NCBI GenBank assembly: GCA_903922465.1
Contig: CAIXTV010000021.1
Span: 91 to 64,090, forward strand
Direction: 5' to 3'
Source of the DNA: an uncultured bacterium
GTDB taxonomy: Bacteria; Bacteroidota; Bacteroidia; Bacteroidales; CAIXTV01
Length of the DNA: 64,000 nt
In this document: piece after piece, positions 1 through 64,000 of the stretch
Numbering within the stretch: position 1 is the stretch's first letter
Layout of the letters: every line of letters begins with the position of its first letter
Translations under genes and position numbers: made by a program
Notes under the pieces: generated by a model
The model's database searches: none
The model's input: only the letters and a program-made list of their open reading frames with translations
Told to the model about the DNA's origin: nothing

Positions 1-374
1 TTTAAAAGACCTGTGATGAGGGGATATTTTTGTTTATCTAAGAGTTGAATGAAGAGAACCAGCTCGCGGATAGTCTCGTAACTCAGTTTTAAATCGAATA
101 GAGTGTCCTGATCAATCCAACTTCCGATGGGGTTTATTTGTGAAAGGGCATCGGTGCAGTCGATTATTTGGAGGGAAGGGAGGTTTTTATCGAACAATAA
201 CAATAAGCGGAACTCATTGGTGAGATCGAGCTTCTGCTGAATGAGAGGTAGCTCGCTGAGGAAGTGCAAAGCATCGACATGCCTCTTGCCGGGCTCGCTC
301 ATACACTTGAGTTTAAGGATGGCACGGATTTGAGAGAAACCGATTTTGTCTTCGAAATGGAGAGGATAGATCAA
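1..374 (-). CDS. mutS2: Endonuclease MutS2, N-terminal part (gene runs off the left window edge)
   Basis: Not in the ORF track because it is open at the edge. The minus-strand frame starts at a TTG (372-374) and reads IYPLHFEDKIGFSQIRAILKLKCMSEPGKRHVDALHF...DTLFDLKLSYETIRELVLFIQLL. This matches the conserved MutS2 N-terminus (MIYPxxFExKIGFdxIR) as I recall it. It starts 6 nt after the stop of the upstream gene. Confidence 0.55.
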   Translation of the reverse strand, partial: MIYPLHFEDKIGFSQIRAILKLKCMSEPGKRHVDALHFLSELPLIQQKLDLTNEFRLLLLFDKNLPSLQIIDCTDALSQINPIGSWIDQDTLFDLKLSYETIRELVLFIQLLDKQKYPLITGLL

Positions 375-380
375 GGTGTG

Positions 381-953
381 CTATATATATTGTTGATAGT
401 TGCCAAGGTTGAAAATATGCCAGATGAGTATGCCCGCACTGACGGAAATATTGACGGAATGTTTTGTGCCATACTGCGGAATTTCGATAGCTACGTCGGC
501 AAGTGGGAGTAGATGCTCTTCAACGCCATGAATTTCGTTGCCGAAGACAAGGGCAATCTTCCCTCCTTCTGTTGGAATGAAATCGTGCAACAGAACGGCT
601 TGATCGGTTTGTTCGATGATGGCGATTGTGTAACCCCGGGTCTTTAAATCAGAAAGGAGCTTAAAAGTATCCTCGTGATGAGACCAGTCAACAGATTCGG
701 TTGCCCCGAGTGCGGTCTTCTGTATCTCTCTGTGAGGAGGTGTGGCAGTGATTCCGCAAAGGTAGACATGCCCCATGCGGAAGGCATCGGAGGTACGAAA
801 GACAGAGCCAATATTATTCAAACTGCGGATATTATCGAGCACCACCACAATATCGGTCTTCTTCACAGATTGGTATTGTTCGGAGCTAAAGCGTCCTAAT
901 TCGTCGTTGGATATTTTGCGCATGGGTTGATTTGAGGGGACAAAAATACTCAA
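381..953 (-). CDS. TrmH/SpoU-family RNA 2-prime-O-methyltransferase
   Basis: 190 aa with three SpoU motifs in order: LNNIGSVFRTSDAF, ALVFGNEIHGV, IPQYGTKHSVNISVSAGILIW. Confidence 0.85.
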   Translation of the reverse strand: MSIFVPSNQPMRKISNDELGRFSSEQYQSVKKTDIVVVLDNIRSLNNIGSVFRTSDAFRMGHVYLCGITATPPHREIQKTALGATESVDWSHHEDTFKLLSDLKTRGYTIAIIEQTDQAVLLHDFIPTEGGKIALVFGNEIHGVEEHLLPLADVAIEIPQYGTKHSVNISVSAGILIWHIFNLGNYQQYI

Positions 954-1000
954 AGTTTAAGATGCGATGAATTATATTATGCAAAATTAAGAATAAGACG

Positions 1001-1008
1001 TATTTTTG
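1001..1008 (+). promoter_or_regulatory. Bacteroidota-type -7 promoter box (TAnnTTTG) upstream of mutS
   Basis: tatttttg at 1001-1008, 16 nt before the mutS ATG. It fits the TAnnTTTG consensus described for Bacteroidetes sigma-A promoters. Confidence 0.4.
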
Positions 1009-1023
1009 TAACCAGAACAAATT

Positions 1024-3648
1024 ATGGCAAAAAGCTCAAATACAACTCCAACAGAAACCCCTTTGATGCGGCAACATGCCTCAATTAAAGCGAAATACCC
1101 TGATGCATTACTGCTTTTCAGGGTGGGCGATTTTTATGAAACATTTGGAGAAGACGCTGTAAAAACCTCTGCAATTTTAGGAATAGTGCTAACAAGGCGT
1201 GCAAATGGGGCAGCTACTTTTATCGAATTAGCCGGTTTCCCACATCATGCCATCGACACTTATTTGCCTAAGCTTGTAAAGGCAGGATTAAGGGTGGCAA
1301 TTTGCGATCAACTGGAAGATCCTAAACTCACCAAAACCATTGTAAAAAGAGGAGTTACAGAATTGGTAACTCCAGGTGTATCATATAACGATAAGATACT
1401 AACACATAAGGAAAACAACTTTCTGGCGGCCATTCATTTACAGCCTAAATACACAGGCATTGCTTTTTTAGATATCTCAACAGGAGAATTTTATACTTCA
1501 CAGGGAAGTACTGAATATATTGATAAACTTTTGCAAAGCTTTCGCCCAAGCGAGGTAATTGTTCAGAAAAATAAGCTGAAGGAATTCACAGAAATATTTG
1601 GACAGAGTTATTATGTGAACACCTTTGATGATTGGGTGTTTACGTTTGAGTTTGGAAACGAGACATTACTGAAACATTTCAAAACCATATCCTTAAAAGG
1701 CTTTGGAATAGATGAACTTGAGAATGGCATTATTGCTTGCGGCGCTGCCATGCATTATCTTTCGGAAACCAATCATGATAGAACCATGCACATTAAGAAG
1801 ATTGTGCGCATTCAAGAGGATTTATATGTTTGGTTAGACAGGTTTACGATTCGTAATCTGGAACTTTTGTCTCCAATAAGTGAAAAAGGGAAATGTTTGA
1901 TTGATATCATTGATAGAACTTCCACACCAATGGGCTCACGCCTGCTGAAAAGATGGATAGTACTTCCTTTAAGAGAAAAATCATTGATAGAAGAGCGGCA
2001 TGATATTGTGGATTACTTTTCACAACAACATGAATTGCTGAAAAAACTATCGGAACAGATTCATTTAATTGGAGATATTGAAAGACTTATTTCAAAAGTT
2101 GCTGTTGGGAAGGTAAATCCCCGCGAAGTATTGCAATTGGCAAAGGCCCTTCGCTCAATAGGAGAAGTTAAGGAACTAATTTCAGCAAGCCCTGTGGGTG
2201 CTTTGAAGAAAATTAGTGAACAATTGAATAGTTGTGCTACCATTAACAAAAGGATACAAGAAGAGTTGAATCCCGATGCGCCACTTCTCATTTCAAAAGG
2301 CTATGTAATTGCCGATGGAATTTCAGAACCCCTTGATGATTTACGAAAGCTGGTGTTTTCAGGGAAAGATTACCTCTTGCAAATACAACAAAGAGAAATT
2401 GAGAACACTGGTATCTCCTCTTTGAGAATATCATATAACAATGTGTTCGGTTATTACCTTGAAGTTACCAATACGCACAAAAACAAGGTTCCTGCTGAGT
2501 GGATACGCAAGCAGACATTGGTGAGTTCAGAGCGATATATAACCGAAGAACTGAAAGAATATGAACAAAAGATATTAGGAGGAGAAGAAAAGATCCTGGA
2601 AATCGAACAACAGCTATTCAATTCCTTAGTTATTAGTCTGCTTGACTATATTGATCCGATTCAACTAAATTCTTCTCTTATAGCACGGCTTGATTTACTA
2701 TTATCTTTTGCCGTTATTTCGAAAGAAAACAATTACGTAAAGCCTGCGATGAATGACAGTTTCTCACTTGATATTGTTGATGGTCGCCATCCTGTAATAG
2801 AAAAGAACCTACCTATTGGAGAAGAATATATCACCAATTCAATTTTGTTGAATGACGAGGAACAGCAGATTATCATCTTAACTGGTCCTAATATGTCAGG
2901 GAAGTCTGCCTTATTGCGCCAAACTGCTTTGATTGTGTTGATGGCACAAATGGGTTGTTTTGTTCCTGCAGCAAAGGCAAACATTGGAATTGTGGACAAA
3001 ATTTTCACCCGCGTGGGTGCATCTGATAATATTTCTTCAGGTGAATCTACTTTTATGGTGGAAATGAATGAAACTGCCAGTATCCTAAACAATATATCGA
3101 GCAGAAGTTTGATTTTATTGGATGAAATTGGAAGAGGAACCAGTACTTACGATGGCATTTCGATAGCATGGTCAATTGCTGAGTATATTCATAACCATCC
3201 CCTGTTTCGCCCAAAAGTACTCTTTGCAACACATTATCATGAATTGAATGAAATGACTAAGACTCTCCACAGGATTAAAAACTTTCATGTAACAGTGAAA
3301 GAACTGGGGAACAAGGTGTTGTTTATGCGAAAGATTGCGGAAGGAGGAAGCGAACATAGCTTTGGAATTCATGTTGCAAGAATGGCCGGAATGCCTCAAT
3401 CTGTTCTTGAAAGAGCAGAAGATTTACTTAAAAAACTAGAACAATCGCATAGTAGCGACCAAATTTCTAAAACTGTAAGAAAAGAAATTAAAGATAATTA
3501 TCAACTTAGTTTTATTCAATTGAACGACCCTTTATTGGAAGAAATTCGCGATGATATCCTTCATACTGACATAGATACGCTCACCCCTGTTGAAGCCTTA
3601 ATGAAGTTAAACGAAATAAAAAGGATGCTTAATAAGAATAAAAAATAA
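1024..3648 (+). CDS. mutS: DNA mismatch repair protein MutS
   Basis: 874 aa. The N-terminal mismatch-binding motif is [32 protein letters not shown]. Walker A is GPNMSGKS and Walker B is [16 protein letters not shown]. Confidence 0.97.
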
Positions 3649-3677
3649 TTTTTTTTTGCAGATATAAAAAATCATAA

Positions 3678-3685
3678 TATATTTG
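3678..3685 (+). promoter_or_regulatory. Bacteroidota-type -7 promoter box (TAnnTTTG) upstream of the tRNA pair
   Basis: tatatttg at 3678-3685, 13 nt before the first nucleotide of tRNA-Gly. Confidence 0.4.
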
Positions 3686-3698
3686 CACTCTAATTAAT

Positions 3699-3771
3699 GC
3701 GGAAGTAGCTCAGTTGGTAGAGCATGACCTTGCCAAGGTCAGGGTCGCGAGTTCGAGTCTCGTCTTCCGCT
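3699..3771 (+). tRNA. tRNA-Gly (anticodon GCC)
   Basis: GCGGAAG...CTTCCGC acceptor stem. D-loop is AGCTCAGTTGGTAGAGC. The anticodon stem-loop TGACC-TTGCCAA-GGTCA gives anticodon GCC. T-arm is GCGAGTTCGAGTCTCGT. Confidence 0.9.
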
Positions 3772-3810
3772 CAAAATTAAACTCTCTTAGGAGAAGTTTT
3801 TTTTCGGTTT

Positions 3811-3895
3811 GCCCTGGTGGTGGAACTGGTAGACACGCAGGACTTAAAATCCTGTTGCCATTGCGGCAGTGCGGGTTCAAGTCCCGCCCGGGGTA
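3811..3895 (+). tRNA. tRNA-Leu (anticodon TAA), class II with long variable arm; CCA is encoded at 3896-3898
   Basis: The anticodon stem-loop GCAGGA-CTTAAAA-TCCTGT gives anticodon TAA. Variable arm is TGCCATTGCGGCAG. T-arm is GCGGG-TTCAAGT-CCCGC. The acceptor GCCCTGG/CCGGGGT has two G-U pairs. Confidence 0.88.
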
Positions 3896-3896
3896 C
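3837..3896 (+). repeat. attL core: 60-bp direct repeat (3-prime part of tRNA-Leu), identical to 57968-58027
   Basis: gcaggacttaaaatcctgttgccattgcggcagtgcgggttcaagtcccgcccggggtac occurs at both positions. I compared them base by base by eye. The flanks diverge immediately outside. Confidence 0.9.
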
Positions 3897-3897
3897 C

Positions 3898-3939
3898 ATC
3901 CCGAAGTAACTGACACACAGGCACTTCGGGATTTTTTTA
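3898..3939 (+). terminator. Rho-independent terminator after tRNA-Leu (island-encoded)
   Basis: A 10-bp stem atcccgaagt / acttcgggat is followed by a T7 run. Confidence 0.7.
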
Positions 3940-3990
3940 TGCTCAAATTTAAGCTTTGAATTTCCTTTTGTACAACTGGATTTTTAATTA

Positions 3991-4012
3991 AAGTGGGGAA
4001 TAAAGCGGGGAA
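3991..4012 (+). promoter_or_regulatory. Candidate integrase arm-type sites (GYGGGGAA x2) at the left island end
   Basis: aaGTGGGGAAtaaaGCGGGGAA. The same motif pair is seen at 57868-57910 at the other island end. Confidence 0.35.
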
Positions 4013-4031
4013 TTTTATATTTTCTTTCATT

Positions 4032-5447
4032 TTACACCTCCAAATCTTTTTCTAGGTTATTACCTTTTGTTGAAGTACGAACTTCTTTTAAATCATCTAC
4101 CCTCCCAGATTCATTTGAAAACATGCTAAATCTTCTAGCAACTGCCTTTGCAATTTCTTTATCATCGGTATAACTATCATCAATCACCCTATTATCGGAG
4201 TGTCCTGTAATTGATTTTATATTTCCATCTCCCATATATATTTTTAGGTAGGTGATGTATGTTTTTCTTAAGCATTTTAAAGTAAGTTTCCTTCCTGTAC
4301 CTAATTGATCGTAGAAATGGGAGAAGCCACGGCTAAGATTATCTGACATAAACCTTTTCCTTTTTATTTTTATTTCAGGAGCCAATATATAATTATCGGT
4401 ATTCTCGTATTTTTCATAACCCAATTCTTTTAATAATCTCAAAAGTGATTCTGTGACAGGGATATAGATAAATTTCTTCTCATCTTCAGTATTTCGTCTT
4501 TGTATATGATTTACTTTGAAATCCTCTACCTTAATAAATTTATCCCCTTCGCTTTCTATAATTTTATTCCACTTAAGATTTATCAACTCTTCCCTTCTAC
4601 GTCCAGTTTCAAGTGCAAGCCTAATACCATCTTTAAGCCACGGACGATATAAATTTCTTGTTGGCTTTACTCCATTTTCGTATTTCTTTATTCCATTCTC
4701 AGGAGTAATTTGTTTGAGTAAGGCTTCATATTCTGTTTTGGTAATTGCTTCGGGTTTTGGATTTAATTTTTTCCTCTCTACTTCTTCAAACCAATTTATT
4801 ATTGGCACTCTATATTCTTCCCCATACCATTTTAAAATTGAAGAATAAAACCCAAAGATTTTATTAAAGGTTCTATTCGCGTATTCCTTATCTTCTAAAT
4901 AGGTATATATTTCCCCTACTATATCATCATTAAGATCATTGATTGATAATGTCGAAAGATTATGTCCATTACTTTTGAAACACTGAGCTAAAATCTTGCA
5001 TGCTCTTTCAACATCCTTAATGTGTTCTTCGCTTCTAACTTTTATTTTGTGTGCTGGAACCCCTTCGTTCCTTAGCCAGCCAACATACCTTGCTAGTACT
5101 TGTATTAATAATTGTGGCTGATTATTTCCTTTTGTATTTTCAGTAGAATTTGTTTTTTGGTACCTTCCCTCCTTAACCTCTTTTTTAAATTCCAATGCTT
5201 GCTTAATTGCTTCATCAAGGTTCCTCGTTTCTAAATTCTTTGTCCTTCTTTCATTCCTGGTACCTGGGATATGAACTATTACTTTGTAAACATGCTTTTC
5301 TCCATTGGGGCATAACTTTAATGATTTGCCTGTTAGTTTACATGTATCAACCATGTCTCTATTGCACTTATAACAATATACTACCAATCCTTTTATCCTT
5401 TTAGTCGGTGAAATATATAATGGCTTATTTTCCATGGTCTGTATCAT
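4032..5447 (-). CDS. Tyrosine-type site-specific integrase of the island
   Basis: 471 aa. Catalytic-domain motifs are ETGRRREELINLKW (Arg), LRKTYITYL (HxxR-like position) and ITGHSDNRVIDDSYTD (His...Tyr). It lies adjacent to the tRNA attL. Confidence 0.85.
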   Translation of the reverse strand: MIQTMENKPLYISPTKRIKGLVVYCYKCNRDMVDTCKLTGKSLKLCPNGEKHVYKVIVHIPGTRNERRTKNLETRNLDEAIKQALEFKKEVKEGRYQKTNSTENTKGNNQPQLLIQVLARYVGWLRNEGVPAHKIKVRSEEHIKDVERACKILAQCFKSNGHNLSTLSINDLNDDIVGEIYTYLEDKEYANRTFNKIFGFYSSILKWYGEEYRVPIINWFEEVERKKLNPKPEAITKTEYEALLKQITPENGIKKYENGVKPTRNLYRPWLKDGIRLALETGRRREELINLKWNKIIESEGDKFIKVEDFKVNHIQRRNTEDEKKFIYIPVTESLLRLLKELGYEKYENTDNYILAPEIKIKRKRFMSDNLSRGFSHFYDQLGTGRKLTLKCLRKTYITYLKIYMGDGNIKSITGHSDNRVIDDSYTDDKEIAKAVARRFSMFSNESGRVDDLKEVRTSTKGNNLEKDLEV

Positions 5448-5455
5448 AACCCCAT

Positions 5456-5755
5456 TTATGTATTTTGCAAGTAGTTTAAAAATTTCATTTCGTAATCTCC
5501 TTTAGGGGTATAGGAAGTATTTTTATTTGAATTAAATATTTCCTGTATATTGTTTTTACCATATTTCTTTTTGATATATTTTTGTGCTTGTTTCATTTTT
5601 ACATATAAAAACTCTTCCTTAATAACATAACGTCTATTTGTCCCAATATCTGAGAACACTCCAACTCCATTTTTTTCGCACCAATTTACAATAGTTTTGC
5701 TCTTCTTATAATCGAGTTCCTTAAGCAAGTCCTTTATGTATAATCGTTCGTTCAT
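5456..5755 (-). CDS. Small DNA-binding protein, possible excisionase / recombination directionality factor
   Basis: 99 aa, immediately upstream of the integrase on the same strand. It has an HTH-like stretch KSKTIVNWCEKNGVGVF...NRRYVIKEEF. The call rests on position and size only. Confidence 0.35.
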   Translation of the reverse strand: MNERLYIKDLLKELDYKKSKTIVNWCEKNGVGVFSDIGTNRRYVIKEEFLYVKMKQAQKYIKKKYGKNNIQEIFNSNKNTSYTPKGDYEMKFLNYLQNT

Positions 5756-6013
5756 TTTTACTTAATTATAGTTTTGGTCCTGATTATTTGTGAGTTTATA
5801 TCTTTCAAAGGATTTTCTTTCTCATTTGTAAAACACTCCCTCATTAATTTATTTAAGGATAAATGCCTTTTATCACTTACCCTGTTAAATCTTATAATGT
5901 AATCTGAGTTTTCCATGTCTTTAAATTTTGTGGTAAAATTACAACCATTTCATTTTATATTTATTACGCTTTACTTTACGTAAGTTTAACGTCAATCAAA
6001 CATCAACCTTCCG

Positions 6014-6523
6014 TTAAGCTTTTATTTTATTTAGTTCTGCAATTATGTTTTCGATTACTTTGATGCTTTTATTATTTCTTACTTCATTTAATAATGTCCT
6101 CAAGGTAGCATTATTGAGGTTTTTCCCACGCATATCGATAAAGTGTTCTTTTAATAATTGATGTGGCTTAGTGTTTTCCGGAATAAAATGATTCTCCATC
6201 AACTGATTGAAAAAATATACCAATTTAATTGTGTGTGTTTGCCATCTCACATTCTCTGTTTTCACTATACTACCATAAAAGTGGCTTTTAAATAATTCAT
6301 ATTCGCATGATATGTATCCGTGAGTACTTAAGAGTTCGAATAATTTCAATAATTGTGGTTCTCCCTTTAACCAACCTATCTTACTTGGTATATAAGATTC
6401 AAATGGTAGTTTTTGATCTACCTTATCCTTATTAATAGGAAGTTCACTAAGTAGCAAATTAAATTCATCACGCACTATTTGCCTGATGATTTCATTTAAT
6501 TGTAATACTAACTTTGTTTCCAT
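6014..6523 (-). CDS. Hypothetical protein
   Basis: 169-aa ORF with no recognisable catalytic motif. Confidence 0.5.
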   Translation of the reverse strand: METKLVLQLNEIIRQIVRDEFNLLLSELPINKDKVDQKLPFESYIPSKIGWLKGEPQLLKLFELLSTHGYISCEYELFKSHFYGSIVKTENVRWQTHTIKLVYFFNQLMENHFIPENTKPHQLLKEHFIDMRGKNLNNATLRTLLNEVRNNKSIKVIENIIAELNKIKA

Positions 6524-6605
6524 TTTGGTACATATTATTAATGTACCTCTTGAAACTCACATGATCTTGGAGGTAAATGATAGCAAGATACTTGACATTT
6601 ACAAG

Positions 6606-6915
6606 TATTCTATGCTAAACTTGATTTGCCTTTGGAATACCGTGAATATTCTCGAGGTCCAGAGTTTTATTATAACTTTGGTCAAGCCCCTCTTTGGCGA
6701 GAGGGGCTTTTTTTATAATGTGAACTCTTTACATTGTTTATAAGAACTATTGTGTTTAATGAATGTTTCTCATTTTAAGTATTTTTGTTAGTAATTTCAT
6801 ACCGTCATTTTTTATGTCAAATCCGTCAAAACTTCCACTTAATGACGATTATTCAATATATTTGAATGATATTAAGCTATTAATCCCTGAAAAGTTATTA
6901 AAATATATTCATCCC
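6606..6915 (+). repeat. Diverged direct repeat, copy A (leader plus 5-prime end of a TPR-type gene)
   Basis: It aligns by eye to 13049-13345. Example: ctatgctaaac...ggaata.cgtga.tattct..a.gtccagagtt.tattataa.ttt.gtcaagccc ... tttgtttaatgaatgt.tctc ... tttttatgtcaaatc.gtcaaa ... attcaatatatttgaatgat. Identity is roughly three quarters and was not computed. Confidence 0.75.
6684..6715 (+). terminator. Strong intrinsic terminator-like hairpin inside repeat copy A
   Basis: aagcccctct / agaggggctt is a 10-bp stem followed by T8. No plus-strand ORF lies upstream of it. Confidence 0.55.
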
Positions 6916-7053
6916 CATTTGAGTGAATCATATTTTACGAAAAGTCACAAAATCAACTACATTACTTATTTTTTTTATGGATTTCCAATTTCTGACGATC
7001 GAGCAATTATAATTTGTTCATCAAATAATCCTTTTTCTCCTTGTTTTTTATAA
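6814..7053 (+). pseudogene. Truncated paralogue of the N-terminus of the TPR protein at 13245-14399
   Basis: MSNPSKLPLNDDYSIYLNDIKLLIPEKLLKYIHPHL compares with MSNLSKHPFKDEYSIYLNDNKLFIPEKLLRYIHTQL. It diverges and stops after about 79 aa. Confidence 0.55.
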
Positions 7054-7310
7054 TTTTGTGAGGTCATCTTTTTTTTGCATTTGTTAATATACAAATATAG
7101 GCGCAATTATTTATATATCAAATTATTAAATTAAAGATCTCCCCAGAATATTTTTGTTTGACGTTGATTTTTTTTGAAAGAATGATACAATTGTGATAAA
7201 AGTAATCGCTGGGAAATGATTAATGATATAAAGAAAACGTGAAACACAAAGTGATTGAAAGCAGAAAGTTAATTTTACCAATTAAATAAATAAGAAAGGA
7301 ACTATTTTTT

Positions 7311-7886
7311 ATGATTTATTTTGTCAGACATGGTCAAACAGATTGGAATGTGGAACAGAAGACACAAGGGCATACAGATATCCCATTAAACGCCGACGGG
7401 ATATCACAAGCCGAAACCATTGCAAAAAGTATTTTAAATTTAAATATAAATAGAATTATTTCTTCAGATTTGTTGCGTGCCCGCGAAACAGCTGAAATTA
7501 TAAACCAATCAATAGGAGTTGATATCTCATTTGATCAACGATTACGAGAAATTAATTACGGTGATTTAGAGGGAATTCCAAGGACAGAACTTACTCCAAA
7601 TATTTGGGATGTTTTTAATGATACTCCAGAAAAACTAAATGCTGAACCGATGTCAAGTGTTTTTGAAAGAATAAAGAGTTTTTTTGATGAGTTAAATCAA
7701 CACCAAGATAATATTTTAATTGTTACTCATGGTGGTGCATTACGTATTATTATGCATTATGCAGAAAGTCGTGACTCTTATGATAAAGAAAAATATTCAA
7801 ATTCTCATCAAAATTCTAAAATAAATAATGCCTCAATATTTCAGTGGAATAAAGAGCAAACAGCAATACAACCTGTTTTTTTGTGA
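7311..7886 (+). CDS. Histidine phosphatase family protein (phosphoglycerate-mutase-like)
   Basis: IYFVRHGQTDWN (RHG motif) and IVTHGGALR (second catalytic His). Confidence 0.85.
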   Translation: MIYFVRHGQTDWNVEQKTQGHTDIPLNADGISQAETIAKSILNLNINRIISSDLLRARETAEIINQSIGVDISFDQRLREINYGDLEGIPRTELTPNIWDVFNDTPEKLNAEPMSSVFERIKSFFDELNQHQDNILIVTHGGALRIIMHYAESRDSYDKEKYSNSHQNSKINNASIFQWNKEQTAIQPVFL

Positions 7887-7968
7887 TTTAATTAGTTAGT
7901 CAGTCATGTAAATATTTGAATGAGCATTGCATTGAGTATAAAATAGATAAAGCATTTTAAGGAATAAT

Positions 7969-9420
7969 ATGACTGAAATAACACCTAATATATTATTAAT
8001 AGGATGCGGAGCCCACGCAAAACGAGTTTATTTGCCAGGGCTAAAAGCAACTGAGAGTAAGTTTGGAACATTACTGAAGGCAGTTGTTGAATTAGCGGAA
8101 AAAGAATCAGATACCAATGCATTTCTTTCTAATTTTTATCCTTCTTTTCGAGGAATATATATTGTTCCTTTTTATCAGCAATATTCCCACTCCCTTCCTT
8201 TATACGTAGAACAGCTATTAAATAAAACTGTTATAGAGCTAAATATCAACAGTGTTATAATAGCTACAGATCCTCTTAATCATATGCAATATGCTTTATG
8301 GGCGCAAAAAATGAGTTTGCATATTTTGATGGACAAACCGATTTCAACGTATGAAAATATTTCAAACTCCATTGAACAAACCAAGCAACTTAAAAGTGAT
8401 TTTGGACAACTCATGGAAAAATACTCTACAGAAAAAGCTTTTATTATCAATGTCCAAAGAAGATTTTTACCGCAATTTGAAATTATTCAATCTAAAGTGA
8501 ATGAAATTGCTAAGAAATATGGTATTCCCGTAACTTCAATGCAAAGCACACATAGTGATGGACAATGGCGTTTACCGAAAGAAGGGTTGGAGATTAAATA
8601 TCACTCTAATCTCGGCTGGGGGAAAATTTCTCATAGTGGGTATCATTTTATTGATATGGCAGGTAAGATAGTTAAAGACTCTTTTAAAGAATCTGGGAAA
8701 ATAATTGACGAATTATCAGTTTATGCCCAATTTATACGACAACAAGGTATTTTGAAACAACAATCGCGACAAGATATGATACGTATATTTGGACAAGAAT
8801 ATCAAGAATTGGTTTCACAAAGTGACAGAGAGCTAGCTCATTTGTATAAGATACATAATGAGGCTGAGGTTGATGCAACAGCTATAATTAATCTTTCGCA
8901 TGAAGGGATTCCGGTTACAAATATCACATTGAATTTAATGCATAATGGTTTTTCGCGGCGTGCTTGGATGTTGCCAAATAATGATTTATATAAAGGAAAT
9001 GGTCGGATTAGGCACGAACATCATAATATTCAACAAGGCCCCCTTCAAAACATTCAAATTCATTCCTATCAATCAAATGATAATCATGATTTCAACACTG
9101 AATCTGATTTTTCAGTTGGAGGAAACAATCATTATGATATTCATATATATAAAAATGTAGGTATTATAGGTGGTACACTTCTAGAAATTATTACAGCGAA
9201 AGATGTTGCAGATCAATACGGTCTTGATAAAACGAAAGTAATGAATGAATTGGCACGTCATGCGGCAATTAATGAATTTTTAGAGGTTATTATTGGGATA
9301 AGAAAAGGAAATAATACAAAGGCAAATTTAGCTGATCACGCTTTATCGGTACAGCTGATGTCAATGATTTATGAGGCTGGAATTACTAATTCAAATGTAA
9401 TTCAACCAGTTAAAATTTAA
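7969..9420 (+). CDS. Gfo/Idh/MocA-like NAD(P)-binding oxidoreductase with a long divergent C-terminal domain
   Basis: N-terminal Rossmann motif ILLIGCGAHAKRVYLPGL. VIIATDPLNHMQYALWAQKMSLHILMDKPIS matches the family pattern V.I.TP...H...a..al.aGkhVl.EKP. Confidence 0.6.
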   Translation: MTEITPNILLIGCGAHAKRVYLPGLKATESKFGTLLKAVVELAEKESDTNAFLSNFYPSFRGIYIVPFYQQYSHSLPLYVEQLLNKTVIELNINSVIIATDPLNHMQYALWAQKMSLHILMDKPISTYENISNSIEQTKQLKSDFGQLMEKYSTEKAFIINVQRRFLPQFEIIQSKVNEIAKKYGIPVTSMQSTHSDGQWRLPKEGLEIKYHSNLGWGKISHSGYHFIDMAGKIVKDSFKESGKIIDELSVYAQFIRQQGILKQQSRQDMIRIFGQEYQELVSQSDRELAHLYKIHNEAEVDATAIINLSHEGIPVTNITLNLMHNGFSRRAWMLPNNDLYKGNGRIRHEHHNIQQGPLQNIQIHSYQSNDNHDFNTESDFSVGGNNHYDIHIYKNVGIIGGTLLEIITAKDVADQYGLDKTKVMNELARHAAINEFLEVIIGIRKGNNTKANLADHALSVQLMSMIYEAGITNSNVIQPVKI

Positions 9421-9430
9421 GGAATAGAAT

Positions 9431-10285
9431 ATGGAAAATTCAAATAAACCAAATTCTTATCAAATCGAAGACCCTATAAACAAGGGAGAAGTTATTGTAA
9501 CTTGGATTATGACCCATGCATGTCAAGAAAATTGTGGCTATTGTATTAGTCCAACTAAAACTGATGAACTTTCAACAGAAATTGAGCATTTTACTATTCA
9601 AAATAAACTTATCAAAGATGGACTGACAAAAATGAGATACATTGGAGGAGAACCACTCATAATCAAACATTTTCCAAAATTAATAGCAAGTGCTTATGAT
9701 AGCGGTGTTAATACACGATTGAGCACGAATGGTATTCTTCTTGTGGCTAATAAATTTGATAAGATTAAACCATTTATCAATTCTATTGCTTTGCCATTTG
9801 AATCTCTAAATGATGAGATTAATACACAAATAAGAGGTAATAGATTACATCGACGCATTATATCATCACGAATTGATATGATACAAGACGCTGGAAATAT
9901 TGGTATATTAATTAACACTTGTGTCCATAAAGAAAATATTGATGAACTTGAGGCATTAGGTGGATTTCTTAGTGAAAAAAAAGTAAATCATTGGAAATTA
10001 AGACGATTTAATTCTTCAAGCGGTCGTGGTGCTATACCTAATAAAGATAGATTTGATATTACAGATGAAGCATTTTTTCAAAAAGTAGATTTATTAAAAA
10101 GGACTTATCCTGATTTGAAAATCGATGGAAGATTGCCATCAAAGTTAGAAACACGATTGATGGTTTCTCCACAAGGATTGCTATATAGAATGGTTGGATC
10201 TGACGAAGAAAACGTTCATTATGGAAAAGTAACAGATCGAAAAATAAATGTAGGGATTATATCTGTAAGAGATCGTTGTGATTAA
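9431..10285 (+). CDS. Radical SAM enzyme, viperin/MoaA-like (single 4Fe-4S cluster)
   Basis: The CX3CX2C motif is THACQENCGYC. It is followed by MRYIGGEPLI, TRLSTNGILL, SIALPFESLNDEINTQIRGN, ILINTCVHKENIDE and VNHWKLRRFN. Viperin blocks as I recall them occur in the same order: CNYKCGFC, INFSGGEPFL, VSIVSNGSLI, LAISCDSFDEEVNVLIGRG, FKINSVINRFNVEED, PVRWKVFQCL. There is no C-terminal Cys cluster. Confidence 0.65.
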   Translation: MENSNKPNSYQIEDPINKGEVIVTWIMTHACQENCGYCISPTKTDELSTEIEHFTIQNKLIKDGLTKMRYIGGEPLIIKHFPKLIASAYDSGVNTRLSTNGILLVANKFDKIKPFINSIALPFESLNDEINTQIRGNRLHRRIISSRIDMIQDAGNIGILINTCVHKENIDELEALGGFLSEKKVNHWKLRRFNSSSGRGAIPNKDRFDITDEAFFQKVDLLKRTYPDLKIDGRLPSKLETRLMVSPQGLLYRMVGSDEENVHYGKVTDRKINVGIISVRDRCD

Positions 10286-10993
10286 GTGCAAAATAAAATG
10301 GATATTAAAAATTCTAATACATGTAAGTATTATCTCCACATTGAAGGAATGGATTTAGCTGGGAAATCAACAGTATCTAAAACATTTGCTCAAACAAGTG
10401 AAATAAAATGGATTATCAATGATAAAAGATTAACGCAAGACAATCCGATTTATGATTTTGCTATAGGGCTTTCAAAAAAAGGCGGATTCGACAGTGAAAC
10501 TTTAGGGTACATGTATCTAGCTGCGTTGACACAAGATATAATCAACTTTAAATTAGATGCTAACATTATTCAAGATTCGACTCTTTTATTACGTTCTCTT
10601 AATTATTATAAAAATGTGAATCTAAACAATGAATTAGCTCAAGCCTTTTCTAAACTTATACAGCAACACCCAACACCAAATAAATCTTTCTATCTAACGG
10701 CTGATATTTGTTCGCGACGCCAACGCTTAGCACAAAGAATAGAAATAGAACCTGAAAAATTAACCTCAATGGATCTATTAATTCAGAATGATCCTAACAG
10801 ATTTATGCAGATTGATGAATCTCTTCAAAATATTTCTGTTAATATTTTTAATTCAGAGGTCATTGATACATCAAAAATGAGTATTATGGAAGTAGTTAAA
10901 TGTATACAATTGGGTTGTTCTGCTTCGATACAAAGAATTGTATTAGGCCAAGGTATTACGAACCGGAGGGGTGATGCAAATGGAAGAAAGTAA
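10286..10993 (+). CDS. Thymidylate-kinase / deoxynucleoside-kinase-like P-loop nucleotide kinase
   Basis: The P-loop HIEGMDLAGKST resembles Tmk IEGxxGxGK(S/T)T. A GTG start abuts the rSAM stop, with an alternative ATG at 10298. The 3-prime end overlaps the next gene by 23 nt. Confidence 0.6.
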   Translation: MQNKMDIKNSNTCKYYLHIEGMDLAGKSTVSKTFAQTSEIKWIINDKRLTQDNPIYDFAIGLSKKGGFDSETLGYMYLAALTQDIINFKLDANIIQDSTLLLRSLNYYKNVNLNNELAQAFSKLIQQHPTPNKSFYLTADICSRRQRLAQRIEIEPEKLTSMDLLIQNDPNRFMQIDESLQNISVNIFNSEVIDTSKMSIMEVVKCIQLGCSASIQRIVLGQGITNRRGDANGRK

Positions 10994-11639
10994 TTGGAAT
11001 GAATTATATGCTAAATACATACAAGCTGAATTTAAAAGCTGGGATGAGTATTTTTCTATAAAAATGAAATTAAAAAAAAGATTTCTCAATTTGATTGTTA
11101 AGCACTCAACACCTAATAAGCCCGTATTAGAATGTGGGGCTGGAACTGGTAAATTTTCTGTATATCTTGCTTCGCTAGGTTTCAATACTTACGCTATAGA
11201 TTTAGAACGTGAAATGGTTGAACAAGCAAAACAATTATCAGACCTAGTTTGCCACCAAAACCCGGTAAAAGTTTTACAAGGGGATATTAGCTCTATTCCA
11301 TTTCATAATAAATTTTTTGCAGTATCCCATAGCAGTGGAGTTTTAGAACATTTCAGTGATTCAAAAATCATAGAACTTATTAATGAGCAGTTGCGTGTAT
11401 CGGACACGATTGTATTTAGTGTCCCTTCGCGTTATTTTGATAAAAGAATGCAAGGTAATGAACGTTTTTTGACAAAACAAGAATGGAGAAATATCATTTC
11501 AAACAGTAATGCCAAAATCATCAATGAAACGGGATATCATTATAAAACGCTAAAATATCGAATGTATGATACAATTAAAAATCCAAAACAAATTTTTAAA
11601 CCTATCGCACTGTTTGCGTTTGTTTTAAAGGAGAAATAA
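10971..11639 (+). CDS. Class I SAM-dependent methyltransferase
   Basis: Motif I is VLECGAGTGKFSVYLA. Post-I acidic residue is in AIDLEREMV. GVLEHFSD is typical of the Methyltransf_11/25 type. Confidence 0.8.
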   Translation: MMQMEESNWNELYAKYIQAEFKSWDEYFSIKMKLKKRFLNLIVKHSTPNKPVLECGAGTGKFSVYLASLGFNTYAIDLEREMVEQAKQLSDLVCHQNPVKVLQGDISSIPFHNKFFAVSHSSGVLEHFSDSKIIELINEQLRVSDTIVFSVPSRYFDKRMQGNERFLTKQEWRNIISNSNAKIINETGYHYKTLKYRMYDTIKNPKQIFKPIALFAFVLKEK

Positions 11640-11640
11640 T

Positions 11641-12189
11641 ATGATATATCTAGTACGTCATGGACAAACCGATTGGAATTCAGAAGGAAAGAATCAAGGT
11701 CAAACCGATATTGAGCTTAATCCAGAAGGGATTATACAGGCTGAAATCCTTAAAAAAGAGCTTAAAGATATCGATTTTGATATCGTTTTTTCCAGTCCTT
11801 TAAAACGCGCTTTAAAAACCGCACAAATTATTCATCAGGGCTCTATTATTACTGATAATCGTTTAATGGAAAGATGTAATGGAGAATTAGAAGGTAAATA
11901 TAAAGAGTATCAAGTAGTAGATTTTACAGATCCTAAGGAGACTAGGTTTAATATTGAAGCACTACCTATTTTTAGAAAAAGAATAGTAGATTTTTGGGAT
12001 GATGTATTAAAAAATCATGGTGATAAAAATGTATTAGTTGTTACTCATGCGGGTGTAGGGATATATAGCCAATGTTATTTTAAGGGTGAGCCTCAAAATG
12101 GTGATTATAAACAATATGTGATGAAAAATTGCGATATCATTAAGATAGATACCAGCAGGATTGTATCTTGCTGTAGAACAGGAAAATAA
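11641..12189 (+). CDS. Histidine phosphatase family protein (second copy)
   Basis: IYLVRHGQTDWN and VVTHAGVG. It starts 1 nt after the methyltransferase stop. Confidence 0.85.
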   Translation: MIYLVRHGQTDWNSEGKNQGQTDIELNPEGIIQAEILKKELKDIDFDIVFSSPLKRALKTAQIIHQGSIITDNRLMERCNGELEGKYKEYQVVDFTDPKETRFNIEALPIFRKRIVDFWDDVLKNHGDKNVLVVTHAGVGIYSQCYFKGEPQNGDYKQYVMKNCDIIKIDTSRIVSCCRTGK

Positions 12190-12223
12190 GATGGGGCTCT
12201 TTTTTTAAAATCTGAATAAACGA

Positions 12224-12772
12224 TTAAGATCTATCTTTCTGTATAGTTAATATATGTTCAATATGGGGTTGTAATATCTTTAATTTTTCTTTAATAAAGG
12301 TTGGATATGCTTCGTATTCTTGTAATTTATCAATGGGAAGCCATTCTAATACTTCTTTAATTCCATGTGTATAACTATCGCTGTTAAGTTGCTGTGTTCC
12401 GCGTGATTTCATTAAAAAATAAAAAGTAATTTCATGGCATGATAAACCCTTTAGTAGGCCATCTTCTCGTTTAAAAAAGTTCTCTTGTATAAAAGCAAGG
12501 CGATCTATTTCATAAGCGGTACCTGTTTCCTCTAACACTTCACGCAACACGGCTTGCTCAGCTGTCTCGCCTAAATGAATCCCCCCTCCAATTGAATAAT
12601 AATAATTTTCAGATTCATTTGTTGCAAACAGTATGCAATCATTTTCTATAATGATACCTGCTGCTCTTAATCTAAAACGGTTATTATCTTTGTCTTGGAA
12701 ACAACAATCAGGCGTATGCATGATAATTTCATTAGTTAGTTTCATTATAAAATGATAGGTAATTTTATTCAC
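12224..12772 (-). CDS. Nudix hydrolase
   Basis: Complete Nudix box GGGIHLGETAEQAVLREVLEETG. It is convergent with the rSAM operon. Confidence 0.85.
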   Translation of the reverse strand: MNKITYHFIMKLTNEIIMHTPDCCFQDKDNNRFRLRAAGIIIENDCILFATNESENYYYSIGGGIHLGETAEQAVLREVLEETGTAYEIDRLAFIQENFFKREDGLLKGLSCHEITFYFLMKSRGTQQLNSDSYTHGIKEVLEWLPIDKLQEYEAYPTFIKEKLKILQPHIEHILTIQKDRS

Positions 12773-13048
12773 AAATGTACAAAAATATCTTCAGTTGGCA
12801 CACATACGCATAAAAATCCATCCAATTAAAATAAACCCGAACCAATAGCGATCAAAGCAAAATATTTAATTACAAATTTTATATATCACTAACCCTCTGC
12901 TGTTTATATGCCATAAAACCTCAGTGCTTCTTAACTCACCGTTTCAGGTACAGCCAAACTTTTCGTCAAGCACTTTGACAGGAGCAGAGTAACCGAAATG
13001 ATCCTTTGGGAGTGAAATGCTTAAAATAGATTACTTAATATTTTTATG

Positions 13049-13345
13049 TATACTATGCTAAACTTTATTTACACTTGGAATAGCGTGATTATTCTTGATG
13101 TCCAGAGTTATATTATAATTTTAGTCAAGCCCTTATCGTCAAATAGGAACTTTTTTTATAAGAGACCTCTTTACTTTTTTTTAAAGATCTGTTTTGTTTA
13201 ATGAATGTATCTCTTTTTTAGTATTTTTGTTATGCAATTTTTTTATGTCAAATCTGTCAAAGCACCCATTTAAAGACGAATATTCAATATATTTGAATGA
13301 TAATAAACTTTTTATACCAGAAAAGTTATTAAGATATATTCATAC
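13049..13345 (+). repeat. Diverged direct repeat, copy B (leader plus 5-prime end of the intact TPR gene)
   Basis: See copy A (6606-6915). Confidence 0.75.
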
Positions 13346-14399
13346 ACAATTGAAGTTTATTCTTATTGAAAAATCAAATAAGAAATCATGGGATGCAATC
13401 AGTAATTACCTTACAGGTTATTTTAATAAGGATTTTAAAGAAAATCATTTTGACGTCTTTCAAATTTTGTTTTCTTCTGGCATTGGCATAAGTGCAGCTA
13501 ATATTGAAAGAGCTATAAGAGGCAAAAAAGGAGTTCAGAAAGTAAAAGTAAAATACGAATTAATAGATTTCTTGTGCTATGTTACTTGGGGTAAATCATT
13601 GATAGATAAATTATTTGATAGTAAAGAAAATTGGAATACTAAAATAATTCATGATGTTATTATTCCAGATTATGCATTAGATGAATTGAATAAGGTTAAA
13701 TATAAGGCACAGGACTTTTATAAAAACAGGTTAGAGGTTAATCCAAATAAATCTACCTTACATAATAATTACGCAAAATTACTTTATTCAAAATTTAATG
13801 ATATTAAAGAAGCTGAAAAACATTTTAATTTAGCAATTGAATTAAACCCTCAAAACTATGCGGCTCATTATAACTATGCGGTTTTCTTAAAAAATAAGAT
13901 GGCTGATTATGATGGAGCTAAGAAACACTACGAAATGGCTTTAGAAATTAATCCGTATAATGCGAGTATACATAATAACTATGCAAGTCTTCTCATAGAT
14001 TTTTTCAACGATGTGGATAAGGCTAAGATACATTACGAAAAAGCCTTAGCCAGCAATCCGTTATACTTTTTATATAATTTAAATTATGCTATCTTGCTTT
14101 CAGATTATCTTAATGAAAAGAAATTGGCAATTGTTTATTTTAAAAAGACCTTAGATATTGATCCTGAAAATTGTAATGCCCATCATCATTATGCAAATTT
14201 TCTTGCAAATAAACTAAACGATATGGGGGAAGCTAATAAACATTATAAAAGGGCTTTAGACATTAATCCTGAAAATATTACGGTTCACAAGAATTATGCG
14301 ATTTTTCTTACTGACAAACTGAATGATCCTAAGGAAGCGGATTTCCACAACAAGGAAGCACTCAGATTAATCAAAAACAGAATTAAGAAAACATCTTGA
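13245..14399 (+). CDS. TPR-repeat protein with a unique ~190-aa N-terminal domain
   Basis: About seven 34-aa repeats of the form NP.N...H.NYA.FL......D..A..HY..AL.INP. The ORF track starts at a TTG at 13194. ATG 13245 (MSNLSKHPF) is the likelier start. Confidence 0.8.
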   Translation: MSNLSKHPFKDEYSIYLNDNKLFIPEKLLRYIHTQLKFILIEKSNKKSWDAISNYLTGYFNKDFKENHFDVFQILFSSGIGISAANIERAIRGKKGVQKVKVKYELIDFLCYVTWGKSLIDKLFDSKENWNTKIIHDVIIPDYALDELNKVKYKAQDFYKNRLEVNPNKSTLHNNYAKLLYSKFNDIKEAEKHFNLAIELNPQNYAAHYNYAVFLKNKMADYDGAKKHYEMALEINPYNASIHNNYASLLIDFFNDVDKAKIHYEKALASNPLYFLYNLNYAILLSDYLNEKKLAIVYFKKTLDIDPENCNAHHHYANFLANKLNDMGEANKHYKRALDINPENITVHKNYAIFLTDKLNDPKEADFHNKEALRLIKNRIKKTS

Positions 14400-14470
14400 C
14401 TTATTTTTTTTAATGAATAATATAGTTTTTACGGGGAATAGAAATTCTATATTGAATTCTATTTCAAAAG

Positions 14471-14505
14471 CCCGCTTGGAATACCAAATTCCGGCGGGTT
14501 TTATT
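14471..14505 (+). terminator. Rho-independent terminator after the TPR gene
   Basis: The interrupted stem cccgc-tt-ggaat / attcc-g-gcggg is followed by TTTTATT. Confidence 0.55.
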
Positions 14506-14750
14506 ATTATAGGAAATTCTTTCTATAGAAACATTTATTCCTAATATACAATTGAAATAATATTTTGATTTTTTTAATTCCAAATCCGATTCAGTCATAT
14601 ATTAAATAATTCATTACTTTTGGAGGATGTTAAAGTAATACAATATATGCATAAGCGAAATTTTTTATTTGGATAAGGAAAACTGAGTTTTTCTAAAATA
14701 TTTATCGATTCTACCCATTATTTTTGACTTGAATTTTAAATCCTTAAACC

Positions 14751-16130
14751 ATGAAACTATTTGATCTTTTATATGAAAAGGGATTTCCTAAACTCACATT
14801 CAAAATTCTCTTAAAATTAAAAGTTGGAGATTATTTCGTAATTGCTCCACCCAATTCACATTCGTTCATAATCAAAAATAATGGTTTTGTTTTTAAAAAA
14901 CAATTTCGTTCAGATGAATTCTTTTTTTTATCTTCATTTGATTTACATGAAATTGAAATGATGCACTTCATTACAGTTGCAACAATAAACAGTCAGGCTT
15001 ATATTTTATCAGAAAACTATTTTATTAAAGAATCTATTTCAACCTATCTCGATATCGCGACAAACCCAACTAAATATCAAGACACTTTTAAAGTGTTTGA
15101 TACTTATTCCCTTCCACATGTTATTGAAAGTATTGGATACCTTAATCAAAATTATGCATACGGAAAATTAAATTCAATCAGAGAATTTCTTTCTGCAAAG
15201 AGCAATGACTATTCTCTTATAGACTTCATTTGGCAAAATATTTTCACTACCAACATCACAGATTATGATGCTGCTGAAATTCTTATGCAGAATCATAAAT
15301 TCAATATTCCAAATTCTGTAAGCATTATTATTCCATGCTTTGAATCTAACGACACAATTTCTAATACAGTTGAATCGGCCTTATTAGCATTATCCCTTCT
15401 TCCTCAATCATCTTTCAAAGAAATAATTGTTGTTGATGATTCAAGAACTCTCAATGTAAAATTCAAACAAAAGGAAATCAAGATAATTTCTTCTGATTTT
15501 AAGTTGCATTGTGGGGGAGCAAGAAATGTAGGAATGTCGGTAGCAAAAGGTGAAAATATTTTTTTAATTGACTCTGACACCTATATTGCCCAAAATTATT
15601 TGATAAATCATATCCTCCGACATAACTTTTTCCCAAACTTTATTTCGGTATCTATGCGAGAACAAATAAAAAATATCTCTATCCCAAAAGTAGAGCCTAA
15701 AATTAATTCAGACTCAAGGGTTGAAAAAACGTACAGCACAGAATGGAAAACATTGAACAGTATTTCTGAATCAACAACTGTTATGCCATTAAGTGAAACT
15801 AATAAATTCAAACACTTTGGTTTTGGGAAAAAACTTGGACCAACTGATTTACCTTTTATGGTTAAAGGAAATAATGCTTCATTTTCACGAAAGTCAATTG
15901 GTAATCTTTCATTCTGCAATAAATATGAAGGGTGGGGACCCGAAGATGTTTCTTTTGCAGCAAATCTTATTTCAAAAGGCTTTTTTGTATTACCGATTTT
16001 GTCAACAGGTGTATTTCATGTTGAACATTCGCCTCGTTCAGGAAGTTATGAACAAAAGGAAAAAGAATTGAAATTTAACTTAAATGTTCATGATTCAATT
16101 CTAAATAGTCACCCATACGAAACATGGTAA
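14751..16130 (+). CDS. Family 2 glycosyltransferase with an unknown ~190-aa N-terminal extension
   Basis: GT-A motifs VSIIIPCFESNDTISNTVESAL, EIIVVDDSR, GGARNVGM and IFLIDSDT (DxD). Confidence 0.75.
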   Translation: MKLFDLLYEKGFPKLTFKILLKLKVGDYFVIAPPNSHSFIIKNNGFVFKKQFRSDEFFFLSSFDLHEIEMMHFITVATINSQAYILSENYFIKESISTYLDIATNPTKYQDTFKVFDTYSLPHVIESIGYLNQNYAYGKLNSIREFLSAKSNDYSLIDFIWQNIFTTNITDYDAAEILMQNHKFNIPNSVSIIIPCFESNDTISNTVESALLALSLLPQSSFKEIIVVDDSRTLNVKFKQKEIKIISSDFKLHCGGARNVGMSVAKGENIFLIDSDTYIAQNYLINHILRHNFFPNFISVSMREQIKNISIPKVEPKINSDSRVEKTYSTEWKTLNSISESTTVMPLSETNKFKHFGFGKKLGPTDLPFMVKGNNASFSRKSIGNLSFCNKYEGWGPEDVSFAANLISKGFFVLPILSTGVFHVEHSPRSGSYEQKEKELKFNLNVHDSILNSHPYETW

Positions 16131-17257
16131 TGCAAACAAAAAATATTGACTTTGCATTTACTGACGGTTGGCATCCAACGGTTAATCCTTCCTCTCGAAT
16201 GCCTATTTATTATTTACGGCACAAGCAATTATTTCCGGGACACCCAATAATTCTAAATGAATTTCCAAGAACTAAAGGAGGTTCAACGTTTAGGTTTATA
16301 AGATTTCAAGAACCAACCTCACTTCAAAACATTATTGTAAAAGCTCAAAATACATTATTCGAGTTTATGCCTTGGTGGTTACCTTCCACATTATCAGATA
16401 GTTTTCTTTTTAAAATTTACGATAATATTCTAAAAAGTGATTCTGGAATAACATCATCTGAAAGACTTTGCATTGATGAATTTTACAGTGAATTAAAGGT
16501 AAAAGTATCTTCTGAATTATCAATTGGAGAATTGTTGAACTCAATAAATTTTGACAGATATAAAATCATTTTACCTAATTTGCCTGAAATCAATTGTATA
16601 AGTTTTTCAAAAAGTGTTTTCAAAAATATTTTTCAAGACATACTATCAATTAATCAAGAGAAGTTTTTTTATATTTTAAATCAACTTTGCAAAAGGCAAG
16701 AAATCACCTATTTGACGAAAGTTGCATTTTGCAACGACACTGATTATAATATATACAGAATTAGTTGGGTAGTGCCTGAAAGGCATTTTCACAAAATTAA
16801 GATTGATGTAAAGACGGGTGTAAATATTGGTAGTAGAGAAACCTATTCTTATGAAAGTTTTATCTCTGACATTGAATATGGACGTATTGTTTTAAGTTCA
16901 AAAATTTCATGCATAGCTGAATCACTTGCCTCACTAAGTGGTAAATTCTTTTTCCATTTTGGTAATACATATAATCATTTTGCAGAAATAGCAGCAATTT
17001 TTTCAGATAGCAGAGATTATAATTCACAAACAAAGTTTGTAAATTATTTTAATGATTATGAAGACACATGGAATTATGCTTACTTAAGATTTTCTGATGA
17101 TTATCCAATTCATTTATTTGACCTATTACCGTTGAATGACAACACAGTATTTCAGAAAATATATTCAATTGTGAATAATAGCTTTGAAACCAAATCTCCG
17201 TTTTGCATCCCAGCTACAATTAACTTGGCAGAATCAATCAACGCAGTAAATATCTAA
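16124..17257 (+). CDS. Hypothetical protein (no recognisable motif)
   Basis: 377-aa ORF. It overlaps the GT2 gene by 7 nt and abuts the next gene, so it is part of the operon. Confidence 0.55.
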   Translation: MVMQTKNIDFAFTDGWHPTVNPSSRMPIYYLRHKQLFPGHPIILNEFPRTKGGSTFRFIRFQEPTSLQNIIVKAQNTLFEFMPWWLPSTLSDSFLFKIYDNILKSDSGITSSERLCIDEFYSELKVKVSSELSIGELLNSINFDRYKIILPNLPEINCISFSKSVFKNIFQDILSINQEKFFYILNQLCKRQEITYLTKVAFCNDTDYNIYRISWVVPERHFHKIKIDVKTGVNIGSRETYSYESFISDIEYGRIVLSSKISCIAESLASLSGKFFFHFGNTYNHFAEIAAIFSDSRDYNSQTKFVNYFNDYEDTWNYAYLRFSDDYPIHLFDLLPLNDNTVFQKIYSIVNNSFETKSPFCIPATINLAESINAVNI

Positions 17258-17914
17258 ATGATACAGCAGAAACGACCATATTTGATTGAAGGATTAGATT
17301 GCTCTGGCAAAAAATCTGTTGCTCAACTTGTAAAAGCACAACTTGAAAATGAGTTTCATGTGCCAGTTAAATTAGTTGTTGGCTCATTTGTAAAATCTCC
17401 AATAAAGACTTTTGACAGAATTATTTCAAATCCAAGTAGGTTTTCAAAAAACAGTAGAATAGTTAAAAATCTAAAACAAATTATTTATACAATTGCACCA
17501 GTTATTGATTTCTATTTCTACATACCAAGTAAAAATAAAATTACAATCAAAATCAGTTCACATTTACGTGCTGAAGCCAAAGCTCTAATAGACAAAGATT
17601 TATTTATGATAAAATACTTTAAGAAGTTCAGAAATGTTTCAGTTAAATATCAGGGAGCAGTACTTCTTACATCATCTTTTGAAACAAGAATTTTAAGACA
17701 CAGGGCTGATGTAGGTTCAGATAAAACTAAAAAGGATGAAACAAAAAGATTTTATCAAAACAATCAGCAATTATTTCAAGAGTGGAACAATGCTTTGACA
17801 GATTTAATGAAACATGAAATTAGTTCTGTGAAAATTATCGAGAATGATAATATAAATTTAGAATATATTGCGGATGAAATAATAAACCACATTAAAAGTG
17901 TATACGGACAATGA
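17258..17914 (+). CDS. Thymidylate-kinase-like P-loop kinase (second copy in the island)
   Basis: P-loop YLIEGLDCSGKKS. It has similar size and layout to 10286-10993. Confidence 0.5.
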   Translation: MIQQKRPYLIEGLDCSGKKSVAQLVKAQLENEFHVPVKLVVGSFVKSPIKTFDRIISNPSRFSKNSRIVKNLKQIIYTIAPVIDFYFYIPSKNKITIKISSHLRAEAKALIDKDLFMIKYFKKFRNVSVKYQGAVLLTSSFETRILRHRADVGSDKTKKDETKRFYQNNQQLFQEWNNALTDLMKHEISSVKIIENDNINLEYIADEIINHIKSVYGQ

Positions 17915-18990
17915 AAAAATTTATTTGGCATTTCTACTATTCAAAAAGATTCAGTTTCTATCCGCCGGATTATTATACTATTGGCTTAGGTGGTAGTGAA
18001 TCTGTACTTGTTCTCCTCACTAAATACCTTGCTTCACTTAACCAAGAAGTTCACGTGTTTAATGCTTGTTTTAAACCTGGTATTTATGATAATGTTCATT
18101 GGCATTTACTAACTGATATTAATACGTCGCAAATTCCTGATATTTTTGTTGCAGTTAGATTTGAAGATTCGGTTTTAAAGAATTGTAATGCTAAAGTTAA
18201 CTTATTTTGGATGCTTGATAACAGAGTTGCGGGAGCGTTGAAATTTAAGAGTCTCAATTTGCCAAATTCAAAAATTATTGTTGCATCTGATGCAATGACA
18301 TCATTACTACTTCAAGAAAATATCCCAAGTGATTATCTTATAAAATTGTTTCATCCGATTGAAAACAATATTAAACAATATCAAACACAAACAAATCGAA
18401 AATTAATTTGTCTTTATTCATCAATGCCAACAAGAGGGCTAGATGTAGCATTGGATTGCTGGGTATCTATCCAAAGAGTAGTAAAAGATGCTGAATTATG
18501 GATTACAAACGGTTATGTTCCTTGGGGATTTACAACTGAAGAAGCTGAAGATAAATATAGCCCTTATTTAATTCGTATATCTAAAATGCAAACTGAAGGA
18601 CTATCAATAAAATATTTGGGAGTACTCGCAAGAAGTGACTTCGAAAATTTACTTAGTGAAATTGCAATTCTATTTTATCCTTCCCGTTTTCCTGAAATGT
18701 TTTGTCTCATAGCTGCTGAATGTTCAATGTATGGAATTCCAATTATCACAAGCGACATATTCGCAATGCAAGAGAGAGTTGTAAATAATAAAACTGGATA
18801 TTTAATCAAAGGGGATATTGATCATCTGGAAACTCAAAATGAATTTATTTATAAAACGATTTCCCTTCTTCGTAACATTGACCTACGTGAAAATATGGGT
18901 AATAATTCGAAAGACTTAGCTAAAAATTTAGCAGGCAAAATCATTGCATCAAAATGGATAGACTTTGCAAAAAAAATAATATACAATTAA
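17911..18990 (+). CDS. GT-B fold glycosyltransferase (family 4/1-like)
   Basis: The C-terminal donor-binding region is PSRFPEMFCLIAAECSMYGIPIITSDIFAMQERVVNNKTGYLI (E-x7-E type). An ATGA overlap links it to the upstream gene. Confidence 0.7.
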   Translation: MKKFIWHFYYSKRFSFYPPDYYTIGLGGSESVLVLLTKYLASLNQEVHVFNACFKPGIYDNVHWHLLTDINTSQIPDIFVAVRFEDSVLKNCNAKVNLFWMLDNRVAGALKFKSLNLPNSKIIVASDAMTSLLLQENIPSDYLIKLFHPIENNIKQYQTQTNRKLICLYSSMPTRGLDVALDCWVSIQRVVKDAELWITNGYVPWGFTTEEAEDKYSPYLIRISKMQTEGLSIKYLGVLARSDFENLLSEIAILFYPSRFPEMFCLIAAECSMYGIPIITSDIFAMQERVVNNKTGYLIKGDIDHLETQNEFIYKTISLLRNIDLRENMGNNSKDLAKNLAGKIIASKWIDFAKKIIYN

Positions 18991-19001
18991 ATTTAATATT
19001 T

Positions 19002-19496
19002 ATGAAAACAGAAAAAAAAATTGTTTTTACTTCAAAACCTCATGGAATAAGAGCCGTAGGTTTAGTATTTATTGATGACCAAATTCTTCTAATGCGGAGA
19101 GAAAGTTCAACTAAAAAGTATTTTACCTTTCCAGGTGGTGGTGTCGAACCTAATGAGACGGTGGAAGAAGCCGTTGTTCGTGAAATAAAAGAAGAATGTA
19201 ATTTTAATGTAAGAGTAATTCGTCTTCTATATCACCATGATTTAATAAACGATAGTGATCATTATTTTTATTTATGTGAATATATAAATGGCAACCTCCA
19301 ATTAGGTGGTGAGGAGCTTGAAGAAAATAAAAGAGGTGATATTCATGAACCACTTTTGTTTCCTGTGGCCAAACTTAAAGAAATTACGCTATACCCTTTA
19401 GAAGTTCGCGATTGGGTCATTGCTGATTTCCCTAATCACTTTCATAATGAGGTAAGAAGATTAAATATCCCTGTTTCTGAATTGAGAAATGTATAA
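19002..19496 (+). CDS. Nudix hydrolase (second copy)
   Basis: The Nudix box is GGGVEPNETVEEAVVREIKEECNF, with the final G replaced by N. The ORF track starts at 18954. The internal ATG at 19002 avoids overlap with the GT4 gene. Confidence 0.75.
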   Translation: MKTEKKIVFTSKPHGIRAVGLVFIDDQILLMRRESSTKKYFTFPGGGVEPNETVEEAVVREIKEECNFNVRVIRLLYHHDLINDSDHYFYLCEYINGNLQLGGEELEENKRGDIHEPLLFPVAKLKEITLYPLEVRDWVIADFPNHFHNEVRRLNIPVSELRNV

Positions 19497-20152
19497 TGAA
19501 TTATATGAATGATGTTCATTTAGGTATCCTTTTGAAACCTGATGCAGTTTCTGAAAGCACCCTCTTTTCTTGGGAGCAATTTTATGACTGTCTAGTATCT
19601 CTTAATTCCATTTTATCATCCGATCATTCTACTTCAAATAAATTTCTTCTCCCAAACTCATTGAATGCATACAATGGTTCTTTACGGCAAATTTCAGAAA
19701 GGGGCATATCGGAAATTTCTTTTTCATTTCCTATTTTAAACAAATTACAAATTATTAACACTATTTCGAAGACTATTATCGAGGTTAAAAATTCTAATAC
19801 TACATATTATATTTCAGAAATTATCCAGCGACTTATTTCTCTATTCACTTTTCGTATAGAGCATTATCATGATTTTGTCTTTGACGAAAATGATTGTATT
19901 ACTATTTACTCAACAATTCGCCAAAACGATATTCAGTTATTTAAATCAATTCAATTATATTTGGAAAATAATAAATGTAAAATATATTTTCTTTCAGGAG
20001 ATCAAAACATTACTGCAATTGAATATATAAAGACAATTGTGCGTTATTTTTTTAAATATAAAAATGGGGAAAAGCATCGTCTTGAAAATTATATTCATTC
20101 ATTAGACGAAGTTGAAACTAAATATTTTTTGAAAAAATTACTATCAAATTAA
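19496..20152 (+). CDS. Hypothetical protein, possibly a divergent nucleoside-diphosphate-kinase-like fold
   Basis: N-terminal LGILLKPDAV resembles NDK IIKPDAV. C-terminal ENYIHSLDEVETKYF resembles the NDK active-site region N..HGSDS.E.A..EI..FF. The middle is not alignable by eye. Confidence 0.3.
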   Translation: MNYMNDVHLGILLKPDAVSESTLFSWEQFYDCLVSLNSILSSDHSTSNKFLLPNSLNAYNGSLRQISERGISEISFSFPILNKLQIINTISKTIIEVKNSNTTYYISEIIQRLISLFTFRIEHYHDFVFDENDCITIYSTIRQNDIQLFKSIQLYLENNKCKIYFLSGDQNITAIEYIKTIVRYFFKYKNGEKHRLENYIHSLDEVETKYFLKKLLSN

Positions 20153-20995
20153 TTCAACTAAATATTGTAACAAATGGTTAAATACTGTGCCACAGTTATA
20201 TGCAGCAACATAACCTTGAGTATAAAAACTTGGCTCAAAATCCATTTTGTATTTCCCCAATCTATTTGTAATTCCATTTATAAAAAGAAATTCTTTATTA
20301 GTTACCAATCTTACTAATCCATGTGTTGTATCTAAAGATAATTCTTCCAGATTCTTATTATATTCATTAAATACATTTATTGCATCAAAATCAGCCCATG
20401 AATAGTCATCAAAGTTTATAATATTTATTACACTTAATCCGACAATACTTTTACTAACCTTAAAACATTTTCTTTTACCACCAACATTTGGGCATTGCAA
20501 TATATTATTTAATATCAATTCACATTTTTCATCGTCTATTTTCAACCTTTCTATAGTGCTTGATTTAATGATGTTTATACAATCATCATTTAGTATTAAG
20601 TTATTTTTTGACTTATTCTTATAAGGATTATATATACAAGTATGTCCACCTATTAATACTGAGCCATTGCATATATCCGAATAATTTGAAGTTCCAGTTC
20701 CTATTGAGATCGTTAGATCAAAATCATTCTTGAATATTTTATTTAATACTTTGAATTTTTGTTTTGAATTTGTTTCAAAATAATCCTTTTTTATATAGTC
20801 CTGTAAACAAAACATTTCTATTTTCACATCAATATATTTCATATTTATGCAAATTGTTTCTCTATTGAGTGTTTTATTTTTTACATTTTTATTTTTCAAC
20901 CTACTATCTTGGTTTATGATAGAAGAATTCAAAGCATCTGTAAAAGCACCAAACTCCCATTCTTTGTTGCAAATTATTGCAATTGTTTTATGCAT
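20144..20995 (-). CDS. Hypothetical protein, possibly nucleoside phosphorylase / nucleosidase (PNP_UDP_1) fold
   Basis: Block order resembles MTA/SAH nucleosidase. KTIAIICNKEWEF compares with KIGIIGAMEEEV. DLTISIGTGTSN compares with DVIINTGSAGGL. FLFINGITNRLG compares with FVVVRAISDVAD. This is a weak by-eye comparison. Confidence 0.3.
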   Translation of the reverse strand: MHKTIAIICNKEWEFGAFTDALNSSIINQDSRLKNKNVKNKTLNRETICINMKYIDVKIEMFCLQDYIKKDYFETNSKQKFKVLNKIFKNDFDLTISIGTGTSNYSDICNGSVLIGGHTCIYNPYKNKSKNNLILNDDCINIIKSSTIERLKIDDEKCELILNNILQCPNVGGKRKCFKVSKSIVGLSVINIINFDDYSWADFDAINVFNEYNKNLEELSLDTTHGLVRLVTNKEFLFINGITNRLGKYKMDFEPSFYTQGYVAAYNCGTVFNHLLQYLVELI

Positions 20996-21154
20996 TTAGG
21001 ATTTAATTAATATGTTAAAGAAGAAATTTAAAATGCGAAATTATACTTTTGTTTTATTTATCCTAACTAAAATAGACTTTTACCATTTACGCATTCTTTT
21101 ATATCAATTATTCGACTGAGCACTTAAATTCTTAAATCTTGTTAATTGTGAATT

Positions 21155-21457
21155 TTACTTCATTTTTAAATATTTTGTTTTTAATGCGATATAAAGCTGA
21201 GTCCAAAAAGCATAAGGAACATTCGTGTTAAATTCCTGTCGAAATGGACTGTAAATTCCTGTAAGATAAATCTTTTTGTATTTTTCAATATCATTATATT
21301 TTAGAATGGTTGTACAACCTTCATTTCTTTCAATAGACTGTTTTTTAATCATTAGTTCGTCAAATCCTCCTGCTTCTTTTAGTTCGCATGCAAAAAATTT
21401 AAGTTGAACGGAAGTAAAGTTATAATTATCTTCTTTTGTGTTTTTTCTATTAAGCAT
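21155..21457 (-). CDS. Hypothetical protein
   Basis: 100-aa ORF, co-directional with the RepO-like gene. Confidence 0.4.
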   Translation of the reverse strand: MLNRKNTKEDNYNFTSVQLKFFACELKEAGGFDELMIKKQSIERNEGCTTILKYNDIEKYKKIYLTGIYSPFRQEFNTNVPYAFWTQLYIALKTKYLKMK

Positions 21458-21479
21458 TTTCTTAGAATATTACTTATAA

Positions 21480-21842
21480 TCAATCCCTATTGAGATTCTC
21501 CCAATCATATTGGAATATTTTATTTACTCCTGCTACCTTCCGAAGTTCTTTTTCTGTGCCTCTTAATTTTGCATCAAAATATGCCGACCCATAAATAAAT
21601 TTAACCGAATCATAATAGGAAAATTTTATTTGTTTTAATCTGACATTTGGGTTTATGATACGGAGAACACCCCTAGTAATTCTTTTTACTGTTTGATTGA
21701 CCTTTTCTGGATTCTTATTCAGTGTATCCAATAATACAGAGTTTTCTTTTCTCCTTTTTAAAATATAAATTGCAAGTTCTTGGAGTGGTATTATAAGCTT
21801 TACTTTTATTGTTATTTTTATTTCCTTAGAAATATTGTTCAT
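21480..21842 (-). CDS. Hypothetical protein
   Basis: 120-aa ORF, co-directional with the RepO-like gene. Confidence 0.4.
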   Translation of the reverse strand: MNNISKEIKITIKVKLIIPLQELAIYILKRRKENSVLLDTLNKNPEKVNQTVKRITRGVLRIINPNVRLKQIKFSYYDSVKFIYGSAYFDAKLRGTEKELRKVAGVNKIFQYDWENLNRD

Positions 21843-21878
21843 AATTGATTATTAGAGCTATTAATAATTTTGTTAGAG

Positions 21879-22361
21879 TTAGTTTTGTATAGTTTCTTTT
21901 GTAATACGCATATTTTGCGCAAGTTCGCTTACTTTTATGCGTAAGTCCTTGGCGATATTTGCGTTAGCCGAATTATAAATAATACCTTTTTCAATACATT
22001 TCCCCTCCTTATCCACTAAAGTAAACATTGCACCAGATATTCGAAAGAAAAGCTTTTGCTGACCCCTTCGCTTTTCAGGGGTATCAAGCAGATCACCTTT
22101 CTGAGACAAGACCTCAATTAGTTTTTTTTCCATCAATGTATGAATAGCTTCATTTATGGCTCTTCTTGAAGTACCTGTTTTCAAAACTAACTGACTACTA
22201 GAAATCCAGTCTAATTCTTTTCTTTCTGATTTTGTTTTAATGTCTTTCCAACCAAGAGTCTGCCGAATTATTATCAACAGCACCTTAAGTTCTGCCATCT
22301 TTAGCTCTTTCATATATACATCAAACAAAATGTTTGGAACCGGTGTCGTATTGAAATTCAT
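21879..22361 (-). CDS. Replication protein O-like winged-helix protein (phage/plasmid replication initiator N-domain)
   Basis: FNTTPVPNILFDVYMKELKMAELKVLLIIIRQTLGWKD...WISSSQLVLKTGTSRRAINEAIHTLMEKKLI matches the Phage_rep_O pattern (F..iPN.l.......L...ElrVll.iiRkTyGf.k....is.sql...tG.s...v..a...L....i). Confidence 0.6.
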   Translation of the reverse strand: MNFNTTPVPNILFDVYMKELKMAELKVLLIIIRQTLGWKDIKTKSERKELDWISSSQLVLKTGTSRRAINEAIHTLMEKKLIEVLSQKGDLLDTPEKRRGQQKLFFRISGAMFTLVDKEGKCIEKGIIYNSANANIAKDLRIKVSELAQNMRITKETIQN

Positions 22362-22405
22362 AATTTTTCTAATTTGGAATTTATAAGGAATCTACTTTGT
22401 GAATT

Positions 22406-22600
22406 TTATTTATCGTAATTAATCACAGGTGCAATAGGTTCTCTTTCCATGATGTAATAATCTACATCAGGAATATGAAAAAGCCTTAAATACATATTTC
22501 CTTTTTCAGTTATTTTCATAGCCCCTGCTTTATAAGAGATTATTTTATTTTCTCCATCTTTCTCGTAAACCTTTTTTGTGTAAACATCAAATATTTGCAT
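22406..22600 (-). CDS. Hypothetical small protein
   Basis: 64-aa ORF. Confidence 0.35.
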   Translation of the reverse strand: MQIFDVYTKKVYEKDGENKIISYKAGAMKITEKGNMYLRLFHIPDVDYYIMEREPIAPVINYDK

Positions 22601-23083
22601 GATTATTTTTAAAGTTTATTAATAATGACGACCGCTGAAACTATCCTGCTTTTTATTAAGCAAGTTTTATTCACAGCGTCCTAAGGAGTTGTGGCTATCT
22701 TTTTTTGAAAGGTTAGACTGATTTTACAATGTCGTCTCTTATTTATCATTAGATAAATAATCCCTTTTCAGGCAGAGAAAATCAAATTCATTTTATTTGT
22801 AAATTTGTCTCCACTCACAACTCCATAGATCGCTATGCATAAAGCTTTAACATCTGATACTACATGTTATTTAAACCTTATAATTCAGTACTTCATATAA
22901 CCAATATTGTGCGACATGGTATTTCCTTTAAATAAAGATTTAAAGCCTCTTTCCCCTGTCTATGGTTTAATATAAAAAATATGAATACAGTAAAGTGCGT
23001 ATAAATAACAGATACTTCAGAAAGCGTTTTGAATGAACTATTACTCTTAAAGCGTATCAAATACATAAAATTTATGCAAGTGC

Positions 23084-23962
23084 TTATACTGGGCTAAAAT
23101 ACGCCTTTGCACTCCTCTCAAAGTCCATATCTGAGTATTGCTCATAAATAAAGGTTGATATAGGGTTTAAATGCCCTAATCCCTTTTGAATAAATGACAA
23201 AGGAGCATTTTGATCTCTTCTCTTATGAGCCCATCCATGTCGGAAACTATGAGGAGTAATTTTCTCAATTATTCCTGCCCTTTTTGCATAATGTTTGACC
23301 ATTCTTTCAACACTTCTTGTCGTCAATCTTGTATTCCAACTTCTATTGAAATTTTGTCCTACAAATAAAGCTGAAGCTTTATTGTGGTTGAATAATTCAA
23401 CTCTAATGGGCAAATATCTTAACAAGAGTTGATGTGTTTCTTCTGACCACAATATTGTTCTCATGTTAGCAGTTTTTTTTGTTGCAATAACTGCTCGACG
23501 ATTATTTGTATCGATTTGCGAAATATCTAAATCGCAAAGTTCAGATACTCGAACACCTGTATCCCAAAGCATTCGTGTTATTACTTTATCCCTAAGAAAG
23601 TGAAATTCATTTTCAGGAATAATAGAGATTATTTTTTCAAACTCTTCTTCTTTGATAGCCCTATGCGATTTTGCCATTCCCCTTTTCCTTCTTATAAGAG
23701 ATGGTGGTAAACAGTTATAATTTTGATCTCTATAAAACTGAAAAAAGTTTTTTATAATTACAGTTGCATATTGCAAACTGTAAGGACTATAACGTGCTTT
23801 TATCCAGTTCTGATAATGCACAATATCTGTAATTGTGTAATCTTCTAATGGTTTATCACCACATATCTCAATTAGGCGCTTAAGCCAAATTTTATATGTA
23901 ATGCTTGCTTTCGGGGAATGAATTCCCTTCCAGTCTAAATACTCATGTATTTTTGTCTCCAT
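23084..23962 (-). CDS. XerC/XerD-like tyrosine recombinase (second recombinase in the island)
   Basis: 292 aa. Motifs are LWDTGVRVSELCDLDI (Arg), HSFRHGWA (HxxR) and GLGHLNPISTFIYEQY (His...Tyr). Confidence 0.85.
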   Translation of the reverse strand: METKIHEYLDWKGIHSPKASITYKIWLKRLIEICGDKPLEDYTITDIVHYQNWIKARYSPYSLQYATVIIKNFFQFYRDQNYNCLPPSLIRRKRGMAKSHRAIKEEEFEKIISIIPENEFHFLRDKVITRMLWDTGVRVSELCDLDISQIDTNNRRAVIATKKTANMRTILWSEETHQLLLRYLPIRVELFNHNKASALFVGQNFNRSWNTRLTTRSVERMVKHYAKRAGIIEKITPHSFRHGWAHKRRDQNAPLSFIQKGLGHLNPISTFIYEQYSDMDFERSAKAYFSPV

Positions 23963-24309
23963 AAATATACAAGACCCGCCAGAGACGAATCAAGCGAGCC
24001 TTGTATATGCACATAAACTAACACTTTTTTCCTTTGAAGTAAAGAAATTAGCTATCTGCACAATGCTTCGTTGTTCGTCTCTGTTCCGGTTTTCCCGGAA
24101 AGACCCTTTAAGGGCAACGGTTCTTTATTAAATTGTTAAATCACTAATAATGTTCGACTTTCTAATCGTATCATAGGTATATTTTTCTTGTCAAGTCTTC
24201 AAATATTACAAAAATGGTTATCCCCTTTTTTATATGATTGAGATATGGACATTTCAAATCTTTCAATTATACTGTCTTTCGATAAAGTTCATTGATAAAT
24301 ACATAGCAT

Positions 24310-24801
24310 ATGATTAAAAAAAATAATCTAAAAAATCAGTTGAAAGATTTTGAAACAAGTTTGGAGTTAGCAGAAATAAAAGTTTCTTACAAGAGTAAGC
24401 AAAGGGAAAAAGTAAAGGTAGCTAGTTCACGTGATGCATTTGATATTCTCTACCATATTTATAATATGGATACTATTGAATATCAGGAACAATTCTTTAT
24501 GCTTTTATTAAACAGAGTGAATCATGTTTTAGGATGGGTTAAAATTAGCATGGGAGGAACAGCAGGAACCGTTGTTGATCCAAAGATTGTATTTTCTTTG
24601 GCTTTACAGACTAATGCTCATGGCATCATTCTTTCTCATAATCATCCTTCTGGAAATTTAAGACCAAGTGATAATGACATTAATTTGACCAAAAAATTAA
24701 GCGCATCAGCTTCTTTACTTGAAATTAAATTACTTGATCATATTATTGTTGCTCCTGAAGGTGCTTATTATAGCTTTGCAGATGAAGGAAATTTGTTTTA
24801 A
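24310..24801 (+). CDS. radC: RadC-like JAB/MPN domain protein
   Basis: JAMM motif ILSHNHPSGNLRPSDNDINLTKKL. Confidence 0.85.
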   Translation: MIKKNNLKNQLKDFETSLELAEIKVSYKSKQREKVKVASSRDAFDILYHIYNMDTIEYQEQFFMLLLNRVNHVLGWVKISMGGTAGTVVDPKIVFSLALQTNAHGIILSHNHPSGNLRPSDNDINLTKKLSASASLLEIKLLDHIIVAPEGAYYSFADEGNLF

Positions 24802-24825
24802 ATTCGAAACTACAACTGAAAAAAT

Positions 24826-24858
24826 AGCTCGGGTATGATAATATCCGGGCTTTTATTT
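24826..24858. terminator. Bidirectional terminator between convergent radC-like and 24869-25792 genes
   Basis: An 11-bp stem agctcgggtat / atatccgggct (two G-U pairs) is flanked by an A-run upstream and a T-run downstream. Confidence 0.55.
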
Positions 24859-24868
24859 TATCCTAAAT

Positions 24869-25792
24869 TTAGGTTTTAGATGATAGTTTTCTTGTTGGGG
24901 TATATATTTTTTGATTTAAGTATTCTACAAACCAGTTATCATATTCACCTTCATCTAATTTATTCAAAATTTGTTCCCAACTTAACTTGGTGAAATTTCC
25001 ATTTTCTGAATTTAACGATTTTTCAAAATGCAATAACTTATCCGCGTTTTTATCAGTGAACAATTTTTTAAGTCCCAAATTAATAAGTTTATATTTTTTC
25101 TCTCCACATAATTTTGAAGCAAAAACCCAATTTCTAAATAGTTCATAATGGCCACTCTCAAACAATTTTGCATTATCTAAATTTGGAATTAAATACTTAT
25201 TAAACTTGGATTTGTCCTCAAATACTTCATTTGCACTCAAATATTTTACTTCTATAAATATGAGTTGTTTACTTAATTTTAATATCACATCAGGTTCTGT
25301 CCGTCTTGAGGGATCCTCATTAAATGAATCCGATATTTGAATGAACTTATTATGAAAATTATCATCGATTGCAGTGGAGCATATATTCGTACCCCATAAA
25401 TATATATCATATTTAAGGTCTTCACTATCGATTTCTAATAATTTGAGTAAATCTTTTAATTTATTTTTGAAAACGAAATATTTAAAAAAACTCCAAGTTA
25501 ATGCATCTTCTGAAGTTGAAAAAGCAAATTTGTTTTTTTTACTTATACGATTTATTGAATTGATTGAGTTATTCAAGACATTATCTAATCCTGGTCTAAG
25601 TAACATCGGGACATTATCACTGTATTTATGATAAATCAAAGTAGGATTTTTACTTGCATTTGAATATCTTATCATGCATTTTTTGCATTCTCTTAAACAG
25701 TCTTGATAAGAGGATGCTGGTTTAACCTCACCTACTCGAGCAATTAAGTATTCACCACAAAAAGGACATTTTATTTTTTCTAAGCTTCCCAT
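24869..25792 (-). CDS. Zn-ribbon plus PD-(D/E)xK nuclease-like protein
   Basis: The N-terminus has CPFCGE...CLRECKKC (four Cys). The C-terminal half has SEDALTW ... EPDVILKL...LIFIEVKY (E ... D ... ExK arrangement). Confidence 0.5.
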   Translation of the reverse strand: MGSLEKIKCPFCGEYLIARVGEVKPASSYQDCLRECKKCMIRYSNASKNPTLIYHKYSDNVPMLLRPGLDNVLNNSINSINRISKKNKFAFSTSEDALTWSFFKYFVFKNKLKDLLKLLEIDSEDLKYDIYLWGTNICSTAIDDNFHNKFIQISDSFNEDPSRRTEPDVILKLSKQLIFIEVKYLSANEVFEDKSKFNKYLIPNLDNAKLFESGHYELFRNWVFASKLCGEKKYKLINLGLKKLFTDKNADKLLHFEKSLNSENGNFTKLSWEQILNKLDEGEYDNWFVEYLNQKIYTPTRKLSSKT

Positions 25793-25886
25793 AGTATTTT
25801 GGTTTAAATTTATCTTGTTTACTATTATGAATAGTGATTTAATGAAGTTAAAAAAAGAAGAGATTAGCAGTACACTTTTTAACCGA

Positions 25887-26615
25887 CTAGCACTTCCCTT
25901 TTTTAGAAATTACATTCAAGTTACTTGTGATGTTTCCTAATACTTTTGTCGTTATTCGTTTTTCTATTAGTGTCGCAATGATATTCATTTCGCTGTCTGA
26001 AAGTAATACAGGAATCTTCCCTTTTATATTATCTGCTATTTTCTTCAAAAGGTGGTTTGGAAATTTGTCAAACGGAATTGAAACTCTTTCATTGCATTCG
26101 TTTAAGGGAAGAAATGAATAGTCAGTTTTATTTTCCCTCCATTGGTCTGCTTCGTATGTATGAGATACTGTATCATGAACACCATGAAATGGAAATCTAT
26201 AATGGCGTCTCCATAAAATTGAATTATTTTTCCGAAAATGTTTTTGATATTTTACTGGAAGTTGTAAAGTTGGCTTGTTGTTCCAAGGTTGAACACCTCC
26301 AATAAGAAAAACTGTATCAATGGTTAGCTGCCCATTATTTGCTTGTTGTCCACTTACAAAAATGATTTTTGAACCCACTTGTAAAAAGTTGTTGTCTTGT
26401 CGAATATTTCTTCTAAGCTGAGTAGCATGGCAATACGAATAAAGCCAAGGATCATTAAAAACAAATGGGTCTTCGTTACCAATTCCAATTTTGTCAACAT
26501 AAATGTTTCCACTCCAATTTTTTAATAATTGTCCTTGAAATAATACTGTCGCTTCAACAGTTGTTTGTTGTCGTGCATGGTCAGGGTGAAAAATTATGTA
26601 ATGAGCTTCGTTCAT
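25887..26615 (-). CDS. Hypothetical protein
   Basis: 242-aa ORF, 5 nt downstream of 26621-27037. No motif recognised. Confidence 0.5.
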   Translation of the reverse strand: MNEAHYIIFHPDHARQQTTVEATVLFQGQLLKNWSGNIYVDKIGIGNEDPFVFNDPWLYSYCHATQLRRNIRQDNNFLQVGSKIIFVSGQQANNGQLTIDTVFLIGGVQPWNNKPTLQLPVKYQKHFRKNNSILWRRHYRFPFHGVHDTVSHTYEADQWRENKTDYSFLPLNECNERVSIPFDKFPNHLLKKIADNIKGKIPVLLSDSEMNIIATLIEKRITTKVLGNITSNLNVISKKGKC

Positions 26616-26620
26616 TAAGT

Positions 26621-27037
26621 TTATATATCTTTTGGTCTAAATATTTTTCTTTTTATGGAAGTAATTTGAGAAATGCGTATTTTTATTTGCTCTATTTGCA
26701 AATTATTTTCTTCTAAAATCTTTGCATCCCATTTGTGGGGATTTGCCCAAGCTTCACCTTTGTTTTGTAGCCATGTTCCTAAATGTTCATTAGGCAAATA
26801 TTTAATTATTGAAACTCCTGCCTTTCTCCACGCTTCAGCAACGGCTAAGTTTTGGGTTATATGTCGTGAACCGTCTTTGCGTTTCCCAAAAACTCCTTCG
26901 GTTATTGAAACAGCAACACTTACATTCTCAATAATCTCATTTTTTTCTGATTCTGTCAACATAAATGTAGATTGCAACCTTTCAAATAGATCCGCAACAT
27001 CGTTTAGAAGTCCTATGCTTAATTGTCCATCTGCCAT
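26621..27037 (-). CDS. Hypothetical protein
   Basis: 138-aa ORF, first gene of a three-gene minus-strand unit. Confidence 0.45.
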   Translation of the reverse strand: MADGQLSIGLLNDVADLFERLQSTFMLTESEKNEIIENVSVAVSITEGVFGKRKDGSRHITQNLAVAEAWRKAGVSIIKYLPNEHLGTWLQNKGEAWANPHKWDAKILEENNLQIEQIKIRISQITSIKRKIFRPKDI

Positions 27038-27152
27038 AGTTTATTTTTTATCAAATAAGTAAAATGTTTATAGTTGCGATGTCTGTTGTGCAATATAATG
27101 AAGTTGCAGTTAGTTATCAGACTATTGCCACTTTGTGTTATTGCTCAGCTTC

Positions 27153-27911
27153 CTATATTAGTTCTTTATTCGTTAAATACTGTTCAATCTTCTCTAAATC
27201 TGAATGTGTGTTTAAATTCAGCAATATATCATCAAGAAATTTAACTTCAATAAATGTATTGTCTTGTTCAATTAATCTTTTTAATAAATATATCCAACCA
27301 GTATTGAACTTTTCCAAGCTAACAAATTCATTAGTTGTAGTACCTAGATTTTTAGTGAATGAATCTGTTAGTGAATGAATTAATTTCCTATCAAGAATAA
27401 TCATAAACTTCTCATAAACAGTTTGTGTATCGCTAATTTCAATATCAATTAGGCGATTATTTTCATTGATATTCCAAACCCATTTTTTATGCCCTTCCGT
27501 TTTGTATTTTTTCAGAAAGACACAAACATCAGATTTTGAATTTTCAAAATAATCTATTGAATAATTAAAAGTTTTCTCTTCAATATAAAGGTCGGAACTT
27601 AGACATATTACCTTTTCATTTTTGGCTCCTTGTATTGCTTGAATAAATGAATAATACATATTTTCATATTCCAACGATTCAATTAAATTAACTTTAGATG
27701 AAAATGGAACAGTATAGAATTGATCTTTTAAATAAGATATTGTGATATTAATATCGTCGACAAAAGAAATAGAGGACAAGGGTTCAACTAAATAATTAAT
27801 TATTGGCTTACCTGAAATTTTTACAAGTGGCTTTGGAATACTTAATGTAATAGGTCTCAATCTTGTTCCTTCTCCACCAGCTAAAATGATAGCAGAATAA
27901 TGAGAGTTCAT
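27153..27911 (-). CDS. Sugar-phosphate nucleotidyltransferase (NTP_transferase family)
   Basis: N-terminal signature AIILAGGEGTRLRPITLSIPKPLVKISGKPIINY. Confidence 0.8.
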   Translation of the reverse strand: MNSHYSAIILAGGEGTRLRPITLSIPKPLVKISGKPIINYLVEPLSSISFVDDINITISYLKDQFYTVPFSSKVNLIESLEYENMYYSFIQAIQGAKNEKVICLSSDLYIEEKTFNYSIDYFENSKSDVCVFLKKYKTEGHKKWVWNINENNRLIDIEISDTQTVYEKFMIILDRKLIHSLTDSFTKNLGTTTNEFVSLEKFNTGWIYLLKRLIEQDNTFIEVKFLDDILLNLNTHSDLEKIEQYLTNKELI

Positions 27912-28621
27912 AATATTGAAATTGTTTCTGAAAATTCTAATATTTTGACTTGTATTTTATTCAGATTTTCTATTTTATTTTTTAATTCTTCAAACCTTTT
28001 AGAAAAATCATATGGATTAATTCTAATTCTATCTTTTGGACTGTCATAATGCATTGGGATTACAAATTTTGGTTCAATCTGAGAAGTAAAAACAATACTA
28101 TCATCAAGCCCCATCACAACACCTCTATTGCTTATAGGAACGGCCAAAACATTAGTGTTTTTAACTAATTCATGGTCAAAATAACAGCTTTCCATAAATC
28201 TTGTATCACTTGTATGATAGAAAGATGTTCCATCAGTTTGAATAAAGAGTCCAAAGTTTATAACCGACTCACATTTTGCAAAATGGTCTGTTGCGATGAA
28301 ATAAATCTTAAAATCTTTAATTTCTATTTTTTCTCCAACTTTTTGAATTTGATATTTTAATTTTTTTGGTTCTTCACGATTACCAATTTCATGATTAGTT
28401 ATTACGAAAGGGTTCCATAAATTAATAATTTCTTTTTCAGCAACGATGTCGTGATGATCTTCGTGCTTATGAGAAATCACTAATACGTCAATCCTTCCAA
28501 AATCTTTTGGGGTAAAACCATTTTCGTAATTGTACTTTCCAGGATCAATTAGTAACCTGTTCCCTACACTGTTTTCCACTAAGAAAGTTGACTGTGCATA
28601 CTTTGTTATTTTCATATTCAA
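27908..28621 (-). CDS. MBL-fold metallo-hydrolase
   Basis: HxHxDH motif VLVISHKHEDHHD, plus later His/Asp residues (TDHF, HTSDT, PMHYD). Confidence 0.8.
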   Translation of the reverse strand: MNMKITKYAQSTFLVENSVGNRLLIDPGKYNYENGFTPKDFGRIDVLVISHKHEDHHDIVAEKEIINLWNPFVITNHEIGNREEPKKLKYQIQKVGEKIEIKDFKIYFIATDHFAKCESVINFGLFIQTDGTSFYHTSDTRFMESCYFDHELVKNTNVLAVPISNRGVVMGLDDSIVFTSQIEPKFVIPMHYDSPKDRIRINPYDFSKRFEELKNKIENLNKIQVKILEFSETISIL

Positions 28622-29276
28622 TGTTATTTAGAATGTTTATAATTTCTGTTAATTTATTTGTGATAGCTGCGAAAGATAAGTTCGGATTAAGATTGTTTTC
28701 CTTTTCATTTTTGTTAAAGTAAATAATATCTATCCCCATTATTTTAGCACCTAAAACATCGGTTGTTATTTTATCTCCAATAATTATTACTTCATTTTCT
28801 GATAAATTTAGATTTTGTAGAATCTGTTGAAATATCCTTGGATCAGGTTTTAAATATCCAACTTCACACGAAAGTACAATATTATCAACATAACTATGAA
28901 GTTTAAAATTATCAATTATATTATATGATATTTCAGATGAATTTGATAGTATCCCAATTTTATAACCTCTTTTTTTAAGTAATTTTAAAATTTCTTGTGC
29001 CCCATCAATCCAGTAACATTCTTTATAATAATTGTCATATAGTTTATCAAAGAAAATCTTGTCCTTCTCTTCAAATATTATTGAATTAGCTTGACAAATC
29101 ATTTTAATATAATAATACTTGTCCGACTTGTCTTTTGCAAGAGAAGAAAGTCGTATCCATTCATAAACAGAATCGTATGGCAAAGAATAGTACTCTGCAA
29201 TAGCGGTCGTTAAATTCTTGCCTTTTTTGAATATTAGTGTATTCCATAAGTCAAATATGACTGCTTTTTTTTTCAT
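28545..29276 (-). CDS. HAD-superfamily hydrolase (phosphatase-like)
   Basis: Motif I is AVIFDLWNTLI and motif IV is IIIGDKITTDVLGA. The start was chosen at the internal ATG 29276, which forms a TAATG overlap with the upstream stop. Confidence 0.7.
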   Translation of the reverse strand: MKKKAVIFDLWNTLIFKKGKNLTTAIAEYYSLPYDSVYEWIRLSSLAKDKSDKYYYIKMICQANSIIFEEKDKIFFDKLYDNYYKECYWIDGAQEILKLLKKRGYKIGILSNSSEISYNIIDNFKLHSYVDNIVLSCEVGYLKPDPRIFQQILQNLNLSENEVIIIGDKITTDVLGAKIMGIDIIYFNKNEKENNLNPNLSFAAITNKLTEIINILNNIEYENNKVCTVNFLSGKQCREQVTN

Positions 29277-30439
29277 TAATATATTTTTTTCATTAAACGA
29301 AATGCTGCATCTCTGAGCAAAACTTTTGCGTTGCAAATATAATCATCTAATTTGAATGATTCACTGGTCAATGTTTCCACGTAATCTACACCGCCCCGAA
29401 TGATAATATTAGTGCAATTTGTTTTGACTGCTCCAGCAATTAAACCAACTTTTTTATTGAATTTCTTCGAGAATAATGCAAGTGAAATAGGAGCTTTGCC
29501 TTTTAAAGAAGAATTGTCAACAAGTCCCTCTCCTGTAATAATAAAGTCTGCCCATTTAATTTTTTCTTCAATTCCAATGGCAGGAAATATGACTTCAAAA
29601 CTGTAACATAACTTGGCATTACAATAACCATAAAGAGAAGAACCTAATCCACCACCTGCACCAGTCCCAGGTATAAGAGATATGTCTTTACCAGTTTGTT
29701 GCTCTACAATTTTAAGAAATCTATCTCGAACCATTTCAAGTTTTCTAATTTCATCATCATTTGCTCCCTTCTGTTTTGCATAAACTTTTGTATTTGATTC
29801 TTTACCACCAACAATACTACTAAGATTACAGCATACAAGTACCTTGCATTGAGTTTTAAGATATTCAATATATTTTGATTTTGAAAAGTCCAATTCTTCA
29901 ATCTTCAAGAAATCATCAGGTTTGTTAAAAGGGATTTCTTTTTTGTTCTTATCAATAAAGCGAACACCCAAAGCAAATAAAAAACCTAAACCAAAATCGT
30001 TTATTGCAGTATCTCCACAACCAATAAGAATTTGCGTTGGTTTGTAAACTTCAATTGCATCTATAAATTGTAATCCTACGCCAAATGAAGTAGTATGAAT
30101 AGGGTTTTGTTCCTCTTTAGAAAGTTTGGCAAGACCACAAGTTTCAGCAACTTCAATATAAACAGTTTTTTGGTCGGGAGAAACTCCATAGATTGCATCA
30201 ATATTTCTGTTCAGTGGGTCTTTTGCTTTTGCCGAGTGTTTGAAACCTTTAACTGCATCTGCTAAGATTGAAGCAAAACCAGTTCCGCCGTCACAAATTT
30301 CTGTTTTTTGAATTTCTATTGTTTCGCAAGGGCTTACAAACATTGTCTTAAATAATAAGATACCTTGCTCAATTGCTTCATTAATTTCTGAAGCTGTCGC
30401 ACATTCTTTAAAAGAGTTACTTGCTAAAAGAATCTTCAT
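29276..30439 (-). CDS. Glycerate kinase family protein
   Basis: MKILLASNSFKECATASEINEAIEQGI matches the GlxK/GarK N-terminus (MKIviApDSFKeSlsA.ev..aI..G). C-terminal ITGEGLVDNSSLKGKAP resembles ITGEG.lD.Qt..GK.P. The start was chosen at the internal ATG 30439. Confidence 0.75.
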   Translation of the reverse strand: MKILLASNSFKECATASEINEAIEQGILLFKTMFVSPCETIEIQKTEICDGGTGFASILADAVKGFKHSAKAKDPLNRNIDAIYGVSPDQKTVYIEVAETCGLAKLSKEEQNPIHTTSFGVGLQFIDAIEVYKPTQILIGCGDTAINDFGLGFLFALGVRFIDKNKKEIPFNKPDDFLKIEELDFSKSKYIEYLKTQCKVLVCCNLSSIVGGKESNTKVYAKQKGANDDEIRKLEMVRDRFLKIVEQQTGKDISLIPGTGAGGGLGSSLYGYCNAKLCYSFEVIFPAIGIEEKIKWADFIITGEGLVDNSSLKGKAPISLALFSKKFNKKVGLIAGAVKTNCTNIIIRGGVDYVETLTSESFKLDDYICNAKVLLRDAAFRLMKKIY

Positions 30440-30489
30440 CTTTTTTTCACTTGTCGTTTCATGTTTGAACTGTACTTTTAAAATTGCTG

Positions 30490-32328
30490 TTAACTCCAAA
30501 TATGTGTCATCATGTCATAAAGAAGTTTGTGACGTTCTTCTAGTTCTACCTGGCCAAACTCATTCATTGGTCTGAAGTTCAGTTTGTATTCATTAATCAT
30601 TTCAGTAAAGTCTAATTTTGATTTATAGCTGTCTTCTCTTAACGTTTCATTCCAATAAAGAGTATTAGCGTATGACTTTAATTTTTTCTTGTAAGTTTCA
30701 TTGTTACTTGAAATATTGTCCCTCCCTTTCAATAATAATAGGCCACCAAGCCGATTTCGTTCACTTTTAAATTTATCTTCATCGCCACCAAATATTTGAA
30801 GATTGTCATCATTGTCAGCAAGTATATGTTCAATATGGAATCCATTTACTGAACCAGTATTTTGCACTAGATCATAAAGTGAATGTTTTACATTTAGTTT
30901 AGTATTATCAGCAATAAACTTTTCAATTCTTGCAAAAAAGTAACGTTTAAAACGTTTGTCTAATTCAATTCCAGTTTCTTTAAAGAAACCATATGATAGT
31001 GGTAGTATTGCCGGAACTCCTCTTGCTTCAGTAAGTAATTCAAGTAATGTATTGTCAAAAGCAGGTCTTATTGCAGAAATGTCCTTGCCCCTAATGGACG
31101 CGCTAAGTTTGTAAATTGCAACAGTAAATGCATTACTTCCATAACTCCTTTGAAGTTGTAGTAAACAAAACAATCTATCCACCTCATAAGCAATTGTTTT
31201 TATTTTATCGTTTTCCTGTGGATCATTAAGTACACAAGAGGAAAGCATAAGAAGAAATTGCATATTCATTTCAGTTAAATTGTTGAAATAAACATGAGAA
31301 AAACCGTTGTTTAGTGAATCATCGTTGTAATATCCAAGTATTTTAGAATATAGATTAGTAAAATATTTGAAATCGTTTTGAAGAAATCGTTTTACCTCCT
31401 GTGGGTTGTGATCAAGATTTAATTTGTTTTCTGAAAATATTGCTCGGTGATAATCCTTATCATATCGTCTACCTTCTCCTATTGTGTCAGAAAATTTTGC
31501 TTTCAAAAAGTAAATAAAAAATTTGTCAATTTCGTCTTCATCATATGAGTTAATTGATGATACTTGTTTCTCCCAAAGTTCATTTAGTTTGAGTCCCTCT
31601 AATTCTTCTTTGGATATTTGTCCTAAAAGTTTTCCTTTTAATATTTCGTATGGTTTTAGTTTTACGCCTCTATCGTTTATCACTTCAAAAACCATTGGAA
31701 CGTCAGTCTGTTCAACGTTTAAATTAATTAAAACAAGTCTATGCATGAAGTAAAAAATAAAACTCTCCAACCTGTGCAAATCTGCGAGTTCATTTTCAAG
31801 TCTAGAAGAAACTACAACATAATTACTAACCAAATTCTCAGCAGTAAGTCCTGTGTTTGTTTCTATTTGGTCTATTGGTATACCATCGAATAAACCTTGC
31901 ATAGATGCTTTATGAACTTCATGATTCATCCAAAAATCAGTCTTGTAGCCCGATAGTCCGACTATTTTTTGTGAAATCCATCCTTCAAGTTGACAATTGA
32001 AATGATTTGCAAGGTGTTTAAGTTTTATTAGAATAAGTGTCAGAGTCGTCAATCGTTGTTGTCCATCAACTACATACAATTTACCATCTACAAAGTTTGT
32101 AACATATGTATTAAGGTAATACCATGAATACTTACTGATTACTTGATCTAATGGCAATCCCAAGTCTTTATACTTCTTAAATTCCTCATTAAATTTGTAA
32201 AACACATCATCAAGCAATCGCTTAACAGGTTCGTCTGTCCATTTATATTGTCTTTGGTAAAAATCAATATAGTAAGTTGTATTAGAGAATAGTTTGTCAA
32301 TGTTTTGTTTGTCTGGCTGAACATCCAT
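30490..32328 (-). CDS. GmrSD-family type IV (modification-dependent) restriction enzyme: DUF262 plus DUF1524
   Basis: The N-terminal DUF262 has FYQRQYKWTDEPVKRLLDD and DGQQRLTTLTLIL. The C-terminal His-Me finger has HIEHILA...RNRLGGLLLLKGRDNISSNN. Confidence 0.85.
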   Translation of the reverse strand: MDVQPDKQNIDKLFSNTTYYIDFYQRQYKWTDEPVKRLLDDVFYKFNEEFKKYKDLGLPLDQVISKYSWYYLNTYVTNFVDGKLYVVDGQQRLTTLTLILIKLKHLANHFNCQLEGWISQKIVGLSGYKTDFWMNHEVHKASMQGLFDGIPIDQIETNTGLTAENLVSNYVVVSSRLENELADLHRLESFIFYFMHRLVLINLNVEQTDVPMVFEVINDRGVKLKPYEILKGKLLGQISKEELEGLKLNELWEKQVSSINSYDEDEIDKFFIYFLKAKFSDTIGEGRRYDKDYHRAIFSENKLNLDHNPQEVKRFLQNDFKYFTNLYSKILGYYNDDSLNNGFSHVYFNNLTEMNMQFLLMLSSCVLNDPQENDKIKTIAYEVDRLFCLLQLQRSYGSNAFTVAIYKLSASIRGKDISAIRPAFDNTLLELLTEARGVPAILPLSYGFFKETGIELDKRFKRYFFARIEKFIADNTKLNVKHSLYDLVQNTGSVNGFHIEHILADNDDNLQIFGGDEDKFKSERNRLGGLLLLKGRDNISSNNETYKKKLKSYANTLYWNETLREDSYKSKLDFTEMINEYKLNFRPMNEFGQVELEERHKLLYDMMTHIWS

Positions 32329-32432
32329 AGTGTTTTTTTTAATAGTTTATGTTATTTAATTACCTCAATTATTAACCTTTCGAAATTCAGTGTATTATCC
32401 TTGGATTTGTTTTCTTTTATTTGAATAATTCT

Positions 32433-34466
32433 TTAATCGTAATTTAGCCAATCTTTTTGAATTAATGCATTGTAATCATCCTCATTAATATCTCCTCTCC
32501 ATTCTTCGACTAAATGTATATTTGGAATTCCTTTCCAAGTTTCTTTCGGAGCATGTTCTAATATTATAATTTGTGTTTGAAAATTTGTTTTCTCCATAAA
32601 ATAAGAACAAGTTTTAAAAATTTGAGTTGTATTTTTAATATCTTCAGAGATTTTTTCCTTCTTTTCAGGATTGGTGGTATAATCCTCATTAAAATTTTCA
32701 GGAAAATATACCTGGCTTGGCTGATCTAATACTAAAAAAGATGAAATGTAATTTTTCTTACCCTCTTCCGGTAATTTTAAAAAATATTCATGTAATCCTA
32801 ATAAAGTGGCCAGATGGTAACACATATGATTTGCCCCGCTACCTAATTTTGATAAAAAAGTAATGTTATGTGATTTTGTATCTTCTATCTTTATCCCAAC
32901 ACTATTTTCTGGATCCAGTTTTACTTTTCTATATTCTTTTTGCTCAATAGGTAGTAATTTTATATAATTAGATATGGTATTTGTAACCTTAGTAAGCGAA
33001 GATTCTTTATCAAATTTTTCTTTTAGTTTTTTTAAACTATTTCGTTTTCTTATAAGATTTGCTAGTAATTCTTCTAGTTTTATCAGTAAATCGCTTGTTG
33101 GTGATATTTTATCAAGGTTTTCCAATACATGTTCTATTTTTCCAACAAATTCAAAGATACCTTGATACTTTTTATAATAATCTTTATTTTCTGATATTAA
33201 AATATTCATATTAGAATCTAAAATTGCTATGCTTTTTTCAATTTCAACTATTTTATTTTTCAGATTATACTTTTCTTTCTCAAAACTAAATTCACTTGAT
33301 ATTGATTCTTCAATAATAAACAGATTTTTATCTTTTTCAATTTTAAGGGATAAGAGCTCATTAATTGCTTTATCGGACTTTGAATCGCAAAAGGGACATA
33401 CATCAATACCATTTTGTTCTAAAAACCAATCTATTGGCTTTAATCTATTATCAAGTTCTTTTACTACTGAAGATATATATATATCCTTTGATCTATCAAA
33501 TTGTTCAATCTTAGATAAATCAATTTTTAATTCATCTAATTCTCTTGATTTCAATACTCTTTGTTTGTCTAAATCCTCTATTTTCTCGGAAAACCTGAGA
33601 GATGAACCTTCTTTAAAAAATATATTATTTTTAACATTTACCACTATTTTACTTAATTCATTTTTAATTTGATTTACTTTTGCTGTTTCAATATTAATAT
33701 CTGAATTTGTTAATCCTAAACTTATTGCCTTTGAATAATATTCATAAATATCAGATTGCCAATTCTCATATAATGATTTTAAATCTTCATATTTTTTTCT
33801 TTTTTCTTTTTCTTCTTTTTCTAAGTTATCAATTTCTTTTTCAAGTTTTAATATTTCATACGATTTATAGCCTAAAACTAATGGAAATAATGTTTTAAGT
33901 CTTTTTAAATGTTCAAATGTATCTGTGTTATAAAATATTGTTGTTGGATTTGCAATTATATTTTGAGGTTGAAATTGAAACGCAGTTGTGTCACGAAAAC
34001 TTGCAGGTGCGTCAAATCCACTTTTTGATTCTTCGTTCTCAGAAACATTTTCAAATCCTGCAATCTCTCCAATGAATTGTTTTAATACATCTCTATTTAC
34101 TTTGAAATCATCAGCATTATTAATCCATGAATCGAAACTAAATACCATGTTGGCTTTGTCCTCATAAATATTGTAATATATATTAGTTCTGCTTAAACCT
34201 TCTGGATTATCTCTTGCAATGAAAACGTTTAAATCATTTAGAACTATGTCAATGGCGAATTTGTCTACATTCTCTCTTATTTTCCCTATTGGGATATGAC
34301 AATCACTACTTCCTAAACAATAGTCAATAATGGATATTATTGCTGACTTTCCCCGCTGACTATATCCAGTAATAACATTTACTTTTTCAGTATCAAATCG
34401 TATAACCCTGGGTTTTAATTCTTTATTGTAAGGATAAAGAATGATATTTTTTATCTTAAGTTTCAT
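32433..34466 (-). CDS. ABC-three-component system ATPase (DUF3732, SMC-like ABC ATPase with coiled coil)
   Basis: Walker A is [20 protein letters not shown]. There is a long K/E-rich coiled-coil middle. Walker B is [14 protein letters not shown]. Confidence 0.75.
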
Positions 34467-34976
34467 TTAGAACCTGATATTTAATTCAAATTGAATTTTA
34501 TTTTTATTTCTTTTTGCGAATATAGATCCAAGTTTAAAAGCTGAATCTTGAATATTCTTAACACTATTATTAGAGTTATTCATTGAAAGAAGCAAAACTA
34601 TTTTCTTTGTGTTAAATCCTTTTAAAAGTTCAATTGTTTTGTCAATATTGTTATAACCTAATATTTTTTTACTAAAAGCTAGATTCAAACCATCAAATGT
34701 TTGTTTAGTCATTTTATTTGCCCTATCTTGTAGCCCTAAAATTACAGAGCTTTCTTTTAACAAGACAGAATACAACTCATTAGAGCCCTTAAACGTTTCC
34801 ATGGACTTTTGATTGTACACAATTGGTAATATATAAAACATATACTCAAGACGTGGGAATGGTAATGTGTTTTCTCTGTGTTTAGCAACATTATAATATC
34901 CAAGAGTAAAACTGTGCAATGCTATAGTACTTATAGCCGAATTTTGCATTAATTCAAATAAACTATTTTGATTCAT
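34467..34976 (-). CDS. ABC-three-component system middle component
   Basis: A ~170-aa ORF wedged between the nuclease-domain gene and the DUF3732 ATPase with overlapping or abutting boundaries. The assignment is positional. Confidence 0.55.
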   Translation of the reverse strand: MNQNSLFELMQNSAISTIALHSFTLGYYNVAKHRENTLPFPRLEYMFYILPIVYNQKSMETFKGSNELYSVLLKESSVILGLQDRANKMTKQTFDGLNLAFSKKILGYNNIDKTIELLKGFNTKKIVLLLSMNNSNNSVKNIQDSAFKLGSIFAKRNKNKIQFELNIRF

Positions 34977-36204
34977 ATGTCTCTTTATATTTTTCTTCCC
35001 ATTCTGGATGCCAACCAACAGTAGGTATGTTTGATAGTTTTAAAAAACTTCCATTTCTAACATATTTATTATTTGGATTAAAGCAATAACCAGTTTTGAA
35101 TTTTATTTCGATTCTATTCATTATTGTATCATATATTTTTATAGCTAAAGAGTTTTTTTCTTCATCAGAATATTCGTCTATTTCTTTTGTGATTTGCTCA
35201 TCATAACATAACTGCCAAGCTTCTTGACATTGTTGTAAAAATTCGTCAAAATCAGTTTCTGTGAAATCACCCTTCGTGATAATGTAAGACAATTCTATGT
35301 CTGAATAAATAAAATCTAATATAGCTGCTTTTATTATTCTTTCTTTTGCATCTTTCTTTCTATTTATATCTTCAATTTGTCTTACAAATAAGTCTTTTCT
35401 TTTATTTAGTATTTCATTCTCGGTAATTACACCTAATGATTCTTTTGTACGAAAGACTGCATTTATTATTGAAGGATTATTAAAAACTTGAAAATGTTTT
35501 TCGTTGAAATTGTTTTTAGTAATTCTAGCTTCATAACCATTTTTCCATTTAGAATTACTATTATCTGTAATCCAACCATAGAATGAATGGAAAATAGAAT
35601 CTTTTTGAGTATCTGAATATGATTTAGTGCTTAAATGCAACTTATTAAAGAATTTTTCTTTTACATTTTCATTATCCTCAATAACAATGTTCTTTTTGAT
35701 AATTTCAAAATACGTCATCTTGGAAATCGCAAATTCAATTAGCTCAATTGTTTTTTTTATACTATTCCCTTTAGATTTATCAAGTCTGTCTTTAGTTAAT
35801 TTTTCTTTTTGATTTTTCAATAAAGTTTGTATCTCTATCATCAAATCATCAATAGGAAGGTCTTTTATTTTATGTAATAAAGAAGTTTTGGGTATTATCT
35901 TATTAGTGGAACAAATAAACATTGTACCATTATTAAATATTTTTTTTTCAAGTTTATCAATCCAGATTTGTATAGTTCGCCATAATGCAGTGCTTGTATC
36001 CTCAAAAGTAGTTCCACTGTTGCAAATACTATTTTTAGCCTGAGCTGTAATTAATACAGTGCCATTTTCTTTATGTGTCGCAATATCGTCAACATCTTCA
36101 ATAGAAATGTAGTCATCATCTTTTTCTAAATCAGATAACATCAATAATGCTTTTTCAAATTGAAATAAATATCCTGCTAAAGGACCTTTGGCGGAGTCTT
36201 TCAT
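34963..36204 (-). CDS. ABC-three-component system effector with N-terminal DUF4297 (Cap4-like PD-(D/E)xK dsDNA nuclease) domain
   Basis: GPLAGYLFQFEKALLML...ISIEDVDDIA...ITAQAKNS matches the DUF4297 pattern G..GF.YQ ... E..eDv ... QvK. Confidence 0.65.
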   Translation of the reverse strand: MKDSAKGPLAGYLFQFEKALLMLSDLEKDDDYISIEDVDDIATHKENGTVLITAQAKNSICNSGTTFEDTSTALWRTIQIWIDKLEKKIFNNGTMFICSTNKIIPKTSLLHKIKDLPIDDLMIEIQTLLKNQKEKLTKDRLDKSKGNSIKKTIELIEFAISKMTYFEIIKKNIVIEDNENVKEKFFNKLHLSTKSYSDTQKDSIFHSFYGWITDNSNSKWKNGYEARITKNNFNEKHFQVFNNPSIINAVFRTKESLGVITENEILNKRKDLFVRQIEDINRKKDAKERIIKAAILDFIYSDIELSYIITKGDFTETDFDEFLQQCQEAWQLCYDEQITKEIDEYSDEEKNSLAIKIYDTIMNRIEIKFKTGYCFNPNNKYVRNGSFLKLSNIPTVGWHPEWEEKYKETYESK

Positions 36205-36579
36205 CTGTTTTTTTATTATTTGATTCTTATTTCGATATTAAAAGCTATTTGCATTTTTTTTTGGTTAATTTATTATGGACTTCCATTTTTTGTATTCTAC
36301 GTCATTTGTGATTTTATTTTTCTTCCATTTATAATTGGCGCTAAAAGTAGTGAATTTTTCAATATTCTAAATTGAACCTGATTTTATTTTTGAAAAAATC
36401 CAATAAAAGTCTATCTGATGTGAAATTACATTTTTCTCTTTCATTTATTGGTATTTACACTCACTATAATATAAAATCTTGAATAATGATAACCGTAAAT
36501 CCAAGTTGCTGCTGTATTTTAGTTTTTACTTAACAAAGTTTACTAATTATCTGACTAAAGCTGGAAATAGCAGCAACAG

Positions 36580-36647
36580 CAAGATTGCAAGTGGACAGTC
36601 AACAATGACTTGTCCACTTGCAATCTTGTCGGGGGTAAATCCCCCGA
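36580..36647. repeat. Two adjacent perfect hairpins/palindromes in the qatD to ABC-3C intergenic region
   Basis: caagattgcaagtggaca (36580-36597) pairs with tgtccacttgcaatcttg (36611-36628), an 18-bp stem. This is followed by tcggggg-taaat-cccccga (36629-36647). Confidence 0.7.
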
Positions 36648-36733
36648 ACCCCCTAAATAAATAATTAGCATAAAAATTAGCGGATTTATTTGTTGATTAT
36701 TTTATTGTGCTTTAAAATAATCTCATGTGAATA

Positions 36734-37465
36734 CTAGGATTGATTCGTTAAACACATCTTGAAATTCTCATAAACAATATAAGCTACTTTTTCTATAGAG
36801 ATGTCGTAGATTCGTGCTAACTCGAATAACGTGTTTCTAGTTAATAAAGGGGAGGATATTTGATTTCCTATTCGTGTAAATGGTCCATCTGACTCAATTA
36901 GCAGTCTTTGTAGTGGAATGTTTCTAATAATTTGAACTCCTTTATTAGATTTAGTCATTGAATAATTTACTGAAAAATAATATCCATTATTAATAGCCCT
37001 TTTTAATTGAAGGGTACTTCCAGAATACCAATGCAAAACAATAGTGCCTGGAAAATTGTCTCCAATTATATCGATAACATCTTTTTCAGATCTCCTAGAA
37101 TGAATAGTTGCTATTTTACCCCCTGAATCAAAACACTCTTTTATAATTGAAATAAATATTTTTTTTTGTAAGCCTTTGTCAATTTTACATGCATAGTCTA
37201 AACCTATCTCTCCAATATATCTTGTCAGTATGAGATATTCTTTAAATAATGCCAAGTCATTTGGTCGGTCATTTAAAACTTCAGGATGATACCCTAATGC
37301 TGGTCGAATATATTTTAATCCTTGAGTTAATTGATAAGTAAGTTTAAAAACTGAAGGCGCGTTTGTTACAGCTATTGTGTAAACTTTTTTTTCTTCAATA
37401 AGCTTAATAATTTCTTTAGGATTATCCCATAAATCTAAATGAAAATGAGTGTCAATCAAGTTCAT
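36734..37465 (-). CDS. qatD: QatD, TatD-family metal-dependent hydrolase
   Basis: MNLIDTHFHLD start typical of TatD. It is the last gene of a KAP / QatB / QueC-like / TatD four-gene unit. Confidence 0.85.
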   Translation of the reverse strand: MNLIDTHFHLDLWDNPKEIIKLIEEKKVYTIAVTNAPSVFKLTYQLTQGLKYIRPALGYHPEVLNDRPNDLALFKEYLILTRYIGEIGLDYACKIDKGLQKKIFISIIKECFDSGGKIATIHSRRSEKDVIDIIGDNFPGTIVLHWYSGSTLQLKRAINNGYYFSVNYSMTKSNKGVQIIRNIPLQRLLIESDGPFTRIGNQISSPLLTRNTLFELARIYDISIEKVAYIVYENFKMCLTNQS

Positions 37466-37467
37466 TA

Positions 37468-38808
37468 CTAAACTGTTTTTAATAAAAAATCACTAACCTC
37501 CTTCATTCCTCTTTTGTAAACATCAATGTATTTCGATAATTCTTCTGCATTTGAAGGAATAGAGCCTGACTTTAATAAATCAAAAATTAAAGGCTTTTTA
37601 TTTGAGGATAATCTTGAAAGTGCAATTTTAAAAGCGATTATGTCTCTTGATGATTTTTCATAAGAAATGAATCCTCCTGATAATACATCTCTAACATAAT
37701 TTCCATTAAAACAATCAATTGCAGCTTTTTTCATTGCGGCTCTTCTTATTATACAAGGAGTACAATGCCCACAATGTTTTTCTTTTTTATGAAACCGTTG
37801 AACATATAATCCGGCTTTAGAACAAGAAATTGTTTTAAGTGCATGTTTTTTGATAAAATCAATATTATTTGACTCGATAATCATTTCACCTTTTGTGCAG
37901 AATCGATATGGATTAATTAACTTATTATTTATTCCTAAAATTTCAAATAGAGCATTTATTTGTTCAATAAAGAATGGATGTGTTGTCTTTGTACTATGAC
38001 TACCATTTCTAGTTTTTGTTAAAGGAATATTCAAAGAGATTAATCCATTCTCGGGGATTATGATAGGAATCTCATTACTGTATGAATTTGCTACAGCTAA
38101 ACCTAAAGCGATAAATATTATAGACCTTGCTCTTTGTGAAGTTTCACCCAAACTATCTTTTTCTTTTAGCGCTTGTACATAAAAATAATTAGGGCTTATA
38201 GTGCTATCTGGATATTCCGTTTTCAATAAATCTATTAATTCTTTTTGCGAAGATAAATCTCCGCTATTTCCTCCTTTGTGATGACTTACAAATGCAATAC
38301 TATTTGTCCCATTTTGCAATAAATCAACTGCACCAATAAAAGAATCTAATCCACCTGACAATAAACAAACTTTTTCAATGTTATTTTCTATTCTATTAAA
38401 ATCATCATAGATAAATTCTCTTTTTCTAAAATATAATTCCCATTTATCACCACTTAGAAATGAAAGAAAGTTTTCAATATGAGTTTTTGATTTATTCCAT
38501 TTTTCAATATCTGCTACTGGTAAGTAAACCTTAAAATACCTGTTCCAGCTAAAATATCCAAAATATTCTCTTGATACCATCTGGTCAAAAACATATATCC
38601 CTAAACTTAGATTAATAAAATCAATAGCATTTTCAGAAGGAGACAATTTTTCTTTTGTAAGTTCAGACAATATGGAATAACTTACATATTTTTCCTCATG
38701 AAGGTTGTAGTTTCTATAAGACGAAAGGTAATGTACTTTATTTTTACTATTCTCCTCAATAGAAAAACTATCGTCTTTGTTTTCTTTTATAATTATGTTA
38801 AAAATCAT
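37468..38808 (-). CDS. qatC: QatC, QueC-like PP-loop ATPase
   Basis: PP-loop CLLSGGLDSFIGA and C-terminal Cys cluster CGHCTPCIIRR. Confidence 0.85.
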   Translation of the reverse strand: MIFNIIIKENKDDSFSIEENSKNKVHYLSSYRNYNLHEEKYVSYSILSELTKEKLSPSENAIDFINLSLGIYVFDQMVSREYFGYFSWNRYFKVYLPVADIEKWNKSKTHIENFLSFLSGDKWELYFRKREFIYDDFNRIENNIEKVCLLSGGLDSFIGAVDLLQNGTNSIAFVSHHKGGNSGDLSSQKELIDLLKTEYPDSTISPNYFYVQALKEKDSLGETSQRARSIIFIALGLAVANSYSNEIPIIIPENGLISLNIPLTKTRNGSHSTKTTHPFFIEQINALFEILGINNKLINPYRFCTKGEMIIESNNIDFIKKHALKTISCSKAGLYVQRFHKKEKHCGHCTPCIIRRAAMKKAAIDCFNGNYVRDVLSGGFISYEKSSRDIIAFKIALSRLSSNKKPLIFDLLKSGSIPSNAEELSKYIDVYKRGMKEVSDFLLKTV

Positions 38809-39641
38809 AATGCTTCAATTAGTGAGTATGCTTGAATAAAAATTTCATCCATTATTGCTTTGCCTGTATCAGAGCGATAATCAAAAGTTGTCAGGTTGTA
38901 ATCATCAAATTTTAGATTTACCGAAGATTGAATAAAATCGAAGGCATTCTTTTCTGCCTTTACAACATCAGCCGGGTTTATGTCCTTTTCCTCGATTTTA
39001 ATTCCTAATTCCTGTAGCCATCGTTCGTAGATATATGAAGTCAGGTAATACTCCAAGTAGGTTTCTGTTTGCTCCTCAGTTAAATTATCAAGAGCTTCGA
39101 TGGAGTTATTTTCAACGTCAAAATCTTCATAAATTTTTGCTAAAGCTTCAACAACTGCGTTTCTGGCAATAGTTTCTTCATCTGTTCCACCTCCAGATGA
39201 TAATACTTCGGCCAAATTATTGAAAATATGCTCAACACTATCCCCAGAGATCTTTCCAAAACCAAACTTTTCATATGTTTTATTAAGACCGTCATTTCTT
39301 ATATCATTTAAGAATGATATAAATTGGCCAGCAACAATTTTACCATGTCTTGCACTATTTGCAATGTTTCTTGCACCTCCTGATGCTTTTACATAAGCTT
39401 TAACAGCACGTTTAAAATTTACTTTAGATGGATTATTAGAAAAATTACCTAATGACCTTTTTGCACCAGACCAAGTACCTGTTAACGGAATTACGGTATT
39501 TTGATTGTCCTGATTTTGGTTTTCTGTATTATTATTTCCATCATTTGGATTAACAGAATTGTCATCCTTTTCATTGTCAATCCAATCTGGCAAAAGAGGT
39601 GTATTCCCTTTTGGTCCAGCATTTGAAGAAGAAGTTCCCAT
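38805..39641 (-). CDS. qatB: QatB
   Basis: A 278-aa protein with a low-complexity N/D/Q-rich N-terminus, between the KAP ATPase and the QueC-like gene. Assignment is by position in the conserved qatABCD order. Confidence 0.65.
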   Translation of the reverse strand: MGTSSSNAGPKGNTPLLPDWIDNEKDDNSVNPNDGNNNTENQNQDNQNTVIPLTGTWSGAKRSLGNFSNNPSKVNFKRAVKAYVKASGGARNIANSARHGKIVAGQFISFLNDIRNDGLNKTYEKFGFGKISGDSVEHIFNNLAEVLSSGGGTDEETIARNAVVEALAKIYEDFDVENNSIEALDNLTEEQTETYLEYYLTSYIYERWLQELGIKIEEKDINPADVVKAEKNAFDFIQSSVNLKFDDYNLTTFDYRSDTGKAIMDEIFIQAYSLIEAL

Positions 39642-39644
39642 ATA

Positions 39645-41525
39645 TTATATATTCTTTTTAGCAATAGCAGCAAGCATTTTATTTTCTGATTTTGACCATT
39701 TCGTAATAAGACTTTTTGTCGTTTCTGCGTATGTTGATTCTTTCGTTGCTTTAATTATTTCGGGTATGACAGCCGGCCCTATAACGATTGAAGACATGTT
39801 ATCTAAAAATGCAAGAAGTTCGGATAATAATTCCTTTTTATCCTCGGTCATTTGAATCAATGTTTTTAAATATGCATTGATTTTGGTTTCATTATCTTCT
39901 TGCTTAATTTTAGAACAAAGAGAGGAAAATATTGAAGCTGAATCGGCATTTGAAATTCCTTTAATCTCTTTCAAAGCCTTTCTAACGAAAGCAACACTTT
40001 CACTAACTAAGTTTTGATAAATTTCCTGTGCCTGCGAACTCATTCGAGAAGTTTCAGAGGTAATAACACCTAGAACATCTCTGGAAAAATAGAAATATGG
40101 TCTTAGATCAATGTCACTTAATTTAGGCTCTATTTCAAACCATTTATTAAACCATTTTTCAGCGATTAATAATTTCACATCCAATTTTGAATCTTTACTT
40201 GCTTTTGCCGATTTATCTTTAATAAGGGTTTCGGCATATTTAATTTCTTTTGGACAGCCTTCTTGCTCTGCTTGAATACCCGAAAGCGTTCTAAATGTTT
40301 CCGGTTTAAAGTACTCTAGCAGCATTAATTTTGCCAATACTTTTTTCTGTATCTCCACTCCTTTGCTTTTTGCCATTTGCAATCTTAGCAAAAGCATGTT
40401 TAAAAAACGCTTACATTGTCTAGGATTTCCGTTTAATCCTACTGTTAAAAGATGTGTTATCTGTCCTGATAAAATTAAATCTTCTTTGAGTTTTTCTGGT
40501 ACTGATTCGTCTTTAATAAATTTAGAAATAGTATCGCTATTTATTACAGAGGAAAAAAGTTCTTTCCTTTTATTTTTCATTACCTGACTCCGTAGGCTTT
40601 CAAATTCTTCTGAATCGATACTCAGTTTGCAAAATAAAAGATTAATGTATGTTTCCATTTCAAGATTATCCATAGGTGGTATCCGTATTGGATATTGAAT
40701 TAATTTTTCAAGATAATCCCTGCCAACTTCAGCATTTGCTCCTTGAATTTCAGGAAACCGTTTCCTTACAGCATACTTGATAAGCCTATCATCCGCACAT
40801 ATCACAAAAGTTGATTTTGGCACAAACAAAAAAAGTTTTATCGCTTCTAAAGTTGAGATAACAGTATCAGGTGTACAACGGTCTAGGTCATCAATAAAAA
40901 CAATCAATCTGTTTATTTTAGTTTCGCTTAATAAACTTTCAAAGTTTTGATGAAATTCGCGTATACCTGTTTGAAAAGTATTATTAGTATTTTCTGATTT
41001 TTTAATGCAATCTATCAGTTTGTCATACTCTCCATCACTAAAATTATCAGCCAATTCAGCAATATTGCCTTTAATTGTATCTTTATCAACATTAAGCAAA
41101 TCTTTTATCCCTAAAGCAATGTTCCCTATGCCACCTGTGAGTAAATATGCTGCTCCATGAGTTGCGGCTGATTTAGCAATCTTCATCCAGTCTATCTGCT
41201 TATAAAGTTTAATTGCAATTTTCTTTGCCTTTGCTGAAAAAGTTTTTTTCTTTATTATTTCTTCTAAAATTGTTCTGATTAGAACAGACTTTGCATCATC
41301 ATAACCTTCAAAAAGCCAACCATTAAATTTAATTGTAAGAACATCAGTTTTATCTTTGTAACTTTCTTCAATCATTCTTAATAGACTTGATTTTCCACTT
41401 CCCCAATCACCATAAAAACCAATAGTGCATGGAACCAGATTATCATTATTTATAATACTAATTGTAGTATCAACCAAATGAGAAAAATCTATCAAATCGA
41501 TATTTGTATCGTTATCGTTCCACAT
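39645..41525 (-). CDS. qatA: QatA, KAP-family P-loop NTPase
   Basis: Walker A is GFYGDWGSGKSS. The KAP-type Walker B is LIVFIDDLDRC. Confidence 0.85.
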   Translation of the reverse strand: MWNDNDTNIDLIDFSHLVDTTISIINNDNLVPCTIGFYGDWGSGKSSLLRMIEESYKDKTDVLTIKFNGWLFEGYDDAKSVLIRTILEEIIKKKTFSAKAKKIAIKLYKQIDWMKIAKSAATHGAAYLLTGGIGNIALGIKDLLNVDKDTIKGNIAELADNFSDGEYDKLIDCIKKSENTNNTFQTGIREFHQNFESLLSETKINRLIVFIDDLDRCTPDTVISTLEAIKLFLFVPKSTFVICADDRLIKYAVRKRFPEIQGANAEVGRDYLEKLIQYPIRIPPMDNLEMETYINLLFCKLSIDSEEFESLRSQVMKNKRKELFSSVINSDTISKFIKDESVPEKLKEDLILSGQITHLLTVGLNGNPRQCKRFLNMLLLRLQMAKSKGVEIQKKVLAKLMLLEYFKPETFRTLSGIQAEQEGCPKEIKYAETLIKDKSAKASKDSKLDVKLLIAEKWFNKWFEIEPKLSDIDLRPYFYFSRDVLGVITSETSRMSSQAQEIYQNLVSESVAFVRKALKEIKGISNADSASIFSSLCSKIKQEDNETKINAYLKTLIQMTEDKKELLSELLAFLDNMSSIVIGPAVIPEIIKATKESTYAETTKSLITKWSKSENKMLAAIAKKNI

Positions 41526-41748
41526 AGTTTTAAAATTTCAAATTTATATTGTATATATTATAAGGTAATTGATATTGTTTTTTTGTATAAAAGGACCATA
41601 TTGAAGTTGCTGATTCTTTATGGGCTTGTTGCATTGAAAATTTTCCACAAATTTATAAAATTTATTTTAGTTGAGCCATATAATTTTATCCTTTTTTTCG
41701 AGGTCAAAAAACCAAATAAAAAATGGCATATGCATATCAAATAAGGAA

Positions 41749-44436
41749 TTATATAATGTTAAGTTTTTCTCCTCTTTTTTCGAATGCTTCTTTTCCACCT
41801 TCAAGTTTCAATAATTCTTCTCTATTTGTAGTATCCTCAATTGTCGTTTCGATTAATTCAGTTTGTCCAGATTCATTTTTTAATATAAAAATTTTCTCTG
41901 CATCACCATTTATTACAAAATTAGCGTTGTGTGTAGCAAATATAATTTGACGATCTGACTTTTTCTCTTTAAGTAAAGGCACAAGATAATTTGCAATCAA
42001 TGAGCTATCAAGATGTGCTTCGGGTTCGTCTATAATAAGCGGATAATTGCCAAACAAAAGCAAAATGACAACAACTGCAGTGCATCTTTGTCCAAAAGAG
42101 GCTTGCTCAACATCTTTGTTGTCGTATTTGACCCGAATTATTTTGTTTGTTTTTACATCAAACAAATGCTTATCCCTGATTACCTGAAATATCATAAAAT
42201 TCTTTTCGTCTTTGAATACTTCATCGAAAAACCTGATGTATTTTTTATCGCCTTTTTGTGAATTCTGTAAAAGCTGTGATATATCAACAAATGAATTTTT
42301 TGCAAAAGTTTGCTCGTTTTCGATTATAAAGTCACAAACTTCTTTGCTTCTTTCTGAATCACCATATTTTTCTTTAAATTTGTTGTAAAATTCATTTGCT
42401 AATGCGATCCAAGCATTTTTTTTGTCAAACGAATATTCCAAAGAAATTTGCTTAATATCTTTACCTCTGTTGTCATCAAACTGTTTTTTTAGTAAATTTT
42501 GCAGAGGCATTAATATTTCAGTTATTTTATCTTCATAATTCTGTTTATCCGTATTTAGTTCATTAACAACACTATTATGCGTTGCCATTATTTTCCTTTT
42601 TGATTCTATTTGACCAATTATATTTTTTATTTCACCATCTAAATTCGTAATTTTTTGTGGTGCAGATTTAATTTGTTCAACACTCTCAGGTGTATACCCA
42701 GCTTTTTGAACCAATATCATAGCCTCATTTTCTAGATCGTTTAAGGCTTTTTGGATTGTTGCTTCTTTTTCGGTTTCCTTAATGAATTTTTCTTCCTTCA
42801 ATAACTCAATGGCTTCTCCAATCTTAATTACAGCAAGGTTATAAGCTTTTTCGTATTCTGTTTTTTCATTTTTATCAGTAAGGTCATCCGATTCAGATTC
42901 TGGAAGCAACTTTGATAATAAATCTTTCAGTTTAGAAATATTGTCTTTCCAATCTAATAATTTTTGTAATTCTTTCGATTTATCAGTAATACCAGAAATT
43001 GTTTCATTGTACTCTTTACTTGATAAAACTTTGACACTACTTTCAAGGGTTCTTTTTTCTTTTTCTTTTGTTTCCTTTGTGTATTCAAGTGTTTTTAAAT
43101 CTGAAACAGCTAGAATAATTTGATTAAGCTTCTCTTTTAATGTTTCAATTACATCTTCATATTCTTTCAAAATATTACCAGCATGAGCGTTAGCTCTATT
43201 GTAAATTGCCTGTGTAAATTTTGATTTGTCTTTTGCAAAGGTCTCTATTTCACTTTGCGCCAAGAACTCAAATATTTCCGTTCCTGAGAAAGAAAAGACA
43301 TTTTTATCATTTAGATCAAAAGATGGAGCTAAATCCTTCCAGAATTTTTTCGGTGAATCAGGATTACTAGAGGATAAACCTAAAAAATTTAAAATTGTAC
43401 TTTTCCCCGAACCTCTTCCACCAATAAAGCAATTGAAATATGGACTTAAATCGTAAGATTTATTATTGCCAGCAAAACAAAATTTGTCTAAACCAACTTT
43501 TGCGTCAGCTGGTATTTTTAAATTAATCGCATTAATCGTATTTATTGGTTTTTTAGGTTTTTCTTCACCAATATAAATTCTCGTTTCAGGTTCGTAAACA
43601 ATTTGTTTCAAACCCTCAAATGTAGGTTCAGCTTTGATCCAACAATATTTTTCAATCGGGTTAGAATCTTTATCCTTGAGTTTTCCGAGAGGATACTCTT
43701 GAGAATGTGAATCACTTCCTTTTATACAAACCTTTTTTCGTAAAAACCATTTCTTGAAGTCATCATGAGTAAATTTGGGTGTTCCGTCAGATTTTAAATC
43801 TGATTTCCATAAGAAAAAATCAATTTGTTTTTGTCTGGATGAACCAAGAATATCTGCCATTTTAATAAAATTACTTTTAATCCATCCATCTGAAATAGGA
43901 TCAATTTCATCAATGCCACCATATTCATCATAAGGAAGCCACAATAAATATTTTTCCTTAAATTTTACGTCTTTTAGCTCATTTAGTAGAAATTCAAGAG
44001 ATATTTTTTTATCTTTCAGTTTGGTTTTATCGTCATAGTCTGTACTAATTATAGTCCCATTGCTTTTAAGCCCTTTTATAAGATTTTCAATGTCTGCAAT
44101 ATTAATTTCATTATCAAATATTATATGAAAATTGAAATGTATTGCACTATTTGTTTTTGTATTTTTATTCTGTACACTTTCAGTCATTCGAAATTCAACA
44201 ACAGGCAGTATTTTTTTATCCCCAATATTCAGTTCCCCTCTTTCAATTTTTTCTTTGATTTGTTTATAGCCTGCAACTGTAAAATAATCATTTATTCCGA
44301 TAACATCACAATTAGCATCTTTTAGTTGTGTTTCAAATTGTTCAAAAGTACCAGAAAAGCCATCAGATGCAGGGCTATGAATATGCAAATCCCATTTTCT
44401 CCATTCTGATCCTCTTGAATATTTTATGTTATTCAT
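41749..44436 (-). CDS. PHP-domain phosphoesterase fused to a Rad50/SMC-like ABC ATPase with a long coiled-coil insert
   Basis: N-terminal PHP motifs are WRKWDLHIHSPASD and IKGSDSH. Walker A is FIGGRGSGKST (about aa 339). A ~300-aa K/E-rich coiled coil follows. The signature-like motif is ASFGQRC, Walker B is LIIDEPEAHLD, and the H-loop is FATHNAN. Confidence 0.75.
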   Translation of the reverse strand: MNNIKYSRGSEWRKWDLHIHSPASDGFSGTFEQFETQLKDANCDVIGINDYFTVAGYKQIKEKIERGELNIGDKKILPVVEFRMTESVQNKNTKTNSAIHFNFHIIFDNEINIADIENLIKGLKSNGTIISTDYDDKTKLKDKKISLEFLLNELKDVKFKEKYLLWLPYDEYGGIDEIDPISDGWIKSNFIKMADILGSSRQKQIDFFLWKSDLKSDGTPKFTHDDFKKWFLRKKVCIKGSDSHSQEYPLGKLKDKDSNPIEKYCWIKAEPTFEGLKQIVYEPETRIYIGEEKPKKPINTINAINLKIPADAKVGLDKFCFAGNNKSYDLSPYFNCFIGGRGSGKSTILNFLGLSSSNPDSPKKFWKDLAPSFDLNDKNVFSFSGTEIFEFLAQSEIETFAKDKSKFTQAIYNRANAHAGNILKEYEDVIETLKEKLNQIILAVSDLKTLEYTKETKEKEKRTLESSVKVLSSKEYNETISGITDKSKELQKLLDWKDNISKLKDLLSKLLPESESDDLTDKNEKTEYEKAYNLAVIKIGEAIELLKEEKFIKETEKEATIQKALNDLENEAMILVQKAGYTPESVEQIKSAPQKITNLDGEIKNIIGQIESKRKIMATHNSVVNELNTDKQNYEDKITEILMPLQNLLKKQFDDNRGKDIKQISLEYSFDKKNAWIALANEFYNKFKEKYGDSERSKEVCDFIIENEQTFAKNSFVDISQLLQNSQKGDKKYIRFFDEVFKDEKNFMIFQVIRDKHLFDVKTNKIIRVKYDNKDVEQASFGQRCTAVVVILLLFGNYPLIIDEPEAHLDSSLIANYLVPLLKEKKSDRQIIFATHNANFVINGDAEKIFILKNESGQTELIETTIEDTTNREELLKLEGGKEAFEKRGEKLNII

Positions 44437-44446
44437 AATTTTATCT

Positions 44447-45640
44447 TTATAATTCTAATTTAGTCTGAATATCATTTTTTTCAATAATATTCAACTCCCC
44501 TTTAAATGCCCTTTGGCTTAAACTACCAAACAAATTTTCCAATTCCTGTAAACTGTTTTTGTATGAGTCTTTAAGTGTTTCATTTTTTATTACAATAGTG
44601 GCAAATTGATTCTGAAGTTCAACAGGTGGTAGTTTAATTTTTATCTTTTTAATTATTGTTAAGTTTAGTCCATCCATTATTGCACCTTTCACCTTATTGC
44701 TCATTTGTCTGATAATTAAAGGATGGCTATGGAATGCATAAGCGATAAAATATGGATTTGCGATTTTCTTGTCTAATGTAATGGCAGCTAAATGCTTTGA
44801 ATTTATACAAATAGGAATATTGTCTGGTACAACTGCAGTTCTCCCAAGCGTTGCCATTATCGAGATTAAAACATCATTTGGGTAAACTTGGTATCTTTTA
44901 AGTTCTTGAAATTTTTCAAATGTTATACATCTACTTCTTTTCCAATCAAACTTATTTGTAACAACATTGTCAATTCCTAAAACCTTTACATCACCTGATT
45001 CTGTAAATTCACTATGAAGTAAACTACTCCCAAATGGACCAGTTCTCATACTTCCTTTTTTCTTATCTGCAAATTCTTCGAATTTTACCTCATCCCATTT
45101 AATAGTTTCTGGATTTGAATAAAACATTTCCAAAAAAGTACTTTTCAAAAATTGATCAAGCATAGAAATGCCTTGTCTGCGTAATTCGATAAGTATTTCG
45201 GCTTTGCTTAAAATATTAGCTATTTTGATTTGATCTATAAAAGGGACTGATGGAATTTCTAATTGTTCCAAAGATTTTCTATTAATATGCTGAATGGTTG
45301 CACCTGTGGATTTTCTTTTCAGGAATACGGATTTTGTTTGTAGAAATTTATAGATAAAAAAAGGCGAAAACTCTTTCGGGTTTTTCACCCTTACCCGAAC
45401 AATCGTGCTCCCAACATATCCTTTTTTCCCAAAGCCCATTTGTCCAACAGAACCGTCCCAAACAACGAGTATGTCATTTTCATTTGTTAAAACTCCTTCA
45501 GTATCCAAAGTGTATTGTGGCTTGTTCTCATTCCTAAAATCGTTTGCTTGAAATACTCGAGTAGCACCTTCCTTAAATTCATCAAGTAAGTCATACCCTT
45601 TTCCTTTCTCTATTGATACAATATCTTTTAAAATAGTCAT
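44447..45640 (-). CDS. hsdS: Type I restriction-modification specificity subunit HsdS
   Basis: 397 aa with two target-recognition halves separated by conserved helices (ILSKAEILIELRRQ... and LQELENLFGSLSQRAFKGEL). It overlaps hsdM by 4 nt. Confidence 0.85.
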   Translation of the reverse strand: MTILKDIVSIEKGKGYDLLDEFKEGATRVFQANDFRNENKPQYTLDTEGVLTNENDILVVWDGSVGQMGFGKKGYVGSTIVRVRVKNPKEFSPFFIYKFLQTKSVFLKRKSTGATIQHINRKSLEQLEIPSVPFIDQIKIANILSKAEILIELRRQGISMLDQFLKSTFLEMFYSNPETIKWDEVKFEEFADKKKGSMRTGPFGSSLLHSEFTESGDVKVLGIDNVVTNKFDWKRSRCITFEKFQELKRYQVYPNDVLISIMATLGRTAVVPDNIPICINSKHLAAITLDKKIANPYFIAYAFHSHPLIIRQMSNKVKGAIMDGLNLTIIKKIKIKLPPVELQNQFATIVIKNETLKDSYKNSLQELENLFGSLSQRAFKGELNIIEKNDIQTKLEL

Positions 45641-47205
45641 TGGATCAAAGGTTTTATTTCTTCTAAAGCAGACTGGATACTACCTTCAATCTTTACTAAT
45701 TTCCCGAAAATCTCTTTTGGTTTTTCGTAAATTACTTCTTCATATTCTTCTACTTTATATGTACTTAAATTCAAATCATAATCATTTTCTACAATTTCCT
45801 TTTTACCAACAAAGAAATATTTGTTTTTTCTATCAGTATCTGTTTTATCGTTTCTTATTTTATATTTCTGAACAATATCAGGCAAATCACTTTCGTTAAT
45901 TTTACTTCGTTTATCATCTAAAGTATATCCGTCAGCTTTCATGTCGTAAAACCAGACATTAGTTGTTTCACCACCTTTTGTAAAAATCAAAATAGCAGTG
46001 CTTACACCTGCATAAGGTTTAAAAACTCCACTTGGCATTGCTATAACTGCTTTTAATTCTGACTTTTCAACTAATAATTTCCTTAATGCTTCAAATGCTT
46101 TACCGGAATTTTGAATTACGCCTGAAGGTACAATAACTGCAGAAGTTCCACCTACTTTTAGCATATTAAAAATACGTTCTACAAAAAGCAATTCTGTTTT
46201 TGTAGTTGGTAATTTTAACCCTTCGTTTATATCGCCTTTGTCAATATTACCAGTGAATGGAGGATTTGCCATTATAATATCGTACAGATTATCCTCATTG
46301 AAACTTTTACTGAGTGTGTCTTTATAATCAATTCGAGGTTCATCAATACCGTGCATCATTAGGTTCATCAAACCTAAGCGGACCATTGTAGTGTCAATGT
46401 CAAAACCAAACATGCTTTGCTCTAACATTTTCTTTACCTTATCTGTAAGTATCGCACTCATGGTTGCACGTTCAAAACCATCTTCGTCTTTTATTAATTT
46501 TGATGGGTCGGTTTTACGCACCAAATCAGTTAGAATATATTGATAATATCCTAAAATAAAACCACCCGTGCCACTACTGGGATCTGCCATTCGCTGACCT
46601 AATTGTGGTGCAACCAATTCAGACATAAGTTTAATTATATGTCTTGGAGTTCTGAATTGCCCGTTCTTTCCTGCTGTTGCGATTGCACCTAAGAGCATTT
46701 CATAAACATCACCTTGAATATCTTGGAATGCTTGACCTCCTTCAGTTGCATCTTTTTCAATTTCAGTAAATAATTGCTCAATTATATTTATTGCTTCTAC
46801 CAATAAAGAAGCTTTAGGCATAATGAAAACTGCATTTGCCATATGTTTAGTAAATGGGGAAGTGTCCCCGTTCAATTCTTTTAGAAATGGAAAGACTTTG
46901 GTTTGCACGTGTAATAACATTTCATCGGCAGGTCTACGTTTAAAATTACTCCAACGCAATTCATTTTTATCCACTTCTTCATTACTTCCGGGTGTTTTAA
47001 ATTTACCGCTAAATCGTGATGTGTATTTTTCACCAGTGAATTCAGCATCTCGCTCACGTTTGGTTTCTAAATCATCCAAACGTTTCATGAAAATTAAATA
47101 AGTTATTTGTTCAATTGCTGTAAGTGGATTTGCAATTCCCCCACTCCAAAAATTGTTCCAGAGCTTTTCTATAAGAGATTTTATTTTTGAGTTATTTTGT
47201 AGCAT
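45637..47205 (-). CDS. hsdM: Type I restriction-modification N6-adenine DNA methyltransferase HsdM
   Basis: Motif I is ADPSSGTGGF. The catalytic motif is IIMANPPFTG. Confidence 0.92.
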   Translation of the reverse strand: MLQNNSKIKSLIEKLWNNFWSGGIANPLTAIEQITYLIFMKRLDDLETKRERDAEFTGEKYTSRFSGKFKTPGSNEEVDKNELRWSNFKRRPADEMLLHVQTKVFPFLKELNGDTSPFTKHMANAVFIMPKASLLVEAINIIEQLFTEIEKDATEGGQAFQDIQGDVYEMLLGAIATAGKNGQFRTPRHIIKLMSELVAPQLGQRMADPSSGTGGFILGYYQYILTDLVRKTDPSKLIKDEDGFERATMSAILTDKVKKMLEQSMFGFDIDTTMVRLGLMNLMMHGIDEPRIDYKDTLSKSFNEDNLYDIIMANPPFTGNIDKGDINEGLKLPTTKTELLFVERIFNMLKVGGTSAVIVPSGVIQNSGKAFEALRKLLVEKSELKAVIAMPSGVFKPYAGVSTAILIFTKGGETTNVWFYDMKADGYTLDDKRSKINESDLPDIVQKYKIRNDKTDTDRKNKYFFVGKKEIVENDYDLNLSTYKVEEYEEVIYEKPKEIFGKLVKIEGSIQSALEEIKPLIQ

Positions 47206-47208
47206 TAT

Positions 47209-48030
47209 TTATTTTAATTTCTTCACATTAGTATTTGATAATAAAGAGTTCATTTGAGTTATAGCCATTTGATTCAATTGTATCAATCTTTGGCTTTGTG
47301 GTAAATTCTGATGTATCAGCATTGCATTTATACTTTCTAAGTTTGAAAGCACTACCAATTGTTCAATTGTAGCATAATCTCTAATATTTCCTTGTAAGTC
47401 AGGATTTTCAGTTCTCCATTCAAGAGCTGTCTTTCCAAACAAAGCCATATTTAGCATATCAGCTTCGTTTGCATATAAAAAATTAATTTGAGATTTGTTT
47501 AATTCAGGCGGAATTAGTTTTTCTTTAATTGCATCAGTATGAATTTTGTAATTTACTTTTGCAAGTGTACGTTGAAAGCTCCAACCTAATTTTAATCTAT
47601 CATTTTCATCTTCCTTAAGCCTTTGGAATTCTTTTATCAGATACATTTTAAATCCGGGACTTAACCAACTACCAAATTCAAAAGCAATATCTTTATCCGC
47701 AAAAGTACCGCTGTTATATCTTCCTGCTTTGGCTATAATTCCTATAGCATGCGTTTTTTCAATCCATTTCTTAACTGATAGTGTAAAACGATTAAGACCC
47801 GCTTCATTTTTAATTCCCTCGAATTCGGGGTAATTAAAATTGGGATTATTTATCTCTTCCCATATGCCAATAAATTCAATGGTATTTTTGTTGCGCAACC
47901 ATTTCTCAATCAAAGAATGCCCATCTTCAAAACCTTTAACCATGTCAGTTAAAGATATAAAATCAGAATTTTTGTGTTCAATGATGGTTATTTCTGACCC
48001 TTTTACAATTATTGTTTTCTTCTTTGCCAT
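47209..48030 (-). CDS. KilA-N domain protein inserted between hsdR and hsdM
   Basis: GSEITIIEHKNSDFISLTDMVKGFEDGHSLIEKWLRNKNTIEFIGIWEEINNPNF is the typical KilA-N/ORF6N N-terminal region as I recall it. Confidence 0.65.
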   Translation of the reverse strand: MAKKKTIIVKGSEITIIEHKNSDFISLTDMVKGFEDGHSLIEKWLRNKNTIEFIGIWEEINNPNFNYPEFEGIKNEAGLNRFTLSVKKWIEKTHAIGIIAKAGRYNSGTFADKDIAFEFGSWLSPGFKMYLIKEFQRLKEDENDRLKLGWSFQRTLAKVNYKIHTDAIKEKLIPPELNKSQINFLYANEADMLNMALFGKTALEWRTENPDLQGNIRDYATIEQLVVLSNLESINAMLIHQNLPQSQRLIQLNQMAITQMNSLLSNTNVKKLK

Positions 48031-48031
48031 A

Positions 48032-50829
48032 TTATGCAGCGATTATTAATTCTGTGAATTTTAATATTTCTTCAATCTCATTAGGATTAAATATTCCTCT
48101 TATTCCTTCGGGATGAAGTAAAGTAAATGGTGATTCAATGAGGTTCCTTTTTGTTAGTTTTTCGTTTTCAATAATGTACTTACGCAGTAAATCTAAGAAT
48201 TGTAATTGCCGACTGGTAAGGTATGAATGTGCTGTAATAAAAGTATCAAAGGCTTTGGAAACAGTTTCAGGAAATGATTCTAATATTTCAATTCCAAGGA
48301 TATGTTTGATGAATTGCACCAACTCCGCCTTACGATGATTATATACTCTTCTCAGTAATTCTATTGTAATGTGTGGATGTTCATTATGCAATGCTTCAGC
48401 TAATTGTTCCGCTTCATTGTGTGAAATCTCTTTTCCTTCTTTTATCCTTTGTAGAATAGAGTTTTCCATAACCATTTCATTAACTTTCTGCTCAACTAAT
48501 TCCCTATATTTTGCAACGCTTAACGCTTCATGTTGTGGTCCAAATTCAACATATTCTTTCTCACTCACAATATCTTTAAAATTGAATTTTGCGGGTCCAA
48601 GTGGAATGACTGATTCTCGATATTTCATGAGTGGGGAAATTTTTTGAATCAGTTCATCAAATTTCTCTTCACTAATAGTTGCCCAATAATGATTCGTCTG
48701 TGCTTTTTTAATTAGTTCTTCTTCTTTAGCAACAACATTGATACTTAAAGGAAGTTCCCCAATCTCTTCAATAATACTATCTTTAATTGTTTCAAATTTT
48801 TCCTTCTCCTCTGATAAATGAGCCAAAGAAACTTCCACAATATCTTTTTCAAATCGCATTGCTTTAAAATCAGTATCAGAAATTGTTCTGAAAAGTGGTT
48901 TAATAACTGTTCGAAGAAACTCTATTTTTTCCACGGACAAATTATTCCAAAAGTTCCCATCTTCCAATCTTTGCATCTCATGTTTTGCCTCCATTATTAC
49001 GATGGAATTCTGAGGAAGGCTATTTATTTGTGCTCTAAGCTTTTGAATTTCTTTTTCAGTTATTTCATTGCAGTTTAATTCAATCGCTTTTTCTATTTTT
49101 TCTAAGCGAACACCAAACAACCTCACAGGTAATGGGATTTGTGGTTTTAGTTCTTTCCCTCTTGGATTAATTTTAAAATATTCAAAATTATCCCAACAAT
49201 CAAGAATTAAGAATTCATCTTTTTTTGTGCACCATGGTTTTATTTTTTCAGTTTCAAGTAGTCTGGTTCCTCTACCTATCATTTGCCAAAACTTGGTATA
49301 TGAATATACAGGTTTTGCAAATACTAGATTTGTTAATTCCCTGACATCTATTCCTGTATCGAGCATATCTACACTTATTGCAACACGTGGCATATCATTA
49401 GAAACAAATTGATCAAGCAAGCCACCTTTACCATATACTCTAGGGTCTTCGCTAACAATTACTTTTGCTAATTCTCCTTTGTATTCAGGATAAAGAGAAT
49501 CAAATATTTCTTCCACTCTTCTTGCATGAGCTTTACTAATGCAAAAGAAAATTGTTTTTCCTGGCAATACACCATTGCTATCTTTGATAGACTCTTCCAT
49601 GAATTCCCGAACTATCAATGCATTTGTTCCCCTGTTAATTACTTTCTTCTCAATTTCAGTCCCCTCGTAATTAATTTCTTCGATCTCTTTTCCTTCAAGT
49701 ATCAATCTTTGTTGGTCTTCTAAGGAAATTGTTCTTTTACTAATTCCTTCATCCTGAAACTTCGTTTTAATTTTCATTACCTGAAAATTACAGAGATAAG
49801 GAGGAATATTATTTACTGCTTCATCATAAGAATATGCAAATGTTGGAACTCCATCTTCACATTCAAACAAATTGAATGTATTATGGTCAATAACATCTGT
49901 TGGAGTTGCAGTCATACCAAGAGTAATGGTGTTGAAATAGTCTAATATTTCCTGATAAGTATTATAAATACTTCGATGACTTTCATCTACAACCACCAAA
50001 TCAAAGAAATGAGGACTTAAAGGTTTATTCTCATCTCGAATTATGTTTAGCATGGTAGGATAAGTAGTAACATAAATCCTTCTATCAGTTGTAATATCCT
50101 TTTCACCTTGCTTTGGCCATCTTGGTTCATTAGGTAAATATTCTTTAAACACATCAAGAGTTTGTTCTTTTAAAGAAATTCTATCCACTAAAAACAATAC
50201 TCTTTCTGCCCAACCTGCTCTCATAAGTGAATCAACAAGGGCTACACAGGTTCGTGTTTTCCCAGTTCCAGTTGCCATCACTAATAAAAACTTTCTTTTT
50301 CGTTTCTCAATGGCTTCCATTACAGCACGGATACAGCGTATTTGATAATCCCTTCCAGCAACCTTAGTGTTTATTAATTCCCCGGCTAGACTTTTACGTG
50401 CTTTTCGAATATATATGAATATCGTTCAAGATCATCTCGAGTTGGAAAACCGTAAACTTTTTTAGGTGGATAGTTTTCTAAATCCCAAAAATGTATTTCA
50501 TATCCATTGGTATAAAAGCAAAAAGGAAGTTCCCCTCCATGTTTTTTTTGGATGTTATAACAATATTGCTTTGCCTGTTCACGTCCAATTGCAGCATCAA
50601 CAGATGTCTTTTTTGCTTCAACCACAGCAATTGGTTTTCCATCTTTTCCAAGTAATACATAGTCACTGAACTGATGACCAGAATATGGATTTATTGCTTC
50701 CTGAACTTTTTGAGAATCAACAATAATATCAAATTCTTCCACTACTTGGGTTTTATCAGAAACATTCCAATTAGCTTGTTTAAGCCTTTTATCGATTATT
50801 TCTTGCCTTGTAAGTTTTTCAGTTTTCAA
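48032..50829 (-). pseudogene. hsdR: Type I restriction enzyme R subunit HsdR, split by a frameshift near 50389-50410
   Basis: ORF 50386-50829 is the HsdR N-terminal nuclease-type domain (TRQEIIDKRLKQANWNV). ORF 48032-50320 is the SF2 helicase part (LVMATGTGKTRT, VVVDESHR). The helicase frame stays open upstream to about 50405 as ARKSLAGELINTKVAGRDYQIRCIRAV, one frame off the N-terminal ORF. Confidence 0.8.
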
Positions 50830-50979
50830 CTTAATTTTTGTTACTTTAGTAAATGGGATAATGTTTTATAGGTTTATTGTATCTTTTTTATTGGTTTATG
50901 TCAACGAATATGCAAATATATTAATTTATATTCACTCACTTTAAATAAACTCTCCCCTTTACTTATCAGATCAACAATT

Positions 50980-51981
50980 TCAAGTAAGTTGTTTTCCTTT
51001 TGTCATATTATCTTTTTGTAATCTAAGCATTTGTAATTCTTCACATCTTTCCTTTTCACTGTATGTTAATGGAATTTCAGCTTCTTTATTTTCATCAGAT
51101 ATGTCCAATTCTTTACTTTCCTGATTTATATTTAGAATATAATCAGTGGCTTTTTGAGCTTGAGCACTGGCATGAACAATAAACTTTTTGTCGTTTTTCA
51201 ATCTTCCAAGCCATGATTGAATATATGAAGCATTGTTTTCAAGTTGCTCTATTGGTATTCCGGCATAAGACTTAAGATACGAAGCTCCCATCTCTGCTGT
51301 TAATTCCTCTTTTGCATAATCTTCTGTTCCAAATCCTTTACTTTCCAATAACTCTCTTCTGCATAATCTTTCATTATGTCCTGTGCTGTGAACTAATTCA
51401 TGGAATAAAGCACCATAATAATCTTCACTTTTATCAAAAGTTTCTATCTTTGGAATATTCACATAATCATTCGTTTTACTGTAATATGCTCTATGTTCTT
51501 TACTTACTATATTCGGTCGCTTCGGCATTTCTTCAATAATTCTCTCACATGTTTCTAAGGGATTATTTTTTCTTAATTCAACCTGAGGTAATTTTTCTTT
51601 TGGTATTCCTTCACATTGATCAATGTTGAAAACGTTGTAATATCGAAGCATTGGAATTCTTTCTATTTCTTTTGTATTTTTATCTTCCTTTTCAAGCCAT
51701 TTCCAAAAAATTACTTCTTGTGATTTTTCTCCACGTTTTACTGTTCCTCCTAATTCTTTGGCTTGTTTAAATGTCAGGAAATAGTTTTGAGAGTAATTAA
51801 GGGTCGACAACAACCAAACATTAATTCCCCTGTAGTTTTTTCCTGTAATTAAATTTTTTGGCAATCCTGCTTTTGTCCATGTTTGATGCCATGGTACAAC
51901 ACCTTTTTCAAGATGTTCTATAATACGATTATTTACTATTGAATAAACGTCAATTGGTGAGGTTTTAATATTGTTTTTCAT
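50980..51981 (-). CDS. ardC: ArdC-like antirestriction / ssDNA-binding protein (DUF1738 plus zincin metalloprotease domain)
   Basis: VPWHQTW, GINVWLL, FLTFKQAKELGGTVKRGEK, and the HExxH-type site FHELVHSTGH. Confidence 0.8.
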   Translation of the reverse strand: MKNNIKTSPIDVYSIVNNRIIEHLEKGVVPWHQTWTKAGLPKNLITGKNYRGINVWLLSTLNYSQNYFLTFKQAKELGGTVKRGEKSQEVIFWKWLEKEDKNTKEIERIPMLRYYNVFNIDQCEGIPKEKLPQVELRKNNPLETCERIIEEMPKRPNIVSKEHRAYYSKTNDYVNIPKIETFDKSEDYYGALFHELVHSTGHNERLCRRELLESKGFGTEDYAKEELTAEMGASYLKSYAGIPIEQLENNASYIQSWLGRLKNDKKFIVHASAQAQKATDYILNINQESKELDISDENKEAEIPLTYSEKERCEELQMLRLQKDNMTKGKQLT

Positions 51982-51993
51982 GCTAGAAAAAAG

Positions 51994-52845
51994 TTATTTG
52001 AAACGTCTGATAATTTTCTCTTTCGTTCTTAGTTGACTATCACTTATTTCTTTTTGCCTTATTAAAGTCCTATTCAATTCTTCTAACCTTTCATCTGTAA
52101 AGCCCAATCGGTTTAGCCGGAATTTACGTTCACAATAAATTATGCCCGAAATTCTACCACCTCTGATATATGTTGAAAGTCCGCATTCTTTTAACTTGTT
52201 ATAAAAATCATTCTTTGATACTGCATTTTTATATGCTGTTTTAAGCATTCCAATTACTAACTCCTTGTCTGTTGCCCTCCCTGTCCTTTGCCGATGTTGA
52301 TATTCTTTCTCAGAAGGGAGGGCAAAATCTTTTTTTGGTGTCCCGTGATTTACAATAGATTTGGTTAACTTTGGGTATTTATCGATTTGATACTGTTGAA
52401 TTGTTTGTTTTAATTCCTGCATCTCTTGTTTTGCTAATCGCATTGTTTTTCCAGTTCGATATTCTATTCCGGATGCACAAATATGTACGTGATAATGTTC
52501 TTTATCAAAATGAGGAACTGCAACATACATTCCATTTGGGTTTCTCTTTTGAATGTATTCTCTTGCTATATCTTCTAATTTATCTAAGGTAATTTCTTTT
52601 GCATCATCTTTATGCCAGGAAAGAATTTCATGAGTCATCATCACACTATTGATTCGTTTATGTTTTCTAAACTGCTCATTAATTTTATATTGGTTATCCC
52701 ATTCCTTAACAGTTGAATCTTTCAAGTTGTGGGTAATGATAAAGCTATGTCCACTATTATCAAACAGACGATCTTTGTCATGAATCATATAGTTTAACAA
52801 CTTTGAAAAGGTAGGATTTTTATGTGATTTTATTTTTACAATCAT
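51994..52845 (-). CDS. Relaxase / mobilisation nuclease (MobA/VirD2 family)
   Basis: Histidine triad region VAVPHFDKEHYHVHICAS. Confidence 0.8.
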   Translation of the reverse strand: MIVKIKSHKNPTFSKLLNYMIHDKDRLFDNSGHSFIITHNLKDSTVKEWDNQYKINEQFRKHKRINSVMMTHEILSWHKDDAKEITLDKLEDIAREYIQKRNPNGMYVAVPHFDKEHYHVHICASGIEYRTGKTMRLAKQEMQELKQTIQQYQIDKYPKLTKSIVNHGTPKKDFALPSEKEYQHRQRTGRATDKELVIGMLKTAYKNAVSKNDFYNKLKECGLSTYIRGGRISGIIYCERKFRLNRLGFTDERLEELNRTLIRQKEISDSQLRTKEKIIRRFK

Positions 52846-53401
52846 TTTGCAATGAAGATATTATGGTAATAAGTCGACCTTTAAGTTCTGGTTTTTTATT
52901 AATTTCCTTTATTATTAATTCTTCTAAGGTACAGGGTGCCTCAATTACTTCCCTAATATCTATTTCTAAATTCTCAATTTGCTTTTCAATGTTTTTAATC
53001 TTTTGGTCTTTCTCCCAAAAGAATTTATCCTTCTTTTGGGCTATTCGTTGTATTTCATTCAAACATTGAGAAAGTAATTGTTCTAGTTTTGCAATTTGAA
53101 ATCGGTCAGGGACAACATAAGTTTTATTGATGTAGGCAAGAGTTGCCAAGCGAATAAATGAAGATATTGATAACTTATGATGTTTAGCAGATGATAATAT
53201 GGTGGAATATTCACCATTGTCTTTAATAAGACTAATGGTAAATTCAGGCTTTGTGGCCCTTTTGTTTCTTTTATAATTCAGTAAGTATTGTTTACGATAA
53301 GCTTGTTTAGCGGATTTAATTTCCTCCTCTGTTCCCTTTTCGAGTACTCCCAAGGCATCTAAATATGCCCACATTCCGCTATTTTTGGCTTTTCTAGGCA
53401 T
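52820..53401 (-). CDS. Putative relaxosome accessory (MobC-like) protein
   Basis: A small basic protein between the coupling protein and the relaxase genes. Assignment is positional. The start was chosen at ATG 53401. Confidence 0.4.
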   Translation of the reverse strand: MPRKAKNSGMWAYLDALGVLEKGTEEEIKSAKQAYRKQYLLNYKRNKRATKPEFTISLIKDNGEYSTILSSAKHHKLSISSFIRLATLAYINKTYVVPDRFQIAKLEQLLSQCLNEIQRIAQKKDKFFWEKDQKIKNIEKQIENLEIDIREVIEAPCTLEELIIKEINKKPELKGRLITIISSLQNDCKNKIT

Positions 53402-54839
53402 CTTCAGATGCTTTCTTGTTAATTGGAGGCAATACAGCAACACTCTCTGGAATTTCGCTATTTTCGGCTTCTGGAACTGGAATATTGCTATAATTAAGGT
53501 ACATTCTGTTTTTATAATACGGTCTTAGTTTTGCTTTAATCGGAGGGTGATGCCCACAGATAAGCAATGCCCTTTTAATATCCATCGTTCGGATTTCATC
53601 ATTGGTCATTAAGGGACGAACCACTGTTCTGTTTTTCCCATCCTCAAATTGATATTTTCCTAAAGTTTGCTCAAGTTCTTTTGCAGTTTCAAATGAAGTC
53701 CCTGTAAAATACATTTTGGCAAAACAATTGGATTTTATTCCATCTGCATCATACTTTCCATAGTGATGAACAAGTTGATTGAAGTCCTGAACCAAAAGCA
53801 TGATACCTGAACGATGTTTTCTAACGTTAGCCACTGCTAACGGTAAAGTTGGAAGGTTTAAGGATGAAGCCTCATCAATGAGAAGGAAAATATCTTTCTC
53901 TCCTTTTTGGGGGAAACGACCAAGTAGAAATGAAAAGAATTGTTCAAAGAAGATAGAGGTAAGCACAGAATAATACCTTTGATCAGCAACGGAGTTTTGA
54001 ATAAATAATGCAGTTGGTTTATTTCGGAAATCAAGGAAATCAATATTATCAAAAGAGGTTACTTTTGCTACTGCACCATCATTAAATATTTGAAGTGCTG
54101 CTTTGCAGGTAGCAATTACCCCTGACACTACTTTTTCATCGTAGGATATAAATGATTTATACTCTTCAAAAATTATATCGTCAGCAAATTTACTAAATAG
54201 ATTATCAACTGATTGTGGATTGCCTCCAAGTCGGTTAAGTAATTGTCGGATATTGAATAAGTTTTGATACTCATCATCCTGCTTTTTTAGTATATCAATT
54301 AACATTGCCAACAATGAAGTTGCTTGAATATTCCAAAAAGGATCTTTTGACTTTCCACCTAAAGCATTCTCAACAAGCATGGAAGCGATTTTTTGTATAT
54401 CTGAAGAACTTTGAGCTCTGACAAGTGGGTTATATCCTGCTGAATTTTCTGGATTAGCGAAATTCAGTACTTTTATTTCATAACCTTTTTGTTTCAAATA
54501 GCCTGCACTTTTCATTAACAATTCCCCTGATGGGTCATGGATAATTAAACTGCCACGCATAGAAAAAATAGAAGGAAACAGAACAACACTTGATTTCCCT
54601 GTACCAGTTCCTCCTATTATTAATGCATTTTGAAATGAATCCTTACAGGTTAATCTTTTGGTCCCTGTAAGACAAAAGCCATGATTAAATCTTGATAGGA
54701 TTGTACCTTGTGAAGCAAACTCGGCACTATATTCTTTTTTCTTTTGTGAAAATACAATTCCTAATCCCTCAAAGATAAAATTAAGTATTCCGGCAAGTAA
54801 TTCGAATATCATTGAAAAAAGTTGGGTGATAAATTTCAT
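53394..54839 (-). CDS. Type IV coupling protein (TraG/TraD/VirD4 family)
   Basis: It has an N-terminal hydrophobic segment. Walker A is IIGGTGTGKSS and Walker B is FLLIDEASSL. Confidence 0.85.
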   Translation of the reverse strand: MKFITQLFSMIFELLAGILNFIFEGLGIVFSQKKKEYSAEFASQGTILSRFNHGFCLTGTKRLTCKDSFQNALIIGGTGTGKSSVVLFPSIFSMRGSLIIHDPSGELLMKSAGYLKQKGYEIKVLNFANPENSAGYNPLVRAQSSSDIQKIASMLVENALGGKSKDPFWNIQATSLLAMLIDILKKQDDEYQNLFNIRQLLNRLGGNPQSVDNLFSKFADDIIFEEYKSFISYDEKVVSGVIATCKAALQIFNDGAVAKVTSFDNIDFLDFRNKPTALFIQNSVADQRYYSVLTSIFFEQFFSFLLGRFPQKGEKDIFLLIDEASSLNLPTLPLAVANVRKHRSGIMLLVQDFNQLVHHYGKYDADGIKSNCFAKMYFTGTSFETAKELEQTLGKYQFEDGKNRTVVRPLMTNDEIRTMDIKRALLICGHHPPIKAKLRPYYKNRMYLNYSNIPVPEAENSEIPESVAVLPPINKKASEDA

Positions 54840-54855
54840 TTTGGTTTTATTTTAA

Positions 54856-55005
54856 TTAGCTGATAATTTTTTTGAGATACGTATTTAGATGATGCACTAT
54901 TACTTCCAAGATACTCAAGGCACCCCAAAGCAGGACAGTAAATAACTTCAATGCAAGTTTTATTATCCACTTAATAAAGTCCCAAATGATTTTTCTAACC
55001 TTCAT
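54856..55005 (-). CDS. Small hydrophobic protein (49 aa), below the ORF-track cutoff
   Basis: I read it on the minus strand as MKVRKIIWDFIKWIIKLALKLFTVLLWGALSILEVIVHHLNTYLKKIIS. It lies directly upstream of the coupling-protein gene. Confidence 0.3.
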   Translation of the reverse strand: MKVRKIIWDFIKWIIKLALKLFTVLLWGALSILEVIVHHLNTYLKKIIS

Positions 55006-55024
55006 TTCTTTAACTTTTAAATTT

Positions 55025-55735
55025 TCAATTTACATTTACTGCAATTTCGACTTGAGCATTTTTACTTTCCAAGAGACTTTTGTAAAATCCCGATACAATT
55101 TTAAATTGCTCATTTTCTTTTATTCCATTAGCCTGGAAAAGAATGTAGATTTTAATTCCCGTTAAATCTCCTAAAGGTACTTGAGATTCAAAATATTTTC
55201 TCACTGATTCAGGCTTTGTTTTAAGTAAATCAAGCTTCTTCTTTTCATAAAAGGACATTTCCTTGGTGTTTTCCATTAGGTTGCTGTAGATTAAGAGGAT
55301 TTTTTTATCTGATGAATTCTTATACAGTCTATTCAGTTCCCTTGCTATTGGGGTATAAATTACTGAATTATCCAACCCTATTGTTTCTGTCGCTTTTTCG
55401 GAAAATATTTTGGAAACTTCTGTATTGAAATTCTTTATTTTCTTTTGTCTTTCAAACTCATTTCCCATCCATTGGTTTTCAGCATCGATACTTGTTTCGA
55501 AAGTTCGACTATAGCTCACATTGGTAATATCCACATAGCGGAATTTTGCCCCATCCCATTGAGTATTTTTCAAATTAAACAATGGGAGTATGTCTGTGGA
55601 ATTAGGTTGGGTAATCTGGGTATCTGTTATGTCTCGAATAACAACAACTTCTGTTGTTGAAGTAGTACCGGAATTAAAAGCAACTATTATTGCTACTCCG
55701 ACAATTAAGAAAATTATTATTATGGTTGTTTTCAT
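55025..55735 (-). CDS. Hypothetical protein with N-terminal signal/anchor helix
   Basis: MKTTIIIIFLIVGVAIIVAF hydrophobic N-terminus. No catalytic motif. Confidence 0.5.
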   Translation of the reverse strand: MKTTIIIIFLIVGVAIIVAFNSGTTSTTEVVVIRDITDTQITQPNSTDILPLFNLKNTQWDGAKFRYVDITNVSYSRTFETSIDAENQWMGNEFERQKKIKNFNTEVSKIFSEKATETIGLDNSVIYTPIARELNRLYKNSSDKKILLIYSNLMENTKEMSFYEKKKLDLLKTKPESVRKYFESQVPLGDLTGIKIYILFQANGIKENEQFKIVSGFYKSLLESKNAQVEIAVNVN

Positions 55736-55740
55736 GGTGA

Positions 55741-56817
55741 TTAATTTTCAGCGATTAAATAAGTAAATTGAAAATCGGCAATATCTGGAGCGTTAAGTAT
55801 CTCCCGATAACAATCAGGGACAATTCCATCATTGCGATAAGTTAAGTTTGTCGTTTTGAATATTTCCAATGATTCCCAATACATTTTCCTAATTATGTCA
55901 GCCGCATAATTTGAGTAATTAGCAATACGAATTCGAATTTTTGTTCTTTCAAGTATTGTTTCCTTTATTTTTTCTCTTTCGGCTTTTAATAATTTGATTT
56001 CCTTTTTCCTTTTCTTGATAGCAAGTAAGGTTTTAAGCCGTAAAGCATTCTCCTTTACTTCTGGCCATGTTGGCAACACAAAGAAGGATAGTAATGAAGA
56101 TACAAGGAAAAAGAAAAGATTAATAATTACAAAGTAGAAAGGGTTTATATGAACATCATGAGTTTCAAGATAGCTAGACCTAAAAATTGCCAGGGCTGTG
56201 AAAAGTCCTGTAATAAGAAGGAGTGAACCTACGACAACTGATATCCTTTGTATTTTATTCTTTGCCCCTTTAAATAACATTGGAGCGATATGAGAAAATA
56301 CAAATACAGCAAATGAAATACAAATAGAAAGTAATAGTGCGAAGAACAGGCTTTCACCAGTAATTTGAAAGGCTTTAGTATTGAAGACGATCTCTCCAAT
56401 CGTAATAATAAAGGTTGAAATCATTGCCCAACGAAATCTTGAAGGAACACTGCTTTGGTCAAATTCATTAAGTTCATATTGGTCATTGTGGTTTTGAGCT
56501 TCTTTTTCATTTATTTCCTTTTCAAGTTGCCCATCTTTTTCTCTATAATATTCAGCATCTGCTTTTGCTTCTGGGAAATGAGAAGCTGGTTGCAAACGAT
56601 GAAACACTTCAGCTCCCAACTTTTCATATCCTGTTCTTATTTCACCTGTGTAATGTGAAATACTGTCGCCCAAAGGAGCGGGTAGGTTCTTTTTAGCAAA
56701 GTGCTTTGCATTTCTACGAGCCGTTTCTTTTAGTTCGACATCGCGTTTTCTCATCATTTCTTCCAATACTGGATCGAAAATGTTACCACTTGGGATTTTT
56801 AAAATTTGATTGTTCAT
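55741..56817 (-). CDS. Hypothetical multi-pass membrane protein
   Basis: There are several hydrophobic stretches (ISTFIITIGEIVF, FFALLLSICISFAVFVF, VVVGSLLLITGLFTALAIF, FYFVIINLFFFLVSSLLSFFVL). Confidence 0.5.
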   Translation of the reverse strand: MNNQILKIPSGNIFDPVLEEMMRKRDVELKETARRNAKHFAKKNLPAPLGDSISHYTGEIRTGYEKLGAEVFHRLQPASHFPEAKADAEYYREKDGQLEKEINEKEAQNHNDQYELNEFDQSSVPSRFRWAMISTFIITIGEIVFNTKAFQITGESLFFALLLSICISFAVFVFSHIAPMLFKGAKNKIQRISVVVGSLLLITGLFTALAIFRSSYLETHDVHINPFYFVIINLFFFLVSSLLSFFVLPTWPEVKENALRLKTLLAIKKRKKEIKLLKAEREKIKETILERTKIRIRIANYSNYAADIIRKMYWESLEIFKTTNLTYRNDGIVPDCYREILNAPDIADFQFTYLIAEN

Positions 56818-56840
56818 TTGATTGATTTTTAAATTAATGA

Positions 56841-57182
56841 TTACCTGTTAATTAATCTTATTGTTGGTTTTGTAGTCCATTGACGTAAATGTTTTATTGA
56901 TAACTTTCTGTTTTCATATTCTTCTATGTAAGAAATTTCGTTTAGTTCATTAGAGTACTTTTCAAAGCTCCTTTCTATATCTGTAAAATCAGTTGTTGGA
57001 AGAAATATTTCTTCACCTTTATTATTTGTTGATATATACATACTTGAGTTGGTCTCAATATTGTAATCTAAATAAATTTTGCCTATTGGTTCTAATTTGT
57101 TATCAGGAAGGATCCTATTTACAATCACCTCCTGTGTTTCGGGGTCAGGTGAACTAAATTTTAATTTTGCTCTGTCATTCAT
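56841..57182 (-). CDS. Hypothetical protein
   Basis: 113-aa ORF. Confidence 0.4.
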   Translation of the reverse strand: MNDRAKLKFSSPDPETQEVIVNRILPDNKLEPIGKIYLDYNIETNSSMYISTNNKGEEIFLPTTDFTDIERSFEKYSNELNEISYIEEYENRKLSIKHLRQWTTKPTIRLINR

Positions 57183-57193
57183 GGCTTAGGTTT

Positions 57194-57772
57194 TTATAAG
57201 TCTCTGTCCATATCCTGTTCTCTATCATCATTTTGATCCCTGATTTCTTCCAGTTCACTTTCTCTGGTTGAGATTTCATTTTCAATTGGCTCCTCTTTAA
57301 TATCATTATTTTGAGGTGCCACTTCCTTATTGTCAGATGCATTCTTTATATCCTGTTCAACTTCCTTTCGGATAAGGTCAGTCTTATTAACTTCCTGCTT
57401 CTTTTCTTTATCGGGTTTTTTATCCCTGATGTTTTTTACCTCCTTATTCCTCACATTAGTTCTTAATTGAGCGAAGCCTGCTTTTTGCCAGTTTTGCTTC
57501 TGTACATTAGGAATTGTTTGAGCCATTGTTTTTCCATATTCAATGAAATTTTGTTTTAATTCAGTAAGTCCTTTGGCATCCTTAAAGATTGGGTTGCCGG
57601 CAAAGTCGGTAGCATAATAATGTGATTTCTTGTTTTCTTTATCATATTCGCGATAGACTCGCCCAATGATAATTCGTTTGTGGTCTTGTGTTTGAACCAC
57701 GGTCATAAAGTGTTGTCCTTTTGTATAAGAACTGTACTCTATGAAAACTGTTTTGCTTGTTTGTGTTTCCAT
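57194..57772 (-). CDS. Hypothetical protein with highly charged C-terminal tail
   Basis: 192-aa ORF with a K/E/D-rich C-terminus. It is the first gene inside the right island end. Confidence 0.45.
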   Translation of the reverse strand: METQTSKTVFIEYSSYTKGQHFMTVVQTQDHKRIIIGRVYREYDKENKKSHYYATDFAGNPIFKDAKGLTELKQNFIEYGKTMAQTIPNVQKQNWQKAGFAQLRTNVRNKEVKNIRDKKPDKEKKQEVNKTDLIRKEVEQDIKNASDNKEVAPQNNDIKEEPIENEISTRESELEEIRDQNDDREQDMDRDL

Positions 57773-57867
57773 GTTGTGAAATTTTTAGTTGATAGTATAT
57801 ATAATTGATATTTAGCACACAATGCCAATTTGCTTTGTATGCTTAGATATTTCTTTAGGAAAATTTT

Positions 57868-57910
57868 AAGCGGGGAAAAAGTGGGGAAATAAAGCGGGGA
57901 AATGTTGGGT
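57868..57910 (+). promoter_or_regulatory. Candidate integrase arm-type sites (GYGGGGAA x3) at the right island end
   Basis: aaGCGGGGAAaaaGTGGGGAAataaaGCGGGGAAatgttgggt. Confidence 0.35.
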
Positions 57911-57967
57911 TTTGCATGTAAATGCAATCTTGAAATGCCTGATTCTATTGATATTTCGAGTGTGTTT

Positions 57968-58027
57968 GCAGGACTTAAAATCCTGTTGCCATTGCGGCAG
58001 TGCGGGTTCAAGTCCCGCCCGGGGTAC
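57968..58027 (+). repeat. attR core: 60-bp copy of the 3-prime part of tRNA-Leu (not a functional tRNA)
   Basis: It is identical to 3837-3896. The 5-prime acceptor and D arms are missing. Confidence 0.9.
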
Positions 58028-58040
58028 AGTTTACAATATC

Positions 58041-58067
58041 AAAGCCCAGTATTTACTGGGCTTTTTT
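58041..58067 (+). terminator. Presumed original chromosomal tRNA-Leu terminator, displaced to the right junction
   Basis: aaagcccagt / actgggcttt stem with a 4-nt loop, followed by a T-run. It lies 14 nt after the attR core. Confidence 0.65.
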
Positions 58068-58114
58068 ATTTCTGAATCCCCAGTTGAGTACCCAGAATCT
58101 ATTTTTGACCCTGT

Positions 58115-58912
58115 TTGATTTTTTTGGCACCATACTTGAATATAAATTCTAATAAAAAAAATCCCGATAATTATTATTTGTTATTATCAATGAAACTTTC
58201 AGTTCTATTAGAAAATGAAAAACAAGCTAAAGCAACTGAGCGGCTTAGTCAGATAAAAGTAAGTGTCCAAAAAGTTCCTAAAAACAAAATTACAGCCGCT
58301 AAAGATTATAATCCAAAATTAATTTCAAAAGAAAAACAGGAATTATTCTCCTAAAAAGAAGAAGCAGACGACAAAAATCAATTAATTGAACGCTTCTTTG
58401 CTGAGATAAATACATTTAAGGGCTCCCCTTTCAATTTCGAAGAAAGATTCGAAAAAACAAAAAACAATTTACTTGATATCTATAAGAATCACAACTATTT
58501 ACCTATGATTGAATCTTTCCTCAATCAAAGAGATGAAGCCATTGTTGTAAAACTAGCTCATTTTCTAGCTTATATTCAAATCCAGGAGTTATTCTCTTTA
58601 AATCTGGATAAGTTCTCTAAGGAACTTAAAAAGAAAACCCCAATAGTATTAAGTGGACTAAATATGCCAGAGGATATTGCTTCTAGATACAGAGATTTAT
58701 TTTTATCGGACCTTAAATCTAATCATGCCGAAAGTGTAATCAAGGAAAAACTTTTTGATGCTGAAGGCACATGGATAGGATGCAAAGGTAAATTCCAAGA
58801 AGTTCCAGCGCTTCTTGAAGCACTTAAACTAAACCTCTATATCCATTATTTAACTTTAACTAGTGCAGTATCTATTTTCTGTGAAAAATACGGACTGGAA
58901 ATTTCAAAATGA
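58115..58912 (+). pseudogene. Hypothetical gene interrupted by a single in-frame TAA (58352-58354)
   Basis: ORFs 58115-58354 and 58505-58912 are in the same frame. The frame is open from the codon after the TAA through 58912 (KEEADDKNQLIERFFAEINTFKGSPFNFEERFEK...MIESFL). Confidence 0.3.
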
Positions 58913-59234
58913 ACCATTAATACAAAAGGAAAATCTCATGAAACTGCCTACACCTATTTTCAGGGAATTTTTAAAGCTAATTTAGGAGATGCTAATAATA
59001 ACCTTGCTGATTACTTGCGCAGCAATAAAAAAAACATTTAACAGCAATTTAGCATTCAAATCATAACACCTTTATTCTTCGAGGATTTATTTTTACTTTA
59101 GCCTAATCTTGCTAATTTTAGCATTTTGCCGAATAATTTACTTAGGCATACCCATATAATTCATATTTTTCTTGTAGATAAATTAATATTATCATGAAAA
59201 AAATCATAGTAACGGATGAAGAATCTATAAAAAA

Positions 59235-59498
59235 ATGATCAGAGAGGTACTAGCTGAACCCATAGTTATATCCTCTTGTTCAATTTGCAACAATAAGGTT
59301 GCGCAGGAGGATCAATTGACTAGTCTCGATGACATTGCAAAACTATTCAATTACAGTCTACCCACAGCCCAAAAAATTAAAAACAGCATACCTAAAGACT
59401 CCTACCGACAATGTAAAAACACATTTGCTATAAAAAGAAGTGTATTATTAGGCGCTAATGAAAAACTGAATAAGACAAAGTATTCAGGAATTAAATAA
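59235..59498 (+). CDS. Hypothetical small protein, possible HTH
   Basis: 87-aa ORF. LDDIAKLFNYSLPTAQKIKNSI is a possible helix-turn-helix. Confidence 0.3.
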   Translation: MIREVLAEPIVISSCSICNNKVAQEDQLTSLDDIAKLFNYSLPTAQKIKNSIPKDSYRQCKNTFAIKRSVLLGANEKLNKTKYSGIK

Positions 59499-59861
59499 AA
59501 CCTAGAACACATATTAAAATGAATACGACAGGAATAAGAATAGATGTAACTAATGAGACCATTTATTATTAAGTAAAGAACAATTAAAAAGGAAAACTAA
59601 TACAGGAAAATCAACTCCTTTATCTATAATTGTATTTGAATATTTCACTTTAGGTCTTCAAGCAAAATTTGCTGAAAAACATTCAAGTCAGCAAGAGAGC
59701 AACGATGCAATTCCTTCAAGGATTTCCGCAATTGAAGTTCAGCAAAAAACATTAGAACTATCCCAAAGAGAGCTACAACTTGAAGCCAAAGAAAAAAACT
59801 TTTTTTATTTGAAAAAGATATAAACACTAAAGATAATAGTTTTCGAGAGCGGGAAAAATAT

Positions 59862-60290
59862 TTGATTAATCAATTTGATGAACTATACGAGAACAAGGAT
59901 ATATTAACTAATGAAAAGGAAAAATTTACACTTAAAATTGTCGATAATAGCATCGATAAAATTAAACTTGAATTTCTAAACAAAGAACTCAATCAAAAGG
60001 AAGAGGAAAAAAATCAATTGAAAAAGGTAATTCTATTTTACAAAGAGGAAATATTGGATAGGCTTGAAGAGAAGCCTGATTCAAATATGTTGCAACAATG
60101 GAAAGTCCCACTACTCCCCTCGATTCTAATAATCCTTTTTGAATTTGTGAAAAGCAAAAGTGGCAAATCAGAAAATGACCTAAAATCTTTAATTAGCAAA
60201 TTAGAAGAATTACTCAAAGGGATAGACCTAAATAAAAGGGAAGAGATAATTGATATCATTACCTCTATGTTCCAAAATAATAAAAAATAA
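59862..60290 (+). CDS. Hypothetical coiled-coil protein
   Basis: 142-aa K/E-rich ORF. The upstream plus-strand frame (59650-59830) is also coiled-coil-like, so the gene may be frameshifted. Confidence 0.3.
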   Translation: MINQFDELYENKDILTNEKEKFTLKIVDNSIDKIKLEFLNKELNQKEEEKNQLKKVILFYKEEILDRLEEKPDSNMLQQWKVPLLPSILIILFEFVKSKSGKSENDLKSLISKLEELLKGIDLNKREEIIDIITSMFQNNKK

Positions 60291-60507
60291 GAACAGCTCA
60301 TGATTGACTTAATTTACTGTATTGATGCTTCATCCTTGTCCTGCAAGTTAATAAATACGTAAAACATGGATTTGTTACTTGCAATTACCAAAATATCCTA
60401 GAACTGTTATAAGAAGTGGGCCTCCTACCCTACTTCACAGGAAAACCTAATCTCTTTCTTTTCAAGTACCATTATCCTAAAAAAATCATCGGCATGAATT
60501 TTAAAGT

Positions 60508-61494
60508 TTATTGTTTGGTCATCCGTTTTAATCGAGTTAGATAAGCTTGCCAATAATTTTGCTTTGTACTTTCATTAAGAAATGATGCTGCTATCAATTT
60601 TTCGACCTTCTCTGAACCTGATATTAATAGGCTAATGGTATCTTTTGTCTGCTTTTCACTCAATCCAACCTGCTGAGCAAGAGTGAAAAATTGTTGAGAA
60701 ACGGTACCTTGTGTCAGATTCCATGGTAATAGTCCATCTTCCAAGGCAAAGTCTTTATCTTCTATATGAATTCTACTATTTAATAAGTCATAAGAAGGGC
60801 TTAGACGATAATCCCCCATTGGAGTTTCTATTATAGAGAAATTTTTCAAATGGGCATCACCATTTGAAAACAGATAATTAAACATCAATATCCTAAACAA
60901 CTTAGAAGCTTCTATCCTATATGCAGGCAGGTGCTTTTGCATGAGCTGAAAAAGTTCCATGTAATTACCCAGGTATTTATAATGTTCCCCATGAGTTTGA
61001 GGGGTTCTTCCAGCTAGGGAGGCAAAATCTTCCTGTCCCCATTTACCCCCATCATCCTTAACATCAAATCGTTTGGTAATATAAGCAGGTGAACCATCCT
61101 TGAAAAAGATGAGTGCATTCTCTGCCGTTTCTATACCATAAATCTGACGAGCTATTTGCATGGTTAAATGCTCATTAGCTGGCATCTGATCAACTCTTCT
61201 CCCTATCCCTGGAATAGGTTTAAGAATGTAGGTTCCTTTCTCGTCTTCATTTATCAGTCTGATTTTGTTTTTATCAAGCAAAACAGAAAATTTTTCCTGT
61301 ACTCCTGAAATAGAAATGTATTTTCTATTCTGATCAAATAATTCAGCTGTTTCTTGATTGGTTGAAGGTGAATCATAAGATAGCACATGATAAACTTTTT
61401 TGCCATTGAAAACTCTATTCAAACAAGTTCTACTGTATGTATTAAAACCTATAGCCAATGTTCCTGGACAATTTTTGATTTCTGACATTTTCAT
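60508..61494 (-). CDS. hipT: HipT-like Ser/Thr kinase toxin (HipA kinase core lacking N-subdomain 1)
   Basis: Gly-rich loop YISISGVQEKFSV and catalytic motif SNGDAHLKNFS. Confidence 0.8.
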   Translation of the reverse strand: MKMSEIKNCPGTLAIGFNTYSRTCLNRVFNGKKVYHVLSYDSPSTNQETAELFDQNRKYISISGVQEKFSVLLDKNKIRLINEDEKGTYILKPIPGIGRRVDQMPANEHLTMQIARQIYGIETAENALIFFKDGSPAYITKRFDVKDDGGKWGQEDFASLAGRTPQTHGEHYKYLGNYMELFQLMQKHLPAYRIEASKLFRILMFNYLFSNGDAHLKNFSIIETPMGDYRLSPSYDLLNSRIHIEDKDFALEDGLLPWNLTQGTVSQQFFTLAQQVGLSEKQTKDTISLLISGSEKVEKLIAASFLNESTKQNYWQAYLTRLKRMTKQ

Positions 61495-61496
61495 TG

Positions 61497-61823
61497 CTAT
61501 TGTTCTAATTTAATCACCCTAATGGCTCCAATAATATCAGTTTTTGCAATCGTCATTAATAGTCCAAAATAATCATCCTGATCAATTCGCATGTGCTTAC
61601 AAACCGTTTGCTTATTTGACCCTTCTGGCAACATATTATAGAAAAATGGAAAAAAGTATTTAGAATGATATTCTTGCTGCGTTTTGGGCAAAGTAAGGCT
61701 TATGCTTGATTTACTGCTATCAATAATCCAGTTATTATGATATCGGAAAGAAAATGTTCCATCATCATGTTGAGTCAGAATACCTGCTTCCTCCTCATTG
61801 AATAATATTTTCGCTTTTCTCAT
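61497..61823 (-). CDS. hipS: HipS-like protein (stand-alone HipA N-terminal subdomain)
   Basis: A 108-aa ORF between the HTH and kinase genes. GILTQHDDGTFSFRY is typical of the HipA N-terminal domain. It overlaps the HTH gene by 4 nt. Confidence 0.65.
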   Translation of the reverse strand: MRKAKILFNEEEAGILTQHDDGTFSFRYHNNWIIDSSKSSISLTLPKTQQEYHSKYFFPFFYNMLPEGSNKQTVCKHMRIDQDDYFGLLMTIAKTDIIGAIRVIKLEQ

Positions 61824-62041
61824 TTATTATATTCCGTTTTCTTTACTCTCAAACAAACCTCCAAGCCTAATACATCTGCCAGTTTCTGTATGGTTTTGAG
61901 AGTAGGGTTTCCTTTTCCACTTTCGAATTGCTTTAAAGTTCGCAATCCCACACTGGAAAGTTCCGCAAGTGTTTCTTGCGTGACCTGCATCATTTCTCTA
62001 CGTTCTTTAATTGTCTGAATAATTTCCACAAAGTGCATCAT
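61820..62041 (-). CDS. hipB: HipB-like XRE-family HTH protein
   Basis: 73 aa. QETLAELSSVGLRTLKQFESGKGNPTLKTIQKLADVLGLEV is an XRE/Cro HTH. Confidence 0.8.
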   Translation of the reverse strand: MMHFVEIIQTIKERREMMQVTQETLAELSSVGLRTLKQFESGKGNPTLKTIQKLADVLGLEVCLRVKKTEYNK

Positions 62042-62544
62042 AAAGCTCTTTTTGGTGCAAAATTAATCATTATTTCACGAAAAGCAACAAAAAGAGCAAT
62101 AAAAAGCACTTACCTGCTCAAGTAAAACCCCGTCTTTCATCAAATCCCAATTTTAACATGATATATCTGTCCTTTAACTTAAATTTATGCATTAATGAAT
62201 GATAACTCGTGCAAGGGTGTTTTTAATAAACACTTTTGATGTTAAATGCCTCTAGTTGGGTTTTAAGATTGGTAACAAAAGCATCAACATCATGAATCTT
62301 CACAGACTCATAACCCAAGCCATGCAATTGCTTAATTAAATTCAAGCTTCTTATTGATGACTCATTGTTATCTCTCAAATATTTCTTTAAAAATCTCTTC
62401 TATTTCTTTTACTTCTTGTTCATTTAATATTTTAAACTCCTTTTCTCTTCCTCTTTTCGAAAACACCCCATTATTCTGATGTAAAAACCGAACTAGATTT
62501 GCGATTAATTTATCCGGCATTTCAAAATGATTATCCATATACTT

Positions 62545-63285
62545 TTAATATTCATCATATTTAATCAAATAGTTTACTTCTTCAGGAATTACTCTTTTAA
62601 TAGTGTCTTCTACACTATCGTATAAAAATTCAGCTTGTTTGCTAGCATCATAATATTTATAATAATCGATTGTGTCATTTAAAACTTCTATGTTATGATC
62701 TTTGGTCTCTTTACATTTTATATAGTCCAAAACAGGATATGAATATGCTTCCACGACCTTACGGTAAGTATCTATATGGTCAAGTATAGATGCTGAAATT
62801 GGGAAGATGACACCTTGTTGTGTGATTTTTTTCTTTGCAAGTATATTATGAATGAAATAACGATGTAATCTGTCGTTGCCATCTTCAAAAGGATGAATAA
62901 ATACAAAACCGATTGCAACAATTGCTGCTGCTAATACAGCATCAAAATCTTGACTTAATAATTCGTTGGTTTTTAATAATCCGTTTATGAGTTGTTCGAT
63001 ATCTTGCCATTTGGCAGAAATATGTTCGGGTATCGGCTCGCCATTTGTTCTGTCATGCTCTCCTACAAAGCCACCTCTCTTCCGGAAACCCAATTCAATG
63101 AATCTCCCGTTTTCAATAACCATTTGTTGCAGGCGATTGAGTTCGTCTATGCTTAATGGTTTTACTCCCGCCTGACCAATTGCTTTGCCCCAACGAACTG
63201 CTCTCGCGTTTGGTGGATTTTCTCCTTCTATTGAAAACGATGCTACTGAATCCTTTAATATCAAAAAGGATGAAGCCCTTTGCAA
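62545..63285 (-). pseudogene. Fic-domain protein, probably N-terminally truncated
   Basis: The Fic motif is IHPFEDGNDRLHRYFIH (HPFxxGNGR with G to D). The frame stays open upstream of the TTG start back to a TGA at about 63385, with no ATG and no recognisable N-terminal Fic helix bundle. Confidence 0.6.
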
Positions 63286-63740
63286 TACATCTTTATGTAA
63301 TAAGCCTAATATCTTTAAGGCAATAATAGCGCAATTGGACCAAAATGCGGCATATCGAGACCGACTAGCGGCAGTTTGGTCTTTTTGCCCTAATCATCTA
63401 TCTATACCAAAAAAAAAGCTTCGAAAAATCAATGAATTAAGAAAAAGATGCTTCGAATATTCATTCAAAACATAAGCAGTAGAATATTATTTTCTGGACA
63501 CTAGCCTGAAATTGAGAAGTTAATGTGAAAAGGTGTTGAGATTGCTTCGTCACAGCCTGATTAGCATCAGGCTGTTTCCCCGCAATGACGGTAGTTTATT
63601 AGGATTTGGGGGAAGCGTTGCGGGAGGACGCTATGCTAAAAAAAGAATTATACTCAAAGTGATTAAGTCAGGAATTTGGAACATTAATTTAAATCATAAA
63701 AAAATACTTTCCCCGTCAATACTGAGGATGGATGCCATCT

Positions 63741-63874
63741 GCATCTGCGAATCGCTCCCAGAAAAAGTTTTTGCCCAATATGCATCTGCGAATCGCTCCC
63801 AAAAAAAGTTTTTGCCCAATATGCATCTGCGAATCGCTTCCAAAATAATTATTTGCCCGATATGCATCTGCAAA
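63741..63874. repeat. 41-bp tandem repeat, 3 full units plus a partial unit
   Basis: gcatctgcgaatcgctcccagaaaaagtttttgcccaatat occurs at 63741-63781. It occurs again at 63782-63822 with 1 mismatch. A more diverged unit lies at 63823-63863. A partial unit gcatctgcaaa follows at 63864-63874. Confidence 0.85.
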
Positions 63875-64000
63875 TAAGGTAAAACACAATAAATCGTTAA
63901 GAATGAAAATTAAGGTCAAAAACAAAATATTGAATTTGATTCTAGTTGATTTATAAGCCGAATTTAGCGAAAGGAAATCACAAAACAATCCAAGTCTTTT

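Follow-up and report, generated by a model that had tools for sequence, protein, structure and literature searches.

The locus analysed here raises two questions: what is a large protein that joins a PHP phosphoesterase to a Rad50-like ABC ATPase doing at the end of a type I restriction-modification (R-M) operon, and does it need the restriction enzyme to do it? The first-pass annotation of this stretch of DNA (64 000 nucleotides, hereafter the window) had likened the protein to the PrrC/RloC guards of R-M systems. We find that the gene represents a type of defence gene already described, and not a new system. Our reading, to which we give as a whole a probability of roughly 60%, is that it belongs to the TrlF family, works as a self-contained nuclease triggered by DNA ends in the manner of Ppl, and has been selected for co-expression with R-M systems, the ends perhaps arising from restriction. 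The features concerned are the following.

41749..44436, minus strand: trlF, 895 aa, TrlF-family PHP phosphoesterase with SMC/Rad50-like ABC ATPase; stop codon at 41749-41751; from the open reading frame and its translation.
43567..44436, minus strand: PHP domain of TrlF, residues ~1-290; HxH (H18/H20), D50, E81, H104, DxH (D242/H244).
43228..43566, minus strand: N-lobe of the ABC ATPase head, residues ~291-403; Walker A G339-T347 and Q-loop Q394, in invariant columns.
42469..43227, minus strand: coiled-coil insert, residues ~404-656; long helices by DSSP, low-confidence apex at ~511-526, pLDDT dipping at 514-522.
41752..42468, minus strand: C-lobe of the ABC ATPase head, residues ~657-895; SFGQR 780-784 (signature-like), Walker B/D-loop 800-810, H-loop H836, NGDAE, EGGxxAF.
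44447..45640, minus strand: hsdS, 397 aa, type I specificity subunit, the gene immediately before trlF; Pfam Methylase_S (E 3e-28), PADLOC Specificity_I (E 2.4e-69).
45637..47205, minus strand: hsdM, 522 aa, overlapping hsdS by 4 nt; Pfam N6_Mtase (E 7e-57) and HsdM_N, PADLOC MTase_I (E 1.2e-163).
47209..48030, minus strand: KilA-N domain gene, 273 aa, between hsdR and hsdM; Pfam KilA-N (E 8e-19), PADLOC candidate PDC-S22 (E 2e-132).
48032..50829, minus strand: hsdR, EcoAI/type IB-like, as 147-aa and 762-aa open reading frames with a 1-nt frame change at ~50410-50419.

The trlF gene, for which the first-pass annotation named no strand, is an intact open reading frame on the minus strand that reads from 44436 to 41749, its ATG lying 10 nt beyond the hsdS stop codon (intergenic sequence agataaaatt). 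The length, spacing and motifs given in the first-pass annotation were all found: DLHIHSPASD (residues 16-25) and GSDSH (240-244) in the PHP domain, and in the ATPase the Walker A motif GGRGSGKST (339-347), the signature-like ASFGQRC (779-785) and the Walker B/D-loop LIIDEPEAHLD (800-810). A Q-loop (Q394) and an H-loop (ATHNAN, 834-839) are also present. The type I neighbourhood was likewise recovered, with HsdS, HsdM and an EcoAI-like HsdR, the last of these frameshifted.

The gene order is hsdR-(KilA-N)-hsdM-hsdS-trlF, with trlF terminal and a 223-nt gap before qatA downstream; the whole sits on a mobilisable defence island of a Bacteroidota genome. Judged from the 10-nt gap, trlF is most likely co-transcribed with hsdM and hsdS. 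A terminator scan found none between hsdS and trlF and none after trlF, and RNA folding gave no significant structure in the 3′ flank of trlF (z −0.53). The promoter scan returned fewer sigma-70-like sites than shuffled sequence, the sigma-70 consensus being of little use for a Bacteroidota host. The split in hsdR leaves HSDR_N on the short reading frame and ResIII plus EcoEI_R_C on the long one (Pfam); in a tblastn search the intact HsdR of the orthologous R-M-S-TrlF operon in L008 aligned in frame −2 over its residues 5-143 and in frame −1 over 140-935. Because of this frameshift the operon in the window may not cut DNA. The KilA-N gene is missing from the L008 operon. We also considered membership in MADS and rejected it: the matches to mad2, mad3 and mad5 fell far under their cut-offs and reflect generic homology of type I M and S subunits and of ABC ATPases. 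To see whether TrlF might replace an absent end-processing nuclease, we searched for RecB in the host genome and in one other that carries a related TrlF; sub-threshold UvrD/AddA-like matches were all that came up.

The gene almost certainly belongs to the TrlF family of PHP proteins with a split-head ABC ATPase. With the NCBIfam model for TrlF (NF045780) the protein reaches 442.7 bits, where the cut-off is 350 (E 4.5e-132), its residues 8-892 covering model positions 1-943 of 944, and the search of the whole genome gave the same result. Pfam AAA_21 matches residues 651-840. The match of the Pfam PHP model was below significance; the PHP assignment is based instead on the full-length TrlF model, on conserved metal-ligand residues and on a fold search with a model of the N-terminal part. 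Across 37 homologues the ligands D16, H18, H20, D50, E81, H104, D242 and H244 are invariant or nearly so, and all are common to E. coli Ppl; the invariant columns also include the Walker A motif and Q-loop of the N-lobe.

Predicted structures agree with the motifs and the family model on the proposed architecture. The AlphaFold2 model of the whole protein has a pLDDT of 87.4 and that of the N-terminal part 87.9. The top 23 PDB matches of the N-terminal model are all PHP-domain proteins, the best folds being the TM0559 PHP phosphoesterase, the PHP domain of RNase AM and the PHP domains of Pol III alpha and PolC. Foldseek matched the ABC head of the model to the heads of SMC, MukB, JetC and Rad50 (E down to 1e-6) and to AriA. 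On these confident models, then, the predicted PHP fold and SMC/Rad50-like head are confirmed. When the family profile was run against the PDB sequences, a generic ABC transporter ATPase alone came back, with no TrlF or Ppl structure in the PDB copy searched. A coiled coil does split the head, as first described, but the helical insert of the AlphaFold model (~404-656) spans roughly 250 aa and not ~300. The Rad50-like zinc hook that had been put forward for checking did not materialize: there is no cysteine in residues 336-701, so a CxxC hook is absent from this TrlF, and no cysteine is conserved over that stretch across the family.

The family takes its name from the temperature restriction locus of Photorhabdus laumondii, trlR-trlF-trlG, where the founding trlF, a large gene, carried the annotation 'histidinol phosphatase' (PMC7554251). 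NF045780 matches our protein end to end, and the PHP plus ABC ATPase architecture is the same; the loci differ in that the small regulator trlR and TrlG (AlbA_2 plus HATPase_c_4) are both missing from the window locus, where trlF follows hsdS. We dropped RloF as the origin of the name, since RloF stands in a paper on the GmrSD family and the name TrlF comes from Photorhabdus.

The first-pass annotation's verdict that the function was unknown proved too pessimistic: the family has a name, and its sister Ppl is characterized. PMC12904381 describes Ppl as a PHP-type 3′-5′ ssDNA exonuclease/NTPase and a single-gene anti-phage defence. According to PMC12904381 and PMC13648713, which take this from Xu et al. 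(Mol Cell 2026), Ppl senses DNA ends together with NTP levels or nucleotide depletion, being inhibited by NTPs and triggered by 3′-OH DNA ends. The two proteins share domain order and motifs from end to end (GSxWxKxDxHxH, GSDxH, Walker A, coiled coil, S(F/P)GQ(R/K), DxPExxLD, NGDAE, EGGxxAF) and are of similar length (891 aa for Ppl, 895 aa here). Ppl is the 'ppl' of Gao et al. 2020. In BLASTP against the PGAP-annotated Ppl of an E. coli plasmid, residues 9-355 and 767-892 of our TrlF are collinear, and the C-lobe is the best-conserved stretch (29% identity over 133 aa, E 2e-17). Overall identity, however, is about 21%, the NCBIfam model for Ppl (NF042955) reaches 137.3 bits against a cut-off of 1000, and the PADLOC Ppl model 109 bits. 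TrlF is thus a sister family and not Ppl itself, and whatever mechanism we carry over from Ppl, we infer. The settings differ as well: the single Ppl locus that we looked at stands alone on an IncF plasmid of E. coli, whereas the TrlF clade of the window is mostly appended to R-M operons. No Ppl was found in 401 genomes of the tiny-genome class around locus L015 (labelled 'Gammaproteobacteria'). The TrlF clade of the window is concentrated in tiny-genome (CPR) bacteria.

A wider group of systems, comprising Rad50-Mre11/SbcCD, OLD, Gabija GajA, PARIS AriA and Lamassu LmuB, resembles TrlF in coupling a nuclease to an ABC head of the SMC/Rad50 type that carries a coiled-coil insert, and several of them sense DNA ends (PMC13648713). 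TrlF departs from this group in that its nuclease would be a PHP domain in the same chain and not Mre11/SbcD, Toprim or Cap4, in lacking a zinc hook, and in lacking a partner subunit gene; no Metallophos gene of the Mre11/SbcD type is found in the operon.

Four features of the family speak for a defence role: patchy distribution, transfer across phyla, defence and mobile-element neighbours, and a domain mosaicism typical of defence genes. NF045780 is above cut-off in 28 of 401 Bacteroidota genomes and in none of 14 control (model) genomes. The TrlF of the window is 81% identical to genes of Patescibacteria and does not nest with the copies of its own phylum; by this sequence evidence TrlF has evidently moved horizontally between phyla. 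Neighbouring genes include Qat, GmrSD, Abi, SIR2 and type IV secretion coupling proteins. Among close relatives the coiled coil, the most variable part, falls to 40-42% identity where the head holds at 75-84%.

Linkage to R-M genes is real, recurrent and operonic in the clade of the window, and it is not tied to one R-M class. Over 67 species-level loci, R-M genes occupy the −1/−2 positions on the same strand in 14, the +1/+2 positions in 2 and the −4 position in none. In all 12 of 12 cases the distance from the upstream R-M stop codon to the GSxW motif of TrlF is 8-42 nt, whereas other genes upstream lie at a median of 113 nt. Within the clade, 15 of the 18 evaluable loci (83%) closely follow R-M operons of type I, type II or MmeI/SNF2 type; these counts come from related sequences, and the bounds of the clade were drawn after the tree was seen. 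Relatives at 70-81% identity follow type I, type II (C-M-R, HNH enzyme) and MmeI/SNF2-type operons, while two relatives at 79% identity have no adjacent R-M. The survey of R-M linkage called for in the first-pass annotation therefore came out divided, with strong linkage in the clade and most of the family elsewhere unlinked, either standalone on plasmids of Klebsiella, E. coli and Yersinia or paired with TrlG. Standalone copies occur on Burkholderia plasmids too, and those on enterobacterial plasmids run into the hundreds. R-M and TrlG show no sign of mutual exclusion: one of 100 tree loci has both a type I R-M system and TrlG, with ~2 expected by chance.

A possible objection is that this linkage is incidental, the 3′ end of an R-M operon in a defence island simply tolerating insertions, with no functional or regulatory tie between TrlF and restriction. 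In favour of this view, TrlF is found in very diverse contexts (TrlG, Abi, GmrSD, DUF2130, SbcCD-like genes, plasmid backbones), and R-M linkage requires at least 12 changes on the tree. Moreover, the nearest TrlF (81%) stands behind an R-M class other than that of the orthologous L008 operon, so TrlF and R-M systems have been exchanged independently. Chance co-location, on the other hand, would be more symmetric and looser than what we observe, namely 14 co-oriented upstream placements against 2 downstream and uniformly tight R-M junctions; linkage at 83% in one clade, over several R-M classes, also speaks against it. We therefore consider an incidental association unlikely. The repeated, tight attachment of the clade to several R-M classes suggests that co-expression with restriction is under selection.

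Could TrlF instead be a guard of the restriction enzyme, as first proposed? It would then be silenced by the type I R-M complex and would fire when a phage anti-restriction protein neutralizes the enzyme, the PHP domain replacing an anticodon nuclease. Both trlF and the PrrC/RloC genes are accessory ABC-type ATPase genes within type I R-M operons, RloC likewise has a long coiled-coil insert (PMC12707154), and linkage to R-M in the clade is frequent and tight. ABC ATPases can sense anti-restriction proteins, PARIS AriA and PrrC being examples (PMC12707154), and the PADLOC AriA model picks up TrlF weakly, through similarity of the AAA_21 type (E 3.5e-9). The resemblance to PrrC and RloC nevertheless goes no further. 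Their effector is a C-terminal tRNA anticodon nuclease, whereas that of TrlF is N-terminal and of PHP type; no PrrC/RloC (AAA_13) or anticodon-nuclease match was found in TrlF at E ≤ 0.01 in Pfam, NCBIfam or PADLOC; and the zinc hook is lacking. A contact-dependent guard that senses one restriction complex is hard to reconcile with 70-81% identical relatives behind unrelated R-M classes. In addition, linked and unlinked TrlF proteins share the same length and layout, with no extra domain in the linked ones, most family members have no adjacent R-M, the sister Ppl works alone, and in the window itself trlF is intact where hsdR is broken. Given the several R-M classes, the mostly standalone family and the missing PrrC/RloC features, the guard reading finds only partial support, and we regard it as improbable.

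A growth arrest of the Photorhabdus type, in which TrlF and a TrlG-like Schlafen partner (AlbA_2-HATPase_c_4) would stop growth upon stress or a temperature shift and not in defence against phage, is less probable again. Besides the name of the family, its appeal is that in ~10 of the loci surveyed the next gene after TrlF is TrlG-like; 9-10 of the 27 Bacteroidota loci are among these. The window, however, holds no TrlG-like gene over its 64 kb by a profile built from TrlG-like neighbours, and its clade is linked to R-M rather than to TrlG. In Photorhabdus, the one source of genetics on the family that we found, the temperature-dependent growth arrest was mapped to trlG and never to trlF, in which no mutations arose in the screen (PMC7554251). 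Such an arrest would itself fit an abortive-infection defence.

Finally, a housekeeping role in repair, as a single-chain analogue of SbcCD/Mre11-Rad50 that serves the host by processing hairpins and DNA ends, is very unlikely: the head is Rad50/SMC-like by fold, a PHP nuclease could stand in for Mre11/SbcD, and TrlF follows SbcD-like and SbcC-like genes in two Campylobacterota loci, but such a role sits badly with the rarity of TrlF in the phylum, its absence from the model genomes, its spread between phyla, its place on islands and plasmids beside defence genes and its want of a zinc hook.

We return to the reading of TrlF as a self-contained, Ppl-like nuclease. By analogy with Ppl, the ATPase head would dimerize and sense nucleotides and DNA ends; upon free DNA ends or lowered NTP pools produced by phage infection, the PHP domain would degrade DNA from 3′ ends, and replication of the phage, possibly the cell as well, would be stopped. 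For this mechanism, carried over from the sister family, we see the odds as evenly balanced. The restriction enzyme would not be required; the standalone plasmid copies and the two 79%-identical relatives that have no adjacent R-M point to such autonomy. The simplest reason for co-expression would be that restriction cuts supply the DNA ends, with TrlF as a second, type-agnostic layer behind restriction. That restriction does supply the ends on which TrlF acts we put forward as a doubtful conjecture. Equally speculative is the broader proposal that the clade is a restriction-coupled second-stage nuclease that has been selected to ride the 3′ end of any restriction operon (type I, type II or MmeI/SNF2-type), the double-strand ends left by the restriction enzyme being both its trigger and its entry point.

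TrlF is a large and widespread family, with 646 clusters at 50% identity (E ≤ 1e-30); a tblastn search with our TrlF (E ≤ 1e-5) hit 1127 plasmid records, counting TrlF, Ppl and conserved ATPase-only matches together. It is a family with a name, yet with no tested function in the literature that we searched, where we found no published test of any TrlF for phage defence or nuclease activity. The repeated attachment of one TrlF clade to unrelated restriction operons suggests that restriction and an end-dependent nuclease may cooperate. If the second-stage reading holds, R-M plus TrlF would form a generic two-layer unit that cuts and then shreds, especially useful in tiny-genome (CPR) bacteria, and an arms race with phage inhibitors would account for the hypervariability of the coiled-coil and PHP modules.

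trlF is an uninterrupted reading frame of 895 aa on the minus strand, the strand being a detail that we add to the first-pass annotation. The gene follows a type I restriction-modification (R-M) operon, as that annotation had claimed: the upstream hsdS is a Pfam Methylase_S gene, and the trlF ATG lies 10 nt past its TAA. The order ahead of trlF is an EcoAI-like hsdR, a KilA-N gene, hsdM (N6_Mtase and HsdM_N) and hsdS. Main features of the locus:

36734-41525, minus strand: four genes in QatABCD order, directly downstream of trlF
41749-44436, minus strand: trlF
47209-48030, minus strand: KilA-N domain gene between hsdR and hsdM, with spacers of 1-3 nt
48032-50320, minus strand: long hsdR reading frame (762 aa, helicase)
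50386-50829, minus strand: short hsdR reading frame (147 aa, nuclease domain)

The window's hsdR is split, while hsdM, hsdS and trlF are intact. When we aligned the intact HsdR of L008, a surveyed locus from another genome with an orthologous R-M-S-TrlF operon, the match ran in frame -2 for its residues 5-143 and switched to frame -1 for residues 140-935, which places an apparent 1-nt frame change, whether genuine, phase-variable or an assembly error, at ~50410-50419. The KilA-N gene matches the PADLOC candidate PDC-S22 (E 2e-132); since it is missing from the L008 operon, we regard it as a separate insertion in the window operon. The window is mostly ~30% G+C, and its R-M/trlF region is unremarkable in this respect.

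TrlF sits within a run of defence genes, and the first-pass annotation listed further defence and mobilisation genes. The Qat run begins 223 nt 3' of trlF; its first gene, the one that we scanned, matches QatA just below the NCBIfam cut-off (560.6 bits against 600) and in PADLOC (E 2.9e-149), and the names QatB, QatC and QatD are those of the first-pass annotation. The gap between trlF and qatA contains TAAATTTG at 41648-41655 (minus strand), ~120 nt before the start of qatA. This fits TAnnTTTG, the Bacteroidetes -7 promoter consensus, so that transcription of the Qat operon may start from a promoter of its own rather than by read-through from trlF.

By its sequence the protein is a member of the TrlF family, with an end-to-end match of 442.7 bits to NCBIfam NF045780, 'TrlF family AAA-like ATPase' (curated cut-off 350 bits). 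The runner-up NCBIfam models were Ppl (137 bits, cut-off 1000) and the Spaf_1101 family; the best PADLOC match was Ppl, and Pfam reported AAA_21 only. The motifs quoted in the first-pass annotation were all found in the stated order: DLHIHSPASD (residues 16-25), GSDSH (240-244), GGRGSGKST (339-347), ASFGQRC (779-785) and LIIDEPEAHLD (800-810). An E. coli IncF plasmid carries a gene that PGAP annotates as Ppl, and its product is collinear with the window TrlF at TrlF residues 9-355 (PHP domain and Walker A) and 767-892 (C-terminal head). Overall identity is ~21%. This collinearity and the PHP and ABC motifs in common show that TrlF and Ppl are sister families sharing a single architecture.

According to PMC12904381, Ppl is a single-gene system in which the PHP domain acts on ssDNA as a 3'-5' exonuclease; NTPs inhibit Ppl by binding to both its PHP and its NTPase domain, and 3'-OH ends from phage homing endonucleases trigger it. 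PMC13648713 describes it as becoming toxic upon RecBCD inactivation, as do OLD and Gabija; both articles refer for Ppl to Xu et al., Mol Cell 2026. The TrlF name comes from trlR-trlF-trlG, the 'temperature restriction locus' of Photorhabdus laumondii, where TrlG carries AlbA_2 and HATPase_c_4 domains and where the temperature-tolerant mutants were all in trlG and none in trlF (PMC7554251). The family is named, then, and its sister Ppl is characterised; our literature search found no paper on the R-M-appended TrlF clade and none testing a TrlF protein.

An AlphaFold2 model of TrlF (37 homologues as input, pLDDT 87.4) has as its closest PDB folds the heads of SMC, MukB, Wadjet JetC, Rad50, RecN and PARIS AriA. 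Modelled separately, residues 1-310 (pLDDT 87.9) matched the TM0559 phosphoesterase, the RNase AM PHP domain and the PHP domains of Pol III alpha and PolC. The PHP motifs are conserved: the metal-ligand positions D16, H18, H20, D50, E81, H104, D242 and H244 are invariant or nearly so in homologues of 41-82% identity. A coiled coil does split the ABC head, but it is nearer 250 aa than the ~300 aa first estimated (a helical insert at about residues 404-656 in the model, with a low-confidence apex at 511-526). On sequence check this insert holds no cysteine, and therefore no zinc hook of the Rad50/RloC type.

Two sets of loci were surveyed. The first comprised 80 species-level loci, taken with up to 10 kb of flanking sequence from GTDB representative genomes; the second comprised 29 loci from 401 genomes sampled evenly across the window's phylum, and 28 of these genomes had TrlF above cut-off (control genomes, 0 of 14). 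Among 67 loci, the gene directly upstream of trlF carried Methylase_S in 10, N6_Mtase in seven, MmeI_Mtase in three, ResIII in three, N6_N4_Mtase in two, GmrSD_N with HNH in two, and DUF2130 in six (Helicobacter). By local HMMs, type I R-M genes stood on the same strand at -1/-2 in 14 loci, at +1/+2 in two and at -4 in none. Twelve loci had a co-oriented R-M gene directly upstream, and in every one of them the R-M stop codon lay 8-42 nt from GSxW, the conserved motif near the TrlF N-terminus (residue 9); where the co-oriented upstream gene was of another kind, the median distance was 113 nt. This same-strand excess and close spacing make the order 'R-M operon, then trlF' both recurrent and tight.

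In a tree of 100 TrlF proteins, the window gene falls in a 20-member clade, mostly from Patescibacteria MAGs and with identities to it of up to 81%, apart from the TrlFs of its own phylum, Bacteroidota; it is 80-81% identical to genes of Saccharibacteria/Patescibacteria MAGs (L005, L006). The assignment to Bacteroidota agrees with one locus of the window's phylum that is nearly identical to a Flavobacteriales record, and the placement indicates a recent transfer of trlF between phyla. The contexts of its closest relatives, read from precomputed Pfam hits, were as follows.

Closest relatives of the window trlF: genome or locus, identity and gene order
P0009, 81%: HTH, HsdR, fused HsdM/S, TrlF
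P0014, 81%: C protein, EcoRI-like methylase, GmrSD_N/HNH enzyme, TrlF (type II operon)
P0008, 80%: PLD/SNF2 helicase, MmeI-like methylase, TrlF, PDDEXK
P0031, 70%: PLD/SNF2 helicase, MmeI-like methylase, TrlF, PDDEXK
P0010 and P0015, 79%: R-M not adjacent

With type II and MmeI/SNF2-type R-M added to the linkage labels before counting, the window's clade had 15 R-M-linked members, three unlinked and two not evaluable, and the TrlFs outside it 10 linked and 61 unlinked. The outside figure is partly undercounted where flanks were short, and the Fisher p-value for the difference is descriptive only, as clade bounds were set after the tree was seen and members are related. Over the whole tree, linkage requires at least 12 changes. 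R-M linkage of TrlF is clade-specific and independent of R-M type. TrlF has evidently been exchanged among restriction operons, because the nearest TrlF (81%) follows a type II system, while the orthologous type I operon of L008 has a TrlF of 68% identity (HsdM 58%, HsdR 57%, HsdS 46%). The PHP and coiled-coil modules appear to have been swapped by recombination, since PHP identity drops to 34-39% in L010, L012, L016 and L017, and coiled-coil identity to 40-42% in L008, L009 and L016, where the ATPase head stays at 74-85%.

In the Bacteroidota sample the commonest TrlF neighbour was a TrlG-like AlbA_2/HATPase_c_4 gene (9-10 of 27 loci), ahead of genes for type IV secretion coupling proteins and various defence genes; R-M parts were found at about 5-6 loci. 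The Photorhabdus temperature restriction locus has the same TrlF-TrlG pairing as about one third of the Bacteroidota loci, and TrlF-TrlG is suggested to be a widespread two-gene unit; the 64-kb window contains no TrlG-like gene. The TrlG-like gene lies directly 3' of trlF in L087, L089, L091, L099-L101, L104 and L109 (Bacteroidota) and in L020. Searching by tblastn with the window protein matched 1127 plasmid records, with PGAP labels including TrlF and Ppl, and all four inspected TrlF plasmid loci were standalone, with Gabija-like, Abi or plasmid backbone genes beside them. Matches occurred in seven of 50,697 phage records, and the family comprises 646 clusters at 50% identity (E <= 1e-30).

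Two further arrangements were observed. At L033 (6509-9977) and L034, from Sulfurospirillum and Arcobacter, trlF is directly preceded on the same strand by genes for an SbcD-like Metallophos protein and an SbcC-like ABC ATPase of 800 aa, giving two consecutive Rad50-like ATPases. All six surveyed H. pylori genomes (L037, L040, L055, L070, L071, L075) carry TrlF at one conserved site, with a DUF2130 gene directly upstream, a formyltransferase gene downstream and no adjacent R-M.

The first-pass annotation put the protein forward as a candidate R-M-linked guard that recalls PrrC/RloC-type ATPases. We consider a PrrC/RloC-type guard improbable: the protein has neither an AAA_13 match nor an anticodon nuclease, it lacks the zinc hook, its relatives are linked to unrelated R-M classes, and standalone copies are many.

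A defence role for TrlF is strongly suggested by its patchy distribution, horizontal transfer, carriage on islands and plasmids, and domain-wise mosaicism. By analogy with Ppl, the ABC head would sense DNA ends and NTP levels, gating the PHP exonuclease. The attachment to R-M operons, being tight and repeated, exceeds chance co-location, and its simplest functional reason would be that restriction cuts provide ends for a Ppl-like TrlF. In this window that hypothesis is weakened by the apparent break in hsdR. The linkage raises a testable question, namely whether TrlF and restriction cooperate.
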